A DNA stretch of 64,000 bases from Candidatus Latescibacterota bacterium (GTDB taxonomy: Bacteria > Latescibacterota > UBA2968 > GCA-2709665). Shown piece by piece: positions 1 to 64,000 of the stretch (position 1 is its first letter; every line of letters begins with the position of its first letter). Below the pieces are notes generated by a model. The model had not been told where the DNA came from, ran no database searches, and saw only the letters and a list, made by a program, of their open reading frames with translations. The stretch is from assembly GCA_965226795.1 (NCBI GenBank), contig CBDDDZ010000005.1:480001-544000 (forward strand), in the 5' to 3' direction. The position numbers and the translations under genes were made by a program.

Positions 1-23
1 CGGGTGCCGAGAACATCGTCGAC

Positions 24-1271
24 GTGGCCGCAGCGGAGACCGCGCGGACGATCGAGCGGGTCCGGCGGGCGAGTCTGTCCGTTGCGCAGGTGGAATATGA
101 GCGTGAGCAGCATCGGGTGAATCTGAAGGAGCTTCATCGCTGGATGTGGGGCGGAAGCCGCTCGGACGTTCTGAGGCGATTGATGGATTACGAGCGCGAG
201 GTTCGGGATGCCGCTCAGACCGCGGTGCAGGGCAAAAGGCGCCCTCGTCGCAGACGTACTGAAAGCGGGGACCGGATTCCGAGGCGTACCCGCTTGCTAA
301 CGCCCATCGGGGAGAACACCCCGCCTGAGATCGCCAGGCGGATCGGAGAGACAGGGCTTTCTCCCTGGGCACTATTCTGGGCGGATGGCAATCGGACGAT
401 CCAGGAGATTTCGCAGGCCGTGGCGTGCGAGACCGGGAGCGCGGTTAAGGTGGAGCGGGCGATCGCTTATTTCGAGGCCCACGCTGAACTGGGGTACGTA
501 GAGCTTATGCGGAAGTCGGAACAGGTGACGCGCACGGACCTGGTGGCGGATCTACGGGCGCTGGGGCTGGCGCGGGGCATGGACGTGATGGTGCATAGTT
601 CCCTGTCGTCGATTGGACACGTGGTGGGTGGCGAGGATACCGTGATCGAGGCTCTGCTGACGGTGATTGGAAAGCGCGGCACACTGATGATGCCGTCGTT
701 TAACCATCGGGCCGCACAGGTATACAATCCGATGACGACGCCGACGACCAACGGCGCGATTCCCGATGCGTTCTGGCGGCGCCCGGATGCGGTTAGAAGC
801 GACCATCCCACACACGCGGTGGCTGCCGTGGGGCCCAGGGCCGAGGCCCTTTGCAGGGACCACGGCAAAAAGGGATTGTGGACGCCGGACAGCCCCATCG
901 GTCAACTCGTTCACGGGAACGGGTACGTCGTGTTGCTGGGGGTCGACCACAATGCCACAACGGCCTACCACGTGGCCGAGCTATCGGTGCCCTGCGGCTG
1001 CATCGACCCGTTTGGCAATACCTACCATGTTGTGATGCCCGGCGGCGGCGTGCGCCTGGTCAAGGGGCTGGCGTTCAGATCAACGCTGTGTCCGGTGCCG
1101 CCCGGGAAACTGAACAGGGCGCTGGATCGCAGAGGCAAGCAGCGCCGTGGAAAAGTTGGCCGGGCCGCCTCGATCTTCGTCCCGGCAATAGAGGTCTGGA
1201 AAGCGCGGCGAGACCATCTTCGGCGGGTATGTCCGACGTGTGACATCAAGCCCAGGATCGTGGAGCCTTAG
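24..1271 (+). CDS. AAC(3)-family N-acetyltransferase fused to an upstream winged-helix-like domain; probably 5'-truncated by the window edge
   Basis: C-terminal half has AAC(3) motifs: VMVHSSLSSIG, GTLMMPSF, RSDHPTHAVAAVG, LLGVDHNATTAYHVAE. Frame is open back to the window start. Confidence 0.75.
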   Translation: MAAAETARTIERVRRASLSVAQVEYEREQHRVNLKELHRWMWGGSRSDVLRRLMDYEREVRDAAQTAVQGKRRPRRRRTESGDRIPRRTRLLTPIGENTPPEIARRIGETGLSPWALFWADGNRTIQEISQAVACETGSAVKVERAIAYFEAHAELGYVELMRKSEQVTRTDLVADLRALGLARGMDVMVHSSLSSIGHVVGGEDTVIEALLTVIGKRGTLMMPSFNHRAAQVYNPMTTPTTNGAIPDAFWRRPDAVRSDHPTHAVAAVGPRAEALCRDHGKKGLWTPDSPIGQLVHGNGYVVLLGVDHNATTAYHVAELSVPCGCIDPFGNTYHVVMPGGGVRLVKGLAFRSTLCPVPPGKLNRALDRRGKQRRGKVGRAASIFVPAIEVWKARRDHLRRVCPTCDIKPRIVEP

Positions 1272-1389
1272 ACGCGCAGACCGATGAGACCGGACTGATG
1301 TGGCCGCGCGCGCAGGGAAAGGTCCAAGAGACCCGGCGCCGCCAACCTGATGCGCCTGACAACGAAACTCGGGATGGTGTCCGACACCG

Positions 1390-1483
1390 GGTGTTCTACA
1401 CCGGAGATAGATTGCCGAAATTCGGCCGCCGAGATCGGAGTAATCGGCGGAGGAACGATGATATAGTTCTGGGACAGAGCACT
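1390..1483. mobile_element. MITE family S, copy 1 (degenerate, IS630-like ends)
   Basis: Ends GTGTTCTACACCGGA ... TTCTGGGACAGAGCACT; internal GATTGCCGAAATTCGG shared with the other copies. Confidence 0.6.
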
Positions 1484-1500
1484 TTAGAGGATTGTCTGCG

Positions 1501-2796
1501 ATGAATACGGTTCGATCCACAGCGCTATTTGAAACGAGTTCCCGCTACCTCGCGATGGGTGTGTCTTCCGGGATGAGACGCGCTGTGACGTCGCCGCCGC
1601 TGTTCTTTGAGCGTGCCGAGGGGCCGTACTACTTTGACGTGGACGGGAACAGATTGCTGGATTATACACTTGCGTGGGGGCCGTTGATCCTCGGGTCGAA
1701 TCACCCGGAGTTGAACGCGGCGGTGACGGCGGCGGTTCAGAATTCATACACCCTGGGCGCCCAGCATCCGGGCGAGGTAGCGTTCGCGAAACTGCTGGTG
1801 GAAACGCTGCCGGGCGTGGACCAGGTAATTTTTTCCAATACGGGCTCTGAGGCGGTTCAGGCGGCTCTGCGGCTTGCCCGTGCGGCAACCGGACGGAGCA
1901 AGTTTGTCAAATTCGAGGGGCATTACCACGGATGGTTGAACAATATTCTGGTGAGTTACCACGAGTCCGACGAAGCACTTGGCGCTCAGGAGGCCCCCAG
2001 GGTTGTTGGCGCGTGCGGCGGACAGCCGGCGGCCGAATACGCGGAGACCATCACGTTGCCCTGGAACCGCCTGGATCTGTTGAAAAAACTGTTCGCCGAA
2101 CGGGGTGCGGATATTGCAGCGGTGATCACCGAGCCGGTGCTGGCCAACTCCGGATCCATCATGCCTGCGGAGGGGTTCCTGAAGGGGTTGGTCGATCTGT
2201 GTCGAACGAATGGTGCGGTATCGATATTTGACGAGGTTATTACCGGATTTCGACTTGCCCTGGGCGGCGCACGGGAATATTTCGACGTTATCCCCGATCT
2301 CTCGGTCTACGCAAAGGCGTTGGCCGGCGGCTTTACACTTTCCGCGGTGGCTGGGTCTCGGGGGATGTTCGACGTGCTCCGGGATGGCGCGACGATCCAC
2401 GCGGGAACCTATAACGGTAGCACGGTCAATCTTGCCGCCGGGCTTTCGACGGTCAGGGTCCTGAGCGCCAATCCCCGGGCTTTCCACCAGATGCATGCGC
2501 ATGGGTATGCGATTCGTGAGGCAATTCAAGCGGCCGCGGCTTCCACGGGTATCCCGGTTTGCATTTCGGGAGTGGGCACGGTCTTTAACGTCCATTTTGG
2601 CGTTCAGTCACTGCCCGTGCACTATCGGGACCTGAAAGCGACGGATATGGCGCTTTACACGCGGTTCCGGGCGGGCATGCTGGAGGCGGGCATTCAATTG
2701 TTGCCCGATGGCCGCTGGTACGTGGGACTGACTCATGGAGAAGAGGAATTGAATATGGTGCGCGCAGCGGTACGGTCGGTCGTTGCCGCGCTCTAG
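1501..2796 (+). CDS. Class III aminotransferase, glutamate-1-semialdehyde aminomutase-like
   Basis: SNTGSEA, KFEGHYHG, FDEVITGFR, YAKALAGG (PLP Lys), HAGTYNG. Confidence 0.88.
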   Translation: MNTVRSTALFETSSRYLAMGVSSGMRRAVTSPPLFFERAEGPYYFDVDGNRLLDYTLAWGPLILGSNHPELNAAVTAAVQNSYTLGAQHPGEVAFAKLLVETLPGVDQVIFSNTGSEAVQAALRLARAATGRSKFVKFEGHYHGWLNNILVSYHESDEALGAQEAPRVVGACGGQPAAEYAETITLPWNRLDLLKKLFAERGADIAAVITEPVLANSGSIMPAEGFLKGLVDLCRTNGAVSIFDEVITGFRLALGGAREYFDVIPDLSVYAKALAGGFTLSAVAGSRGMFDVLRDGATIHAGTYNGSTVNLAAGLSTVRVLSANPRAFHQMHAHGYAIREAIQAAAASTGIPVCISGVGTVFNVHFGVQSLPVHYRDLKATDMALYTRFRAGMLEAGIQLLPDGRWYVGLTHGEEELNMVRAAVRSVVAAL

Positions 2797-2943
2797 TGTC
2801 CTTTCCCATAAATATATCGACATTCTTCCACCGATTCATCACGCCTCGCTGCGTTGGGCCGACCTTGCGCAGGTCGCAGGCACCTTGCCAGCCGGGCGAC
2901 TCGTCGGCCGAATTGAGGCAATCTATTTCCGGGACAGACCACT
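2795..2943. mobile_element. MITE family S, copy 2
   Basis: Left end AGTGTCCTTTCCCATAAA overlaps the upstream TAG stop; right end TTTCCGGGACAGACCACT; internal CGACCT-TGCGC-AGGTCG hairpin; aligns with 60913-61097. Confidence 0.7.
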
Positions 2944-3086
2944 GGGCCGGTCTGCGCCTGCTGGATTTACAGGGTCAAAAGCCTTGACAACGCGGAGGCG
3001 TTGTGGTAAAATCACAAAGGAGCCGCGCATAACGGTTCTTTCGCGAATTGCAATTCGCTCAGATGAAAATCCGGAGGATAACATAA

Positions 3087-3863
3087 ATGGGGATGGACGA
3101 CATTCAACCTCTTCTGGATAGCTGGCCATACGAGCCCGATAAACTCTGTGTCAGGAGAATCAAGGGGAGGGATGGCCAGGAAAAAATCCAACTCCGGGTG
3201 GAGATGGGGATATTGCAGATGGAAGTCGAGGGCCGCCCCGACGGGCAGCGTCCCCACGGATATGAGTCGTTGCTCCATTACTACAAAGCAATGGTGCGGG
3301 CGTCGTTGCGGGATTCCAAGTCATTCAACCTCGATCCCGATGTCTGCCTTGCACTTCAGGTTGAAGGACTCCAGTATTACCATCGGCGGATCAGCTTTCT
3401 GGAACTGGGACAATATCGACTTGCCCAGGAGGACGCTCAGCGAAACCTCGACATGTTTGACTTCGTCAAGGAATACGCGCGCGAAGAAGAAGATAGTATG
3501 GTTCTAGAGCAATACAGACCGTTCGTGATCGGGCATCGCGTGCGTGCGGTGGTTCTGCAGGAATTGGAGGCGGAGAATTTCGATCGGGCGCTCCTGGAAA
3601 TTAATAGCGGCATTGAAGAGATCCAGGGCTTTTTCAAAGAGTACGACCGGCCCGACCTGGTGGAAGACAGCGAAGAGGTGGTATTCTTGAAGGAATGGGC
3701 TGAAGAGATTCACAAGGATCGGCCCAGACCTCTGTTTCAAGACCTCAAGGAGCAACTCAGCGAGGCTGTTGCCATTGAAGATTTCGAACGGGCCGCGAAG
3801 CTTCGGGATCAGCTCCAAACGCTTTCCTCCGGGGCAGACCAAAAATCCGGATCCCGCAAATAG
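3087..3863 (+). CDS. UvrB/UvrC (UVR) motif-containing conserved protein
   Basis: C-terminal LKEQLSEAVAIEDFERAAKLRDQL UVR motif; N-terminal QLRVEMGILQMEVEGRPDG; SD GGAGG. Confidence 0.8.
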   Translation: MGMDDIQPLLDSWPYEPDKLCVRRIKGRDGQEKIQLRVEMGILQMEVEGRPDGQRPHGYESLLHYYKAMVRASLRDSKSFNLDPDVCLALQVEGLQYYHRRISFLELGQYRLAQEDAQRNLDMFDFVKEYAREEEDSMVLEQYRPFVIGHRVRAVVLQELEAENFDRALLEINSGIEEIQGFFKEYDRPDLVEDSEEVVFLKEWAEEIHKDRPRPLFQDLKEQLSEAVAIEDFERAAKLRDQLQTLSSGADQKSGSRK

Positions 3864-3911
3864 GGCCCGTCGCCCGGCACACCGGAACCTGTTCGGAAAG
3901 GGATTCATCTA

Positions 3912-5240
3912 TTGGCAGGGCATGAGGTAATTACAGCCAGGGAGCCGGAACGCGCGATTCTGGTGGGGATGGCGCTTCCGGGCAATTCATCCTGGGATAC
4001 TAACGACACGTTGAATGAACTTGCGTTGCTCGCCGATACGGCCGGCGCGCAGGTTGTGGACCGGATGGTGCAGGAGCGAGAAAGCATCGATCCGGCTTTT
4101 TTTATTGGCCGGGGCAAGGCTGAGGAACTTGCGCTCCGTGTGAAGCAGATGAATGCACAGGTGGTGATTTTCGACGATGACCTGTCACCTGCCCAGTTCA
4201 AGAATTTGGAGGAACTGGCGGGAGTCAACGTAATCGACAGGAGCCGGCTGATTCTGGACATTTTCGCCGTTAGGGCGAAAACTCGCGAGGCCCAGACCCA
4301 GGTGGAGTTGGCACAGCTCAATTATCTGTTGCCGCGTCTGACGCGTCGATGGACGCATCTGTCGCGCCAGGCCGGCCACGGCGGGACCACAGGCGGAATA
4401 GGAACACGGGGCCCTGGAGAGACTCAGTTGGAGGTGGACCGCCGGGCACTGCGGAGTCGGATCGGGGTATTGACCAAGGCGCTGAAAAGGATCGCCCGGC
4501 GGCGTGTGCTGGGGCGAAAACAGCGTGCGGATACATTCCGTATTTCCCTGGTGGGCTATACAAATGCCGGAAAATCAACGCTTATGCGCGCGCTTTCCGG
4601 CGCGGACGTGCTGGTGGAGGACCGCCTGTTTGCAACGCTGGACTCAACGACCCGCAGAGTATACCTGGGGTATAATCGGGAGATTTTACTTTCCGACACG
4701 GTCGGGTTTATTCGAAAACTGCCCCATCACCTTGTCGCCTCGTTCAGAAGCACTCTCGAGGAGGTGGTGGACGCGGATCTGCTATTGCACGTTGTCGATG
4801 TGAGCCATCCCAAATGCAGGGAGCAGATTGCGGCGGTGAATGAAACGCTCCAGGGACTGGGTATTGCAGAGTACCCGACGTTGATGGCCTTCAACAAGAT
4901 CGACCGGTTTCACGATCCTGGAATGCAGAGGCATATGCAGGCCGAGTTTCCCGACGGCATCTGGATCTCGGCTCAAGAGGACCAGGGGTTGGACGATCTG
5001 CGATTGGCGATTTACGACCGGCTCGAGGGCGAGCGCACCCTGATGGATTTGCGCATTCCCCAGTCGGAAGGCAAACTGCTTTCGGAGTTGTATCGTGTGG
5101 GCGAAATTCTAAGTACGGCCTATGAAGGAAACGATGTGTTTCTGGAGGTCAAGCTGAACCATGAGAACGCCAGGCGGCTCTTGCCTGACGGGAAATTTCG
5201 GATCAAGCGGCGAATTGAAAATCTGCCGGTCCGGCCGTAA
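3912..5240 (+). CDS. hflX: GTPase HflX
   Basis: GTRGPGETQLEVDRR, GYTNAGKST, LFATLD, DTVGF, NKID. Confidence 0.95.
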   Translation: MAGHEVITAREPERAILVGMALPGNSSWDTNDTLNELALLADTAGAQVVDRMVQERESIDPAFFIGRGKAEELALRVKQMNAQVVIFDDDLSPAQFKNLEELAGVNVIDRSRLILDIFAVRAKTREAQTQVELAQLNYLLPRLTRRWTHLSRQAGHGGTTGGIGTRGPGETQLEVDRRALRSRIGVLTKALKRIARRRVLGRKQRADTFRISLVGYTNAGKSTLMRALSGADVLVEDRLFATLDSTTRRVYLGYNREILLSDTVGFIRKLPHHLVASFRSTLEEVVDADLLLHVVDVSHPKCREQIAAVNETLQGLGIAEYPTLMAFNKIDRFHDPGMQRHMQAEFPDGIWISAQEDQGLDDLRLAIYDRLEGERTLMDLRIPQSEGKLLSELYRVGEILSTAYEGNDVFLEVKLNHENARRLLPDGKFRIKRRIENLPVRP

Positions 5241-5260
5241 TCCGGTTCGAAAGCCGGATT
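5239..5260. terminator. Hairpin between convergent hflX and bactofilin genes
   Basis: AATCCGGTT-CGAA-AGCCGGATT stem-loop directly at the hflX stop. Confidence 0.5.
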
Positions 5261-5366
5261 TCAGCGTTGATGTATGTACCTGGCCAAATTAAACAGGCGT
5301 TTGCGGAAAGGAACCGCGAACGCCTGTTTTTTCTGTAGAACCGTTATATGTGGATGCGCCGGACGA

Positions 5367-5789
5367 TTAGTTCGGCGTTGCTTCATCTGTTTCGGCAGAG
5401 GGGGGCTCCTGTGTGTCGACCACCGATGAAGGCTCATTTTTTTCTCCGGCGGCGCACTTACCCTTGATGATGGCCCCTTCTTCCACGACGATCGAACGTG
5501 CGGCGATGTCTCCCGTAAAGACGGCACTCGCTTCCAGCTTGACACTTCCTTCTGCTACCAGTTTGCCCGTGACTTCACCGCCTATCACCGCGTCGCGTAC
5601 CCGAACGATTTCTGCTTCCACTTTTCCGGTAGGACCGATGACAAGGGTGCCTGACGCATGCAGTTCGCCTTTTAGCGTCCCATCCAACCGGATGCTTTCT
5701 TCGGTTCTTACAGATCCTTCCATAACCGTGTTTATGCCTATCACCGTCTTGATGGCTTCCTTTTCCAATTTTTGTTTGAACGCCAACAT
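5367..5789 (-). CDS. Bactofilin (polymer-forming cytoskeletal protein)
   Basis: TVIGINTVMEGSV, IRLDGTLKG, IGGEVTG, VEEGAIIKGKC beta-helix pattern. Confidence 0.9.
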   Translation of the reverse strand: MLAFKQKLEKEAIKTVIGINTVMEGSVRTEESIRLDGTLKGELHASGTLVIGPTGKVEAEIVRVRDAVIGGEVTGKLVAEGSVKLEASAVFTGDIAARSIVVEEGAIIKGKCAAGEKNEPSSVVDTQEPPSAETDEATPN

Positions 5790-5935
5790 ACCGATATCCG
5801 TTTTTGGGTGTTTCCTTTGTTCAGGATGATTGTCTTACGGGTTTGGGGTTCACCGCTTTCCGGAACCCCGCAATGGGGGGATGGTCCGGTGAAAAGACTG
5901 AAGGATCCAACTGATTTTAAGCGGATATCCCGAAT

Positions 5936-6382
5936 TCATCTGGCGTCTACGGAATCTCGAGGTGACCCGGAAGAGCGCTTCGCTGCGTTGGCGACGGCCG
6001 TGCCGTCATTTCCATTCTCCGCCTGGCGTCCGGATGGCATTGGATTCGGATAGGCGGCCGGCGCCAAACCGCCGTTGGGCAACAGCATCTGACGCAGTTT
6101 CTGATCGGTTCCCTGGATTCGCCTGAGAGTGAGTGCCAGTTCTTCAATGCGGGCGACTTCCGCGTTCAGCCGGATGTTTTCTTCCTTGTGTGTCTGTGCC
6201 GATTGTCTCCACTCTTGAACCTTCCAGAAAAAGGCAAGTTCCAGGGCCAGCAGTACTAGCAGCAGGACAAGGGTGCCGGCCGCCGCCCTCAGCGGCCAGT
6301 AGCCGAGCTTGAAAACCACGGTGCGCGAACTGTCATCGGGAACAAACAGAACGGATATGTTCCTGCGGCGTTGTCTGGCCAC
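5936..6382 (-). CDS. Membrane-anchored coiled-coil protein resembling the N-terminus of M23 peptidases, without the catalytic domain
   Basis: Basic N-terminus + ISVLFVPD, one TM helix, coiled coil; directly upstream of bactofilin; no HxGxD/HxH motif. Confidence 0.6.
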   Translation of the reverse strand: MARQRRRNISVLFVPDDSSRTVVFKLGYWPLRAAAGTLVLLLVLLALELAFFWKVQEWRQSAQTHKEENIRLNAEVARIEELALTLRRIQGTDQKLRQMLLPNGGLAPAAYPNPMPSGRQAENGNDGTAVANAAKRSSGSPRDSVDAR

Positions 6383-6835
6383 CCGTGAGGTCTCCTTCCC
6401 GGAAAAATTCAGACTCCAACCTGTAATCGTCAGTTGTCGGGTTCGGCAGGCAACGGTTGGCGTTGAATCCGGCGTTAGTTTGGGTTACCGGGGGTTTCAC
6501 CGGTGGCGAGCCCCTTTGACCCCCACTGAGTTAGCCTTGATCCATCATATCTGAGCGACATTGGCTTGGATTTATCCGCAAGAACGCAGGCGATTTTATA
6601 TCAAGGAGTACGTGATTCTATGGTTCACCTGATGTGAACGGAGAAACAGCGTATTTCAATGGAAGAAATATCTGATTTCTCCCGGCCCTGACCATGCTGC
6701 CGACTTTATGTTTTTGACGACTCAAGGTTAGGCCCTGGGCTTCCCTTTGTCAAGCGATTTCAGACGGGGGCGCCGCCCGATGACGGCGATTGTTCTCCAG
6801 GGTGCCGATCGGTGTCCCTGACCGGATGTTACCAT

Positions 6836-7009
6836 TCAAACGCGTTTCTGCAGAAGCCAGCCTGCCGCGAACATCAGACCGCCGAGGATTGCAAAGCGTA
6901 CCTCCCGGCCGATGTCCTCTTCGTATAGACCGACAAACAGGCCGTACCCCATATAGATGAGACCGGCAAGTTGAAGGGTGCGGGCAAGCAGGCGCATTGG
7001 AAACCCCAT
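6836..7009 (-). CDS. Small two-TM hypothetical membrane protein
   Basis: SD AGGAGGTG; two hydrophobic segments. Confidence 0.6.
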   Translation of the reverse strand: MGFPMRLLARTLQLAGLIYMGYGLFVGLYEEDIGREVRFAILGGLMFAAGWLLQKRV

Positions 7010-7418
7010 CCTCACCTCCTCCCGTCCCATCCGCGTTTCGCGACGGTAGATTCGGCGAAGGCGTGCCGTCTACACTTCAAACATTAAGAAATCGCCGTCA
7101 ATCTGTCAATAGGCCAAGCCATCATCGCGGTTGAATCCGGCGCTATCGAGTTCGGCGAAACCCAAAACGCCGGTCCCCGACGAATGACAGGACATCCAGC
7201 AACAGTCGAAGTCCGGCTTCCCAACCGTGTTGAGGCGCCAGGAAACGCAAGCCAGCCGAATGAAGGCTTGCGAAACGATCCCCACATGGAAGAACAATAG
7301 CCGACATCGCAAGATATCGGCTTTCGATTGCGTGGGCCGCAGATGGCGATATGACCGCCCGGCGTTATTGTTTTCCGCTACACGGTATAGAAAGGCGGCG
7401 CCGGACGCCAGGTTGTGG

Positions 7419-7883
7419 CTAAAACGCTTTGTTAAGGTTTAATCGGACGCCTCTGCGGTTGAGGTCTCCATTCACGGCAAGGCCTATGCCTCTCATTTCG
7501 ACCACGTTGTTTCTCACTTCGGGAGGTGGGAGGTCCTCTGCTTCATCCGACAGAAAGACGTGGACCGAGTACGCCAGGGTGCCGACGCCGAGGCCGAGCA
7601 TGATGGCGGCCCTGGTGTCACCGGATCTACTTTCGCTGTAAAGTTCACCCGCAGTTTGGGATGATGTTGTGGTTCTGTATCGCTCGAATGAGTCGTCCGC
7701 GTCCTTCCTGGCTGCGTGTGCCTCCTTGAAGAACCAGATGCTCGCCCCGAGTGACAGCGTTCCGTAGAGTTTTTTGGAATAGAGGAAATCTTTCTTTTTC
7801 TTCTGCGCCTGCACCGGAACCGCCGAAAGTATCAGCATGGTGACGGCAACGGCGAGTGCGCAAACCCGGGTACGGTTCTCCAT
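7419..7883 (-). CDS. Hypothetical exported/membrane protein
   Basis: Signal peptide (AVPVQA); SD GGAGG; follows tolC in the same orientation. Confidence 0.65.
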   Translation of the reverse strand: MENRTRVCALAVAVTMLILSAVPVQAQKKKKDFLYSKKLYGTLSLGASIWFFKEAHAARKDADDSFERYRTTTSSQTAGELYSESRSGDTRAAIMLGLGVGTLAYSVHVFLSDEAEDLPPPEVRNNVVEMRGIGLAVNGDLNRRGVRLNLNKAF

Positions 7884-7926
7884 AAAATCCTCCCCAGAAC
7901 TTATCTACCTTTACCGCGGTTTCCGT

Positions 7927-9303
7927 TCATTCCTCGGTTTGAACAAGCGGTCCGCCTACGTGCTGTTCCAACTGAGCCAATTCAATCTGATATTGGAATC
8001 TTTCCTGCACGAGCTGATTTCGGGCCGCAAAGAGCTGGAGTTGTGCATTCTGGCGTTCGAGGAAAGTGCCGCCGCCCAGTTTGTAGCGCTGGTCCTGAAG
8101 CCTGAAAGCTTCTTCGGCGGCTTTAACGGCCGCTTCGTTGGCGGTGATGCTCCGGCGAAGCCTTTCGAGGTTCAGGAACGACAGCTTGATGTCCATCGCT
8201 CTCTGACGTTTCGCCTGGTCGAGTTGATCCCGGCTCCTCAGATACTCCAGCTTCTGGATCTTGATGTTATTTTCTGTAGTCAGCTTGTTGAAAATCGGCA
8301 GGCTGACGTTGATGCTCGCGCTGTAGGAGTAGTTCTTGACGAAGAGGTCTTCCACGCCCGCGAAATTCTCGCCCCGGTTCAATTGCCAGCCGTACCCTCC
8401 GCTACCCGATATCGTCGGGAAGCGTACGCCGTATTTTGTGGCTCTCAGCTGATCCCTGCTTGCAAGCATTCTGTGTTTTTGCGCCAGTATTTGTGGATTT
8501 CCCTTTAGTGCCCGTTCCACCGACTCCTGGTAGGTGATGGGCGGGGGCGTAATTGAAAACGTCTTCTCGGTCGGATAAATGTTCACGTCGGGACTGAGTC
8601 CGAGTGAGAACGCGAGCTCTGCGCGAGCGATGGCAACGTCGTTTTCCCTGCCGATAAGTGCGACGCGATCGCCCGCCAGTTGAGATTCGGCGCTAAAGAC
8701 GTCGGAGATGGCGGAAGAGCCGATCTCATACAGCGTATTTTCTCGGCGCAGGCTCTCTTCCGATACGCTGACCTGCTCTTTCGCCAGTTCCAGTTGCTCG
8801 TTTCTCTGGAGAAGGGTAAAATATCGCCCCTTCACCTGAAGAATGGTCTGCTGCCGGGTGCCGGAAAGATCCATCTCCGCCGCCCGCGCAGTCTTCTTGC
8901 TGGCCGACAGATTCGCGAAGTCGGCGGCGTTGAAGATGGTAAAGCTCAGGCTCGACCCCACCGATTGGGACCCGCCCACCCGGTCCTCGCCCAGGGTGGT
9001 GATGATTGTCTGCGTTGTCTGATCGAAAATGGCGCCTTCCCGGGGGCCGGTGATACTTCTGGAAATGCGGTAGCTGCTGCCCAGCGTTGGCAGAAACGCG
9101 TTTCGATTGTTGTCGATCCGGGCGACAGCGACCTCCCGCGAGAAGCGGGCCTGGGTAATTGCCGTGTTGTTGCCCAGCGCAATTTCGATGCATTCGGTGA
9201 GGCTGAGGTGCATTTCTCTGGATGCCTCCTCCTCGGCCGAGACCGGCGAAGAAATGACCGCGGCAATGGTGACCAGCAGCGCGGTTCTCAGCACACGTGA
9301 CAT
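7927..9303 (-). CDS. TolC-family outer membrane efflux protein
   Basis: LSLTECIEIALGNN, two OEP-like repeats, RYKLGGGTFLE; start chosen from SD AGGAG. Confidence 0.9.
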   Translation of the reverse strand: MSRVLRTALLVTIAAVISSPVSAEEEASREMHLSLTECIEIALGNNTAITQARFSREVAVARIDNNRNAFLPTLGSSYRISRSITGPREGAIFDQTTQTIITTLGEDRVGGSQSVGSSLSFTIFNAADFANLSASKKTARAAEMDLSGTRQQTILQVKGRYFTLLQRNEQLELAKEQVSVSEESLRRENTLYEIGSSAISDVFSAESQLAGDRVALIGRENDVAIARAELAFSLGLSPDVNIYPTEKTFSITPPPITYQESVERALKGNPQILAQKHRMLASRDQLRATKYGVRFPTISGSGGYGWQLNRGENFAGVEDLFVKNYSYSASINVSLPIFNKLTTENNIKIQKLEYLRSRDQLDQAKRQRAMDIKLSFLNLERLRRSITANEAAVKAAEEAFRLQDQRYKLGGGTFLERQNAQLQLFAARNQLVQERFQYQIELAQLEQHVGGPLVQTEE

Positions 9304-9781
9304 ACAGGGCGCTCCTAAATTCATCTCTTCACAGCCCTTTCGATGTCCTGGAAAAGGCGGAATCATTGCGTTGTTTTAGACTGGTTTGTACCTGTTCAGG
9401 TCCATTCCCGGTGAGTTCGATCCGGGGGGATTGTCGGGCTTGGGTGAACAATTCCTTTCCGACCTTCCTGGCCTGGACCGAAAAACACGGCCGGCCTGGT
9501 CGACATTTCAGAATGGCGGTCAGGCCTGCAGGATGCCGGTCATTCAATTAGACAACCCAAAACGAAAAAAGTTACCGGTAAATCGCTTCCCGCCGGGGAT
9601 GACGAACTACAAAGTAAACAGAATTCAGGCGAAAAGGAAAGCGAAAACTTCCGTGTATGCAGACTCTGAATTGACGCAGTGGTTCCGAATCGGCGTGAAC
9701 GCGGCGGGTTTCTGCGGGCTCTATGGGTCGTGCCGGTGAGTTGGCATCTGTTTCCCGCCCGCCAGGTTCTGACTCCAGGCG

Positions 9782-12700
9782 TCAATCCCCTCGATCAAGG
9801 AGGGAATAGACAGTCGGGATGACGACAAGTGTGAGCGCGGTTGAACTGATAAGGCCGGCAACCACGGTGATGGCCATAGGAGTTCGAATCTCGGAGCCTT
9901 CGCCCAGACCCAGAGCCATGGGCAAGAGTCCCAGGACGGTTGTTGCGGTCGTCATCAGGATCGGGCGCAACCGCACCGAGCCGGCCTGTACGATCGCGTC
10001 GGCCTTGGACAGGCCGTTGGCGCGCAGATGGTTGATGTAGTCGACAAAAACGATGGCGTTGTTGACGACAATTCCGGCCAGCATGATCAGACCCAGGAAA
10101 ACCACGACGCTGAACGAGATGCCGGTAACAAAGAGGGTGAAAAGAACGCCGATCAGCGCCAGAGGAATCGTGAAAATGATGACAAAGGGATGGACAAAGG
10201 ATTCAAACTGGGAGGCCATGACGATGTAAACCAGAAAGACTGCCAGGCACAGAGCGAAGATCAGGCTTTGCAGCGAGGTCTGCATCTCGCGGTTCTGGCC
10301 GCCGATGACAAAGGATACGTCTGCAGGAATGTCGATTTCCTCCAGGGCCTGCTGGATCAGCCCGGTTGCGGTTCCCAGATCGATACCGGCGATGTTGGCC
10401 GATATAAGCACCGCGCGTTGCTGGTCGATGCGGCGGATCTCGCTGGGGCCCTCCCGTACCTGTATTTCGGCGACGGCGGAAAGGTAGATGGGGGCCTCAC
10501 CGTCGGGGTTGACCACCAGGCGTTTCAGATCGGACACGCCGGATCGATCGGCTTCGTCTACGCGAACCAGAACATCGATGCGGCGGTCGGCCTCCCGGAA
10601 CCGGGTGACCACGTCACCCTGCACTTTTTCTCGAACCAGAGTGGCTACGCTTCGAAGATTGAGGCCATAGTTGGCCAGCAGGTCCCGGTGATAGACAATC
10701 TGTACTTCCGGGCTCCCGCGCTGGAGACTGGATTTAACATCGTATAACCCCGGGATTCCGGAAAGGGCGCGTTCCACGTTACGTCCCAGTTCTGCGAGGC
10801 TGCCCAGGTCGTAGCCTCGTATTTCCAACTCTACCGGCGTCTTGAAAGTAAACAGGGCCGGGCGTGAAAAGTTGACCGTGACCTGTGGGAAATCGCCAAG
10901 ACTGTCCCGTAGCCTGGACATGAGATCCGACTCTCGTTTCGCCAGCATCGTATTGCCGGAAATGCCCGCCCAGACTCTCTTCGGTAACGTGCTGAAGTCC
11001 TGCCAGAGCCGGTGCAGGTCGTCGGCGTCGTTTGCAGTCTCGTCGGAGACAACGATCGTGACCCTCGAGGTATGTTCTCCCTGGTGTGAACTGGAAATCG
11101 AGGTCTTGTCCACGCCCACGACAGTTGCGATGCGTGCAACGCCACGTTCTTTCAGGACCCTCGACTCGACGTCGGCTACGGTCTTCTCGGTGTGTTCCAG
11201 GGGCGTACCCACCGGCATGGCGAGTTCCAGGTCGAATTCCCCTTGGTGAACGGCCGGGATAAGTTCGCGGCCGATGTGGGGCACCAGGAAGTACCAGCAC
11301 AGAAGGAACGGCAGGGTGGCGATAACGATGATGGCGAGGCGGTTCTGCAGCGCCCAGCGGATCACGGAAGGATAAAACCGGCTGATGGCGCCGAAGCCGA
11401 CTTCGAAGGCGCGAATAACGGGCGTGAGCAGGGGTACGGCGATGGCGGCAAGCAGGGCCACCACCGTCATCCCGACTGGAAAGGTCATCATCAGAGCCAG
11501 GATCAGCAGCTTGCCCAGCAGGGATACCGTCTGAAAGACGAAGTATCGCAGAACGAAGTAGAGAATTCCCAACACGAAGAGCAAGCTCACAAGAAGAACG
11601 CCCGCGAAGGCCGCAGGGACACGCAGAAAAATCGCGAGACTCCGGCCGCGCAACGGCCATTGGCACGTGCGTCTGGCGGCGCCCCAGGTCCATCGCACGA
11701 AGCCGGCGAGTCCAATGCCGAGCATGACCGGGGCGTTGAACACCAGAAGGTCGTGCCAGATGGCGTGTACGATTCCGGATCCGAACAACATCGGGTTCTT
11801 GGACCAGGCGCATACATCCCGCCAAGCATGCGCGGGGTTTTTCCGGATTTTCAGGACAAGGATGGCGACAGGAAAATACAGGGCTGGAGCCAGCATCACG
11901 CAGGCCGCCTTCAGGATGACAATCAGGATCGCAAGCACCACCCAGAGTGTGCGCCAGACGAATTCCGAAACCAGCCAGGACACATAGACGAGGGCCTTGA
12001 ACCCCAGGGCCGGAAGGCGTGTCAGTGACCGATCGCCGGCAAGTTTCCTGAGCCGTGCGAGGGACTTGAATTGCAGTAGTTTCGAGTTGAACATGTCGCT
12101 GACGGACGGGCCCCCGCGTCCGCTTCCGGACCCGGCGATCCGGATCCGGCGAGAAGCCAGCATCGGAATGAAGAAGAGTGCGACAGCGAGTGACGCCACG
12201 AGCGAAAAGACGACGGTAAGGGCCATATCGCCAAAGACCTGGCCGGCCACGCCTTCGACGAAGACAATCGGAAAAAAGACGGCGACGGTGGTTAGCGTGG
12301 AAGCAAAGACAGCGCCGCCTACTTCGCCGGTGCCTCGGACGGCCGCCGTAACGATGTCGTCTCCTTCTTCCCGGCACCGGAAGATGCTCTCCAGTACGAC
12401 AATGGAGTTGTCGACAAGCATGCCGATACCCAGCGCCAGGCCTCCCAGAGACATGATGTTCAAAGAGACGCCAAATATTTTCATTGGAGCAAACGTGGCG
12501 ACGATCGAGATCGGGATAGCCAGGCCTACAATGCCGGTATGTGTGGGATTTCGCAGGAAGACGTAAAGCACCAGGATGGCGAGAATGCCCCCTATGATGG
12601 CTGTCTGCTTGACTTCGTCGACTGATCGTTTGATGAATTGTGACTGGTCCGACAGTACTTCCACCTGCAGTCCTTCCGGCAGTGAAAATGCGATAAAGCC

Positions 12701-13783
12701 GGTCATTTCCCGGAGTTGGATAAACTGCCGCACCTGGGAGGCGCGGTCCGGGGCCTTGGCCGGTTTGATTTCTCCGGCCTTGAGTCGTTGCACGTAGGCC
12801 AGCTGCTCGGGCGTGCCGAACAATCGATCCCTGATCCGCTGCGCGGTGGCGACGATATTTGCATCGGCCTCTTTGAAGATTTCGATTTCCACGCTCTCCA
12901 CGCCATTGACACGGGTGATGATCTCGCGGTCTTTATGGCTGCGGACAACTGCGCTGACGTCTTTAAGCCGGATGTCCGCGCCGTTTTTCTGTCCGATGAC
13001 GAGATTGCGTATTTCGTCGACCGTCCTGAATTCGTTCAGCGTACGAACCATGTACTGGGTCTGCCCGTCCAACAGACTGCCGCCGGCAAGGTTGACGTTC
13101 TCTTCGCCGAGACGACGGTTGATGTCGCCAATGCCGAGCCCCATCAGGGTGAGTTGCCGTTCGTTGATTCCGACACGGATTTCTTCTTCCATGCCGCCAT
13201 GCACCCGGGCCGCGGCCACCCCTTTCATTGCCTCCAGCGCCTGCTTGATTTCTTCTTCGGCAATAAGCCGGAGCGTATATAGATCGGCATCGCCGTAGAG
13301 ACCGATGCGCATTATGGGATCCTGCGTGGGATCGTAACGCAATATGAGCGGTTTGTTGACGCCCCGGGGCAGGTTCAGCCGGTCCAGATTTTCCCGCACT
13401 GTCTGTACCGCGTCGTTCATATCCGTGTCCCAGCCGAATTCCAGGATGACGTCCGACATCCCCGCCCTGGAAATGGAGACGATGCTGGCCAGATTGTTGA
13501 CAACCCCCAGCCGCTGTTCTATTCGCCTGGAGATCAGGTTTTCGACTTCCTCGGGCGCAGTATCGGGATAGTCCGTGCGGATCGTGAGGGTGGGGTAGGA
13601 AATGTCCGGCATCAGGGTGAGCGGTAGCTGCTGGTAGGAAATGTAGCCGAAGACCGCGATGGCGAGGACGACCATAAAAATGGCCACCGGCCTGCGGGTG
13701 GTTATTTCGAAAGTGCGGGAGATCTGCGTCCTGGCGCGGGAAAGGGAATTTTGTGAAGCGGCGCCTGTGGAATCGTCATCCAT
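9782..13783 (-). CDS. RND efflux permease (AcrB/AcrD/AcrF family) with a large central hydrophobic insertion
   Basis: RRPVA, GMLVDNSIVVLE, GIVVNNAIV, RLRPILMT, MAITVVAGL; about 1330 aa versus about 1030-1050 typical. Confidence 0.92.
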   Translation of the reverse strand: MDDDSTGAASQNSLSRARTQISRTFEITTRRPVAIFMVVLAIAVFGYISYQQLPLTLMPDISYPTLTIRTDYPDTAPEEVENLISRRIEQRLGVVNNLASIVSISRAGMSDVILEFGWDTDMNDAVQTVRENLDRLNLPRGVNKPLILRYDPTQDPIMRIGLYGDADLYTLRLIAEEEIKQALEAMKGVAAARVHGGMEEEIRVGINERQLTLMGLGIGDINRRLGEENVNLAGGSLLDGQTQYMVRTLNEFRTVDEIRNLVIGQKNGADIRLKDVSAVVRSHKDREIITRVNGVESVEIEIFKEADANIVATAQRIRDRLFGTPEQLAYVQRLKAGEIKPAKAPDRASQVRQFIQLREMTGFIAFSLPEGLQVEVLSDQSQFIKRSVDEVKQTAIIGGILAILVLYVFLRNPTHTGIVGLAIPISIVATFAPMKIFGVSLNIMSLGGLALGIGMLVDNSIVVLESIFRCREEGDDIVTAAVRGTGEVGGAVFASTLTTVAVFFPIVFVEGVAGQVFGDMALTVVFSLVASLAVALFFIPMLASRRIRIAGSGSGRGGPSVSDMFNSKLLQFKSLARLRKLAGDRSLTRLPALGFKALVYVSWLVSEFVWRTLWVVLAILIVILKAACVMLAPALYFPVAILVLKIRKNPAHAWRDVCAWSKNPMLFGSGIVHAIWHDLLVFNAPVMLGIGLAGFVRWTWGAARRTCQWPLRGRSLAIFLRVPAAFAGVLLVSLLFVLGILYFVLRYFVFQTVSLLGKLLILALMMTFPVGMTVVALLAAIAVPLLTPVIRAFEVGFGAISRFYPSVIRWALQNRLAIIVIATLPFLLCWYFLVPHIGRELIPAVHQGEFDLELAMPVGTPLEHTEKTVADVESRVLKERGVARIATVVGVDKTSISSSHQGEHTSRVTIVVSDETANDADDLHRLWQDFSTLPKRVWAGISGNTMLAKRESDLMSRLRDSLGDFPQVTVNFSRPALFTFKTPVELEIRGYDLGSLAELGRNVERALSGIPGLYDVKSSLQRGSPEVQIVYHRDLLANYGLNLRSVATLVREKVQGDVVTRFREADRRIDVLVRVDEADRSGVSDLKRLVVNPDGEAPIYLSAVAEIQVREGPSEIRRIDQQRAVLISANIAGIDLGTATGLIQQALEEIDIPADVSFVIGGQNREMQTSLQSLIFALCLAVFLVYIVMASQFESFVHPFVIIFTIPLALIGVLFTLFVTGISFSVVVFLGLIMLAGIVVNNAIVFVDYINHLRANGLSKADAIVQAGSVRLRPILMTTATTVLGLLPMALGLGEGSEIRTPMAITVVAGLISSTALTLVVIPTVYSLLDRGD

Positions 13784-13858
13784 TTTTTCGTGAGTCCTCA
13801 ATCAGCCGCATCGACGCACGACGGACGCACCGCCGCCGTTGTTGAGCCGGGGTGCGCC

Positions 13859-15052
13859 CTATTCCAGGGATTCCTGGGGTTTTTGCTCCGTGGTATCCGG
13901 TTTGGCCGGAATACGCAGGCCCTTGCCCTCAATCACCCTGACTCTGGCCAGGTCCTTGAGGCCATTCTGGCCCACAACCACGATGCTGTCCCCCTGCGAG
14001 ACGCCGCTGAGAACTTCCAGGTTTTCGGTGTCTTCAAACCCCACGTCGAGCTGAATTTTACGTGCGGTGCTGTCCTGAACCACGAACACATGAGGATGCC
14101 CGTCATCGTAGACGATGGCGCGTTTGGGCACCAGCAAGGCCTGTTCGTGGGTGGCGGTAACGATATACGTCGTGACGAACATCCCTGGACGCAAGCCGCC
14201 GTCGGCGTCGTCAATAGCCAGCGTTACCCCGACGGTGCCGCTGCTCGGATCGATAACCGGACTGATGCGAATAATGCGGCCGGGAAAATTGACGTCGGGA
14301 AGAAGATTCGTGGTAATTCGGGCCGTCTGTCCGACCGAGATGTTGCGCAGTTCCCCGCCGGGTACGTGCGCTCTGGAAATCAGGCTGCGCATGTTGACCA
14401 GAACGTAAAGTTTGGAGGTCGGACCGATCCGATCGCCTAGTCTGACAGTCCGTTCCGCCACGACCCCTGCTATCGGAGATCGAACCAGTGCATGATCCAG
14501 GCTTAACTGGGCGCGTTGCCACTGTATTTTGGCGTGTTCCAGGTCGAATTCGTCACTTTCGTAGTCTTTTTTGGAAAGCAGGTTCTTGGAATAGATTTCC
14601 TTGCGGCGTTTGAAGTTGCTCTCCAATTTGAGGTATGTAATCTTGGCTTCCGCTTCGGAGAGCTTGAGTTCGTGGTCGACAAGGTGGACGAGAACCTGAT
14701 CCGCTTCGACCCAATCGCCCTCTTCGGCCAGCACGCGTTTGACGAGCCCCGTTCCGTGAGCGTAAACGTCCACGGTCTCTTCGGCCTCGACCTTGGCACT
14801 GTATTGCAGGTATGAGGAAATTGCCCCTTGTTCAATGCGATGGACCTTTACAGCTACGCCCTCCGGCGTTTTTTTCGTTTTTGCAACTTTGGCCGTGTCT
14901 ACCGCCGTCGAGTCTGCCTTTATAGAATCGGCCGCGGCTTCGGTATTACTCTGTCCCTTGGTTTTTTTTTCGCCACCACACCCCGTGAGTGCGCAGGAGG
15001 CGAAAACCGCGGCCATTACAAAAAAACACTTGGAAATTCGAATTTCCGTCAT
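13859..15052 (-). CDS. RND periplasmic adaptor (membrane fusion lipoprotein)
   Basis: Lipobox-like LTGC; VRSPIAGVV, SPVIDPSSGT, LRPGMFV. Confidence 0.9.
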   Translation of the reverse strand: MTEIRISKCFFVMAAVFASCALTGCGGEKKTKGQSNTEAAADSIKADSTAVDTAKVAKTKKTPEGVAVKVHRIEQGAISSYLQYSAKVEAEETVDVYAHGTGLVKRVLAEEGDWVEADQVLVHLVDHELKLSEAEAKITYLKLESNFKRRKEIYSKNLLSKKDYESDEFDLEHAKIQWQRAQLSLDHALVRSPIAGVVAERTVRLGDRIGPTSKLYVLVNMRSLISRAHVPGGELRNISVGQTARITTNLLPDVNFPGRIIRISPVIDPSSGTVGVTLAIDDADGGLRPGMFVTTYIVTATHEQALLVPKRAIVYDDGHPHVFVVQDSTARKIQLDVGFEDTENLEVLSGVSQGDSIVVVGQNGLKDLARVRVIEGKGLRIPAKPDTTEQKPQESLE

Positions 15053-15215
15053 CCGTACATCCTTCTGGGCGGTTTGTAGTCTTCTCCCACAGCAAGTGGA
15101 AATGAGGACCTCGTCCGGCGGGAACCTGGTCTATTTCGCCACCCATTCAGGCGATGCCGGGGTGGCTTGAAATTTCCCCCAGTCTTTGACTCCCCAGATA
15201 GGCCGGATGTTTCGC

Positions 15216-15258
15216 AAAAAAGCCGCTGGGCCGTCATTTATTCGACGGCCCAGGCGGG
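15216..15258 (-). terminator. Intrinsic terminator downstream of mrp
   Basis: CTGGGCCGTC/GACGGCCCAG stem followed by T6 on the minus strand. Confidence 0.65.
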
Positions 15259-15415
15259 CGGGGTTCCGTATATCTGTCTGGTGCCGGGAAGGTCGGGCCG
15301 TGCACTTCATACGTTTGCTCGCCCGGGCTATCCTGTTTTTTGTTCGGACGATGCCAAGATCCGTGGGATTCCGGCTTGCGTGGGATTGGGGTGCAACGGA
15401 CGAATGCCCGATAAA

Positions 15416-16246
15416 CTATCCTTCCACTGCCTCTCTGACTCTTGACGCAATTTCGACGTAACACCGGGAGATTGGGGATTCAGGGTCGGCGGCCGTAATC
15501 GGTGTGCCGGTATCTCCGCCTCTACGTATCCGCAGGTCCAGAGGGATTTCGCCGAGAAGCGGCACGTTGTATTCAGCAGCCATTTTTCTTCCGCCGCCCT
15601 TCCCGAAGATATCGGTTTGTGTATTGCAGGTGCCGCAGATGTAAACGCTCATATTTTCGACGATACCAAGAACAGGTACGTCAACCGTGTTGAACATCTG
15701 AATGCCGCGACGCACGTCCTCCAGTGCCACGGCTTGCGGTGTTGTGACAATGACGGCGCCGTCCAGGCGCGCGGATTGAACCAGGGTAAGCTGGACGTCG
15801 CCGGTTCCAGGCGGCAGATCGATTACGAGAAAGTCCAGAGGCGCCCAGGCAACGCCCCGAAGGAACTGTATCACCATTTTGGCCAACATCGGACCACGCC
15901 AGATCACCGGGGCACCGGCTTCTGTAATGAAACCGAGGGAGATCATCTTGACATTGTGACGTTCAAGGGGGACAATCCCGCCGTTCGGTTCCGTGTCAGG
16001 TGTTTCGTTTACGCCCATCATGATTGGAACGTTGGGACCGTAGATGTCCGCATCCATGAGACCCACCGCGGCGCCCTGCCGCGCGAGCGCTACGCAAAGA
16101 TTGGCGGCGGTGGTGGATTTTCCCACACCGCCCTTGCCGCTTGCTACGGCGATCAGGTGCTTGACACCGGGAATCGGCGCGGGTCGGGGCACGGTCGCAT
16201 GCGTATTCAAAAGGGGCCTCCTCCGTACGGTACGCGAGTGATACAT
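15416..16246 (-). CDS. mrp: Mrp/NBP35 Fe-S cluster carrier ATPase
   Basis: SGKGGVGKST, DADIYGP, WRGPM, DLPPGTGD, VENMS-x3-CxxC. Confidence 0.92.
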   Translation of the reverse strand: MYHSRTVRRRPLLNTHATVPRPAPIPGVKHLIAVASGKGGVGKSTTAANLCVALARQGAAVGLMDADIYGPNVPIMMGVNETPDTEPNGGIVPLERHNVKMISLGFITEAGAPVIWRGPMLAKMVIQFLRGVAWAPLDFLVIDLPPGTGDVQLTLVQSARLDGAVIVTTPQAVALEDVRRGIQMFNTVDVPVLGIVENMSVYICGTCNTQTDIFGKGGGRKMAAEYNVPLLGEIPLDLRIRRGGDTGTPITAADPESPISRCYVEIASRVREAVEG

Positions 16247-17380
16247 TCAGGCCCGCGTTTTCCGGCAGTTTCGAATACAGTCGGCCAGAATTGGGATACC
16301 CTTACGGATATCGTCGTGTGTTGCAAAACCGAACGCGAGTCTGATGTAAGGTACGTCCATATTGTACACGTGGAAGGCTTTGCCGGACGCGTAGTCGACG
16401 CCCATTGACTCCGCGAGCTTCTCGCAGGCGACTGTGTCGGTGGCGTCGGGCAGCTTGACCCAGATGAAGAGACCGCCCTTGGGCCGGCTGAACCACTCGA
16501 AGGCGTCAGGGAAACGCGAGAGCGTGTCAAACATAAGATCGCGTTTTTCCCTGACGATCGTGTTGATTCTGTCCACGTGCGACCAGAGTTCCTCTCTGAA
16601 ATATTCGTAGACGATGGCTGCGCTGAGCGTGCTTGTGCCTCCGTCTCGCCGATACTGAAGAATCCGGTCGAGCAGATGTCGAGGCGCCGCGAGATAGCCC
16701 AGTCGGATTCCTGGCCCCAGGATTTTCGACAGGGATTCGATGTGGATCACCGGCGTATCGTGCTCGAGCGTCCACAGGGCGGGTTCGTGGTCGTCTTCGT
16801 AAGCAGTGTCGGCGTAACAGTGGTCTTCAACCACCGGTATTCCGAAACGGCCTGCTATGGCCAGCAGTTCCCGGCGCCGGTCGAGCGGCATGATTGAACC
16901 CGTCGGGTTCTGGTAGGTTGCCAGGGTGTAGATGAATTTCGGTTTTCTGTCCCGGGAAACCAGTCGGTCCAGCGTTCCTTCAAGGGCGTCCATCCGCATG
17001 CCGTACTCGTCCAACGGGATGCCGACGAGTTCTGCCTTTTCTTTGCGATAGGCGCCAAGGGTACCCGAGTAGGAGTATTCCTCGAGCACAATCACGTCGC
17101 CGGGCGACTCGACGAATACCTGCGCCATCAGCGTAACCGCCTGCATTGAGCCCGTGGTTAGGACAATCTGATCGACGGGCAGGGCAACGCCTTCACGGTG
17201 CGCGAACCTCTGGGACATCAGTTTCCTGAGCGGTTCGTACCCCAGCGAACCGGGATAACACGCCAGCTCATCACCCATCTCCGGCAGAATGCGCATGGCG
17301 GCTTCCGCGAGGCCTCGGTTGGGGAAGGATGCAGGGTCGGGACGGCCGCTACCAAATGGAAATGTCTTCACTCTGGACAC
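16247..17380 (-). CDS. PLP-dependent class I aminotransferase (LysN/MocR-type)
   Basis: YQNPTG, VEDHCY, SLSKILGPGIRLG, GGLFIWV. Confidence 0.88.
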   Translation of the reverse strand: MSRVKTFPFGSGRPDPASFPNRGLAEAAMRILPEMGDELACYPGSLGYEPLRKLMSQRFAHREGVALPVDQIVLTTGSMQAVTLMAQVFVESPGDVIVLEEYSYSGTLGAYRKEKAELVGIPLDEYGMRMDALEGTLDRLVSRDRKPKFIYTLATYQNPTGSIMPLDRRRELLAIAGRFGIPVVEDHCYADTAYEDDHEPALWTLEHDTPVIHIESLSKILGPGIRLGYLAAPRHLLDRILQYRRDGGTSTLSAAIVYEYFREELWSHVDRINTIVREKRDLMFDTLSRFPDAFEWFSRPKGGLFIWVKLPDATDTVACEKLAESMGVDYASGKAFHVYNMDVPYIRLAFGFATHDDIRKGIPILADCIRNCRKTRA

Positions 17381-17492
17381 ATATCCTTATTTTACAGGTA
17401 TTTGTTGTTTTTTTTAAATGCACAGGACGCCCCGGCAACCCTCGGTCGCCGCCAGCCCTTTCCGGATCGAGCGAAGGGTGCGCTCGGACGCG

Positions 17493-19082
17493 TCAAATCC
17501 CTTTCTCATTGCCCCGGATTCTGGGATCGAGCGTTGCGAGAAGTTCGTCGTCCTCGGTGATTTCGATGGCCCTGACGTTTGCGGCCGCGCTGCCCTTGCC
17601 AATTGTGTATTTGACTTCCGACTTCAGGTAGTTGGGTGCGATTTCCCCGAACCCTTCTTCCAGTGCGACCCATTCGTTGCCTTCGGAGTGCACTCTGGGC
17701 GCGCTGACCGCCCAGTCAAGGTCCTCTTCCAGCACCAGTCGGCGTGTGAGCACCTGAAACAGGGAGGATGGGATGCGGGTGCCACCCGACGCGCCGAGTG
17801 TCATCATCGGTTCGCCGTCGCTAAGGATGAGAATGGGGCACATGTTGTTGACAGGCGACTTGCCCGCGTCCACCGAGTTGGGCAGACCGGAGCCCGGGTC
17901 GAAGCGGGACATGCCTGCATTCATGATCAGTCCCATTCTGGGGACGGTGACAAATGAGCCGAAACCGGGCCCGTGGGTCAGGGTAAGTGAAGCCATATTG
18001 CGGTCGCGGTCTACGACGGAGATGTGGGTCGTGCCGCCGTACGAAAGCGGGCGTAACAGCGCCTGCCCGCGCGTGCCTTTCGAAACGTGATCGGCGATTT
18101 CACGCCCCGTTGCTCCAATCTGGATGTCGGACGTAAGGGTCTCGAGCGGGACCTTGACAAATCCGGGGTCGCCGAAATACCTGTAGCGGTCCAGCCAGGC
18201 GGAGCGGATGGTTTCAGTCATGCCGTGGGCGAGACGTGCGGCGTCGCGGGCCCACAGGTCCAGCTCGGCCATCTCGGCAACGCGACACATCTGAAGTACG
18301 GTGAGACCGCTGGAACAAAGGGGAGCGGTGTAAAGATCGTAACCAAGACACGAGGCGTGGACAGGTTCAACGTGGCGGGCCTGGAAGTCCGCGAAGTCTT
18401 CTTCCGTCAATATCCCGCCGTTTTCCTGGATGTATTTGACGATTCTCCCCGCGATTCTTCCCCGGTAGAACTCATCGATGCCTTTCTCGGCGACCTGTTC
18501 GAGGATGCGCCCGAGATTGGGATTGGCTGCCCTGTCCCTGGTGGTTGGCGGCGAACCGTCGACCACCAGAAGCCGTGCGGTGTCCTGAAACATGCCGATG
18601 CGTTTTTCGTTCGCTCCCACGGCATCCGCGTACTCGGGTGAAACCCGAAAGCCGTTCTTGCAGGCCCGAATGGCCGGAACAAGCGCCTGATCCAGTGATA
18701 TTTTCCCATATTTTTCAAGTGCCGCAGCCAGGCCGGCGAGTACGCCGGGGACGGAGATCGCGAGACAGCCGATCTCGTTGGCCCGACTCCTGACCAACGA
18801 CCCGAAGCGTCCGTCGGAGCGGACAACCTGGAACATCCTGCTTGTGGCGGCCTTCGGCGCCACCGTGTTGAAGTCGATGCAGCCGATTTCCCCGTTCATA
18901 TATACCATGAGGGCGCCACCGTAGCCGCCGATTCCCGTGTGGTGCGGTGTGACCACGCAGGCGAGCAGGGCGGCCGTGACGGCAGCATCAACAGCATTGC
19001 CTCCTTTTTTCAATATGTTGACGGCTGCGGCGTCGGCTTCGGGCTGGCCGACGACAGCGGCCTCCTCAAACGTGGCTGACAC
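17493..19082 (-). CDS. ggt: Gamma-glutamyltransferase family protein
   Basis: GGNAVDAAV, TGIGGYGG, TTHISVVD (nucleophile Thr), GASGGTRI. Confidence 0.88.
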   Translation of the reverse strand: MSATFEEAAVVGQPEADAAAVNILKKGGNAVDAAVTAALLACVVTPHHTGIGGYGGALMVYMNGEIGCIDFNTVAPKAATSRMFQVVRSDGRFGSLVRSRANEIGCLAISVPGVLAGLAAALEKYGKISLDQALVPAIRACKNGFRVSPEYADAVGANEKRIGMFQDTARLLVVDGSPPTTRDRAANPNLGRILEQVAEKGIDEFYRGRIAGRIVKYIQENGGILTEEDFADFQARHVEPVHASCLGYDLYTAPLCSSGLTVLQMCRVAEMAELDLWARDAARLAHGMTETIRSAWLDRYRYFGDPGFVKVPLETLTSDIQIGATGREIADHVSKGTRGQALLRPLSYGGTTHISVVDRDRNMASLTLTHGPGFGSFVTVPRMGLIMNAGMSRFDPGSGLPNSVDAGKSPVNNMCPILILSDGEPMMTLGASGGTRIPSSLFQVLTRRLVLEEDLDWAVSAPRVHSEGNEWVALEEGFGEIAPNYLKSEVKYTIGKGSAAANVRAIEITEDDELLATLDPRIRGNEKGI

Positions 19083-19466
19083 TAATAACGTCTCCCTTCA
19101 AACGCTTGAAATCCGCGGATACAGTTTCAATGAAACCTCCTGGACGGGGCATCGGGGTCTCCGGTCTTCCGTCTGACGGCTTTTGGCGATGGTTGGACCG
19201 GTGGGGATTCGCCGCTGGCATCCTACCCGGTCCCGCGGACGCGTGCCCTTTTGGACCAGACGCGGCAGGTATCTGCGGCCGGCTGCAGATTGGTCGCGAT
19301 TTCCTATCCTGAATGTGCCTTTACGGGAACGGATGATTCCGGGGCGAGCCACGGTTCGATAATATAAGCCGACCCGGTGCAGGTCAAGGTTTTTTTTATA
19401 TATTTGCCGATTTTTGGTTGCAGGAACCTGTAATGCCGGCAAATGAGAGAGTCGTCGGTAACGCGT

Positions 19467-21626
19467 TCACGAGGTGACATAAATGGGGCTAGTCCAGGCT
19501 TTGGCGCCGTCGGTCTGCGTCACCCGCACCCAGTAGGGATGGCAACCGCCTGGCAATTCAGACTCCCGGCAGGTGAAACTGGCCTCGTGTCCGGAGCCAT
19601 TGGGCGCCTGCTCGAAGACAACGGCGATGTCGATTCCGCCCGCGGGAACCCGGACAGGCCCACCGGCGATTTCTTGAAGCGTGACGGAACGGGACACGAT
19701 ATCCGTCCTGAAGTCGATGGTTGCCTGCGGTGGGGCGTCCAGGGTAAGTATGATGCCGTCGGCGTCGCCGGTCGTTACGGATTTCCAGGTTACGGAATGG
19801 TCTGAGACTGCCTGAATACCCTCGGAAGCCGAGTCGAAGGCATATCCCTCGGCCTCAAGTATGCGTCCGCGATCGAGACTAAGGCGGCCGTCCCAGCGCA
19901 CCAGGCGGTTGCGCGCACGGATGCGCTGGCCCGACCAGGCAATGCGAATTCTATCTCGCGCGCGGGGTATGGTCTTGGGAAAACTGTATACGAGCTTAAG
20001 GCCTCTGAATACTTCCACGCTTTCGATGGGCGCGGTTCCGATCACGTCAACGGCGATTTCAGGCGGATCCGACGTCTTCAGGTCCGAGCCCATCGGGTGG
20101 CCGTCGGCGTTGACGTTCACCAGGATTCGCTGGCCGGTGGTGCCGTAACAGCGCCGGGCTTTCAGGGCTTGCCACAGGCCACGCCGTGTGAGTTCGGTTG
20201 CGAAGACGCACGTGAGCCCCCCGTACACCCCGAAGGAGCCGCTGCCCGGGTACGCGGCGCCGGGTCTACCCTTGTGGTCGTCGCTTCCGGCGGTGAACCC
20301 CACCCGATAGTCGTTCTCGAGAGCCCACTTGAGGAACCATTCGAATTCGCCCCACTCGGAGTAGACTTCCACCAGGCGCTCGAATTCGGGGTCGTGCCAG
20401 TCCAGATTGGCGTAGCGCCCGCCCACGTGCGGCACAAGCAGGACGTCCCTGCCCTTCATCGCTTTGTAAAGGTCGGTTATGTGCAGGCAATCGGTGTGGG
20501 CGTCGGATTTGTCCGGAATCAGGACATGGCTGGATCGGTGCAGGGGTCCGGTTTCGCCCGGATAATATACGTTGTGATCGCCGCCGACGGGGGTGTTTCC
20601 GGACCATTCGTAGCCGACGAAGGCGACAAATTGTCCGGGGTCGTTCTGGATATTGGCCTGGTGTCTTATTTCCTCCCAGACGGCTTCGGTGATCTGAAAA
20701 TCGTTACCCTGATGCCCTGCAAAGTCGACAAAGGCGGATTCCCGGGCGAAACGAAAGTACGACGACACGGGGTTTGTCCCGACCGTCTCTTCGCTCTGTC
20801 CGTGCAGGTCGCCCCAGTACGGCCGGTACCCGCTCCCGGATTCGACGCACCGGAGCGGGTTGCTTTCGGCTTTCAGGCCCAGGGATTTATCCTGGGCCCG
20901 GATGCGAAAAACGCCGTTTCCTGGCGCGACCACGTTTTCAAACCGATGGGTTCCAAGGTCTTCGGGTCGAAAACGGAAAGTCTCCGGGAGCCCCTCCAGG
21001 CCGTCGGTATCCAGAGTGACTTCGCCATTGTAGTCCCGGCACGGATTTCCCCAGACGTCCTCGACCTTGATCCCCGCCCACTCGGATTCGCCGGGAACGG
21101 TTTCGGACGCGCATAGGGCCACGAGTTTGTGGGGAGCACCACTGACAATCGGCACTGCGGGTGAGGGCACTTCCACGTAGACCCAGGTGCCGCACCAGTC
21201 GACCGCCACGCGGAATTCAAACAGTTCCTTGCAGAACGTCTGCGCGCGGATGCCCGGAGACCCGCCGGAGGTATCTCCCAGGGTGAGGGTGACCGTGTCG
21301 CCTTCGCAAAGTGAGTCGTCGAAGACGTCGATGGTGACACATAATCGCCAGGGTCGCACGTAGCGCTGTTTTTCAAAGGCCGGGCGGAGCGACGAGGGTC
21401 CCGTGGTGGAAACGGAGGCGTACCCGGGCGCGGCCGGATCGGCGAACTGGGGCGCCTGCCAATCGCTCACGTCGCGCCACGCGATTTTTATTACGCCGCC
21501 GTCATCCACGCCGTATCTGCCGGCGTGATAGATGATTCGCCAGGTTCCTGTGGCACCGGCAGTTACCGGCCCGGCCGGGTCGATTTCCGCCCACCCATAA
21601 TGCTCGCGAATTTCCGCTTCTCCCAT
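19467..21626 (-). CDS. DUF3604-like PHP-fold protein
   Basis: YWGDLHGQSEETVG, GYEWSG, GSDDHKGRPG, RRCYGTTG, AWTSPIY. Confidence 0.8.
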   Translation of the reverse strand: MGEAEIREHYGWAEIDPAGPVTAGATGTWRIIYHAGRYGVDDGGVIKIAWRDVSDWQAPQFADPAAPGYASVSTTGPSSLRPAFEKQRYVRPWRLCVTIDVFDDSLCEGDTVTLTLGDTSGGSPGIRAQTFCKELFEFRVAVDWCGTWVYVEVPSPAVPIVSGAPHKLVALCASETVPGESEWAGIKVEDVWGNPCRDYNGEVTLDTDGLEGLPETFRFRPEDLGTHRFENVVAPGNGVFRIRAQDKSLGLKAESNPLRCVESGSGYRPYWGDLHGQSEETVGTNPVSSYFRFARESAFVDFAGHQGNDFQITEAVWEEIRHQANIQNDPGQFVAFVGYEWSGNTPVGGDHNVYYPGETGPLHRSSHVLIPDKSDAHTDCLHITDLYKAMKGRDVLLVPHVGGRYANLDWHDPEFERLVEVYSEWGEFEWFLKWALENDYRVGFTAGSDDHKGRPGAAYPGSGSFGVYGGLTCVFATELTRRGLWQALKARRCYGTTGQRILVNVNADGHPMGSDLKTSDPPEIAVDVIGTAPIESVEVFRGLKLVYSFPKTIPRARDRIRIAWSGQRIRARNRLVRWDGRLSLDRGRILEAEGYAFDSASEGIQAVSDHSVTWKSVTTGDADGIILTLDAPPQATIDFRTDIVSRSVTLQEIAGGPVRVPAGGIDIAVVFEQAPNGSGHEASFTCRESELPGGCHPYWVRVTQTDGAKAWTSPIYVTS

Positions 21627-21917
21627 TTCAGGGTCCGTTCGATTCTGGTACGCTTTACTATTGGCAGATCCGGCCGTGGAACGGGAACGCCCTCTTGTCG
21701 ATCGGTTTCCGGCGAACCCCCGGCGGGTCAGGGCGCCTAAAGATATGGTTTATCGGAAGCGTGACAAGAGAAATCAGGGCCGGGATCGGCGCGCCCTTTA
21801 CACTTGACGGGTGCCGGGTTTCACGTTAACTTTTCGGCGGATTCCGTCGTTCAACGCACCCTACCCTCCGCCGGTTTTCAGCCTCGGTCGAAGTGGCGCG
21901 CCCGCGGTTATACCCCA

Positions 21918-22202
21918 ATGGCCGACAACCTCCCCGTAGTCAGGCTTTATTCCAGAAACGACTGCCACTTGTGCGACGTTGCGAAAGGGCGCATCGAGTC
22001 GGCGGGGCGGCGTGTCGCGTTTCGTTTCGAGATCGTAGACATCGACGGTGATCCGAAACGATATGCGCCATACAACGAGCGGATCCCGGTGGTGCACGTT
22101 AACGGCGAAGAAATATTCGCTTTCCGTGTGAACGAGAGGATCCTGGTGCGAAAGTTGAAATCGCTGTCGGCCCGGCCAAGGAGACGGTATGGGTGGGGAT
22201 GA
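21918..22202 (+). CDS. Glutaredoxin-like protein (DUF836)
   Basis: LYSRNDCHLCD, YNERIPVV. Confidence 0.85.
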   Translation: MADNLPVVRLYSRNDCHLCDVAKGRIESAGRRVAFRFEIVDIDGDPKRYAPYNERIPVVHVNGEEIFAFRVNERILVRKLKSLSARPRRRYGWG

Positions 22203-23523
22203 CCTGTTCGCCGCGCTGGAACCGGAGGCGCCGCTTGCGGACCGGATGAGACCACGCTGCCTGGATGAGGTGCGTGGGCAGGATCACCTCACGGCGCCGG
22301 ACGCTCCGTTTCGCAAGTTGATCGAAGGCGACCGGGCGCCTTCGATGATCTTCTGGGGACCGCCCGGATCGGGCAAGACCACGCTGGCGCGGCTCGTGGC
22401 CGGGTCAACGAAGAGCCGGTTTGTAGCGTTCAGCGCAGTCACCACCGGGGTGAAGGAGGTGAGGGAGATTGTCGCGCGCGCAAAAGGGGAACGTCAACTC
22501 GGGAGGCGGACCACCCTGTTCATTGATGAGATTCACCGTTTCAACCGGGCGCAACAGGACGCGTTCTTGCCGCATGTCGAAGACGGCACTATTAATCTGA
22601 TAGGGGCGACGACCGAAAATCCTTCGTTTGAGGTAAACGCGGCGTTGCTTTCGCGGATGCAGGTGTTCGTGTTGAATCTGCTGGACGTCCCGGCAATATG
22701 CGAAATCCTGAATGCCGCGCTTGCCAGCGAAGGGCGCGGGCTGCCGGACGTTACCGCCGACCCTGATGCTCTTGAGACGATTGCCGCCGCGGCGGAGGGA
22801 GACGCCCGCCGTGCGCTGAATGTCCTGGAAATGGCCTCGGCATCCGTGGGGGCGGGTGACCGGTTGACAGCGGAGTCTGTCAAGGCGGCTATGGGAAGCA
22901 AGGCGTTTCTGTACGACAAGAGCGGCGAGGAACACTATAATCTGATTTCGGCGCTTCACAAGAGCCTGAGGGACAGCGATCCGCATGCGTCGCTATACTG
23001 GCTGGTGCGTATGATGGAATCGGGCGAACACCCGCACTATATCCTGCGACGGATGGTCCGATTCGCGTCGGAGGATATCGGAAACGCGGACCCCCGGGCG
23101 CTTTCCATTGCGCTGGCCGCAAGGGACGCGTACGATTTTCTGGGAAGCCCCGAAGGCGATCTGGCCATTGCGCACGCGGCCGTATACCTGGCCACTGCAG
23201 CCAAGAGCAATTCGGTTTACGTGGCCTACGGTGAAGCGCGGAAGGATGTCATCGAACAGCCGAATCTGCCCGTTCCGATGCACCTCAGAAATGCACCGAC
23301 GAACCTGATGCAGGAATTGGGATACGGGCGGGGTTACCAGTACGCGCATGACGATCCCGACGGGTACGTGGCGCAGAGCCATTTGCCGGAAAACCTGGAG
23401 GGCCGGGCCTATTATCGTCCCTCCGATCGGGGATACGAGCAGCGCGTCCGGGAACTGATGGACTGGTGGGAAGCGCTGAGAAGGCGAAAGTCGCAATTGC
23501 AAAGAACATCGGCCGACGATTAG
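22189..23523 (+). CDS. rarA: Replication-associated recombination protein A
   Basis: PLADRMRP, WGPPGSGKTT, DEIHRFN, ATTENPSF, SEDIGNADP, KSNS. Confidence 0.95.
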   Translation: MGGDDLFAALEPEAPLADRMRPRCLDEVRGQDHLTAPDAPFRKLIEGDRAPSMIFWGPPGSGKTTLARLVAGSTKSRFVAFSAVTTGVKEVREIVARAKGERQLGRRTTLFIDEIHRFNRAQQDAFLPHVEDGTINLIGATTENPSFEVNAALLSRMQVFVLNLLDVPAICEILNAALASEGRGLPDVTADPDALETIAAAAEGDARRALNVLEMASASVGAGDRLTAESVKAAMGSKAFLYDKSGEEHYNLISALHKSLRDSDPHASLYWLVRMMESGEHPHYILRRMVRFASEDIGNADPRALSIALAARDAYDFLGSPEGDLAIAHAAVYLATAAKSNSVYVAYGEARKDVIEQPNLPVPMHLRNAPTNLMQELGYGRGYQYAHDDPDGYVAQSHLPENLEGRAYYRPSDRGYEQRVRELMDWWEALRRRKSQLQRTSADD

Positions 23524-23656
23524 CGTCGAAAAGTGCATCCGCATTTGTGTTGAATGTGGAAGAGCCCTGTACTTTGTATCGATTTCGCGCGAAAGCGTAT
23601 GAAACTTCCTCTTTGTTGACCATTTCTCAGGAAAACACCGATAAGGGAGGCGAATA

Positions 23657-23710
23657 ATGAGGCTGACCGAAAACGACCACGTAACCTATCCGCCTCCTGA
23701 GCGTTTCTGA
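23657..23710 (+). CDS. Putative 17-aa leader peptide MRLTENDHVTYPPPERF
   Basis: SD GGGAGG 6 nt upstream of ATG; contains Pro-Pro-Pro; lies just before a terminator hairpin. Confidence 0.45.
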   Translation: MRLTENDHVTYPPPERF

Positions 23711-23753
23711 CGGATTCACAGCCGTTATTTCAGCAACTCGATTGCCCTCCGGA

Positions 23754-23787
23754 GCCGCGGGTAGGCTTTGTTCCCGCGGTTTTTTTT
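23754..23787 (+). terminator. Intrinsic terminator / possible attenuator
   Basis: GCCGCGGG-loop-CCCGCGG followed by T8. Confidence 0.75.
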
Positions 23788-23823
23788 GTGCCCGAAGGCG
23801 TGGCTCATCGTTACACGGAGGAG

Positions 23824-24228
23824 ATGATCGAGTTTATGTACAATTCCGATTTCTGGGAAGTTCGGCTGAATCAATGCGAACTGGAGAAGATCTCTGACGA
23901 GGACGGTCTCTGGTTTGAGTCCGGCAATGATCGACGCCTGCGGTACGTGTGGGAGGACCGGACTTCGGACCTGGCATTCCGGATTCTCGAGGGGGTGCCG
24001 CGTTGCCTCACCAGGAAACAGAGAGAAGCGATGCTGCTGTATTTCCGCCACGGAAAGACGCAACGGGAAATCGCCGAGATTATGGGGATCTCCCGCCGCG
24101 TGGTCAGCCAGCATCTGTTCGGTATTACGCGCGGTGGTCGGCAGGTGGGCGGCGCGATACGCAAATTGAGGAAATACTGTAAAGACGAGGGTTTGGGTCT
24201 TGACGTGCGGGAATCGGCGTCGACATGA
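23824..24228 (+). CDS. Sigma70 region-4 HTH domain protein (no region 2)
   Basis: LTRKQREAMLLYFRHGKTQREIAEIMGISRRVVSQHL; SD GGAGGAG. Confidence 0.8.
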   Translation: MIEFMYNSDFWEVRLNQCELEKISDEDGLWFESGNDRRLRYVWEDRTSDLAFRILEGVPRCLTRKQREAMLLYFRHGKTQREIAEIMGISRRVVSQHLFGITRGGRQVGGAIRKLRKYCKDEGLGLDVRESAST

Positions 24229-24243
24229 ACGTCGTCCGCGTTT

Positions 24244-25446
24244 TCAGACCGCCCAATGATTCATCTTCTCTTCATCCAATTCAACACCGAGACCGGGTCC
24301 TTCAAAGGGTTCGAGCGCACCGTTCCGGTACCTGAACGGTGTCTTGCAGACATCGTCCACCAGAAGCCCCGGGCCAACCAGGTCGGAGGGGACGGTGACG
24401 TTCCGTGACGCCACGGCGAGGTGGACAAAGGCGGCGGTGCCCGGGCCCATCTCCACGGTGCTGCCCAATAGCACGGGGATTCCGGCAGTTTGCGCGATAT
24501 GGATCAGGCGTTGACTGCGCAGGATGCCGCCGGCCTGGGAGGGGATGACGTTGAAGACATCGACAGCCCGATGGCGTACGAGAGCCGTTGAGAAGCCATC
24601 GTTGAGATCGGCCACGTGTTCGATAATCCGGATGGGAGTCTGTTTCCGAACGCGGGCGAGCGAGCAGGCCGCTTCATCGGCATTTTCGTTGATCCGTTCG
24701 GGATTATCGTTGGCAACGGCGCGGTTTACGGCGACCACCGGCGTCTCGCATGCGTCGACGCCTGCGGCGGCCATGTCCCGGATTTTTTCAATGGCCTCGC
24801 CCTCCTCCCACGCGCCGCTGGCGTCGACTCTGAGATGGACCTCGGGTCCAGCCACCTGGCGGATTCGCGCGATGCGGTCCAGATCGCGTGAATGATCCTC
24901 TCCGACCTTGAGCTTGAAGGCCCGAAGTCCCTGGGAGACCTTGGTGCTGATTTCATCTTCAAGCGCGTTGAGTTCTTCGTCCAGCGAGACGCCTCGTCGC
25001 ATATAGGCCACCCAGCAGACGTCAACACGATCGTGACGGCGCCCGCCCAGGAGTTCGTAAAGGGGGGCGCCGTAGTATTTTCCGGCAAGGTCCAGAAGAG
25101 CGATCTCTACGCCGAACAGGGTGAGACCCCGGAGTTCCGGGTGAATGCCGGCCGGCAGTTCCGCGGCGACGCGGGCGAGAAGGCGGTTTCGATCGGCGAC
25201 GTCACCGTCCTTCAATACACGCAAAAGGAGATCGCGCAGGTCGTCGGCCCGGAGGGGAAGCATCCTCTCGGCGATGTCCGCGACTTCACCCAGCCCGACG
25301 TGGTTCGTGTCCGTGAAGAATTCGAGGATCTGATATCTGGAACAGCTGAGGTCGTCGTCCGGCTGGAGGCCCTGCGGATCCGCGGTATAGGTTGTGTAGA
25401 TGCGCGGGATCGAGACTTCACGTACCTGGATTTCGGTGATCTTCAT
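24244..25446 (-). CDS. Mandelate racemase/muconate lactonizing enzyme superfamily protein
   Basis: EIALLDLAGK, YELLGG, FKLKVG, RVDAS, GPGLGVELD. Confidence 0.88.
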   Translation of the reverse strand: MKITEIQVREVSIPRIYTTYTADPQGLQPDDDLSCSRYQILEFFTDTNHVGLGEVADIAERMLPLRADDLRDLLLRVLKDGDVADRNRLLARVAAELPAGIHPELRGLTLFGVEIALLDLAGKYYGAPLYELLGGRRHDRVDVCWVAYMRRGVSLDEELNALEDEISTKVSQGLRAFKLKVGEDHSRDLDRIARIRQVAGPEVHLRVDASGAWEEGEAIEKIRDMAAAGVDACETPVVAVNRAVANDNPERINENADEAACSLARVRKQTPIRIIEHVADLNDGFSTALVRHRAVDVFNVIPSQAGGILRSQRLIHIAQTAGIPVLLGSTVEMGPGTAAFVHLAVASRNVTVPSDLVGPGLLVDDVCKTPFRYRNGALEPFEGPGLGVELDEEKMNHWAV

Positions 25447-25464
25447 GGGTATCGTCCTTCTGTT

Positions 25465-25803
25465 TCAGACGGAACCGGTTCCGGCGAGCTGGTTTCGTGT
25501 ATATGACACGAGCGCGGCCGTCAGGATGCTGGCGATGAGCAATAATCCTGCCGGCATCAGCTTGCGGGTCCTGATGAATCGGCTCAGGGAAATCCCGGTA
25601 AGGAGCAAAGATAGCATCAGGCCGATGAGCAATCCCGTTGCTGGATCGGTCCGCCCGGTCCAATAGGCGTAGAGCGCGACCAGGCCGCTGATACCGCCCG
25701 CGTAAAGCGAGACTGAGCTATCCGACTTGAGCTTGCCCATGATACCGCCCGTGATCAGCAGGAGGCCGTACAGCGCCAGGACGGTTTGTGCGAGTTGGAG
25801 CAT
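25465..25803 (-). CDS. TMEM14-family membrane protein
   Basis: LYGLLLITGGIMG-x4-S-x2-SLYAG, RFIRTRKLMPAG. Confidence 0.85.
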   Translation of the reverse strand: MLQLAQTVLALYGLLLITGGIMGKLKSDSSVSLYAGGISGLVALYAYWTGRTDPATGLLIGLMLSLLLTGISLSRFIRTRKLMPAGLLLIASILTAALVSYTRNQLAGTGSV

Positions 25804-25831
25804 GGTCTTCCTCCGATTGCGGTTTGCGATT

Positions 25832-25948
25832 CGTGTTCCTTCGCGGAAAAGGATTGCCGAGATTCGGCCGACGAGTCGCCCGGGTCGCAAGGCGCATGAG
25901 CGAGGCGACCTGTGGAAGGTCGGCCCAACGCGGCGCGACGGGATACTC
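25832..25948. mobile_element. MITE family S, copy 3 (inverted, degenerate)
   Basis: GATTGCCGAGATTCGGCCGACGAGTCGCCCGG and GAGCGAGGCGACCTG match the reverse complement of 60913-61097. Confidence 0.65.
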
Positions 25949-26953
25949 CTAGGCCGTGCGGTACTTGTCTACCGTGGCCAGATCCAGCTTAACGCCGATG
26001 CCGGGCGTTTCGGGTAGAATGAAGTGCCCGTCCTCTACGACGAGGGCACCGTTCACAACGTCGGCCACGCGGGTGAATGGCAGTTCGTCGCAGGGGAGGG
26101 TGGCATTGGGAATGGTTGCCTGGACGTGCACCGAATAAGCGGCGAGGACGCCGAGGCACAGGCCCCCCATCTGCACCCAGCAGGGGACGTCGTCGGCCTC
26201 TGCGAGGACGGCGGCTTTCTTCACCTGCTGGGCCGGTCCCCCGAGGTTGACGTAGTCGATGCATTCGGCCTTCAACGCGTTGAGCACGTCCCTCGGCGCG
26301 CCGAGGTGCAACGCGATGGGAATATGGGTTTTTTGGCGCAGGAGGCGGTACCAGTCCAGATTGTTTTTGAGTACGGGATCTTCGAAGTTGGCGACCGTTC
26401 CAAAGGGTTCCAGTTCGCCAGCGAGACGGGCGGCGACGCCGGGGCGCTGGAACGCGGTATTGGGATCTACGCCGACGGTGTATTCGGACCCCGCGGCTTC
26501 CTTAATGAGCCGGACGGTTTCCACGATGTTCCAGGGGCGCGCCTTGAGTTTGTGGTTGGTGAAGCCCATTCTTGCACCGACCTCGGCTTCGGCCGCCGTC
26601 TCCTCGGGTTGCATGGCGCAGGACCAGTAGGAGACGGGGATGCGGTCGCGGACTTTCTCTCCGAAAAAGCGGTAGAGAGGAATACCGTAGGCCTGTCCGG
26701 CGATGTCCAGGAGCGCACAGGCGAAGGGGTCGGGCTGTGCAAACGGATCCAGGGAGAGAGGGTCCTGCCCGGTGAGCGCGGCGGCTCTTTCCGCGAATAG
26801 GGCTGGCTCGCCCTGGCATTCGCCGATGCCCTCGATGCCGCCGTCGGTATGGATACGACAAAGTGTGATTGAATAGATTTTGGGATGGTATCTGGCAATG
26901 GGCGGAATGGGCGGGATCTCGACTTCGAAGAGGTCGATGTCGGTAATTTTCAC
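25949..26953 (-). CDS. Enolase-superfamily (MR/MLE-like) protein
   Basis: ALLDIAG, HKLKAR, VDPN, FEDP, PGIGVKLD. Confidence 0.85.
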   Translation of the reverse strand: MKITDIDLFEVEIPPIPPIARYHPKIYSITLCRIHTDGGIEGIGECQGEPALFAERAAALTGQDPLSLDPFAQPDPFACALLDIAGQAYGIPLYRFFGEKVRDRIPVSYWSCAMQPEETAAEAEVGARMGFTNHKLKARPWNIVETVRLIKEAAGSEYTVGVDPNTAFQRPGVAARLAGELEPFGTVANFEDPVLKNNLDWYRLLRQKTHIPIALHLGAPRDVLNALKAECIDYVNLGGPAQQVKKAAVLAEADDVPCWVQMGGLCLGVLAAYSVHVQATIPNATLPCDELPFTRVADVVNGALVVEDGHFILPETPGIGVKLDLATVDKYRTA

Positions 26954-27060
26954 GGTGGGGCCTCCTTTGAACCGTTCCGGCCCCTTTTCACCGCACGGAA
27001 AGGAGCCTGCTGATGGTTCCGGGTTTACAATCGGCCGTTAACGTACCTGTGATGACGGCC

Positions 27061-27110
27061 GGTGTTCTGTCCCGGAATTCGGCCGACGAGCGATGGCAAC
27101 GCAAGCAACG
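27061..27110. mobile_element. MITE family S, copy 4 (internally deleted fragment)
   Basis: GGTGTTCTGTCCCGGAA end followed by TTCGGCCGACGAGCGATGGCAACGC. Confidence 0.55.
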
Positions 27111-27129
27111 AAAACCATTTAACCTGAAC

Positions 27130-27318
27130 CTTGAGCCACTCCCTGAGCCTGCGGTCCCTGAGCTTGTCGAAGGGTCGGCGAAGGGCAGTGAAGAGCGCCA
27201 GACGGCGGAACCTGAGCCTGTCAAAGGGTAGCGAAACGCGGGCATTTCGACAGGCTCGTTTCGACTGGCTCAACGCACGCAATGACCACGCTTCGACAAT
27301 TTCGTCTCGACAGGCTCC
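27130..27318. repeat. Cluster of CCTGAGCYTGTCGAAGG-type REP-like repeats in both orientations
   Basis: CCCTGAGCTTGTCGAAGGG, CCTGAGCCTGTCAAAGGG and inverted TTCGACAGGCTC / TTCGACTGGCTCA copies. Confidence 0.7.
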
Positions 27319-28817
27319 TATGTTCGAGCTCGCAGGCACTGCTTGACGGCCGCGAGGCAGACTTCGACGACCGTGTCCGTGTTCATGACGAGGGCATGCA
27401 CGTCGTCGCGATTACCGGACATTTCGATGAGGAAGGCGGCGGGCGTGCCGCGTTCGGCCGCATAGGAGATGCAATAGGGTTCGGGCGGACGGAAATCGGT
27501 GATGCGATCCATGTTGACCTGCTGGTACGCGCCGGCGTACGGCTTCTGAGTCAGGTAACGGTTTTTCAGGCGATCTCGGATGTCCGCGTGAATGGCTGCA
27601 AGCAGCTCCCCGTCTCCCTTGTGGGGCAGCATCATAATGTAGTCGGCCGTATGGAAGTCGATCACGCAGAGCGGCCGGCATCGGTCGATGAGGCGCTGGA
27701 TGATCCGGGTCTCCCGCTCGGAGGCGGGTTCCGTACCCATGTAATTGTAATCCCAGGGCGTCCGCACGTCCTGCGCATAGTGGAAGGCGTCCCAGTTGCA
27801 GTCGAAATTGCGGTTCAGGTCGACACCCCGGGAGTTCTGGCGGGTGAAGCGATCGAATCCGCCCGGGTTCTGCACCGGCAGCATCTTGAAATGCAATTCG
27901 TTGGTTTTCAACCCTTCCACGTTCGGATTCTCACACAGAACTTCCGCAAGGCGCAGGAGGCCGTAGGAGTTCTCCCATTCCCAGCCGTGTATGGCGGCGC
28001 CGAAGTACATTGTGGGGTTGGATTCATCGCCGACGTTCAGGGAATAGATCGGTCTGCCGTCGCTGGAGCGACCTTCATCCTCCAGGTGGAGGTCAGGGTA
28101 CCGTTCCACGGTGTCGAACATCAGGTCGACAAATCCATCGTAGGAAAGGCGTTCCGGATAGTGTCTGCCGTAACGAACGGCGTTGTTGACGACGTTGCCC
28201 AGGAATAGATACTTGTTCGTGCTCCCCCAGGAATTGTACCATGGGCGCACCGGCGACGCGAGGTCCATGGCCACAATGCGGCCGTCGCCAACTCTTTCTT
28301 CCAGCATGACGGCGCCGCTGTTCAGGTTGGATATGCCCAGAACGGCGACGTCCGGGGAGGTTTCCATGCCCAGGATCTGACGCTGGAACATCTGGTTGGC
28401 ATAGCTCTGATCCGGGGCGCTGGTGACGGTTCCGTACCACCAGACGGTATCGCCAACGGAATAGCCCCGGGTCGCGTCGCTTTCAACTTCGATTCGCATC
28501 CCGGGACGGATGCGGTCGTGTACGTGGGTTTTGCTGAAATGCAGGCCGCGGCTGCGCGCATACTCGAAGAGGCAGGAGATGACCTGCCCCCCGGATTCCG
28601 CGAATGCGGTGACGGCGTTGTAGTCCAGCATCCGCAGGTTGCGTCCGTCATTCACCACGGTGATTACGAATTCATGCTGACCGAGAACGCCTGCGTCGTG
28701 ACCGTCATTCACGAAGTCCAGGCGTTTGACCCTGTCCGGATAAAGAATGTCCAGATCGGCCCCTATGGTGCCGCCCGGGCCGTCCGTGAGCAGGAGGATG
28801 TTCTGATCAGATTGCAT
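27318..28817 (-). CDS. M14 zinc carboxypeptidase-family protein with N-terminal extension
   Basis: AIHGWE (HxxE), NSRGVDLNRNF, IDFHT. Confidence 0.85.
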   Translation of the reverse strand: MQSDQNILLLTDGPGGTIGADLDILYPDRVKRLDFVNDGHDAGVLGQHEFVITVVNDGRNLRMLDYNAVTAFAESGGQVISCLFEYARSRGLHFSKTHVHDRIRPGMRIEVESDATRGYSVGDTVWWYGTVTSAPDQSYANQMFQRQILGMETSPDVAVLGISNLNSGAVMLEERVGDGRIVAMDLASPVRPWYNSWGSTNKYLFLGNVVNNAVRYGRHYPERLSYDGFVDLMFDTVERYPDLHLEDEGRSSDGRPIYSLNVGDESNPTMYFGAAIHGWEWENSYGLLRLAEVLCENPNVEGLKTNELHFKMLPVQNPGGFDRFTRQNSRGVDLNRNFDCNWDAFHYAQDVRTPWDYNYMGTEPASERETRIIQRLIDRCRPLCVIDFHTADYIMMLPHKGDGELLAAIHADIRDRLKNRYLTQKPYAGAYQQVNMDRITDFRPPEPYCISYAAERGTPAAFLIEMSGNRDDVHALVMNTDTVVEVCLAAVKQCLRART

Positions 28818-28879
28818 GGTGACGTTGGGTCCCTGCCGCCTTCACGTCCGCGCCGCTTGGACCTTCGACGACCAAGCGG

Positions 28880-29896
28880 CTATGGCCGCGTGATGGTCGG
28901 CGGGTTGACGATATTTCTAAGCGGCTGACCGAGCAGAGCCCGTCTGCAGGTTTCGGCGGTCTTGACGCGCAGATCCGTCAGGCTCTGCTCCGAGTAAAAG
29001 GCCGAATGGGGCGTGATAAGCACGCGATGGTGCGCGGGGTGGCCGGGGTTGCGCCATGCCTCGATGAGCGGATCGTCTTCTTCGAGTTGTTCCCATTCGA
29101 ATACGTCGATCCCCGCGCCCGCCAGACGGCCGGATGCAACAGCGTCCGGGATCGCCGACGTATCAACTATGGCGCCGCGGGCGGTGTTCACCAGGTATGC
29201 GCCTTCTGGCATCAGAGCGATGGCTTCGGCGTTGATTATGTGGCGGGTTTCGTCGGTCAGCGGGCAGTGGATGCTGAGCGTGAAGGCCTGGCCAAGGGTT
29301 TCCTCCAGGGTTTCCACGCGTCGTATGCCCAGGGCCTTGGCGTATCCGTCCGGCTTGTAGGGGTCGTAAAAACACACATCCATGCCCAACGCCTTCGCGC
29401 GCAGGGCAGCGGCGGTGCCGATCCGTCCCAGGCCGAGGATTCCAAATACGCTGCCACGGATGCGTTGCAGAGGCGCCGCCTGGGAGGGGGACCAGGGTCC
29501 CTGGGAAGCGCGCAGACGGGAGTTGAGAAACGCGACGCCCCGGATCATTGAAACCGCCATGCCGACGGCCGCATCGGCCACGTCTTCGGTTCCGTAGTCG
29601 GGCACGTTGCAAACCGGAATGCCCAGTTCTTGGGCGCAGGCGACGTCAACATTGTCGAATCCGACGCCGCCCCGGGCGATGACCTTACACCGCCGCAGGC
29701 GTCTGAGGGTGCTTCCGGAAACCGCGATATAGTGATACGCAATGATGGCGTCGGCGTCTTCGATTCTTCCTGTGAGTTCGTCTTCCCCGGTCGCATTCAG
29801 AACCCGGACGCCGGCGACGTCGTAAAGGATTTCCCTTTCGAGATCGGGATTGGCGATGAAGTCCGTGATAACGACGTCTAAATTCCGGCTGGACAT
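28880..29896 (-). CDS. D-2-hydroxyacid dehydrogenase (CtBP-like)
   Basis: GVGFDNVD, GLGRIG, HCPLT, VNTARG, TPHSAFYS. Confidence 0.9.
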   Translation of the reverse strand: MSSRNLDVVITDFIANPDLEREILYDVAGVRVLNATGEDELTGRIEDADAIIAYHYIAVSGSTLRRLRRCKVIARGGVGFDNVDVACAQELGIPVCNVPDYGTEDVADAAVGMAVSMIRGVAFLNSRLRASQGPWSPSQAAPLQRIRGSVFGILGLGRIGTAAALRAKALGMDVCFYDPYKPDGYAKALGIRRVETLEETLGQAFTLSIHCPLTDETRHIINAEAIALMPEGAYLVNTARGAIVDTSAIPDAVASGRLAGAGIDVFEWEQLEEDDPLIEAWRNPGHPAHHRVLITPHSAFYSEQSLTDLRVKTAETCRRALLGQPLRNIVNPPTITRP

Positions 29897-30118
29897 TTCG
29901 GATAGGGCAGCAGATGAGAGAATTCGGGTTGGCAGGCTTTCAAAGACCACAACCTATGTTCGAATTCTGAGCAAGTCAAGCCCATTCCAGGCAGCCTGAA
30001 AGGTCCCGGGTAATGGGGAGTTGATGGTGTTGTTTATTCCAGCGTATGAAGACCGTACGCGGTACGAATGGCCGGAGGCTCAAGCATGGATCGTCGTGGT
30101 GCGTTTGCGATTCCTCTG

Positions 30119-31375
30119 TCAGCCATCGTACCCGAGCCCGCGCCATCGCGCGCGGGCGTATCGGATGGCATCCTGGCCCGGTTTCACGCAACCCCGCGTG
30201 CTGGGAGGAGGCTGGCCGCGCCCGGCGTCTTCGGGGTAGGGCGACCAGTGGTCCTCCACGTAGGGTCTGCAGGCGGTCTTCCTGTGGAAGTCGGGAACCG
30301 GATAGGGAGCGCCGTTCTCCAGGCAGGAGCGCCATGCCTGCACGCCTACGGCGGCCATGGCGACGCCGCGGTACACGTTCAAATAGGGCTGGCGGCCCGA
30401 ACGGATCGCGCGCACGAAGTGAAAATTCGTCCAGAAGTCCCCGCCCCCATGGCCTGCCCTTCGTGCGAGGTCGCCGCGTTCGGGCCAGTCGGCGGTGTAG
30501 GTGCGGTCCACTGGCTGGCCTTTGTCTCGCAGCCAATCTTCATGGTGAATACGGACGCAACTCCAGTGGTTGGGTTCGGCGGTGGCGATGAGACCCCGTT
30601 CGCCGTGAATTTCGTAGCGCACCCGGTGGATGGAACTGAGCTGCAAGCCCAGAATTCGAAAGACGGCGCCGTTGTCCATCCGGACCAGTATCAGACCGCC
30701 CTGATCCCCCACGCGCACCCGGTGGGGAGATTGGGTGGGTTCTTCAACAATGGACAGCGCATTGACGGAAACGGGCATGGTACCCGTGACGCACATCAGG
30801 GGCGCGAGCGCGTGGCTGCAGTAGTAGGTGGGCGGGATCCAGTTGCGCCAGTGGTTCAGGCCCGGAGAGATGCCCAGTCGCCAGTCCTCTTCGGCTGCGT
30901 GGTTGTATTCGCCTTCGGCGTAGGTGACGTTTCCGATCTCTCCGCTGCGGTAGAGGCGGCGCAATTCCTGATTGGCCGAGGAGAAAGGGTAGTTTTCAGC
31001 GAACATGTAGATGTTGCCGCTTGCTTCCACGGCGCGGCACAGGGCAACCCCTTCGGCGAGTGTCTTGCACGCGGCGGTTTCGCTCATCACGTGTTTTTCC
31101 GCCCGAAGGGCCTTGATGGCGAAAGGTGCATGCTCATGGCTGTAATTCGCCAGGATGACCGCGTCCATTTCATGTTCCAGAAAACGGTCGTAGTCGGTGT
31201 ATGTGGCCACCCCGTATTCTCTACCGACCTGTTCGAGTCTCTCCTTCCAGGTATCACATAGCGCCACGAGTTTCATGCCCACGGCGTCGGTCGCGCCCCG
31301 GGCGAAGCTCTGTCCCCTACCGACACCGATGATACCCACCCGGATGGGGTCCGTATCGGAATTGCGCTTTTCCAT
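30119..31375 (-). CDS. Gfo/Idh/MocA oxidoreductase
   Basis: VGIIGVGRG, KHVMSE, GHGGGDF. Confidence 0.88.
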   Translation of the reverse strand: MEKRNSDTDPIRVGIIGVGRGQSFARGATDAVGMKLVALCDTWKERLEQVGREYGVATYTDYDRFLEHEMDAVILANYSHEHAPFAIKALRAEKHVMSETAACKTLAEGVALCRAVEASGNIYMFAENYPFSSANQELRRLYRSGEIGNVTYAEGEYNHAAEEDWRLGISPGLNHWRNWIPPTYYCSHALAPLMCVTGTMPVSVNALSIVEEPTQSPHRVRVGDQGGLILVRMDNGAVFRILGLQLSSIHRVRYEIHGERGLIATAEPNHWSCVRIHHEDWLRDKGQPVDRTYTADWPERGDLARRAGHGGGDFWTNFHFVRAIRSGRQPYLNVYRGVAMAAVGVQAWRSCLENGAPYPVPDFHRKTACRPYVEDHWSPYPEDAGRGQPPPSTRGCVKPGQDAIRYARARWRGLGYDG

Positions 31376-31539
31376 TCGCAGGTGCTCCTCTACAAGATGG
31401 GCTGAACACCTGGCGTGAATCCCACTGCAGGTATTCCGCGATCACTCCGTTCCGATCCGAAACGGGACCAGAACCCGTGCGGTCATACGGGATATGCGCC
31501 AAGATTGGTGAGCGGCCCCGGAGTCTTGTCTGGTGTAGA

Positions 31540-32397
31540 TCAAGCGTCTAGCAACCGCCTCAAATACTCGCCCTGTTCGCCAAGTTTGGTATCGTCGTCG
31601 CCAGGGCCGAAGTCTTCCAGTGAGAGATAGCCGGCGTAACCGACGTCTTTGAAGTCACGGATGATCTGGCCGATGTCGGCAATGCCTTCCCGAAGGTCGG
31701 CGAAGTCCCATTCCCAATCCAAAGCGCCCAGGCGATCGCGGCCGGTGGTGACGGGTCGGCCATTGCCGATGTGGCAATGGGCGAGATAGGGGCCGAGCAG
31801 TTCCATGCCCATCCTGGTGTCTTCCAGGCCCACGCGCAGCATGTTCGGTATGTCGTATATCGCGCCGATACGTTCCGGGTCCAGGTCTCGCAGCAGTTCG
31901 ATGGCGCGCGAACAGGTGACGGCGACGGTGCCCACGTGAATTTCATAGAGAATTTTGACGTTGTATTGCCGCGCGGTTTCAACGAGGCTCGCGAAACCCG
32001 CTCGTGCGTTGAGGAACTGTGCCCAGTAGGGCTGCGTGCGGTCGTGCCGGGGAGCGCCGATGCGGATCATGGGCGGATTGTCCGGGTTCAGCGTGGCGGC
32101 GCCGCGGAACAGTTTTTCCACGACGTCGGTATCTTCCAACGTGACGTTGGGGGCCAGGGCGATCACCTGTATACCGGTACGTCTTTCGGCGGCCCGGATC
32201 GCTTTGGCCTTGTGAATAATGTTGTCCGGGTTGATGCCGGAAAGGTGACGGCCCCAGAATGAGGGATCCTCGTCATCGTCTCCAGGGTTGTAGCGGCAGC
32301 GAAGTTCGATGCCGTCGTACCCATGTTCAGCCAGTTTGTCGAATGTAAGGTCCAGGTCCCAGCGTGGTAACATAACGGACGTGCAGGAGAGTTTCAT
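31540..32397 (-). CDS. Sugar phosphate isomerase/epimerase (TIM barrel)
   Basis: GYDGIELR, YEIH, YDIPN, HCHI, GYAGYLSLE. Confidence 0.85.
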   Translation of the reverse strand: MKLSCTSVMLPRWDLDLTFDKLAEHGYDGIELRCRYNPGDDDEDPSFWGRHLSGINPDNIIHKAKAIRAAERRTGIQVIALAPNVTLEDTDVVEKLFRGAATLNPDNPPMIRIGAPRHDRTQPYWAQFLNARAGFASLVETARQYNVKILYEIHVGTVAVTCSRAIELLRDLDPERIGAIYDIPNMLRVGLEDTRMGMELLGPYLAHCHIGNGRPVTTGRDRLGALDWEWDFADLREGIADIGQIIRDFKDVGYAGYLSLEDFGPGDDDTKLGEQGEYLRRLLDA

Positions 32398-32413
32398 TGT
32401 GCCTCCGGCTTAG

Positions 32414-32573
32414 CAGCCCGTTGAAAAAGTCCATCCGGTCTGCGGCTGGCTCTTGTGGCCGAATTACTGCGTTGCGCTCCATCTCCGAATCCTCCGATTC
32501 GGCTCGGTCGCGCGCCTTGTCTTCGGTCACAATGGCTCGGCCTCGCCTGCAGAGCAACTTTTTCAACGGACTG
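32414..32573. mobile_element. 160-bp MITE with 17-bp TIRs and TTAG target duplication (IS1182/IS5-like ends)
   Basis: Left CAGCCCGTTGAAAAAGT; right end reverse-complements to CAGTCCGTTGAAAAAGT; TTAG at 32410-32413 and 32574-32577. Confidence 0.85.
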
Positions 32574-32584
32574 TTAGCGGTGTA

Positions 32585-33649
32585 TTACGGTATGAATCGG
32601 GTCTTCGGGGTGATTGACAGGATGAATTCCGTGAGCAGGGCCACGGTTCGGTCCAGGTCTTTGAGCGAGAGGATTTCCACGGGAGTGTGCATATAACGGA
32701 GCGCCACGCTGACAAGCCCGGTTGCCACGCCGGCGCGGGTGAGTTGTATTGCGTTCGCGTCGGTTCCGGTTCCGCCGGAGGCGGCTTCGATCTGATAAGG
32801 CACATCGGCTGTTCGCGCCGCGGCCACGAGGCGTTTGAACACGACCGGATTGATGTTGGCGCCGCGAGCGATAACGGGGCCGGCGCCCAGTTTCAGGTCG
32901 CCGTCGCGGCGTTTGTCGACGTCGGGATGATCGGTTGCGCAGGCGACGTCCAAGCCGATACCGAGGTGCGGATCTATACCGTAAGCGCTCGTTTTCGCGC
33001 CGCGCAGGCCAATCTCTTCCTGTACGGTGGCGACGGCGAACAGGGCGGCTTCGGACGTTTTCCCGGACTGGGCAACGCAGCGAAGGGTCTCTACGGCGAC
33101 GTAGGCGCCCATTTTGTTGTCGAAAGCGCGGGAGACGGCCAGATCTCCGCGGATGATTTCGAAATTGGGATCGTAGGTGATGGGGTCGCCGATGTCGACG
33201 ATTTTCCCGGCCTCCTTCCGGTCTCCCGCGCCGATGTCGATCCAGAGTTCATGGGCCCGGGGTGTTTTCTTGCGGTCGTCCTCCGTCATCAGATGGACCG
33301 GTTTCTTGCCGAATACGCCCGGTACGGGTCCTGATGACGTATGGATACGGACTTTTCTGCCCGGGATGATGCCGGTATCGAAGCCGCCGATGGTATTGAC
33401 GTAGATATATCCGTTGTCGTCAATATGATTGACCTGAAACCCCAGTTCATCCATATGTCCAGCCAGCATGATTCGCGGGCTGCCGTTGGCGTTGTGTACC
33501 GCAATCGCGTTGCCATGCGCGTCAACGGTGACTTTATCCGCGAATTTCTTCGCTTCCGCCGTCCAGACTTCACGTACGGGTCCTTCGTACCCGGATGGAC
33601 CAGGCGCATTGAGCATGGCTTCGAGAAAAGCACGTGAAGATTTACGCAT
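32585..33649 (-). CDS. M42 metallopeptidase
   Basis: GPSGYE, AGHMDE, RAFDNK, VQEEIGLRGA, GTDA, RYMHTP. Confidence 0.92.
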   Translation of the reverse strand: MRKSSRAFLEAMLNAPGPSGYEGPVREVWTAEAKKFADKVTVDAHGNAIAVHNANGSPRIMLAGHMDELGFQVNHIDDNGYIYVNTIGGFDTGIIPGRKVRIHTSSGPVPGVFGKKPVHLMTEDDRKKTPRAHELWIDIGAGDRKEAGKIVDIGDPITYDPNFEIIRGDLAVSRAFDNKMGAYVAVETLRCVAQSGKTSEAALFAVATVQEEIGLRGAKTSAYGIDPHLGIGLDVACATDHPDVDKRRDGDLKLGAGPVIARGANINPVVFKRLVAAARTADVPYQIEAASGGTGTDANAIQLTRAGVATGLVSVALRYMHTPVEILSLKDLDRTVALLTEFILSITPKTRFIP

Positions 33650-33659
33650 CGGTCTCCTT

Positions 33660-34688
33660 TCAGAAAACAGCCCGTTTACGGCATTGTTCGATAACGCGAA
33701 TCAATTCGCGGGATTCATGGGTCTTGACATGGGGCTCTGCATTTCGCGCAAATGTCTCGTAGATGTTTGTGTAAAAGTCGAGTTGCGCATCGGGACGGAT
33801 CGGCACGGTCTTTTCTTGCCACGGGAGCCGATCCCGGTTGTCGTAGCTGCGCCCTGGCGCCGCGCCGTCGAAAACTTCCAGTTCCGGTGCCTGATCGGGG
33901 TCGTAATATCGTATTTGGAAGGCATTTCCCGACTGGACGAGGGTTCCGTAACGCCCGCAAATGTGCCATGGTTCAAGGGGCAGGGCAGCCGCGTGGTTGA
34001 TTTCCAGATCAAGGAGCTGATTTCCCTCGGTCTTTAGCCAGACTTTGACCACGTCGTCCGCGTCTCCGCGCGTTGCAACGGCCCAGAGATTGCATCGAAT
34101 ATCGGCAACGGGCGTGGCGTCGGAAAGGTAGAGCAACTGGTCGAGGTAGTGTGCGCCGTAGTTGTTCAGCATGCCGCCGCCGTGTTTGCGCAGGCTCTGC
34201 CAGTCGTTGCGGCGCACGTAACGCGTCAGACACCGGCGGATGAGGTAGACCGGACCAAGAATCCCGATATTGAGGATCCCTTTGAGAATCTGAGTTTCGG
34301 CAGAAAGGCGATGCGGCTGGTAGACGAGAACGCGGCGGCCGTGCCGTTGTGCTTCGTCGACAATACGGTCGGCCGACTTGAGGGTGGTGGTCATCGGTTT
34401 TTCGAGGATAACGTGACAGCCTTCACGGAGTGCTTTTCGGGCATGCCGTTCGTGAAATCTCGTGGGGGTGGCGACAACCAGAACGTCGGGGCGTTTTTTT
34501 CTCCAGAAAGCGCCCATGGTCGTGTAGGTCCGGCAACCGGAAAGAGCGGCTGCCTCCTCGAGACGTTCCGCTAGCGGATCGATTACGGCGACGAGTTGGA
34601 AATCGGGCGCTTCTTTGAGATCGTTGAAGTGCTTGGACCATCCGGCCCGGCCCAGTCCGGCAATTGCGATATTCAGCTTTTTCGCCAT
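33660..34688 (-). CDS. Gfo/Idh/MocA oxidoreductase
   Basis: AGLGRAG, VATPTRFH, ILEKPM, GGMLNNYGAH. Confidence 0.9.
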   Translation of the reverse strand: MAKKLNIAIAGLGRAGWSKHFNDLKEAPDFQLVAVIDPLAERLEEAAALSGCRTYTTMGAFWRKKRPDVLVVATPTRFHERHARKALREGCHVILEKPMTTTLKSADRIVDEAQRHGRRVLVYQPHRLSAETQILKGILNIGILGPVYLIRRCLTRYVRRNDWQSLRKHGGGMLNNYGAHYLDQLLYLSDATPVADIRCNLWAVATRGDADDVVKVWLKTEGNQLLDLEINHAAALPLEPWHICGRYGTLVQSGNAFQIRYYDPDQAPELEVFDGAAPGRSYDNRDRLPWQEKTVPIRPDAQLDFYTNIYETFARNAEPHVKTHESRELIRVIEQCRKRAVF

Positions 34689-34931
34689 GGGGTGGTATCC
34701 TGATGCATTATGGGAGAAAGTTGACGGCGTTGTCTTCTCTGTCTATATTCCTGCGAACGGTGTAGAAAATAAAGCCTGCAACCCAAATGTCCACTGAAAA
34801 TCTGAGGGGTTTGTGCTGGTTTCGCGGCGTCGCGGGCGGGTGCATTCTACTCGGGATTCATAGGCGGGAGGTCTACGGTGGGAACCGGGTCAGAACGGCC
34901 GGGCGCTTCTGAAGGCGTTAAATCAACGACG

Positions 34932-35453
34932 ATGCAGGCGGCCATACTGGGCATGCTCGTTGTGAATATTCCACTGTTGCTGGTCAGCTTCGGAATGGGT
35001 TACGCCTCCCGTTTCGGCTGGATGTCGGTTTCCGTGGGTGCCCATTTGAAGGTGGGGCTTCTGGCCGCGTTTCTGACGGTCCTGACGCAGACGACAACGA
35101 TGTTTTACTTTATGGGAACGGGTTCGGCCGTCAAGGCTGAGGTCCGGGAGCGTGGTCTGGACCCGGAGTTTCTGGCCCGCGCCCGCGCGTTTAAAGGTCG
35201 TTTTTTCTACCTGCTGACATTCGGCATTCTGCTGATCATGGTTGCCGCGATGATCGGCGGCGGCGCGCACGCGGACCTGCTGTGGAGCGGTGGCGAGGCC
35301 GGCCGGTCGTTTTATTCCATCCTGCACGAGGTCCTGGCGATTCTGAGCCTGCTGGTGAATATGATTGCCTTTGTCCTCACCCCGTACTATATCCAAAAGA
35401 ACAATCGTCTGCTGGATGACGTGGGAAGCACTCGGGTCTCGGCTCCGGAGTAG
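34932..35453 (+). CDS. Hypothetical four-TM membrane protein
   Basis: Four hydrophobic segments; MFYFMGTG; His residues in the helices. Confidence 0.7.
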   Translation: MQAAILGMLVVNIPLLLVSFGMGYASRFGWMSVSVGAHLKVGLLAAFLTVLTQTTTMFYFMGTGSAVKAEVRERGLDPEFLARARAFKGRFFYLLTFGILLIMVAAMIGGGAHADLLWSGGEAGRSFYSILHEVLAILSLLVNMIAFVLTPYYIQKNNRLLDDVGSTRVSAPE

Positions 35454-35558
35454 GCCGCCGTGTCCGGACGCAAGAAGGCGCTGCTGAAGACGGAATTGTG
35501 GTGCGGCGGCGAGCCGACGAAACGAATCGTCGCCGACAACCTGATCACGGAGGAGGTT

Positions 35559-37280
35559 ATGGACAACCGGGAGGTCGCCGAAGTCCTGGAGGAGATGGCG
35601 ACATTGATGGAGTTGAACGGCGAGGGTGGATTTCGCATACGGGCGTACACCAATGCGGCCAGGGGTATCGAGTCGCTGCGGGAACCCGTGGCGACGCTGG
35701 CTGCCGAGGGGAAGCTGGATTCGGTCAGAGGAATCGGCAAGAGTCTGGCGGGACGCATTACCGGACTCGTGGAGACCGGGCGTTTGCCGGGTCTGGATGA
35801 ATTGAAGGCGTCCGTTCCGGAGGGGCTGATGGAGATGACGGAAATCCCCGGTCTGGGGGCCAGGAGAGTGCGCGCAATTTACGAAGGACTGGGCATTGTG
35901 GACGTCGATGCGTTATCCAGAGCCTGCGAATCCGGTGAACTGGAAGCGATGAGCGGATTCGGCAGGAAAACTGCCGACCGGATCGCGCACGGAATTCAAT
36001 ATATGCAGAAACACCGGGGACAATATCTTTGCGATAACGCTTGCGAAGAGGCGGAGGGCATTCGGGTCTATCTGGAGGATCAGGCAAGCGTGGACCGGCT
36101 CGCCGTGGTCGGAACGATTCGGCGGCGTACGGAAACGCACAGGGACGTGGATCTGGTGGCGCGCACAACGGATGCGGACGGGCTGGCCGGGGCATTTGTG
36201 CGGTACGGAGAGGTGGCCGAGACTGTGGAATCAGGAGAGATGCGGGTAAGCGTCATGTTGGAGTCGGGCATGCGCGCGAATCTGTGGCTGGTCGAGGAAG
36301 AAGAGGCGTTCCCGACTGCTTTGCATCACGTTACGGGTAGTGAGGCGCATGTTACGCAAGTGCGCGACAGAGCGGCGGAACGGGGCCTGAAGTTGAACGA
36401 GCACGGGCTGTTTGACGGGGATCGTCGAATCCCCTGCGAGGACGAAGCAGCGCTGTTCGAAGCGCTGGGTCTGTCCCAAATCCCGCCGGAACTGCGTGAG
36501 GGTGACGACGAGATCCGACTGGCCGAGGCAGGGGTGCTACCGGGGCTGGTGTCACGCGTGGACCTGCGGGGGACGCTGCACGTACATACCCGGCACAGCG
36601 ACGGCCGGGCGGATGTGATGGAGATGGCGAGTGCGGCGGCCGACCTGGGATACGGATATGTCGGGATATGCGACCACAGCAAGGCGGCGGCCTATGCGAA
36701 CGGCCTGACCGAGGATCGGGTTCGCGCCCAGTGGGATGAAATCGACAGCGTGAACGGGGAATTGGAGGGCATCCGGGTGCTGAAGGGAATCGAGGTTGAC
36801 ATACTGGGTGACGGGCGGCTGGATTTCGAGGATGAATTTCTGGCGCAGTTCGACGTTGTGGTGGCTTCAGTGCATTCCAGATTCGGTATGACGGAGGCCG
36901 AGGCGACCGAGCGGATCGTGCGCGCAGTTCAGAATCCCCACGTGCACATTCTGGGCCATCCCACGGGGCGATTGCTGCTTTCGCGCGAGGGTTATCCGCT
37001 GGATCACCACGCTGTCATCGACGCCGCGGCCGAGGCCAATACGGCCATTGAGCTGAATGCCAATCCGCGACGGTTGGAGCTGGACTGGCGGCATATCGGA
37101 TACGCAAGGGAGAAGGGAGTGAAGATTGCAATCAATACCGATGCCCACAGCGTCGCGGGGTTGGAGCAGATGGAGCACGGTCTGGGCGTAGGCCGAAAGG
37201 GTGGACTGACGCCTGCGGATGTCCTGAACGCGATGACCATGAAGGAATTTCTGGCGTGGTGCGCCATACCTTCACTGTGA
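35559..37280 (+). CDS. polX: DNA polymerase X / PHP 3'-5' exonuclease
   Basis: MDNREVA, HhH motifs, RDVDL; PHP motifs LHVHT-x2-SDG, CDHS, GIEVDI, ILGHPTGR, NTDAH. Confidence 0.92.
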   Translation: MDNREVAEVLEEMATLMELNGEGGFRIRAYTNAARGIESLREPVATLAAEGKLDSVRGIGKSLAGRITGLVETGRLPGLDELKASVPEGLMEMTEIPGLGARRVRAIYEGLGIVDVDALSRACESGELEAMSGFGRKTADRIAHGIQYMQKHRGQYLCDNACEEAEGIRVYLEDQASVDRLAVVGTIRRRTETHRDVDLVARTTDADGLAGAFVRYGEVAETVESGEMRVSVMLESGMRANLWLVEEEEAFPTALHHVTGSEAHVTQVRDRAAERGLKLNEHGLFDGDRRIPCEDEAALFEALGLSQIPPELREGDDEIRLAEAGVLPGLVSRVDLRGTLHVHTRHSDGRADVMEMASAAADLGYGYVGICDHSKAAAYANGLTEDRVRAQWDEIDSVNGELEGIRVLKGIEVDILGDGRLDFEDEFLAQFDVVVASVHSRFGMTEAEATERIVRAVQNPHVHILGHPTGRLLLSREGYPLDHHAVIDAAAEANTAIELNANPRRLELDWRHIGYAREKGVKIAINTDAHSVAGLEQMEHGLGVGRKGGLTPADVLNAMTMKEFLAWCAIPSL

Positions 37281-37484
37281 TTCGTATGATTAAGTGATTG
37301 CTGTGATTAAAGGCAAAGGCGATGCGGCGGGAGAGAGTTCGGATGGTGATAGAAGCGATCTGAAGAAGCGGGAAACATGGATGGACAGGATAGGCAGGAT
37401 GAGAAACCGGAAATCTTTTCATCCATGTGAATTAACCGGAGCAGTCCCGTCGTTGGAAGCAGGACACGACGAGAAGGAGGTCGT

Positions 37485-38213
37485 TTGACACGCGAGGAGA
37501 TTTTTGACACGGTCCAATCCCTCTCCGTAGAGAAGGACCTGTACGCCGCCAGTGAGTTCGTATTTGGACTCGCGGATGAGTCCGACGTCGTCGAGATATT
37601 CGGAAATCTCCTGCTCGACTGTTATTGGAAGGCCAGGTCCACGGAGCAGGTGATCCACTTTGCTGACGCAGGCATCCACTTTTGCCTGGCCTAGGCGTGC
37701 ACGGACGACGGCATCGACGACGATTCCGCGAGGGAGCTTAGATTCGCCGCCAAGCGGATGGCCACCAACGCCGCATCCTTCACCTGGATCGGCTGGGAAG
37801 AACCCGGTGTGTCGATCTCGGGCGAGCAGATGCGGCACGGTCTTGACTTTGCCCGGTACAGCGTCAGGCAACTGCATGAACTGAACCCGACCGATGCGCA
37901 ACTGGCGTTTACGTACTGGTTTCTTGGCGCGCATCTGATCGCCGAGGGGTCGTACGCGGAGGCGCTGTCGGTACTCGTGGACGCAAGACAGTACAACAGC
38001 TCGGACGGAGGGAATCCGGATTACGAGACCATGCTCAAAGGTTATATCGGGCTGACGAGAATTCTGTTGGGCGACAACGACGCTGGGGAATCGGAATTCG
38101 CCTCGGCGGTCGGTGCACTGGAATACCGCGAAAGCGAGGATGCCGCGTTCTACGCGAAGCAACTTGTAGGCGTCCGGGCGTTCTTCGAGAAGCGGTTGGC
38201 ATCAGACGGCTAG
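37485..38213 (+). pseudogene. Helical (TPR-like) hypothetical protein interrupted by in-frame TAG at 37692-37694
   Basis: ORFs 37485-37694 and 37758-38213 share a frame with only the TAG between them; SD AAGGAGG before TTG. Confidence 0.65.
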
Positions 38214-38224
38214 CCCGGGCGTCA

Positions 38225-38418
38225 ACGATCACCTGGCCCATCGGGCTTCCTCGTACGCAATTCTCACACAAAGGCACGAAGACACAAGGGTAAACCCAAA
38301 AACCCTTTAACTGTCGCAATTTGCGACACCTTCCAAATAGCGGCTACGATGGCGGTCGTAGGGATGTATGAAGGGGCGGTTTGGGAACCGCCCTGCGGTC
38401 GTATGATGGATGTGGACT
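38225..38418. repeat. Junction repeat R, copy 1 (longest)
   Basis: CACACAAAGGCACGAAGACACAAGGG, palindrome TGTCGCAA-T-TTGCGACA, REP-like GGGGCGGTTTGGGAACCGCCCT, GATGGATGTGGAC. Confidence 0.65.
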
Positions 38419-38499
38419 TTGATTCGCCTTTCCGAAAACCGAACAGGCACCGAGGTTTGAATTCATACGCGGTTTTTTTGCCCAACTGCAGAAAACCAA

Positions 38500-38528
38500 T
38501 TGCACGCTATTCTTGGGAATGATATATT
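38500..38528 (+). promoter_or_regulatory. Putative sigma70 promoter of hicB copy 1
   Basis: TTGCAC-17 nt-TATATT; conserved in the second copy at 46282-46310. Confidence 0.55.
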
Positions 38529-38621
38529 CGCTATGAGGGCAAGAAGCAGTCGCCAGCGTCCGGCCTGTTTTTTTGGGAATGGTCGATTCTCAGACGTCTA
38601 ATGATTCTCCAGGAGGATCCA

Positions 38622-38798
38622 ATGTCTGCAGGTAATTTAACTGCCGTGATCAGAAAAGAGGACGACTTGTACGTTGCGGATTGCCCGGCATTGGGAACAG
38701 TCAGCCAGGGCACTTCCCCGAAGGAAGCGTTGGAAAACCTTAGGGAGGCCACAACACTCTATCTTGAAGAAACTGGCACGCGTAACGATGAGACGTAA
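38622..38798 (+). CDS. hicB: HicB-like antitoxin (orphan; hicA deleted)
   Basis: YVADCPALGTVSQGTSPKEALENLREATTLYL; only the 3' remnant of hicA (DRDEFRRVI*) remains at about 38805-38846. Confidence 0.8.
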   Translation: MSAGNLTAVIRKEDDLYVADCPALGTVSQGTSPKEALENLREATTLYLEETGTRNDET

Positions 38799-39031
38799 AC
38801 TCACGAAGCGGGGATTGACCGGGACGAGTTTCGAAGGGTCATATAAGGTATCGAATAACGCTGCACGCGAGGGTTTGTCGGCTAGAGCGACAAACCCGCT
38901 CGTCTATAATAGGAGACGGCAATCCCGTGCCATCTTTCAAGGAATGAAATGAGTCATTGCGTGATATAAATTAACCCACCCTCTGTTGGCTACCACATTG
39001 CCGTCGCATACCCTCCAAGAGCAAGTGATAA

Positions 39032-40318
39032 TTGATGGTAATTGACAAGTCCAAAAACTTGCTGACCGCACGAATCTCTAATTGTGTCCCTCGCGCGCAG
39101 TTCGCCGATTTCTTCGGGGGCCTCGTAGATTCGCCTACAGTGCGGCGAATCTACGAGGCCAGGCAGCACGGGCTGCTTACGTCTATCAAAGAGATCATCG
39201 TCCCGCAGCCTGAATTAAACGCGCTGGTCTCCGAACTCGAGGGCTCGCTTGGCGCTTTCAAGTCAGCGGATTCCGATTCGGTCGGCAATGGTCTATACCT
39301 CTTGATGGGTACTTCCGGCTCCCCCAGACTTCCCTCGGTCGAGGACTACGCGAAGATCCTGGTGCTCGCCGCCGCCCGCATCGGTACGGCTCGTGTCGTG
39401 GGGTTGTTCTCCGCTTGGCAACAAGGTGCGCTTGTCCCCTCTCGTTCCTGCGCGCTGTTGAAGGGAATTGAGACGGAACGAGCCCTAGAGCCTGTGAAGG
39501 GGATGCGCCTCGAAACTCTACCGCCCAATCCAGGCTTCCGATCCACATCGATGCGGATCGACGAATACGGCACGCCACGCGACGACGATCTCGACAACCA
39601 CGTAATGCTCACCCTTAAGTACGAAACCATCTGCGGACTCTACGACCCGACGTCCTACCGCGAGAGTTTTCCCCACCATTTGCCGCGTCGGCCTGTGAAT
39701 CCTGAACTGAAGGCACTGACATTTCAACGTTTCTGCAGCGCGATGTCACTCGAAGTAAACGGCTATGTGGATTGGTTCGTACAATGGAACGACTACGCCG
39801 ACGTAGAGGCGTTTTCGCTTCAACCGAACTTCTCAAGCATCACCAGGGACATCCACAGCCGGTCCGCAAAACCGGTTTCGGAGGATCTTGTCGTTGGGTG
39901 CCTAAGAACCGACGCTAATTTAGGCAGGTTTCAGAATGAACTTGCTCTCCCGGTCGCCAGGTGGTTGCGCTCAACACGCTCGCCGTCCGCACACGAACAG
40001 TTGGTAGAACTCCGGATCGCATTGGAATCCCTCTTTCTTCCCAACGACCACGAGGGAGAAAAAAGCTTTCGCCTCGCGGTTCGGGGTGCCCGGTTCCTGA
40101 CCGAAAACCACCAGGAACGAAAAACCTACTTCAAAGCGCTGCGCAGTGTCTACGCGCGCGCCTCTGCAGTTATACACGGAGGGCCACTGAAGGAAAAAAA
40201 GGGACAAGAAATCGCGGGGGAAATAGCGCAGGTCCAGGATATTTGCCGCGACGCGATACTGCGCATTGCCCGAGCTGAAAAGATGCCGGACTGGTCGGAA
40301 GTCGTCTTGGGAGGTTGA
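39032..40318 (+). CDS. ApeA-like HEPN domain protein (start uncertain)
   Basis: C-terminal LRIALESLF, SFRLAVRGARFL, VYARASAVIHGG (R-x5-H). Confidence 0.7.
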   Translation: MMVIDKSKNLLTARISNCVPRAQFADFFGGLVDSPTVRRIYEARQHGLLTSIKEIIVPQPELNALVSELEGSLGAFKSADSDSVGNGLYLLMGTSGSPRLPSVEDYAKILVLAAARIGTARVVGLFSAWQQGALVPSRSCALLKGIETERALEPVKGMRLETLPPNPGFRSTSMRIDEYGTPRDDDLDNHVMLTLKYETICGLYDPTSYRESFPHHLPRRPVNPELKALTFQRFCSAMSLEVNGYVDWFVQWNDYADVEAFSLQPNFSSITRDIHSRSAKPVSEDLVVGCLRTDANLGRFQNELALPVARWLRSTRSPSAHEQLVELRIALESLFLPNDHEGEKSFRLAVRGARFLTENHQERKTYFKALRSVYARASAVIHGGPLKEKKGQEIAGEIAQVQDICRDAILRIARAEKMPDWSEVVLGG

Positions 40319-40556
40319 TTTCCAAATTCCGTGTGCTTACCTCGATGGCAGGGCGCCGCGGGGTATTGAAGCCACCCACAACATGCTCGTGCGCATCGCC
40401 AAGTTAGGATTGGAGCCACGTCAACCAGTCCGGCGACAAGTGACCCCAAACCTCGTTGTCCGCCTCGTCCTTCATCGGCCATTCGCTCGGCTGTGTATAC
40501 AGGCTCACCTCAAATCGCGTGCATGCGGCCGCAAACTCAACTGGTAAGGTTTTCAC

Positions 40557-43478
40557 GTGCCCCAAACCAATGAAATCGCCTTCAATTTCGAGCTGTCGAA
40601 CGTGCTCCGCACCAAGCATCCGCGCTGGGGTGACCGTATTACTGCGGAACAAACAAACGTCTTCCGCGAGAGCGCCCGGCAGCCGGACGTGGTCATTCGC
40701 CCGCCAGGTGGCGTCCCGGTGGTCCTCGAAACCGAGTATGAACCGGCCCGCGGCGTCGAAGAGGACGCGAGGAAACGCCTGGGAAGCTCCTTGAAGTACG
40801 CGGGCGACCAGATCGAGCAGACCATTGCCGTGCAGGTCCCGAAAGACCTGAGCCAGGCGCCTCAGGCGGAACTGAAGCACCGGATCGAAGGCGCGGAGTT
40901 CCGTTATTGTATATATTCGCTGCAAGAAGCGGATGCGGCCACGCGGTGGCCAGCCACGGGTTGGCTGATCGGTACCATCGACGATCTCGCGACCTGTATT
41001 GAAAACGTAGCGCTGTCCGAGCGGCTACTGGCTCAAGGAACACACATTTTGGAGCAAAGCATCCGCGAGGCTGCCGGTAAGCTACGGGAATCAGCTGGCA
41101 CAAATGCGCTGGCGAGCATCGCGAATTCCCTCCACCAGGAGGATGGCGAGCAAACCTCGCGGATGGCGATGGCCATCGTCGCCAACGCACTCGTTGTTCA
41201 CACTGCAATTGTTCAAGCGCACGACATTGCCACGATCGACCAACTGCGCATTCCGGGGCGCAGCGACGTCAGCAAGAGCCGATTGCTCGAATGCTGGCAG
41301 CATATCCTCGATGACATCAATTACTATCCGATCTTCCGCATCGCGTCCGATTTGCTCCTGCCGATTCCCGACGCGGCGGCGAACGCGGTACTCAATCGCC
41401 TCGCTCAGGCGGCCAGCGATTTGGCGGGTTTGGGGGCTACCACCCTGCACGACCTATCCGGACGTATGTTCCAGACGCTGATCGCCGACCGGAAGTTCCT
41501 CGCCACGTTTTATACGCTGCCGACTTCGGCCGCCCTGCTCGCCGAGTTGGCGGTATCCCGTCTGGACGTGGATACGGATTGGTCCGACCCGGACGCACTC
41601 GTCCGTCTCCAGGTTGCCGACCTGGCATGCGGCACGGGCACCCTGCTCTCAGCCGCATATCGCGCCCTGGCAGGGCGCTATCGGCGTACGGGCGGCGACG
41701 ATCAGGCGCTGCACCGGCAGATGATGGAACGCGCCCTCATCGCGGCGGACATCATGCCGGCAGCTTCGCATCTTACCGCATCCATGCTGTCGAGCGCGCA
41801 TCCTGGCACGACCTTTGGCCGCACCCGCGTCCACACCCTGCCTTACGGACGGCAGGACCAGCAAAAACGGCATGCGATGGCGTTGGGCGCCCTCGACCTG
41901 ATTGAAGATGACGCGGCGCCATCGCTATTTGGTACCGGCGTAAAAGTAGTGCAAGGCACGCGCGCGGACGTGGAGAGCGAGGGGAGCCAGGATATGATCC
42001 TCCCCCGCGAAACAGCCGATCTGGTGATTATGAATCCTCCCTTCACTCGGCCAACGAACCACGAGAAAACCAAAAAGCCGGTGCCGTCATTTGCAGGTTT
42101 GGGTAGAGGTAAAGATGAACAGCGGCAAATGAGCACTCGGTTAAAGGGGATATGCGCCAAGCTGAAAAAGAGCGGTAATCTAGCTGGTCACGGCAACGCC
42201 GGGTTGGCCTCCAACTTCATTGACTTGGCCCACGCCAAGACCAGGCCCGGGGGCGTACTCGCGCTGGTGCTGCCGGCCTCGTTTGTTAGCGGCAGTTCCT
42301 GGAAGGACGCCCGTAGATTGCTGGAAAGCGAGTACGAAGACTTGGCCGTGCTGACGATTGCAGCGCACGGCGATACGGATCGGGCTTTTTCGGCCGATAC
42401 GGGCATGGCCGAGGCTCTTGTCGTAGCCACCAGGCGTCGTGCCGTACGCAAGGGAAACGGGGAGACGCTGTTCGTCAATCTGTATCATAGGCCTCACAGC
42501 CTCGCGGAAGCCTTTGAAATGGCACGGGCTGTACGTCGCCTCTTCTCCGCACAGGCGACACGACAAGGACGACTGTGCATAGGCGACCGTGAGACCATCG
42601 GCACGTACATTCGGGCTCCGTTGAGCCAGGGCGGTTGCGCGTCCCTGCGCGAGACAGGGCTTGCCGACACGGCCCTCGGCTTATTGGAAATAACTCTGCG
42701 ACTGCCTCAAGGATACGCCGCACCACTTGCCACGATTTGCCTCGGTGCTCTTGGCGAAAAGGGACTTGTCGACCGCGACATATCAGGAAAGTCCAGCAGC
42801 GGAAAACCGAGAGGCCCGTTTGAGATTATACCCATTCAGGGAGTACCGCAATATCCGGTTTTGTGGGGGCATGACGCCCAGCGCGAACGGAGCCTCGTCA
42901 TTCCGCCCGAAAGCGAAGGCGAGGTGCGCCCCGGCTGCGAAGACCGAGCCGTGCCCGTCTGGAATCGCACCGCCTCGCGGCTGCACTTCAACCGCGATTT
43001 TCAGATTAACTCGCAAAGCCTTACGGCATGCCTCACGCCCGCAAAAACGATCGGCGGTAGAGCGTGGCCTAACTTCATCCTGGAGCGAGAAGAGTTGACC
43101 CTCCCCCTTGTCTTGTGGTCAAACACGACTCTGGGACTCCTCGCCTTCTGGTGGGCCGGCACCAGACAGCAGCAGGGACGGGCGTGTCTCACGATCACCC
43201 AGTTACCCCGCCTGACGGTCCTGGACCCGCGCACCCTCAGCGAGGATCAGCTCGCCCAGGCCACGACCATCTTTGAGCGATTCAGGGAAAGGGAATTCCT
43301 GCCGGCCAATGAGGCATATCGGGATGCCGTGCGCCAGGATCTTGACCGCGCCGTTTTGGTGGAACTGTTGCGCCTGCCCGAAGGAGTCCTCGAATCGCTC
43401 GCGATTCTGCGCAACCAATGGTGCGCCGAGCCAAGCGTCCATGGGGGTAAGAAGACAAAGATTGATACGCCGACATGA
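40557..43478 (+). CDS. Type IIG-like fused restriction endonuclease / N6-adenine methyltransferase
   Basis: N-terminal PD-x10-ETE nuclease-like motif, TFYT, DLACGTGTLL (SAM binding), MNPPF (catalytic). Confidence 0.88.
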   Translation: MPQTNEIAFNFELSNVLRTKHPRWGDRITAEQTNVFRESARQPDVVIRPPGGVPVVLETEYEPARGVEEDARKRLGSSLKYAGDQIEQTIAVQVPKDLSQAPQAELKHRIEGAEFRYCIYSLQEADAATRWPATGWLIGTIDDLATCIENVALSERLLAQGTHILEQSIREAAGKLRESAGTNALASIANSLHQEDGEQTSRMAMAIVANALVVHTAIVQAHDIATIDQLRIPGRSDVSKSRLLECWQHILDDINYYPIFRIASDLLLPIPDAAANAVLNRLAQAASDLAGLGATTLHDLSGRMFQTLIADRKFLATFYTLPTSAALLAELAVSRLDVDTDWSDPDALVRLQVADLACGTGTLLSAAYRALAGRYRRTGGDDQALHRQMMERALIAADIMPAASHLTASMLSSAHPGTTFGRTRVHTLPYGRQDQQKRHAMALGALDLIEDDAAPSLFGTGVKVVQGTRADVESEGSQDMILPRETADLVIMNPPFTRPTNHEKTKKPVPSFAGLGRGKDEQRQMSTRLKGICAKLKKSGNLAGHGNAGLASNFIDLAHAKTRPGGVLALVLPASFVSGSSWKDARRLLESEYEDLAVLTIAAHGDTDRAFSADTGMAEALVVATRRRAVRKGNGETLFVNLYHRPHSLAEAFEMARAVRRLFSAQATRQGRLCIGDRETIGTYIRAPLSQGGCASLRETGLADTALGLLEITLRLPQGYAAPLATICLGALGEKGLVDRDISGKSSSGKPRGPFEIIPIQGVPQYPVLWGHDAQRERSLVIPPESEGEVRPGCEDRAVPVWNRTASRLHFNRDFQINSQSLTACLTPAKTIGGRAWPNFILEREELTLPLVLWSNTTLGLLAFWWAGTRQQQGRACLTITQLPRLTVLDPRTLSEDQLAQATTIFERFREREFLPANEAYRDAVRQDLDRAVLVELLRLPEGVLESLAILRNQWCAEPSVHGGKKTKIDTPT

Positions 43479-43768
43479 TCTCGCTGAAGTCCAACTACAT
43501 TCAATTAGACACGATCATCCTTTGAATTTGTGCTGATGGCGTTAGTACCGCGATTTGTGCCGTGAGTAATGATAGTGTCGATCTGTTGTGCGCTGACTTT
43601 GCTGCTATGTGGCTCACGGCTGGAGGTTGTTTTTGGTCCTTAATCCTTGTACGGGTTATAGTTGTCTAACAGTTAGTTCGTGCTTTTTCTCTGGTCATTG
43701 GCGACCCAGAATTGAACTCGACAACGTTGCTTCAGGTTGAGAGTTCGGAAATCAGGAGGAGACAAGGC

Positions 43769-44379
43769 ATGAGCGACTGGCTCTAGAAATAGTACAAATT
43801 TTAGCAATATGCATAGTCTTGTTCCTATTAAAACAGTTTGGGACGCTCTACATAACTAAGAAGGGCGAAAACCTTGCGACGAAACAGGATATAAGGAAGA
43901 TTACCGACGAAATTGAAAAGGTCCGCTCGGTATACGCGAAGCATTTGGAAGACATATCACAGCAGAATTGTCTTATCTTGGAACAGGCAAAACAGAAACA
44001 CGAACTCAGAGTCGCCGCATTGGACCGCCGCCTCGAAGCACATCAACAGGCATTCACGCTGTGGCGGAGGCTTCTACACAAAGTTCACGATGAAGAGATT
44101 GGTAAAATCGTTCTGGAATGTCAGGAATGGTGGGTGAAAAACTGCCTTTACTTGGATGCCGAATCAAGGGCTGCCTTTCGGGACGCGTACCATGCAGCAT
44201 TCTTGCATCGGGATCTTGTCGATGGATATCGGGAAAATCCAGAAGGTAGTGAGAAAATCATAGAGAACTTCAAGGTAATCACCGATGCAGGTGAGCAGCT
44301 CGTGGAGGCTGCGGAACTTCCGAGTCTGGGCGAGAAAGAGTATAAGCCCATCGATCCACCAGAATCGGTCGAGGATTAG
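43769..44379 (+). pseudogene. Hypothetical N-anchored protein with an apparent 2-nt frameshift just after the start
   Basis: SD AGGAGG + ATG AGC GAC TGG, then CTCTAGAA; the long frame (LEIVQILAICIVLFLL...KGENLATKQDI) is offset by 2 nt. Confidence 0.5.
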
Positions 44380-44877
44380 CCGAAGGAAACTGCACCAAGA
44401 ACCTTTGAGGATGAGAATCATGGAGAAAAAGAACAAGCTTGAGTTTTCGTCAATTCGAATCCCTAAATCATTGAATGAAGCAGTTATGGGTGCTGCGGAA
44501 TTGACTGAACAGAGTGTCGACGATTTCGTCTAAGAAAACCTTGCGACCGTGACCTGGCAAACCGAGTTTTAATGATGGTCAACAAACTTGCCACCAAACC
44601 CCAAACGGTGGCGCCCCGATACACGGTCACAGACTCATTGAACTCGTCGTCCAGGGCGTCGAATTCCGGGATGGAGACGTCAAAGCCGCCGCTTAATCCA
44701 TCAGGATGCGCTCGCCGCCATCCACAACATTTGACAATATCTCTCCCAGGCTATTTCTCCGCTCCTTCAAAAAGCCACTTTGTCTCAGCTAATGATCTCC
44801 CATATGCGGCCATTGCAGGATCGGTTTAATCGGGCTACTTGGTTGCGATTGAGGTTTCGGACTTCCGAATAACGTTT

Positions 44878-45099
44878 CTACCTTCTGGCAGTCTCCGCTT
44901 CCGACAACAGTAGGGTCTTGCCGGCACGAAAATCTTCACTCCTTTGCAACGCATCCGCCAACTCAATCTTCTCCTCATCGTCAAGACCCGGAAGTTCATC
45001 TAAGGCAAGATACTCCGGGTGTTCCCTCACTGTCTTATCTATCAACGCTTCAGCCCACTTAAGCCTGCCCACTTCATCCCCTTCATCATATTTTTCCAT
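44878..45099 (-). CDS. Small acidic hypothetical protein, antitoxin-like
   Basis: SD GGAGG; C-terminal ALQRSEDFRAGKT resembles type II antitoxin tails. Confidence 0.45.
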   Translation of the reverse strand: MEKYDEGDEVGRLKWAEALIDKTVREHPEYLALDELPGLDDEEKIELADALQRSEDFRAGKTLLLSEAETARR

Positions 45100-45258
45100 G
45101 TCCTCCCCCCTTATAACATGTCGGCTTGACAAAATCCCCCGTTTTTTTTCAGGAAAGATGAAAAAAGATATTGACAGCGGCCTCCGATACATTAGATTTC
45201 TATTGTATCAGGTACGTATCCATTATGCATCAAAAACGCAATTTATCTACTAAAGTTT

Positions 45259-45454
45259 GAGCCCACTCCGAAAAGTGAGATTCCCGTAATTTTCCTCCAA
45301 TTTGGATCATGAACGGCCATTCTTCAATATGACCTATATCCGCGTAAATCATTATATATCATAGTTATATAACAAGTATAATTTCGGTTTACTTCTGAAC
45401 AGAACACCATTTTTGACTTTGTCGGAGTCGATTTTGACTTTTCGGAGGGGACTC
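45259..45454. mobile_element. 196-bp MITE with 18-bp TIRs and AAGTTT target duplication
   Basis: Left GAGCCCACTCCGAAAAGT; right end reverse-complements to GAGTCCCCTCCGAAAAGT; AAGTTT at 45253-45258 and 45455-45460. Confidence 0.85.
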
Positions 45455-45464
45455 AAGTTTTAAA

Positions 45465-45941
45465 ATGCGTATCCTGGGTTGGATTCTTGAAATATTGGAT
45501 ACCGTCGCAAAATGGCTTTCATCAAAAAGCGAAAAAGATGGAAAAAGAGAATCAATTTGGAGCGTAACTGAAAGTGACAGAAGACGATTTGCTTACTTGT
45601 CTGTAATCCCATTCTTCGTGTCATTAATCGTTGTATCCTACCATGAAATATGGTACACGGATTTCAGCCCTCTCCATAAAACGTCCCACATAATACAAAA
45701 TGTAGGAACCATCGGCGTCTCTTGTGTGACACTCGCCTTTTTCTTATTGGAAGGAGTGGAAGTTATGAGCCTCCTATTAGGGAATGCCAGAGAACTGGTT
45801 GAACGCCGAAAAACAGCCCGCGATGAAGCAGCCGTTCAGAAATTCGTTACAAAAATCGAAGAAAAATTCGGAGCAGAAAAAACAGTATCCATTGAAGATA
45901 TTAAAAGCGTTGCACAAGACACAACCGCAAAAAACAAATAA
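45465..45941 (+). CDS. AT-rich hypothetical two-TM protein
   Basis: 158-aa ORF with two hydrophobic segments in an AT-rich tract. Confidence 0.6.
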   Translation: MRILGWILEILDTVAKWLSSKSEKDGKRESIWSVTESDRRRFAYLSVIPFFVSLIVVSYHEIWYTDFSPLHKTSHIIQNVGTIGVSCVTLAFFLLEGVEVMSLLLGNARELVERRKTARDEAAVQKFVTKIEEKFGAEKTVSIEDIKSVAQDTTAKNK

Positions 45942-46089
45942 ACCCCTTTATCCCACCATCCGGCCAACACCCGCCTGCCAGTATTACAATTGGCAGGCTT
46001 TGTTCTGCCAACCACTTAATCCCTGTTAATTGCCTGGTTAACCAATCGCCCCGTCACAACATGAGACAAGGAAGCGACGTAAGTACTTT

Positions 46090-46200
46090 GCCGCTACCAA
46101 TTTGCGATATCTACCAGACAACGGATTCCGCGACGGTGGTTGTGTATTTTGTAGGGACGGTTTCGCGAACCGCCCTGCGTTCGTATGATGGATGTGGACC
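46090..46200. repeat. Junction repeat R, copy 2
   Basis: CAATTTGCGATA, GTAGGGACGGTTTCGCGAACCGCCCTGCG, GTATGATGGATGTGGAC. Confidence 0.65.
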
Positions 46201-46403
46201 TTGATTCGCCTTTCCGAAAACCTATCAAGCACCGAGGTTTGAATTCATGCGCGGTTTTTTTACCCATCTGCAGAAAACCAATTGCACACTATTCTTGGGA
46301 ATGATATATTCGCTATGAAGGCGGGAAGCAGTCGCCAGCGTCCGGCCTGTTTCTTTGGGTAAGGTCGATTCTGAGACGTCTAATGATTCTCCAGGAGGAT
46401 CCA

Positions 46404-46589
46404 ATGTCTGCAGGTAATTTAACTGCCGTGATCAGAAAAGAGGATGATTTGTACGTTGCGGATTGCCCGGCATTGGGTACAGTAAGTCAGGGCACTTCCC
46501 CGAAGGAAGCGTTGGAAAACCTCAAGGAGGCCACAACACTCTATCTTGAAGAAACTGGAGCTACGGTGACGGAGTTCAATATTGCCTAA
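46404..46589 (+). CDS. hicB: HicB-like antitoxin
   Basis: Near-identical to 38622-38798; overlaps hicA. Confidence 0.85.
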   Translation: MSAGNLTAVIRKEDDLYVADCPALGTVSQGTSPKEALENLKEATTLYLEETGATVTEFNIA

Positions 46590-46812
46590 ATTGCCGTCGG
46601 ACAAATCGGGCAGTGAAGTAATAGCAGCACTCCAAAAACCCGGGTTCAGCTTTGTGAGACAAACGGGAAGCCATGTAGTGCTTAAACGCTTCGATCCAAT
46701 CAGAAGCAGAGTGGCGGTTGTTCCTGTGCATAGACGATTGGCGCGCGGAACAATACGAGGTATACTCACACAGGCGGGAATAGACAGGGACGAGTTTCTA
46801 CGTGTAATTTAG
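46582..46812 (+). CDS. hicA: HicA-family toxin
   Basis: GFSFVRQTGSHVVL, VPVH-x2-LARGTIRGILTQAG. Confidence 0.88.
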   Translation: MPKLPSDKSGSEVIAALQKPGFSFVRQTGSHVVLKRFDPIRSRVAVVPVHRRLARGTIRGILTQAGIDRDEFLRVI

Positions 46813-46974
46813 GGATTGAATAATGCTCCATGGGCAGGGTTTGTCGGCAAAAGCGACAGACCCTTTCGTATGTCGTAGGAGATCCGTATGCGGTCTATAT
46901 GTACGCTTGAGCAAAGCCTTGCGATTGGCGTCGATTCGTCAGAAGACCGCAGCCACTACGCTTCATAAAGACCC

Positions 46975-47090
46975 GGGTCACTGTTGCAAATTGCGACACC
47001 TAACAAATACAGGGTACGATGGCGGTGGTAGGGTTATTTGAAGGGGGCGGTTTCGTGAACTGGCCTGCGACGGTGTGATGGATGTGGACG
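46975..47090. repeat. Junction repeat R, copy 3
   Basis: CTGTTGCAAATTGCGACACC, TACGATGGCGGT, GGGGCGGTTTCGTGAACTGGCCTGCG, GATGGATGTGGAC. Confidence 0.7.
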
Positions 47091-47111
47091 GGGTCTCCCT
47101 TATCGTACGCA

Positions 47112-47493
47112 AGATGAGTGGACCCTCCCGTTCGTACAGTGGCGAAACAGAACGCAGGGACTTCTCTCCTTCTGGTGGAACGGAACGCGACGGCGGCAAG
47201 GCCGGGCGTGTCTCAGGATTACTCAGCTGCCCCGCCTGACGGTCCTGGACCCGCGCGCCCGCAGCGAGGATCAGCTATCTCAGGCCACGTCCATCTTTGA
47301 GCGATTCAGGGAAAGGGAATTCCTGCCGGCCAACGAGGCATATCGGGATGAGGTACGCCAGGATCTTGACCGCGCGGTACTCACGGAACTGTTGCTCCTT
47401 CCCGACGGGGTTCTCGAAGCGCTCGCCATCTTGCGCGATCAATGGTGCGCTGAGCCAAGCGTCCGTGGTGGTAAGAAGACAAGGATTGTCTAA
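47112..47493 (+). pseudogene. 3' fragment of a paralogue of the type IIG R-M gene
   Basis: Aligns to about 43088-43465; translates LPRLTVLDPR...EFLPANEAYRD...QWCAEPSVRGGKKTRIV*. Confidence 0.85.
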
Positions 47494-47509
47494 CGCGCCA
47501 CCCACGCAA

Positions 47510-47809
47510 GAATGCATACAGACTTGGGTAAGATTCAGGCGCCGTGTCGTACATCTTTCGGGACAGCTTTTCTTCCCGCACGAACGATTCGCCGTCGGGG
47601 CGGAAGCGGTTTGGGTAGAGTTGGGGCCGTTTGCCGAAGACGAGAAGGAAGACATGATCCACGAACTGAATGCCGAGGTCACACGTCTTTTGTGCTTGAA
47701 CGAGCCGCAACTCATGCGGATTCTTGAGAACATTGACGAACGATCGCGCCATCAAGAGCACCTGGACGGAGTGCTGCGCCGTTCCCGTACATGGAGGAGT
47801 CCCCATTGA
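47510..47809 (+). pseudogene. Probable 3' fragment of a different large R-M-type gene
   Basis: ERFAVGAEAVWVELGPFAEDEKEDMIHELNAEVTRLLCLNEPQL resembles the ELDA-x-VA-x-LYGL C-termini of type IIG/Eco57I-like enzymes. Confidence 0.45.
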
Positions 47810-48993
47810 CACTGCGCGTCAACGTCAAACCGGAGTTATTTCGCTTGGCGCGGGAGCGGGCGGGCATTCACGTGGATGCTCTGGTGAAGCGATTTCCCAG
47901 ATATCTCGAGTGGGAATGCGGTGAAAAACAGCCAACGCTCAAGCAACTGGAGAAACTTGCCCGTGTCACCCATGCGCCGATCGGTTCTTGCTTTCTTTCT
48001 TTCGGAGCCGCTTGATGAACCGGTCCCGATTCCTGACATGCGAACGATCGGCAGTGAGATCGTGGGACGGCCCAGTGTCGAACTTCTGGATACCGTCTAT
48101 CTCTGCTTACAACGTCAGGATTGGTACCGGGACTATGCACGCATCGAGGGAGAGGATCCGCTACGGTTCGTTGGGTCCGAGACGACTCGGAGCGACGTTG
48201 AGTCCACTGCGGAAAGGATTAGAGGCGAACTGGGTTTCGACGTCAATGAGCGACGCAAACTGCGTACCTGGACCGAGGCGCTAAGGCGCTTTATTGAGCA
48301 GGCTGATTCACTGGGTATATTGGTGATGACAAGCGGGATTGTTGGCAATAATACCAACCGCAGGATGTACCCCGAAGAGTTTCGGGGCTTCGCCTTGAGC
48401 GACGATCTTGCACCGCTTGTATTCATTAACGGGGCCGACACCAGGGCGGCTCAAATGTTCACGATGGCTCACGAACTCGCACACATCTGGCTCGGCAAGT
48501 CGGCGCTCTCCGACGTTGGTGCTGTTTCCGTGCCGTCCCACGACGTAGTGGGTTGGTGCAACCGGGTCGCTGCCGAGCTTCTCGTGCCATTTGCGTCATT
48601 ACTTGAGAGTTACCGTGAGAGCGAGGAACTTCCAATTCAACTCAACCGCCTTGCACGAGAATACAAAGTCAGCACGTTGGTCGTGCTGCGGCGGCTTCAC
48701 GACGTCGGTGTACTCGACCGTGAGGAACTCAGGTCCGCCTACGGCCGGGAACTGGATCGCATAAGGAACATTGAACCGACAAGCGGCGGCAGTTTCCATC
48801 CAACGCTCAGGGCGCGCGTAGGCCGGCGGTTTGGCGGTGCCATTGTGACCAGCACATTAGGAGGACGGACTTCTTTTTCCGAGTCCTTCCGCCTTCTCGG
48901 TAAAAAAAAGTGTCGACGTTGCGGGCCTTCGCGGCAAGCCTGGAAGTGGGACCATCGAGCACGTTTTTGCGTCTCTTTGAAACGAGGTACTGA
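47807..48993 (+). pseudogene. XRE-HTH + ImmA/IrrE metalloendopeptidase with two frameshifts
   Basis: WECGEKQPTLKQLEKLA (HTH), EEFRGFAL, FTMAHELAHIWLG (HExxH); frameshifts at (CTTT)3 near 47990-48002 and A8 at 48902-48909. Confidence 0.8.
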
Positions 48994-48998
48994 ACGAG

Positions 48999-50999
48999 AT
49001 GGCTACCCGAAAGAAAAAGACCCAACCGGAAAAGCCCACTGATCCCTTTTCGGAACTCACGTGGGAAGACCTGGAGGAATGGGCCGGCAATCGCATCGTT
49101 GCCCGGGGTCGGTCCTATGCGAGAAAAGGGGCTGTTCAGGAATTGAAACGCGCCGAAGACGGGGCCCTGATAGCCTGGGTGCTGGGTAGCCATCGCTACG
49201 CCACCCGGGTGAGCGTTGAGGGAAGAAAGGACCTGATATCCGGATGTACCTGTCCCTACTGGACGACGTGCAAACACGGGGTGGCTGTCGTGGTGGAATA
49301 TCTGGAAATGGCAAAGACCGGAACTGCCGTCGGCCGGGTTGAGGCAGACGACCCGCGGCTTGAGGAGTTGGATGCAATCACGGAAAACTCCGAGGAGCCG
49401 CTGGAATTCGACGTGGAGGAACTGGAAGAGGAGCCCGTCGAGACACTTTCGGATAACAATGGGTCAGGGCAATCCCGGCACTCTTCTTTGCGCGCGCACC
49501 TGCAAGAGCATACCAGGGCCGAACTTGTAGAGCTGCTGCTGGAACTCGCCGAAACGCACGACGAAGTGCGCCGGTCGCTTGAGGACAGGCGCAACCTGAC
49601 CTCGGGACAGACCCACAAAGTGCTGAAAAAGATACACTCCGAGATCGCAGCCCTGGAAGAACCCGTATGGGAAACTGATGATTACGGGTACCATCCGGCC
49701 AGTACAGAGCGCCTCAAAGCGATGCTCCAGGCGCTGGTGGCGGCCGGACAGTTTGACGCGGCGGTGCGACTGGGACCGGAACTACTGGCCGCGGGTTGCC
49801 GCGCGATGGAGTACGACCAGGAGGGAGAGTCAAGCGAAGCAATCGGCGCCTGCCTCGACGTTCTTTTCCAGGCCCTGGATACGACTTCCATGTCGCCCGC
49901 GAACCGGATCGAATGGGTTCTGGACATGGCCCTGGCCGACGAGTACGAACTTTGCTGCCACGGATTGGAAAACTTCAAGGATAAAGACTATGCGAAAAAC
50001 GATTGGTCTGCGGTGTGCGACCGCTTGGCGCAACGTCTCGAGGCCAATAGACCCCCGCGCGGAGGTGATGGACTTTCGACTGACTACAAACGGGACCGAA
50101 TTGTCGACTGGCTCATTCGCGCCATGGAAGTGGCTGGCAGGCAGAAAGAAATCGTCCCTCTGTGCAAGCGCGAAGCCCCCATCACCCTATCATTCAATCG
50201 CCTGGTGGACCGCCTGATGGCCGAGTGCAAGTGGGACGAGGCGAGGCACTGGTGCAGGCAGGGGCTTGAGGCGATTTCCGACCGGTATCCAGGCCTGCAC
50301 GCCGCGCTTCGAGAGCAACTGCAGACCATCAACCAGCGCAGCGGCAATCCACTCGCCGGGTTGGCCCTGCAGGCGGAGGAATTTTTCGCAAGACCCGGAT
50401 CAGACGATTTCCAGGCATTGTGCAAAGCTGCCCGCGAACTGGGCGTTGAGGAGGGCGTCGAGGCGTGGGGGCGGTACTATCTGCGAACCGGCCGGCGACC
50501 TCGAATCGGCAGGAAACGCGAGAGCGACCCGGAGATGGATTGGCCCCTGCCGGTCCCCGAAGTCGAAATGCCGCCGCCACGCGGCGACAATGAGGCGCCT
50601 ATGGTGGACGTGCTGGTCCAACTGGCCATTGCGGAGAAGAAGCCGAACGAGGTTGTGAAGTGGTACGACCATTCCCGTCGAACCAAAGCTGCGCACTGGA
50701 TGCGTGACATTTCCCTCGACGACGAGGTGGCCGACGCCATCGCGTCGACGCATCCCGACCGGGCGGTGGCAATTTGGAGAGAACTGGCGGAGCAGCTGAT
50801 CGCCCGGGTAAAGCCGAGGGGATACCAGGAGGCCGTTCCCTATCTGCGCCAGGTCAGAGATGTACTCATCCGGTCAGGTCGCGAGGGGGAATGGGAAGAG
50901 TACCTGGCCGCCTTGAGACAGCAGAACAAGCGCAGGCCCCGATGCCTGGAGGAACTGGATCGGCTGGAGGGTGGCCGCCGGCGCATTGTCGACGGCTGA
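48999..50999 (+). CDS. SWIM zinc finger family protein
   Basis: ARGRSY, GSHRY, CTCPYWTTCKH; helical C-terminus ending NKRRPRCLEELDRL. Confidence 0.88.
   Translation: MATRKKKTQPEKPTDPFSELTWEDLEEWAGNRIVARGRSYARKGAVQELKRAEDGALIAWVLGSHRYATRVSVEGRKDLISGCTCPYWTTCKHGVAVVVEYLEMAKTGTAVGRVEADDPRLEELDAITENSEEPLEFDVEELEEEPVETLSDNNGSGQSRHSSLRAHLQEHTRAELVELLLELAETHDEVRRSLEDRRNLTSGQTHKVLKKIHSEIAALEEPVWETDDYGYHPASTERLKAMLQALVAAGQFDAAVRLGPELLAAGCRAMEYDQEGESSEAIGACLDVLFQALDTTSMSPANRIEWVLDMALADEYELCCHGLENFKDKDYAKNDWSAVCDRLAQRLEANRPPRGGDGLSTDYKRDRIVDWLIRAMEVAGRQKEIVPLCKREAPITLSFNRLVDRLMAECKWDEARHWCRQGLEAISDRYPGLHAALREQLQTINQRSGNPLAGLALQAEEFFARPGSDDFQALCKAARELGVEEGVEAWGRYYLRTGRRPRIGRKRESDPEMDWPLPVPEVEMPPPRGDNEAPMVDVLVQLAIAEKKPNEVVKWYDHSRRTKAAHWMRDISLDDEVADAIASTHPDRAVAIWRELAEQLIARVKPRGYQEAVPYLRQVRDVLIRSGREGEWEEYLAALRQQNKRRPRCLEELDRLEGGRRRIVDG
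50743..50995. repeat. 253-bp direct repeat, copy A (3' end of the SWIM gene)
   Basis: Matches 53490-53742 with three mismatches by eye. Confidence 0.95.
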
Positions 51000-51002
51000 G
51001 CC

Positions 51003-51115
51003 TGGACCTTGCCCAAGTATTACGTCGGGCTTCCGCCAACGCATATTTCACACGAAGCCACAAAGACACGAAGGGAGACCCGAAACCTGTAACTTTCGTA
51101 CTTTGCGATACGTCC
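51003..51115. repeat. Junction repeat R, copy 4 (5' portion)
   Basis: TCGGGCTTCC...ACGCA..TTTCACACGAAGCCACAAAGACACGAAGGG..ACCC..TAACTTTCGTACTTTGCGATAC aligns with about 38232-38330. Confidence 0.6.
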
Positions 51116-51619
51116 CGGATGCGGGTTGCCCTGACCCCGATCTGCCTCACGAACGAATTAACCGCGCCCTGGACATTTTAGAGTCACCCTAGCCTCGGCG
51201 TGAAGAGATAATGCTTCGAGATTGGTTCAAGTCAGTCTAATACGGGGGAGTATCGCTCGCTAGGTACTTGATCGACCGAATACTTGAAACCGGTCTCGAA
51301 CCTGCCTCGCCCACGGCGCCGCTTCCGCCGATCCAACTGAAGGATATTGAACTTCTATGCTGGATTGGCATTGAGCCGGAGGACGACGAGGAAAAATGTG
51401 TGAGCTCCTAGGGCCTCACGCTTCGTGATTTCCTATAGAGACCGTTCTATTTCATGCGGTATGTTTTTCCGTTCCAGAACATTACGCTAAGTTAAGGAGA
51501 ACATCCCCTATGGCCGACGAATGGAGCGCGGAAGCCGCCGGAGCATTACTTGGAGCATTTCGTCAGCATGTCCTGCTCCGTCCGGAGCGATCGATCAAGT
51601 TTGGAGTCGACCACACCCG

Positions 51620-53173
51620 ATGAACGTCGAGGACCGTCTGCTGCTGTCCGGCCGCAACCTCCTCGGCAGTCTGTCGCGCGACGACGGCTACCTGCCGTAC
51701 TGGCACATGGCCGTCGACGGGGAGCTGGGCGCCATGTACCAGTTTCGGCCATACTGCACCGGCCACAACGTCGGACGCTGGTGGAACACAATGCTGCGGC
51801 TCGAGCGCGCAGCCGGCTTCGAGGTCCCCGTGGAGATGGAAGCGGCGATGCTGGAGAACAGCCGGCGCCTGTCCAACAACGCCAGCGGCATCTTCCTCGA
51901 GGACGTCGACCCCCGGGACCCGGCGACCTGGTACATCCACTCCTACCGCGAGACCATGCTGTCCGTCGGACTGCTTGTCGAATGCCGCGGCAGCGGCCGC
52001 GCCGCCGAGTGGGGCAACCGGGCGATCGAGGGGATGAGCCGCGCCAGCCGGGACCTGATGGAGTGGAGGTTCTCGTTCGACGGCGGACCTGTGCGGGCAA
52101 AGCACGGCAACAGCGCCGCCCCGGCCTACACCCACGGCCGCGCCATCGAGGGCCTGCTCTGTTTCCACGCGGCCACCCGCGAGCCGGCCGCCCTCGAGGA
52201 AGCGGAGCGCCTGGCCGATTTCCACTTCGGACACCTGGTGAACGCAGACGGCAGCCTCGCCGGGGGCTGCGGCCACCACACCCACTCGTACCTAAACACC
52301 CTCCGCGGCCTGCTGATGCTGGCGGTGCTCCAGGGTTCGCGCGAACGCCAGGAGCTGATATACAAGACCTACCGGGAGGCCGTATCCGGGATGATCACTC
52401 GCTCAGGGTTCGTCACCCACGACATCGGCGACCGCTATGGCGGCGACATCGCCTCGGCGGGAGACATCGCCCACATCGCCCTGTTGCTATGGGACCTGTT
52501 CGCCGACCCCGGACTGCTCGACGATGCCGAGCGCATCGCGCGGGCCCGGCTGTTCCCGGCGCAGGTGCGGGAACCGGTTCCGATCCGGCCTGCCGAAGCA
52601 GCCGGCTCCCGCGACTGCTACCGCGACCTCCCCAACCGTTTCGTGGGAGCCATCGGCGGCTTGGTAGGCCACGTCAGCGGCCAGACCTGCGTCACCGATT
52701 TCACCGCCGCTGCCCTGCACAGCCTTATCGAGCTCTGGACCCGGACCGTCGACGTCGAGGGAGAGATCGTCCGCGTCAACTTCCACTTCGACCGCGAGCT
52801 GCCGGAGGTGGGGGTGCAGGCGGAGCGCGACGAAAACGGGGGCCGGGTCACCGTGGTCAACCGAACCGGAAAGGAGCTGCGGCTGCGTTTCCCGGGCTGG
52901 GCCGATGAGGGGACCTGCTCGGTGACCGTCGACGGGCGGCCTTTCGAGGCAACGGTGGAGAACGGGTTCGTGGTGGTGGCGCAGGGTGAAGGGGCTACGA
53001 CCAGCGAGCTGCGCTTCGCTGTTCCCGAGTACGAGGAGGAGGAGCTGTCGCGGGACAAGTCCGCCGAAGAGGAGACGGTGACCTTTCGCTGGCGCGGCGA
53101 CGAGATCGCCGACGTCAGCAGCGGCGGGCCCTACATGGAGCCGCATCCGGCATTGTGCCAGTCGCTGCTGTAG
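51620..53173 (+). CDS. GH127-like (alpha/alpha)-barrel + beta-sandwich protein; very GC-rich
   Basis: LEEAERLADFHF, LLDDAERIAR, LRLRFPGWA, VTVDG; start placed where the C/G-ending codon style begins. Confidence 0.55.
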   Translation: MNVEDRLLLSGRNLLGSLSRDDGYLPYWHMAVDGELGAMYQFRPYCTGHNVGRWWNTMLRLERAAGFEVPVEMEAAMLENSRRLSNNASGIFLEDVDPRDPATWYIHSYRETMLSVGLLVECRGSGRAAEWGNRAIEGMSRASRDLMEWRFSFDGGPVRAKHGNSAAPAYTHGRAIEGLLCFHAATREPAALEEAERLADFHFGHLVNADGSLAGGCGHHTHSYLNTLRGLLMLAVLQGSRERQELIYKTYREAVSGMITRSGFVTHDIGDRYGGDIASAGDIAHIALLLWDLFADPGLLDDAERIARARLFPAQVREPVPIRPAEAAGSRDCYRDLPNRFVGAIGGLVGHVSGQTCVTDFTAAALHSLIELWTRTVDVEGEIVRVNFHFDRELPEVGVQAERDENGGRVTVVNRTGKELRLRFPGWADEGTCSVTVDGRPFEATVENGFVVVAQGEGATTSELRFAVPEYEEEELSRDKSAEEETVTFRWRGDEIADVSSGGPYMEPHPALCQSLL

Positions 53174-53489
53174 GGAGGTTGCCGGGGGCCTGGTGCCGCC
53201 TGGCGGATTGGTTCGCCCGATAGAAGGGTGATCGGCAGGCGGAAGGGTGTCCCGAAGCCAGCCTCTCCCGCTGAGTGAGCTCAAGGCAGCGTCGCTTACC
53301 TGGGAACGCGGTTCGGAAAGCAAATAGGCGGGAAGTGGTCCTGGAGGGGCCGCGGATTCGTCCCTCCCTTTCGCCGAACCAGTCGCCACACCGGGGGACC
53401 GCGACTCACTCCAGGCAGTTGAACATCGTCGTGATGCCCCGAACATCCCGGGAAAGCGCAACAGCTCCGGGTCCTGAGCGCGGGCTGGA

Positions 53490-53746
53490 CGTCGACGCAT
53501 CCCGACCGGGCGGTGGTAATTTGGAGAGAACTGGCGGAGCAGCTGATCGCCCGGGTAAAGCCGAGGGGATACCAGGAGGCCGTTCCCTATCTGCGCCAGG
53601 TCAGAGATGTACTCATCCGGTCAGGTCGCGAGGGGGAATGGGAAGAGTACCTGGCCGCCTTGAGACAGCAGAACAAGCGCAGGCCCCGATGCCTGGAGGA
53701 ACTGGATCGGCTGGAGGGTGGTCGCCGGCGGATTGTCGACGGATAA
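53490..53746 (+). pseudogene. 253-bp direct repeat, copy B (orphan 3' end of the SWIM gene)
   Basis: Encodes IWRELAEQLIARVKPRGYQEA...RRIVDG*, as in the SWIM protein. Confidence 0.92.
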
Positions 53747-53805
53747 GCCAGGTCTGCCGGGTCGATAATCCGGTATCGAAGAAAACGGAAAAACGGAGGT
53801 GAACC

Positions 53806-54594
53806 ATGGATCTGAATCTGAAGGGAAAAATCGCGCTTGTGACCGGCGCGAATCGCGGAATCGGTCTCGCAACGGCAATCGGTCTGGCCACGGAAGGGTG
53901 CGACATTGCCATCTGCGCAAGGCGTGAGGAGACGCTCGCAGAGGCGTCCGAGCAGATTGGAGCGCTCGGTGTCCGGGTTGCCGCCATTCAGGCCGACGTG
54001 CAGAATCCTGACGACGCTGAGCGGTTTGTGCACGAAGCGGCCGCGCAACTCGGCGGGATCGATATTCTGATCAACAACGTGGGCGGCCGATCCGGCGACA
54101 GGCTGATGGATTCGACGGATGAAGATTGGGTGGAGACCTTCGACAAGAACGTGTTTCAGGGAGTTCGATTGACGCGCCTCGTGGTCCCTCATATGCGGGC
54201 GCGCGGCGGGGGGTCGGTGGTGTTCATTTCCTCCATCTCGGGATGGATACCGCAGTTGAGCGGCGCGGTGCAGTACGGCGCGTCCAAGGCCGCTCAAATC
54301 TTCATGGCCGAACCCATAGCGCTTGAACTGGTGCATGACCGGATCCGGGTGAACGTGGTATCGCCGGGATCGATTATCTTTGAAGGAGGCGGGTGGGATG
54401 GGTTGCGGCAAGAAAAACCGGAGGCGTTCGCCGCTTACGAGAAGAACGGATTTCCCATGGGCGGACTCGGCTCGCCCGAAGACGTCGCGGACGTGGTCGT
54501 GTTTCTGGCTTCGGACCGCGCCCGCTGGGTGAATGGCGAAAACATCCGGGCCGACGGCCTTGAGCAGCCTGTTCCGGTGGCACGTCCCTGGTAA
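53806..54594 (+). CDS. SDR family oxidoreductase
   Basis: TGANRGIG, NNVG, YGASKAA, NVVSPG. Confidence 0.92.
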   Translation: MDLNLKGKIALVTGANRGIGLATAIGLATEGCDIAICARREETLAEASEQIGALGVRVAAIQADVQNPDDAERFVHEAAAQLGGIDILINNVGGRSGDRLMDSTDEDWVETFDKNVFQGVRLTRLVVPHMRARGGGSVVFISSISGWIPQLSGAVQYGASKAAQIFMAEPIALELVHDRIRVNVVSPGSIIFEGGGWDGLRQEKPEAFAAYEKNGFPMGGLGSPEDVADVVVFLASDRARWVNGENIRADGLEQPVPVARPW

Positions 54595-54754
54595 TCGCGA
54601 AGCGGTAGGGGTAAAACGCCCACGAGCGGAGGAAGAACCACCGTGCGTGGTTGAAACTGCGAGTCGACGGCCCGCAACAGGCGTATTCCCATCGTCTGAA
54701 AAGGGGGCGCCATGGGTCGCGTCAGGACACCGGAAACATAGAGGACGTAGCGGG

Positions 54755-55414
54755 ATGAGGGGCTTGAACGAAGATCTGAATACGAGGCGGTCGCGGACGC
54801 GGGAGATTATCAAAAAACTGAACGGCATTTACCCCGGCGTCGAGTGTTCGCTGACCTATGGGAATCCGCTTCAGTTGTTAATCGCCACGATTCTTTCGGC
54901 GCAGTGTACGGACGAACGGGTCAATATGGTGACGCCCGGCCTTTTCGAGCGGTGTCCGACGGCCGCGGATTTTGCCGACGCGCCGCTGGAGGAATTGGAA
55001 GACCTGATCCGTTCGACGGGGTTCTTTCGCAACAAAGCGCGAAACATCCAGGGCTGCTGCCAGGCGCTGGTCGATATCCACGGCGGCGAGGTACCGCGTT
55101 CCATGGATGAACTGGTGGCGTTGGACGGCGTTGGAAGAAAGACAGCCAATGTCGTTCTGGGCAACGCGTTCGGCATCGCCGCAGGCGTAGTGGTGGATAC
55201 GCACGTGCGCCGGATTTCCAATCGATTGGGTCTGACCCGGCGCCAGGACCCGGTCAAAATCGAGCAGGATCTGATCGCGCTGGTACCGAGGAAAGACTGG
55301 GTGGATTTTCCGCATCTGTTCATTCATCACGGACGGGCGATATGCAGCGCCAGGAAGCCGGATTGTGAGGGCTGCGGCGTGGGCGCGCTGTGCCCGTCAC
55401 AAGGAAGGGCTTGA
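54755..55414 (+). CDS. nth: Endonuclease III
   Basis: LIATILSAQCTDERVN, LDGVGRKTANVV, VDTHV, C-x6-C-x2-C-x5-C. Confidence 0.95.
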   Translation: MRGLNEDLNTRRSRTREIIKKLNGIYPGVECSLTYGNPLQLLIATILSAQCTDERVNMVTPGLFERCPTAADFADAPLEELEDLIRSTGFFRNKARNIQGCCQALVDIHGGEVPRSMDELVALDGVGRKTANVVLGNAFGIAAGVVVDTHVRRISNRLGLTRRQDPVKIEQDLIALVPRKDWVDFPHLFIHHGRAICSARKPDCEGCGVGALCPSQGRA

Positions 55415-55728
55415 CAATTTCCCTTCGCGAAATTTCCATTACAGGCACATGTTGCGCGATCAAAATCGGATAGCTCCCCGGTGTTTTTGTGGGCGGTGAA
55501 TTTTCTGCAAATTTTTAAAAATTGGGTCTTGACTTTCGACATTCGGAACGATAAATTTTGTCCGAAAAATTCGACCCGTACGGTTTGGATCGGATCCGGT
55601 TCCGATGAGAAAAGTTGCGGCGATTCGGGTGCAACTTCGGTAGAACTGTAGCAACATCGTTACGGATTGTCGATATCGGGTGCAGTTTACGGGAATCACA
55701 TGTGGCGCCGGGGAGGCAAAAAGTGAAC

Positions 55729-56163
55729 ATGACTAAGAAACTGACTCCTGAAAGGCTGGCGTTTTACAGGAAGCTGCTGCTGGATAGAAAAAAAGACCTG
55801 CTGAAGCACACCCTCCTGGAAGATGCAGACATCAACGAACTGAGGAGAGACCACTCCGCGGATCCGTTCGATATGGCCGGCAACGCGACTTCGCTGGAGT
55901 TGATGGCGGCGCTGGGAAATAACGAAAGGCGGGAGCTTGCAGAGATTGATCATGCCCTGGGCAAGATCGAAAATGGCACGTACGGTATCTGCGAGGTGTC
56001 CGGGGAGTTGATCGGCGAACTCCGGCTGGAAGCCATCCCCACGGCGCGGTATACCATGCAGGTTCAGCAGGAACGGGAACGGAATCCTCAAATCATCGAC
56101 CGTCCAAAGCGGAGAGTAATTTCCGCCGAGGACCTGCCGATGAGCAGCGACGACGATTCATAA
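55729..56163 (+). CDS. TraR/DksA-family regulator
   Basis: DPFDMA (DxxDxA), EIDHALGKIENGTYGICEVSGELIGELRLEAIPTARYT. Confidence 0.88.
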   Translation: MTKKLTPERLAFYRKLLLDRKKDLLKHTLLEDADINELRRDHSADPFDMAGNATSLELMAALGNNERRELAEIDHALGKIENGTYGICEVSGELIGELRLEAIPTARYTMQVQQERERNPQIIDRPKRRVISAEDLPMSSDDDS

Positions 56164-56182
56164 GGCGGGGCGAAATGAAATC

Positions 56183-56219
56183 AAAAAAGGGCGATTCGGG
56201 ATCGGGTCGCCTTTTTTTG
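56183..56219. terminator. Bidirectional intrinsic terminator
   Basis: AAAAAAGGGCGATTCG-loop-CGGGTCGCCTTTTTTT. Confidence 0.8.
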
Positions 56220-56309
56220 TGGCAGGTACCATTAAGGGTGGTAGCATCCCGGCAACGTTGCGCACGCATTAAACGCCACCACGATTAACTTCAACTCAGG
56301 TTGACATCC

Positions 56310-57272
56310 ATGTCTTACACCAGGCAAATCGTGCGTCAACTGGACATACTCAGAGAGCTCATGTCGCGGACTTATGGAGCGACAATCCAGGATCTCGTAG
56401 GAAAATTCGGGGTAACACGGCGGACAATAGAGCGAGATCTTGACAACCTGGGCGACGCTGGCTTCACGATATATCCGGAAAAGCAGGGGCGCCAGAACCA
56501 GTGGAAACTCATTCACGACAAGGAGATGCCGCCCCTGAACTTCCCTGTAGGCGAACTCATCACCCTGACCTATATCGGCGGCATCCTGGAAGGAACACCA
56601 TTCAAAGACGAGTTTCAGAAAACCCTGAACAGGATCCGGACCACGCTGCCGGATAAGATGCGCGCATTCCTGGAACAGGCGGCCTATCATCCGCATATTC
56701 GAGGGCAGAAGGCGCAGGTCTCCCCGCAGGTATTCGCAATGGCGCATCGCGCAATCACGGAACGACGAATTTGCAACGTAACCTACCGCGCGATCACCAC
56801 CGGACAAAGCAAGACGTATTCGATCATACCTTTCAGGTTCTTGTACCATTATGATGGTGTATATCTGCTTTGCCGCAATCCGAACTATGACAATTTGCTG
56901 ACCCTGGCAGCGGAGCGGATCCAGGAACTCGAGGTCACATCCCAGTCTTTCGAGGATTCCATCGATTCCAATGTTGAAGAGCAACTTCACCAGGCCTTCG
57001 GTGTAGTACTTGAATCTCCCATGGCGGTTCAAGTTCGCTTCTCGGCATCCCAGGCACCTTATATCAAACAACGGATATGGCATCCCTCACAGGAGATCAA
57101 GGAATTGGATGATGGCGCCATTGTCCTTTCTTTCCGAGCCGGCGGGATGTACGAAATCAAGTCGTGGATTCTGAGCCATGGCGCAAGCGCCGAAGTCCTG
57201 GCGCCAGCGTCCCTGCGGGAGGAAATAATCGAAGAAATCGAGAAAAACCTGAGTTCGTATAAAAAAACCTGA
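56310..57272 (+). CDS. WYL-domain transcriptional regulator (wHTH-WYL-WCX; DriD/PafB-type)
   Basis: N-terminal GVTRRTIERDL wHTH; WYL region VYLLCR..LTLAAERI; WCX IWHPSQ...EIKSWILSHGASAEVLAP. Confidence 0.92.
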   Translation: MSYTRQIVRQLDILRELMSRTYGATIQDLVGKFGVTRRTIERDLDNLGDAGFTIYPEKQGRQNQWKLIHDKEMPPLNFPVGELITLTYIGGILEGTPFKDEFQKTLNRIRTTLPDKMRAFLEQAAYHPHIRGQKAQVSPQVFAMAHRAITERRICNVTYRAITTGQSKTYSIIPFRFLYHYDGVYLLCRNPNYDNLLTLAAERIQELEVTSQSFEDSIDSNVEEQLHQAFGVVLESPMAVQVRFSASQAPYIKQRIWHPSQEIKELDDGAIVLSFRAGGMYEIKSWILSHGASAEVLAPASLREEIIEEIEKNLSSYKKT

Positions 57273-57276
57273 CTAC

Positions 57277-57311
57277 ATACGACTTAGTTCGTCGTATATG
57301 CTGTTTACTTT
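57277..57311 (+). promoter_or_regulatory. Putative WYL operator and promoter: ATACGAC-N7-GTCGTAT plus -10 TACTTT
   Basis: Perfect 7-bp inverted repeat 57277-57283 / 57291-57297; CGTCGT-N10-TA-N3-T spacing to 57306-57311. Confidence 0.7.
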
Positions 57312-57313
57312 GT

Positions 57314-57342
57314 GGCGTGTTCAATTGAGAACGCGCCTTTTT
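57314..57342 (+). terminator. Intrinsic terminator hairpin between the WYL and ATPase genes
   Basis: GGCGTGTTC-AATTGA-GAACGCGCC-TTTTT. Confidence 0.65.
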
Positions 57343-57415
57343 CCTGTACCGCTCCCCCGGTACGCGCGGAGAGGACTCACGTCGAGGTTCGTTGAAGTTT
57401 AAACACCGGGAGAAA

Positions 57416-59539
57416 ATGCAGACCATGCGCAGACGCGATTTGCTCGGTTTGTTTTCTGATAGTGGGTGTATGTCGCCGACGAAGGATTTCAGCCTCCACC
57501 TTGCGCGCACCTATCTGCTGAACGTTCTGCGTGCCGCACAGCTCAACAGGACCATTCGGACAGGGCTTTTGAAATGGATGGCGGGTAATGAGGACCGGCT
57601 CAAGTCGCTCGGCGTTCATCGCCTTCGGCGTAAGGTAGACACTCCAAAAGGCAACCTTCGATTCATCGAGCATGCGGTTCAGTGCCTTGAGCGTAAGACC
57701 CGCCGCCCACCGCCGCGCTCCCCCGACGCAGAGGCCACGTACCTGGTCGTCCAGCGTTTCTCGCTTGGTCCTGCGGCTGCAGGGTTGCTTGAATTCGTAC
57801 ACAGTTGCAAATACAACGACTTCCTTCGCACCATTTTGCACAATATCGAGTTCCGATGCTCAAATCCTGCGGAGCAATTGGCACTCTGTCTTAATCGTCC
57901 TCGCCGCGACGTAGAAGTCGGACTGCGGGAACTCGCCGAATCCGGCATCGCAGATTGTAAGACCGTCGCTCGGTTGGACGAATATAACACTGCCGACGAC
58001 CTCGTCCACGACAGGTTTTGGGAAGTGTGGCATCCGCCTGTGAGAGACATGGACGAGTTGACGGCGCGATTGGTTGGCGAACCCTGGGCTGCCCGGTTGC
58101 GCCTCGACGACTTTGCGCACCTCTTGGAACGCGACGATATTCGGCGCACGTTGAACGCAGCAAAGCGCGAGCGTTGCGCCGGCGCGCCGGCACCTGGTGT
58201 CAACATCCTGCTGGTGGGCAGGGCTGGCACTGGAAAAACCGAATTCGCCAAAACCATCGCGGAATCGTGTGGCATGACGCTCTTCTCTGTTGGCACAGAC
58301 GAGATTGATGACGAGGAATCCTGCAATACCGCCCACGACCGGCGCTCGGATTACCGCAATGAGTTGCGGATGGCGCAGACACTGCTTCGATCTATGCCGG
58401 AGGCCGCAATTCTGTGCGACGAGGCCGAGGACGCGCTGGAGTCCAGCAGCGGTTCACGCCTCGCCAATCACCGGCTGATTGAGGAAAATCCCGTACCGGT
58501 GATTTACACCGCAAACAGTCTGAAAGACCTGGACGAGAGCATGCTGCGGCGATTCACCCACGTCGTCAGATTCACGGCCCACGGCCCGAAGCGCCAGACC
58601 GCCATTTTGAGGCGAATGCTCGCCGAGAGTGGCATCGAGGGTATCGACGCCTCCGCGTGCGCCAGACGACTCGTGGACGAACTCGAGTGTACACCGGGCA
58701 TCCTCGCAAAGGCCATCGAAACGACCCGCCTCGTCAGTGGCGCGGAAGACGATCTCTACCGCTATTGCGAAGGCCTCGAACGTACCATCGCCACGCAATA
58801 CGCCCGACCGAGGCTGGGACCGCCGGTCCGAGGCGAACTCCCGTGGGAGGCGTTTTCACATCTCGAAAAGGACGCCGCAGACGTCAGGGAAACCCTCGTT
58901 TCAGTCAAGGACAGCGAGAAGAAGGGGATCAACATCCTCCTGTACGGACCGCCGGGAACCGGCAAGACCGAATTTGCCCGCACCCTGTGCGCTGACGTTG
59001 GCGCGCGACTCTATGCCGTTGGCGATAACGAGGTGGGACCCCAGTCGCGGATTTCCGTATCGCGTACGGAAGCATTGGACTTTGCACTCGAAGCCCTCGC
59101 TAACGAACGTGGCGCAGTGGTCTTCTTCGACGAAATGGAGGACTTCGACCGCGTGGAGAAACATTGGCTTAATCGGGTCCTCGAAGAGAATCCTGTGCCG
59201 ATCATCTGGGCGTGTAACTCCATTGACTACTACCGGATGTTTCAGCCGTTTTTCATCGACCGGATAATGCACGCGATCGAGTTTCGCCACATGTCCGTCG
59301 GGGCGAGGAGGCGCGTGTTCACAGGTATTCTTAGCAAGAAGCAAATTCCGGAGGCCGAAGCGTGCAGACTTGCCGTGGATCTGGCGCACGACCGGAAAGT
59401 GACGCCGAGGCAGGTGGCCATGGCTGCCGGTCAAGCGGGAATGGTCAGCGGAAATGCGGAGACCATACGGCGCAACATCGCACAGAAGGCGAAACTGCGC
59501 CACGGGATTCGCTTGCCGGAAATCAGACCGATCGCGTAG
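57416..59539 (+). CDS. AAA+ ATPase, N-terminal part with two tandem D1-type modules, ending at an in-frame TAG
   Basis: GVNILLVGRAGTGKTEFA..ILCDEAED and GINILLYGPPGTGKTEFA..VFFDEMED; SD GGGAGA before ATG 57416. Confidence 0.85.
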   Translation: MQTMRRRDLLGLFSDSGCMSPTKDFSLHLARTYLLNVLRAAQLNRTIRTGLLKWMAGNEDRLKSLGVHRLRRKVDTPKGNLRFIEHAVQCLERKTRRPPPRSPDAEATYLVVQRFSLGPAAAGLLEFVHSCKYNDFLRTILHNIEFRCSNPAEQLALCLNRPRRDVEVGLRELAESGIADCKTVARLDEYNTADDLVHDRFWEVWHPPVRDMDELTARLVGEPWAARLRLDDFAHLLERDDIRRTLNAAKRERCAGAPAPGVNILLVGRAGTGKTEFAKTIAESCGMTLFSVGTDEIDDEESCNTAHDRRSDYRNELRMAQTLLRSMPEAAILCDEAEDALESSSGSRLANHRLIEENPVPVIYTANSLKDLDESMLRRFTHVVRFTAHGPKRQTAILRRMLAESGIEGIDASACARRLVDELECTPGILAKAIETTRLVSGAEDDLYRYCEGLERTIATQYARPRLGPPVRGELPWEAFSHLEKDAADVRETLVSVKDSEKKGINILLYGPPGTGKTEFARTLCADVGARLYAVGDNEVGPQSRISVSRTEALDFALEALANERGAVVFFDEMEDFDRVEKHWLNRVLEENPVPIIWACNSIDYYRMFQPFFIDRIMHAIEFRHMSVGARRRVFTGILSKKQIPEAEACRLAVDLAHDRKVTPRQVAMAAGQAGMVSGNAETIRRNIAQKAKLRHGIRLPEIRPIA

Positions 59540-60211
59540 TACGACCCGGCCCTTGTATGCGCCGACGTGAATCTGGAGGATTTGACCGACCGGATTGTCT
59601 CCTTGGCCGCCCGCCGATTCGCGCTGTGCCTCTACGGGCCCCCTGGAACCGGCAAGACGGCTTACGTGGGCTACATTGCCGAACGGATGGGGATGGATAT
59701 CCTGCCTAAAAGGGCTTCCGATCTCCTGAGTCCCTGGGTTGGACAAACCGAGCAGAAAATGGCAGCGGCTTTTGCCGAAGCGCTCGAGACCGGCTCGTTC
59801 CTGGTATTCGACGAGGTCGATTCCCTCCTGATGGACCGGCAATATGCCGTTCGCTCGTGGGAAACGAGCATGGTCAACGAATTGCTCAGCCAGATGGAGC
59901 GGCACCCACTTCCTTTCGCGTGTACCACCAACCGGTGGGAGGCGCTCGACCCGGCGGCAACTCGGCGTTTCCTGTTTCGCGTTGAGTTCTTCTTTATGGA
60001 TCGGCCACGAATCGAACGGGCATTCAGGTTCTTCTATGGTTGCGAAGCGCCGCAGGAGACACTCGCATTGGACAAACTCACGCCAGCGGATTTCGCAAAC
60101 GTGCGCGAACGTGCGAAGATCCTGAATTTTCTCAAGGACCCCGAACGTATCGGCCGTGCACTCGCCGAGGAGTGCCGCGCAAAGCCGGGCGGCGGGCAAC
60201 TCGGGTTCTGA
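59540..60211 (+). CDS. Third AAA+ module (D2-type), in frame after the TAG
   Basis: YDPALVCADVNL..LCLYGPPGTGKT..LVFDEVDSLL..LDPAATRRF; C-terminal LGF. Confidence 0.8.
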   Translation, partial: YDPALVCADVNLEDLTDRIVSLAARRFALCLYGPPGTGKTAYVGYIAERMGMDILPKRASDLLSPWVGQTEQKMAAAFAEALETGSFLVFDEVDSLLMDRQYAVRSWETSMVNELLSQMERHPLPFACTTNRWEALDPAATRRFLFRVEFFFMDRPRIERAFRFFYGCEAPQETLALDKLTPADFANVRERAKILNFLKDPERIGRALAEECRAKPGGGQLGF

Positions 60212-60284
60212 AGGAGCGGTGCTGACAGGCTAGGTCCCGCGGAACGCCGAAATCAGATCCAAACGCACAAAGGAGGTTGACGAG

Positions 60285-60914
60285 ATGTTCTTGTCGAAGT
60301 GGTTGGTATCGTTGTTGGCATTGAGTATCCTGACGAATCCGATATATGCAGAGGAACCAGAAAGAATCTCAAAGCTGTCAAACAGCCTCGAACTCGTATT
60401 GGGTGGAGGAACTCACAAATACGCCGAAGAGATCGACCCTCATCCCGGCATGGCTTCACTTGGAACATCACTCTTCGGATACCACGCGACGGATCGTTCC
60501 ATGATAGGCTTTCGATACTCGCTAAGTCAATACACGACCCAAAGGGTTGTTTCGATCACCGGACCTTCTGGCGATACCTTGTCACTTTCGTCCGGAGAGA
60601 AGGAAAGCTGGAAGGTATTTTCAGCCCTCGTTCTATACAGGCGATCCTTCAGAATCCGGAAACCTGTCCAACCGTATTTCGATATCGGACTCGGCGCCGC
60701 AAGCAACTACGCCGGATATGAAGGAGGAAGAAAATTCGCCAGTGCGATTGCGGTTGGCGCGAATTGGAGATTCACGAGCCACTGGGTCGTCGCGATTGAA
60801 GCGCGAGGCATTGCAATAAACACGTCGCTGCAAGGACATACGGCAGGGCCGGTTCCCGACGGGCCACTTACCGTCGTGGAGTCGACGCTGGGAATCGGTT
60901 GGACCCTGAAATAG
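60285..60914 (+). CDS. Outer-membrane beta-barrel protein
   Basis: Signal peptide, VQPYFDIGLG, alternating beta strands, terminal LGIGWTLK; SD AGGAGG. Confidence 0.7.
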   Translation: MFLSKWLVSLLALSILTNPIYAEEPERISKLSNSLELVLGGGTHKYAEEIDPHPGMASLGTSLFGYHATDRSMIGFRYSLSQYTTQRVVSITGPSGDTLSLSSGEKESWKVFSALVLYRRSFRIRKPVQPYFDIGLGAASNYAGYEGGRKFASAIAVGANWRFTSHWVVAIEARGIAINTSLQGHTAGPVPDGPLTVVESTLGIGWTLK

Positions 60915-61097
60915 TGTTCCGTCCCAGAAACATGTCACCATTCATCCGCCGATTCATCCCGTCTCGCTGCGTTGCCATCGCTCGCCGACCTTGCGCAGGT
61001 CGCCTCGCTCAGACGCCGGTTCCTGAGCCTGTCGAAGGATGCCAGCCGGGCGACTCGTCGACCGAATTTCGGCAATCTATTTCCGGGACAGAACACT
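60913..61097. mobile_element. MITE family S, copy 5 (most complete; carries a CCTGAGCCTGTCGAAGG repeat)
   Basis: TIRs AGTGTTCCGTCCCAGAAA / TTTCCGGGACAGAACACT; left end overlaps the TAG stop of the upstream gene. Confidence 0.8.
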
Positions 61098-61252
61098 GGC
61101 CGGATAGTGGAACGAAAAAATCGCCTGCGAAACGATTTGAGATTTTCTGGTGTGAAATTAGGGTGATTGCCGAGCGGATCGTGAGAACTGGCCGAACGAG
61201 TAGAACGTAAATCGATAATCCGTCCTTCGAACATAAAAACGGGAGATTTAAC

Positions 61253-62401
61253 ATGCACCCGGTTGATCTGCAGGAGAAACTGGAACAATTGGAGAGGCGA
61301 CAGTGTTGGCACAAGCGGATGATTGCGGGTCTGATTGTAGCATTCCTATTCACTGCCTCGCCGACGTTGACAAAGGCGCCCAAGTGGCTTGAAGGTGCAT
61401 TCTTGCCTGGACGCCTCGAATCCAACCCGACAAAGGCCGATTTCAGTAAAGCGCTATCAAACATGAACAGAATGGTTTCGAATCCGTCCGCGCTGCTTTC
61501 GAATTCGACACAGATGCTATCAAATGCTGCAGAGACGGAAAGGTTGAACAAGACGGCGCTTGCCAGAGAAGCGCAGATTGTCCAGGCAACGGAGTTTCAA
61601 ATCGTGAATGATCGTGGACGCGTCGTTGCGGCTATAGGCGCCTCGGATACCGGAGATGGCACGGTGGTATTGTGGAACCGCGAAGGAAAGGTGATATCCG
61701 TGTTAGGCGCGGACACACGCGGCAATGGCGCGCTGGAAATTGTGAACTCGTTGGAGCGGACGACAGTATCGATGGGCGCCGATGAGTCAGAACATGCCAA
61801 TGGTTGGATCAGTGTGGGCAGCGCCTCACAGGCGAGTATCCAATCGCTGGTGCTCGAGTCAGGCGTCGTCGCGATAGGCATCGTCAACAGCGACGGCAAT
61901 GTGGCAGCCCTGTTGGGTTCAAGTGAAAATGGCAATGGTGTGTTCAAGATATTAAACCGTTCTGGCAATATCGTTATTGACGCAGGAGCCACTGAGGTTG
62001 GCCACGGTGGCTTGGACATTTTCAACGCTTCAGGAGGGATAGCCGCCGCCGTGGGACATGTGAAATCAGAGTATATACACGGTGGGGTGTTGGGAGTTTT
62101 CAATGCTGATGGTTTGCCTGTCGCGTCTATGCAATCGGACGAAAGAGGCAAAGGCGAACTGGTCATAGATCGCGGCAGATTTGCAGCATATGTTGATGAT
62201 AACGGCAACGGGATTGTGGAAACCCGGGAGGAAAGTGGACTCTTGCGGTGGTCGTCTGAAATGGTGCCAGGCGGCAATGGCGGTACATCGAGCGGTTTAA
62301 TGGGTGACTTCGACGGGGATGGAGACGTCGATTTTACCGATTTCCTGACATTCGCAGGCAATTTCGGCAAGACGATTGACGATCAAACTGACATGAATTG
62401 A
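61253..62401 (+). CDS. Exported protein with about 23-aa beta repeats and a C-terminal EF-hand/dockerin-like tail
   Basis: One N-terminal TM helix; repeats hxhxNxxGxxhxxhGxxxxGxG; GDFDGDGDVDFTDFLTFAGNFGK. Confidence 0.7.
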   Translation: MHPVDLQEKLEQLERRQCWHKRMIAGLIVAFLFTASPTLTKAPKWLEGAFLPGRLESNPTKADFSKALSNMNRMVSNPSALLSNSTQMLSNAAETERLNKTALAREAQIVQATEFQIVNDRGRVVAAIGASDTGDGTVVLWNREGKVISVLGADTRGNGALEIVNSLERTTVSMGADESEHANGWISVGSASQASIQSLVLESGVVAIGIVNSDGNVAALLGSSENGNGVFKILNRSGNIVIDAGATEVGHGGLDIFNASGGIAAAVGHVKSEYIHGGVLGVFNADGLPVASMQSDERGKGELVIDRGRFAAYVDDNGNGIVETREESGLLRWSSEMVPGGNGGTSSGLMGDFDGDGDVDFTDFLTFAGNFGKTIDDQTDMN

Positions 62402-62532
62402 CGCAAACGATTAATGGTAAGGGCGACAGGAATGTGAGTGGTGAGACGTAGCCGAATAAAGGCGGTGAACCACGCTACAGGCGCAACCCGGAATCTCGAA
62501 GCCTCTTCGTGGGATACCAATAGGAAACGGAG

Positions 62533-63180
62533 GTGGATTCTTTGGAACTGTCAATTGCTCGGCTGATCCGCAAGCGCACGCAGGATCTTGGTATCACCCG
62601 CGGTGAACTTGCCCGCCGTATGGGATATACCAATGTCACCACGGGATGTCGACGATTAGACCAGATATGCGCCGGAGACGTTAAAATGGCGGAGAATCTG
62701 CGGGTCGAGCTTGCCCGGGGCCTCGACGTGGATGCCGAAGTGATCAATGATTCTATCGAGTACACCCGCGCCAAACAGCTTTCGGCGGAAGACAAGGCCT
62801 ATCGTGAATCTTTTAAGCCACATGCGGTGATACTCACAGAGTATAAGATACCGACACAGATCACATTTTACGCAATGACCGGGGGATCCCGTCATCGGAT
62901 TATTCCGTTCAAGGAGGGGTCAACCCCTGAAACGTACGCGGCACAGGCGCGAGAGGCCCTTCCGAACGTGGTTCGCTTTCTCGGGCGTCCAATTGGATAT
63001 GTGGTAAACTACACTCCAGATTTCGCCTTAAAGTTTAACAAGGAGGGCAGATTGATAGGAAGGCTCGACCGCACGTTTCGCGTGGGGCAATCAGGCGTCG
63101 TTATCGGGGGCAAGGAAGTCGGCGAAGGGGTCTGGTCCACCCTTTTGGGTACCGCATCGGTTTCTCCTTCGCCCAAATAA
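62533..63180 (+). CDS. Hypothetical protein with N-terminal XRE-like HTH
   Basis: LIRKRTQDLGITRGELARRMGY. Confidence 0.65.
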   Translation: MDSLELSIARLIRKRTQDLGITRGELARRMGYTNVTTGCRRLDQICAGDVKMAENLRVELARGLDVDAEVINDSIEYTRAKQLSAEDKAYRESFKPHAVILTEYKIPTQITFYAMTGGSRHRIIPFKEGSTPETYAAQAREALPNVVRFLGRPIGYVVNYTPDFALKFNKEGRLIGRLDRTFRVGQSGVVIGGKEVGEGVWSTLLGTASVSPSPK

Positions 63181-63262
63181 GCTTGACACGTTTTGCAGGG
63201 AGTAACTGGGAATCCGCTATATCGCGGAGGGTGGAATGCGAATCCGTGGAGACATGGTCCTT

Positions 63263-63287
63263 GTAGGGGCGCCCCTTGCGGACGCCC
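63263..63287. repeat. GTAG-type REP palindrome
   Basis: GTAGGGGCGCCCCTTGCGGACGCCC. Confidence 0.55.
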
Positions 63288-63431
63288 GACTCTGGCAAAG
63301 ACGCGGCCGCAGCTGCCAGTCAGTTGGGTCGTGCCGCATGATTGCATTGATTCTGCGCGAAGGCCGAGAATAGTGACCGGCGTCGAGTATGCCCGCCAAA
63401 GCCGGGATTATTTCACCGGTTCGGGAGGAGA

Positions 63432-63933
63432 GTGATGTCCGGGAGCTACCGAGTAATCCGGCAACAATTCTCCGAGTTGCCATTCGTGACCTTTCATATC
63501 TATGAGGTATATTATAAGGAAAACGATAAAATTACGGATTGGCACGAGTTTCGGGACGAAATCCACGGGGGATCGCTGGAGGAATTGCGAAAAAAAAATC
63601 AGGTTCTTTCTCCACGCATTCCGCTATCCGATACTTGAAGAGATAGAAACGGGAAAAGGGCGGACTCTCGTTCCTATCGATTCCGAATTTCGAATCAACG
63701 ACGGGCGTTATATCGAACTCGTCGATCTAGGGTGTGAGGCGTCAAAATACGTCGATCGATTGCTGGGCAGCCATCCACTCGTTAACAAAAATAGTGTTCT
63801 ACGAGGCCTGTATATAGAGTTCTGGTTGGCTCTTGACATGCTCACGGAAGAGGCTGTCCTTTTGGAGTATGGAAATGACAGAGCCAAACCCACGCGACAA
63901 AATAACGTCAGACAACTGGAACTCCCATTCTAA
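63432..63933 (+). pseudogene. Hypothetical protein with a frameshift at A9 (63590-63598)
   Basis: SYRVI..IYEVYY..GGSLEELRKK continues as IRFFLHAFRYPILE if one A is removed; SD GGAGGAG. Confidence 0.6.
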
Positions 63934-64000
63934 TGTAGCATATTGGGCGGAGAGGAGCGCGGGATCTGGTGTTCAGAAAGAGCAAGATTGTTGTTGTCGA

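Follow-up and report, generated by a model that had tools for sequence, protein, structure and literature searches.

A DriD-type promoter private to a three-module AAA ATPase in Candidatus Latescibacterota: a possible inducible unfoldase for ClpP

A WYL regulator gene, a DriD-type operator and the gene for a three-module AAA ATPase follow one another in the 64,000-nt stretch of Candidatus Latescibacterota DNA analysed here (the window). We consider it only a little short of an even call that the WYL protein is a DriD-type activator acting on this operator and that the ATPase serves as an on-demand unfoldase for ClpP, with an in-frame TAG cutting off its last module and tail in this strain. The first-pass annotation knew of no named system of this composition, and matches from PADLOC and NCBIfam indeed fit none. 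The literature, as far as its text was accessible, yielded no description of a WYL-ATPase pair, a three-module bacterial AAA protein or a ClpP partner with a C-terminal IGF.

The regulator gene (56310..57272, + strand) encodes 320 amino acids in which Pfam HTH_11, WYL and WCX each score above cut-off, in agreement with its initial assignment as a wHTH-WYL-WCX gene. DriD of Caulobacter crescentus, which has the same architecture, is the sole PDB family match (E 2.7e-12), although the sequences are distant; identity to a DriD-type partner-gene protein (L065) is 24%. The recognition helix (R38-T-I-E41-R42; 56421..56435, + strand) aligns as GVTRRTIER with GVGRRTAER of DriD, showing that RRTAER had been correctly given as the DriD counterpart of RRTIER. 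Both proteins have an R-x-x-E-R helix, in which R38, E41 and R42 correspond to the base-reading R37, E40 and R41 of DriD, and R38, T39 and R42 are invariant in 20/20 aligned WYL proteins. By contrast, most ssDNA-contact residues are replaced. When Y168, S172, R176, R178, R189, Y192, R204, W206, R207 and Y240 of DriD were compared by pairwise alignment, approximately 4 of the 10 were kept (Y159, T163, K168 and Y185 in the regulator), namely Y168, S172, Y192 and perhaps R176, while R178, R189, R204, W206, R207 and Y240 had no counterpart. DriD is impaired by R207A, Y240A and R176A-R178A, and the ligand of the present regulator may be something other than ssDNA.

The palindrome ATACGAC-ttagttc-GTCGTAT (57277..57297, unstranded) begins 4 nt past the TGA of the WYL gene, exactly as had been noticed at first, and the DriD consensus given for it, ATACGAC-N7-GTCGTAT, agrees with the ATACGAC(X)7GTCGTAT in the accessible part of PMC10853764. 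Its centre is AT-rich, as in the DriD operator. The window contains one exact copy only, and the 5,410,777-bp genome has 1 exact, 0 one-mismatch and 18 two-mismatch boxes; since the exact copy is single and none has one mismatch, the box is private to the ATPase gene. This differs from the recA/didA regulon of DriD, and with no further exact or one-mismatch box in the genome, there is no sign of a regulon of DNA-repair or division genes. The box-N8-TAnnnT pattern likewise gave no genome-wide regulon above chance (3 hits, versus 1-6 at other spacers).

The -35 slot (57283-57288, CTTAGT) lies inside the box and carries no -35 consensus, and a TTGACA-like -35 is absent from all 15/15 related loci with the ATPase. 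All 15 have TAnnnT 8 nt past the box, and this conservation leads us to predict a -10 element at TACTTT (57306..57311, + strand) and a transcription start at about 57318. Printed DriD promoter sequences have the same 8-nt spacing between box and -10. In the 'optimised -35' probe of PMC13004042, TTGACA lies within the box, 17 nt before a CAATCT that is 8 nt past the box, and the locus matches this geometry by spacings counted by hand; a reading of PMC9186387 that places the box end at -36 is superseded by the cryo-EM promoter sequences. An exact operator consensus that covers an empty -35 slot and precedes the -10 by 8 nt is thus shared with DriD, whereas the position of the operator downstream of the regulator gene, with an overlapping terminator, is not. 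Folding and covariation (5/11 pairs changed on both sides) point to this terminator, a hairpin with a U tract (57314..57342, + strand), which does not form in RNA starting at 57318 or 57320. It would end the WYL mRNA, and not a transcript starting in the left arm of the hairpin, making the promoter-inside-terminator layout a compact, tight switch. The complete arrangement, stop-N4-box-N8-TAnnnT-hairpin, is kept in 15/15 related genomes with the ATPase, which supports a DriD-type operator conserved alongside both genes. An Rfam search of 55000-61500 gave no match.

Other WYL systems resemble the locus in part. The DdaA box of Acinetobacter, CGWCA-N5-TGWCG, is close to the box variant in a sister family. 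PafBC is also a WYL activator at -35-less promoters, and the spacing from right half-box to -10 here equals its tGTCgg-N10-tA-N3-T. However, the present regulator is single, probably homodimeric, and has a full palindrome, which together with the DriD geometry explains the promoter better than PafBC-type sigma adaptation does.

The ATPase gene (57425..60211, + strand) is interrupted by the TAG, and three Walker A/B modules were found across it, confirming the original domain count. The modules, with approximate boundaries for D1 and D2, all lie on the + strand: D1 (58097..58819; GRAGTGKT, LCDE, RR finger) lacks an aromatic pore loop, D2 (58820..59536; GPPGTGKT, FFDE, DR) pairs with D1 as its sister in a tree of the modules, and D3 (59540..60208) has all of the classic AAA Walker A/B, sensor 1, arginine finger and aromatic pore loop (W-V-G). 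Three modules are present in 110/121 family proteins of the set; among these 110, the Walker B DE is kept in 107 (D1), 108 (D2) and 110 (D3) and the D3 aromatic pore loop in 106. By sequence D3 is closest to VAT in the PDB (E 2e-36) and by fold to Cdc48/p97, making VAT/Cdc48/p97 its nearest solved relatives, and its Walker, sensor, arginine-finger and pore-loop motifs are of the classic-clade kind, as in these proteins, Rix7/NVL and Drg1, which are type II unfoldases. The rest departs from the Cdc48 plan, in which a Cdc48-type N domain precedes a pair of AAA modules: there are three modules, D1 and D2 are without an aromatic pore loop, and the N-terminal domain (57425..58096, + strand) is predicted to be helical with a winged helix. 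PF22977 occurs in 24/74 family members and was not detected in this copy; Foldseek gave no match at E 0.001, matches to winged-helix chains were weak (Z 5.0 or less), and the best VIA-align Z of 5.6 is uninformative for a helical domain. We take the ATPase to be classic-clade rather than HCLR/Clp-clade, and scores of 27 bits versus 359 for ClpX and 26 versus 993 for ClpA place it outside the Clp/Hsp100 sequence family.

The protein ends in LGF (60200..60211 with the stop, + strand), predicted to dock in the hydrophobic pocket of ClpP. An xGF occurs within the last 110 residues of 109/110 three-module proteins, at the very end in 89; its G and F are invariant in 72/72 aligned last modules, which were chosen from those with the motif, and conservation falls off sharply from the tail to its flanking linker. 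The C-terminal xGF takes the place of the HbYX proteasome tail of Cdc48-class ATPases. Complex prediction with the ClpP of the genome's tig-clpP-clpX locus scored 0.61, versus 0.00 for the best of 3 controls, with runs sharing at least 71% of contacts and a partner pLDDT of at least 75; the docking mark is reached by 116/157 solved and 2/215 mismatched pairs. Confident contacts are confined to tail residues 219-223 and ClpP L49, Y63, Y83, L115, I29 and V91; 10.1101/638692 names this pocket as the one for IGF loops and ADEP. The pass may stem from a resemblance to solved ClpX-IGF/ADEP complexes, and any free xGF end might score in this way. As in ClpXP, ClpAP and ClpCP, an (I/L/V)GF tripeptide would thus occupy a pocket of L49, Y63, Y/F83 and L115; unlike in those, it is a C-terminal tail and not an internal loop, and the gene is not with clpP: a search of the flanks at 166 loci found no clpP gene, and hence no genomic tie to a protease.

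The module is no one-off but a three-module offshoot of a widespread pairing of DriD box and two-module ATPase, and the three-module family probably arose when module 1 of the two-module one was duplicated. By tblastn count, a WYL gene lies within 4 kb at 42/60 two-module loci, in most cases encoding the RRTAERMR helix of DriD, and 42/60 have a box-N8-YAnnnT promoter, a pattern that was drawn from these same 60 loci; spacers of 3-7 and 9-15 gave 0-7/60, and the background was 0.02 per 610 nt. At held-out loci the pattern was found in 13/55 (next spacer 7/55), and among the 40 with good flanks all 10 promoter matches came from the 17 that have a WYL gene and 0 from the 23 that do not. The proposed WYL and motif synteny holds in 15/15 related genomes with the ATPase and fails in a mostly Acidobacteriota three-module branch, where 0/10 loci (2 with short upstream DNA) have the promoter. 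Three paralogous three-module copies in relatives also lack WYL gene and box; the link is not universal, a WYL gene being absent for many homologues of the ATPase. The two-module form occurs in culturable Amaricoccus, Roseicyclus, Leisingera and Fuscovulum. 'ATPase' is absent from the accessible DriD/DdaA passages of PMC9186387, PMC12392091 and PMC13010146, which name no ATPase target.

On the left, the module starts past a terminator-like hairpin that closes the nth-dksA block, as the first-pass annotation had stated (56182..56219, + strand; -23.2 kcal/mol, z -3.7, with a U tract). This hairpin is the left edge of a variable island, and a similar one follows dksA in 5/5 same-genus genomes without the module. 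A scan of neighbours (65 hand-picked of 149 ORFs) found no fixed third gene beside the module. Matches elsewhere comprise one phage genome in INPHARED, 2/13 viral-contig loci with strong matches and 17 plasmid records. Since the genome encodes LexA, it has damage control independent of the module. The four contigs from RNA run X16 were short and shallow, too thin to serve as evidence of expression.

The mechanism that we propose begins with silence: with no signal, the missing -35 and a terminator that stops WYL read-through would keep the ATPase off, and a liganded WYL dimer over the -35 slot would recruit RNA polymerase to start a transcript within the hairpin that escapes termination; we regard these two steps together as very probable. 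Whether the signal read by the regulator is a nucleic-acid damage product is evenly balanced. Of the damage- or infection-inducible switch originally envisaged, the DriD-type operator and private ATPase target stand, while ssDNA or damage sensing is weakened by the contact residues (approximately 4/10), and phage defence finds no support. By analogy with the Cdc48/VAT class, the ATPase would assemble as stacked hexameric rings, thread substrate via the D3 pore loop and pick substrates, possibly DNA-bound proteins, with its winged-helix N domain. Six xGF tails would then fill ClpP pockets in the manner of the IGF loops of ClpX, a step that the modelling leaves at just under even. Conceptually this resembles PafBC and the Pup-proteasome of mycobacteria in tying a WYL switch to ATP-dependent proteolysis, albeit with ClpP in place of the 20S proteasome.

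The same promoter could instead drive a stand-alone remodeller of Cdc48/VAT or Pvc15 type that strips or loads protein-DNA complexes, such as the nucleases that many two-module relatives have as neighbours, its tail binding a non-ClpP partner or packing on the ring. We consider this unlikely, though still a serious contender. The winged-helix N domain with its weak fold matches would suit it, as would the variable nuclease, ADP-ribosylglycohydrolase and UvrD neighbours, the missing clpP neighbour and Pvc15, for which the accessible text of 10.1101/2023.08.15.553202 describes N-D1-D2 with a DNA-binding-like N domain. Pvc15/Afp15 share the N domain plus tandem modules, and no injection-system genes were seen near the module. 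However, the tail is much better conserved than its linker and lands in a documented ClpP pocket, and no nuclease regularly accompanies the three-module loci of this lineage. An abortive anti-phage or anti-plasmid module, in which the induced ATPase poisons the cell, for example as a competitor of ClpX/ClpC for ClpP or by opening ClpP as ADEP does, seems improbable. It would account for the patchy presence (15/41 relatives), the island position after dksA or tRNA-Leu, frequent decay (the TAG here; G007, G034, G040 and G023), tight double insulation and a D3 that resembles IetA over approximately 140 residues. Yet a module dispensable in a host-associated lineage would be patchy too, and the match falls short of every PADLOC or NCBIfam system: the IteA score of 59.8 bits is far below the cut-off of 510, no S8 protease was seen beside this multi-module ATPase as in ietAS, and neither ietAS nor other PADLOC-named systems gave a full-length ATPase match with partner genes. 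In addition, the geometry of the promoter is that of an activator, and PMC10853764, as far as accessible, links WYL activators to damage responses but WYL repressors to immunity.

That the WYL protein sits on the -35 region as a BrxR/CapW-like repressor, to be released by a ligand, is suggested by the overlap of box and -35 slot and by a ligand pocket that differs from DriD's, but is hardly credible given 15/15 loci with no -35 consensus to occlude and a rigid 8-nt spacing that matches DriD activation complexes. The last alternative concerns the TAG itself (59537..59539, + strand; Gln in the closest intact relatives), which lies in the variable D2-D3 linker. It is a real, strain-level nonsense allele: three near-identical assemblies share it, ruling out sequencing error. 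That common allele, and the intact D3 and tail behind it, would fit read-through, recoding or two proteins (704 aa, and 214 aa from a GTG at 59567) and a module functional here. We judge this very unlikely, since 18/19 matches in relatives read through without an internal stop codon, inspection found no clear ribosome-binding site before 59567, and pyrrolysine recoding is unsupported, with no PylS and a CUA anticodon on none of the 50 tRNAs found (ARAGORN can miss tRNA-Pyl). The 704-aa product, shorn of last module and tail, would be unable to couple to ClpP. The window's own copy, as a broken allele, is a poor test subject.

Known targets of DriD-type activators lie in repair and cell division, and the present pairing points to a conserved ATP-driven unfoldase as a further target across several phyla. 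We tentatively put forward, as a less than even prospect, an undescribed, widespread DriD-type arm in which a Cdc48-like ATPase made only upon signal borrows housekeeping ClpP through an IGF tail, giving an inducible third Clp protease with a three-ring form in this lineage and a regulator ligand that may not be ssDNA. A three-ring classic AAA protein, if so assembled, would be a new structural object. Proteasome ATPases likewise use C-terminal tails. If the docking is true, the ATPase would represent a class of ClpP partner outside ClpX/A/C, with a C-terminal IGF tail, and inducible proteolysis would join the SOS-independent response.

The window covers positions 480001-544000 of C5 in the source genome (G000). 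The module begins behind a strong terminator-like hairpin (56182-56219) that follows sdr-nth-dksA, with the gene of a 320-residue wHTH-WYL-WCX protein (56310-57272); a perfect TTGACA lies at 56301-56306, 3 nt upstream of the WYL start codon. The palindrome ATACGAC-ttagttc-GTCGTAT (57277-57297) starts 4 nt past the WYL stop and is the sole exact match to this box in the window and in the source genome, where a scan for DriD boxes found no match with one mismatch and 18 with two. The consensus that the first-pass annotation had given for DriD, the Caulobacter WYL activator, is the same string in PMC10853764, which assigns base reading to R37, E40 and R41. The aligned residues of the WYL protein are R38, E41 and R42, in line with a DriD-like recognition helix. 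The ATPase frame, with three AAA modules (D1, D2 and D3), spans 57425-60211 and carries an in-frame TAG at 59537.

Among 41 genomes (relatives plus the source genome itself), 18 have the WYL gene and 15 the ATPase. The synteny and motif conservation that the first-pass annotation had proposed as a check hold in all 15 ATPase genomes: the box begins 4 nt past the WYL stop codon, TAnnnT comes 8 nt beyond the box, and a hairpin with a U tract closes the series; the layout is missing within 1.5 kb of four further ATPase matches in those genomes (three three-module paralogues and one two-module gene). At the -35 slot, all 15 loci lack a hexamer resembling TTGACA. PMC13004042 places DriD over the -35 position, with the distance to the -10 being constant, and in its "optimised -35" probe, by our hand count, TTGACA lies within the box 17 nt ahead of CAATCT, itself 8 nt past the box; the box-to--10 spacing at the window locus is that of this probe. 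The intergenic hairpin (-15.8 kcal/mol, z -4.6) pairs in 95.5% of cells across 12 loci, and both sides have changed in 5 of 11 pairs, reached in 1 of 500 shuffles, a count that comes from related sequences and is hence not a probability. In computed folding, the hairpin is absent from RNA whose first nucleotide is 57318 or 57320. The intergenic terminator would thus end the WYL mRNA, and the ATPase would be reached only by a transcript from the activated promoter. We consider it very probable that the promoter is a real, conserved DriD-type switch before the ATPase.

A sister family of WYL loci in relatives combines a GTCA right half-site with a helix that reads xRTIQR or xRTIHR. As a sequence comparison, this paired change would fit DriD E40 reading position 1, as one evolutionary event with no statistic attached. 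In five of the seven sister loci examined (L124, L125, L131, L133 and L134), tRNA-Leu(CAA) immediately precedes the WYL gene, a location other than the dksA site. At L124 (G023:C2, ~759900 downwards), a WYL gene that retains the hairpin and a degenerate box is followed, in place of the ATPase, by another gene, which we take to encode a Sel1-type repeat protein.

What the regulator senses may be a different matter. In a pairwise alignment with the ssDNA contacts of DriD named in the available text of PMC10853764, the WYL protein keeps Y168, S172, Y192 and perhaps R176, and has lost R178, R189, R204, W206, R207 and Y240, a pattern common to its orthologues. Arginines equivalent to the DriD contacts are essential in mycobacterial PafB, as far as the accessible text of PMC11804915 goes; most of that arginine pair is likewise missing from four aligned partner WYL proteins with the DriD helix, and the Acinetobacter counterpart DdaA, in the part of the source available, differs from DriD in missing one of the two. 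Since the contact residues are mostly replaced, the signal may differ from that of DriD, and the ligand may be something other than ssDNA. The source genome has two LexA matches over the cut-off (C5:1384905 and C5:1638380).

The ATPase is broken in the window strain. The TAG is present in contigs of run X1, possibly the source sample (no differences over 56000-59864), and of run X2 from another study (three differences, none at the stop). In the protein cluster, 3 of 11 members stop at the same residue (identity at least 99.8%), and three full-length members at 94-95% identity have Gln at the TAG position; a search of the source genome for PylS and an amber tRNA found neither. The module decays often: a cut WYL gene is fused to an ATPase remnant in G007, the first 498 ATPase residues are missing in G034, the ATPase is lost in G040, and a different gene stands behind a degenerate box in G023.

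Other genes follow dksA in five same-genus genomes. At module-less loci L136-L140, an opposite-strand gene, presumably aldolase-like from its translation, lies 3' of dksA clearly in three of five and as a remnant in a fourth; the corresponding gene in G013 we assume, again from its translation, to be transposase-like. Behind the ATPase, 60285-62401 holds an outer-membrane beta-barrel gene and an uncharacterised 382-residue gene with a DFDGDGDVDF repeat at its end. A 215-residue gene without Pfam match (62533-63180; 64-84% identity across same-genus genomes) lies 3' of the ATPase in all five same-genus genomes with an intact module, and may belong to the same island. Upstream, the 3' end of a 666-residue gene (48999-50999) is apparently duplicated ahead of the short-chain dehydrogenase (~50770-51000 and 53400-53800, with identical shadow-frame peptides), and a low-GC stretch at 44000-49000 (0.41 at 45001-46000), adjoining an IrrE/M78 peptidase gene (47921-49042), is possibly another island.

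The closest solved structures to the ATPase are VAT, Cdc48/p97 and Rix7. Three Walker A motifs are found in 110 of 121 proteins (the best 120 of 447 matches plus the window ATPase). Among these three-module proteins, the Walker B DE is retained in 107/110 (D1), 108/110 (D2) and 110/110 (D3), and 106 show an aromatic pore loop in D3. The whole protein is predicted with pLDDT 81 and its N domain confidently (pLDDT 91); fold searches with the latter were uninformative, and PF22977, a winged-helix variant, matches this domain in 24 of 74 family members, the window copy not among them. A module tree covered 75 modules, taken from 32 loci hand-picked out of 80. In it, D1 and D2 each form one clade (100/98) and are sisters with moderate support (87/77), nested in the first modules of two-module proteins; D3 also forms one clade (100/99), nested in their last modules. 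The simplest reading of this tree is that the three-module form arose by one tandem duplication. Seventeen three-module loci lie in MAGs labelled Ca. Latescibacterota, 'Gemmatimonadota' and Acidobacteriota, and three sponge-metagenome-labelled runs contain 50-56% of the stretch's sequence words. Our literature search found no published description of a WYL-ATPase module, although Table S4 of PMC10853764 could list such a neighbour. That it matches no named system was upheld by PADLOC and NCBIfam, which gave only partial IetA-type matches far below cut-off.

The WYL link predates the triplication of ATPase modules. Among the 60 of 63 two-module genome loci with enough upstream DNA, 42 carry CGnC-N7-GnCR-N3-N8-YAnnnT near the ATPase start (other spacers, 0-7 of 60; elsewhere, 0.02 per 610 nt), a pattern derived from these same loci; a WYL gene lies within 4 kb in 42 loci, and 34 loci combine the two. 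These WYL genes mostly encode DriD's RRTAERMR helix and mostly lie downstream of the ATPase. Of 82 held-out metagenome and viral loci, 27 were dropped as short, duplicate or incomplete; the pattern occurs in 13 of the remaining 55 (next-best spacer, 7). Where at least 1.5 kb was available downstream (n = 40), all 10 promoter matches fell among the 17 loci with a WYL gene, so the promoter tracks the regulator. Many homologues nevertheless carry neither element: in a three-module branch, mostly Acidobacteriota, the promoter is absent from 10/10 loci and a DriD-like gene occurs in one, 3.6 kb off. Other neighbours vary (PD-(D/E)XK and RecB-like nucleases, UvrD, ADP-ribosylglycohydrolase, integrase). 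Two-module loci L119, L120, L122 and L065 on alphaproteobacterial plasmids are ATPase-WYL-ADP-ribosylglycohydrolase-(HEPN)-PD-(D/E)XK-UvrD clusters.

The C-terminal xGF tail may point to a function. In its loose form, within 110 residues of the end, the motif occurs in 109 of the 110 three-module proteins among the matches listed (terminal in 89). Of the 84 locus proteins, 80 carry it, and 70 of 73 held-out proteins have it in the last 60 residues. Of 4,941 long frames in the source genome, 14 have an xGF-type ending, none of them with a Walker A motif. In the portions available of 10.1101/638692 and PMC13243586, the ClpX motif (I/L/V)G(F/L) binds ClpP pockets of L49, Y63, F83 and L115. A complex prediction of D3 with three copies of ClpP from the tig-clpP-clpX operon scored 0.61 (best of three controls, 0.00; run-to-run contact agreement at least 71%, partner pLDDT at least 75), above a mark that 116 of 157 solved complexes reached, as did 2 of 215 mismatched pairs; these rates are only rough for this pair. 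The confident predicted contacts are limited to tail residues 219-223 and the ClpX-motif pocket. Because similar complexes have already been solved, the pass indicates likeness, not binding. The source genome has two ClpP genes (C3:92650-93261 and C3:418931-419446), the first of which was used for docking. No clpP gene was found in the flanks of 166 ATPase loci, so a ClpP partner, if there is one, could only be the housekeeping enzyme. We tentatively regard the ATPase as an undescribed three-module classic AAA protein that is most likely an inducible ClpP unfoldase, a reading that falls a little short of an even chance.
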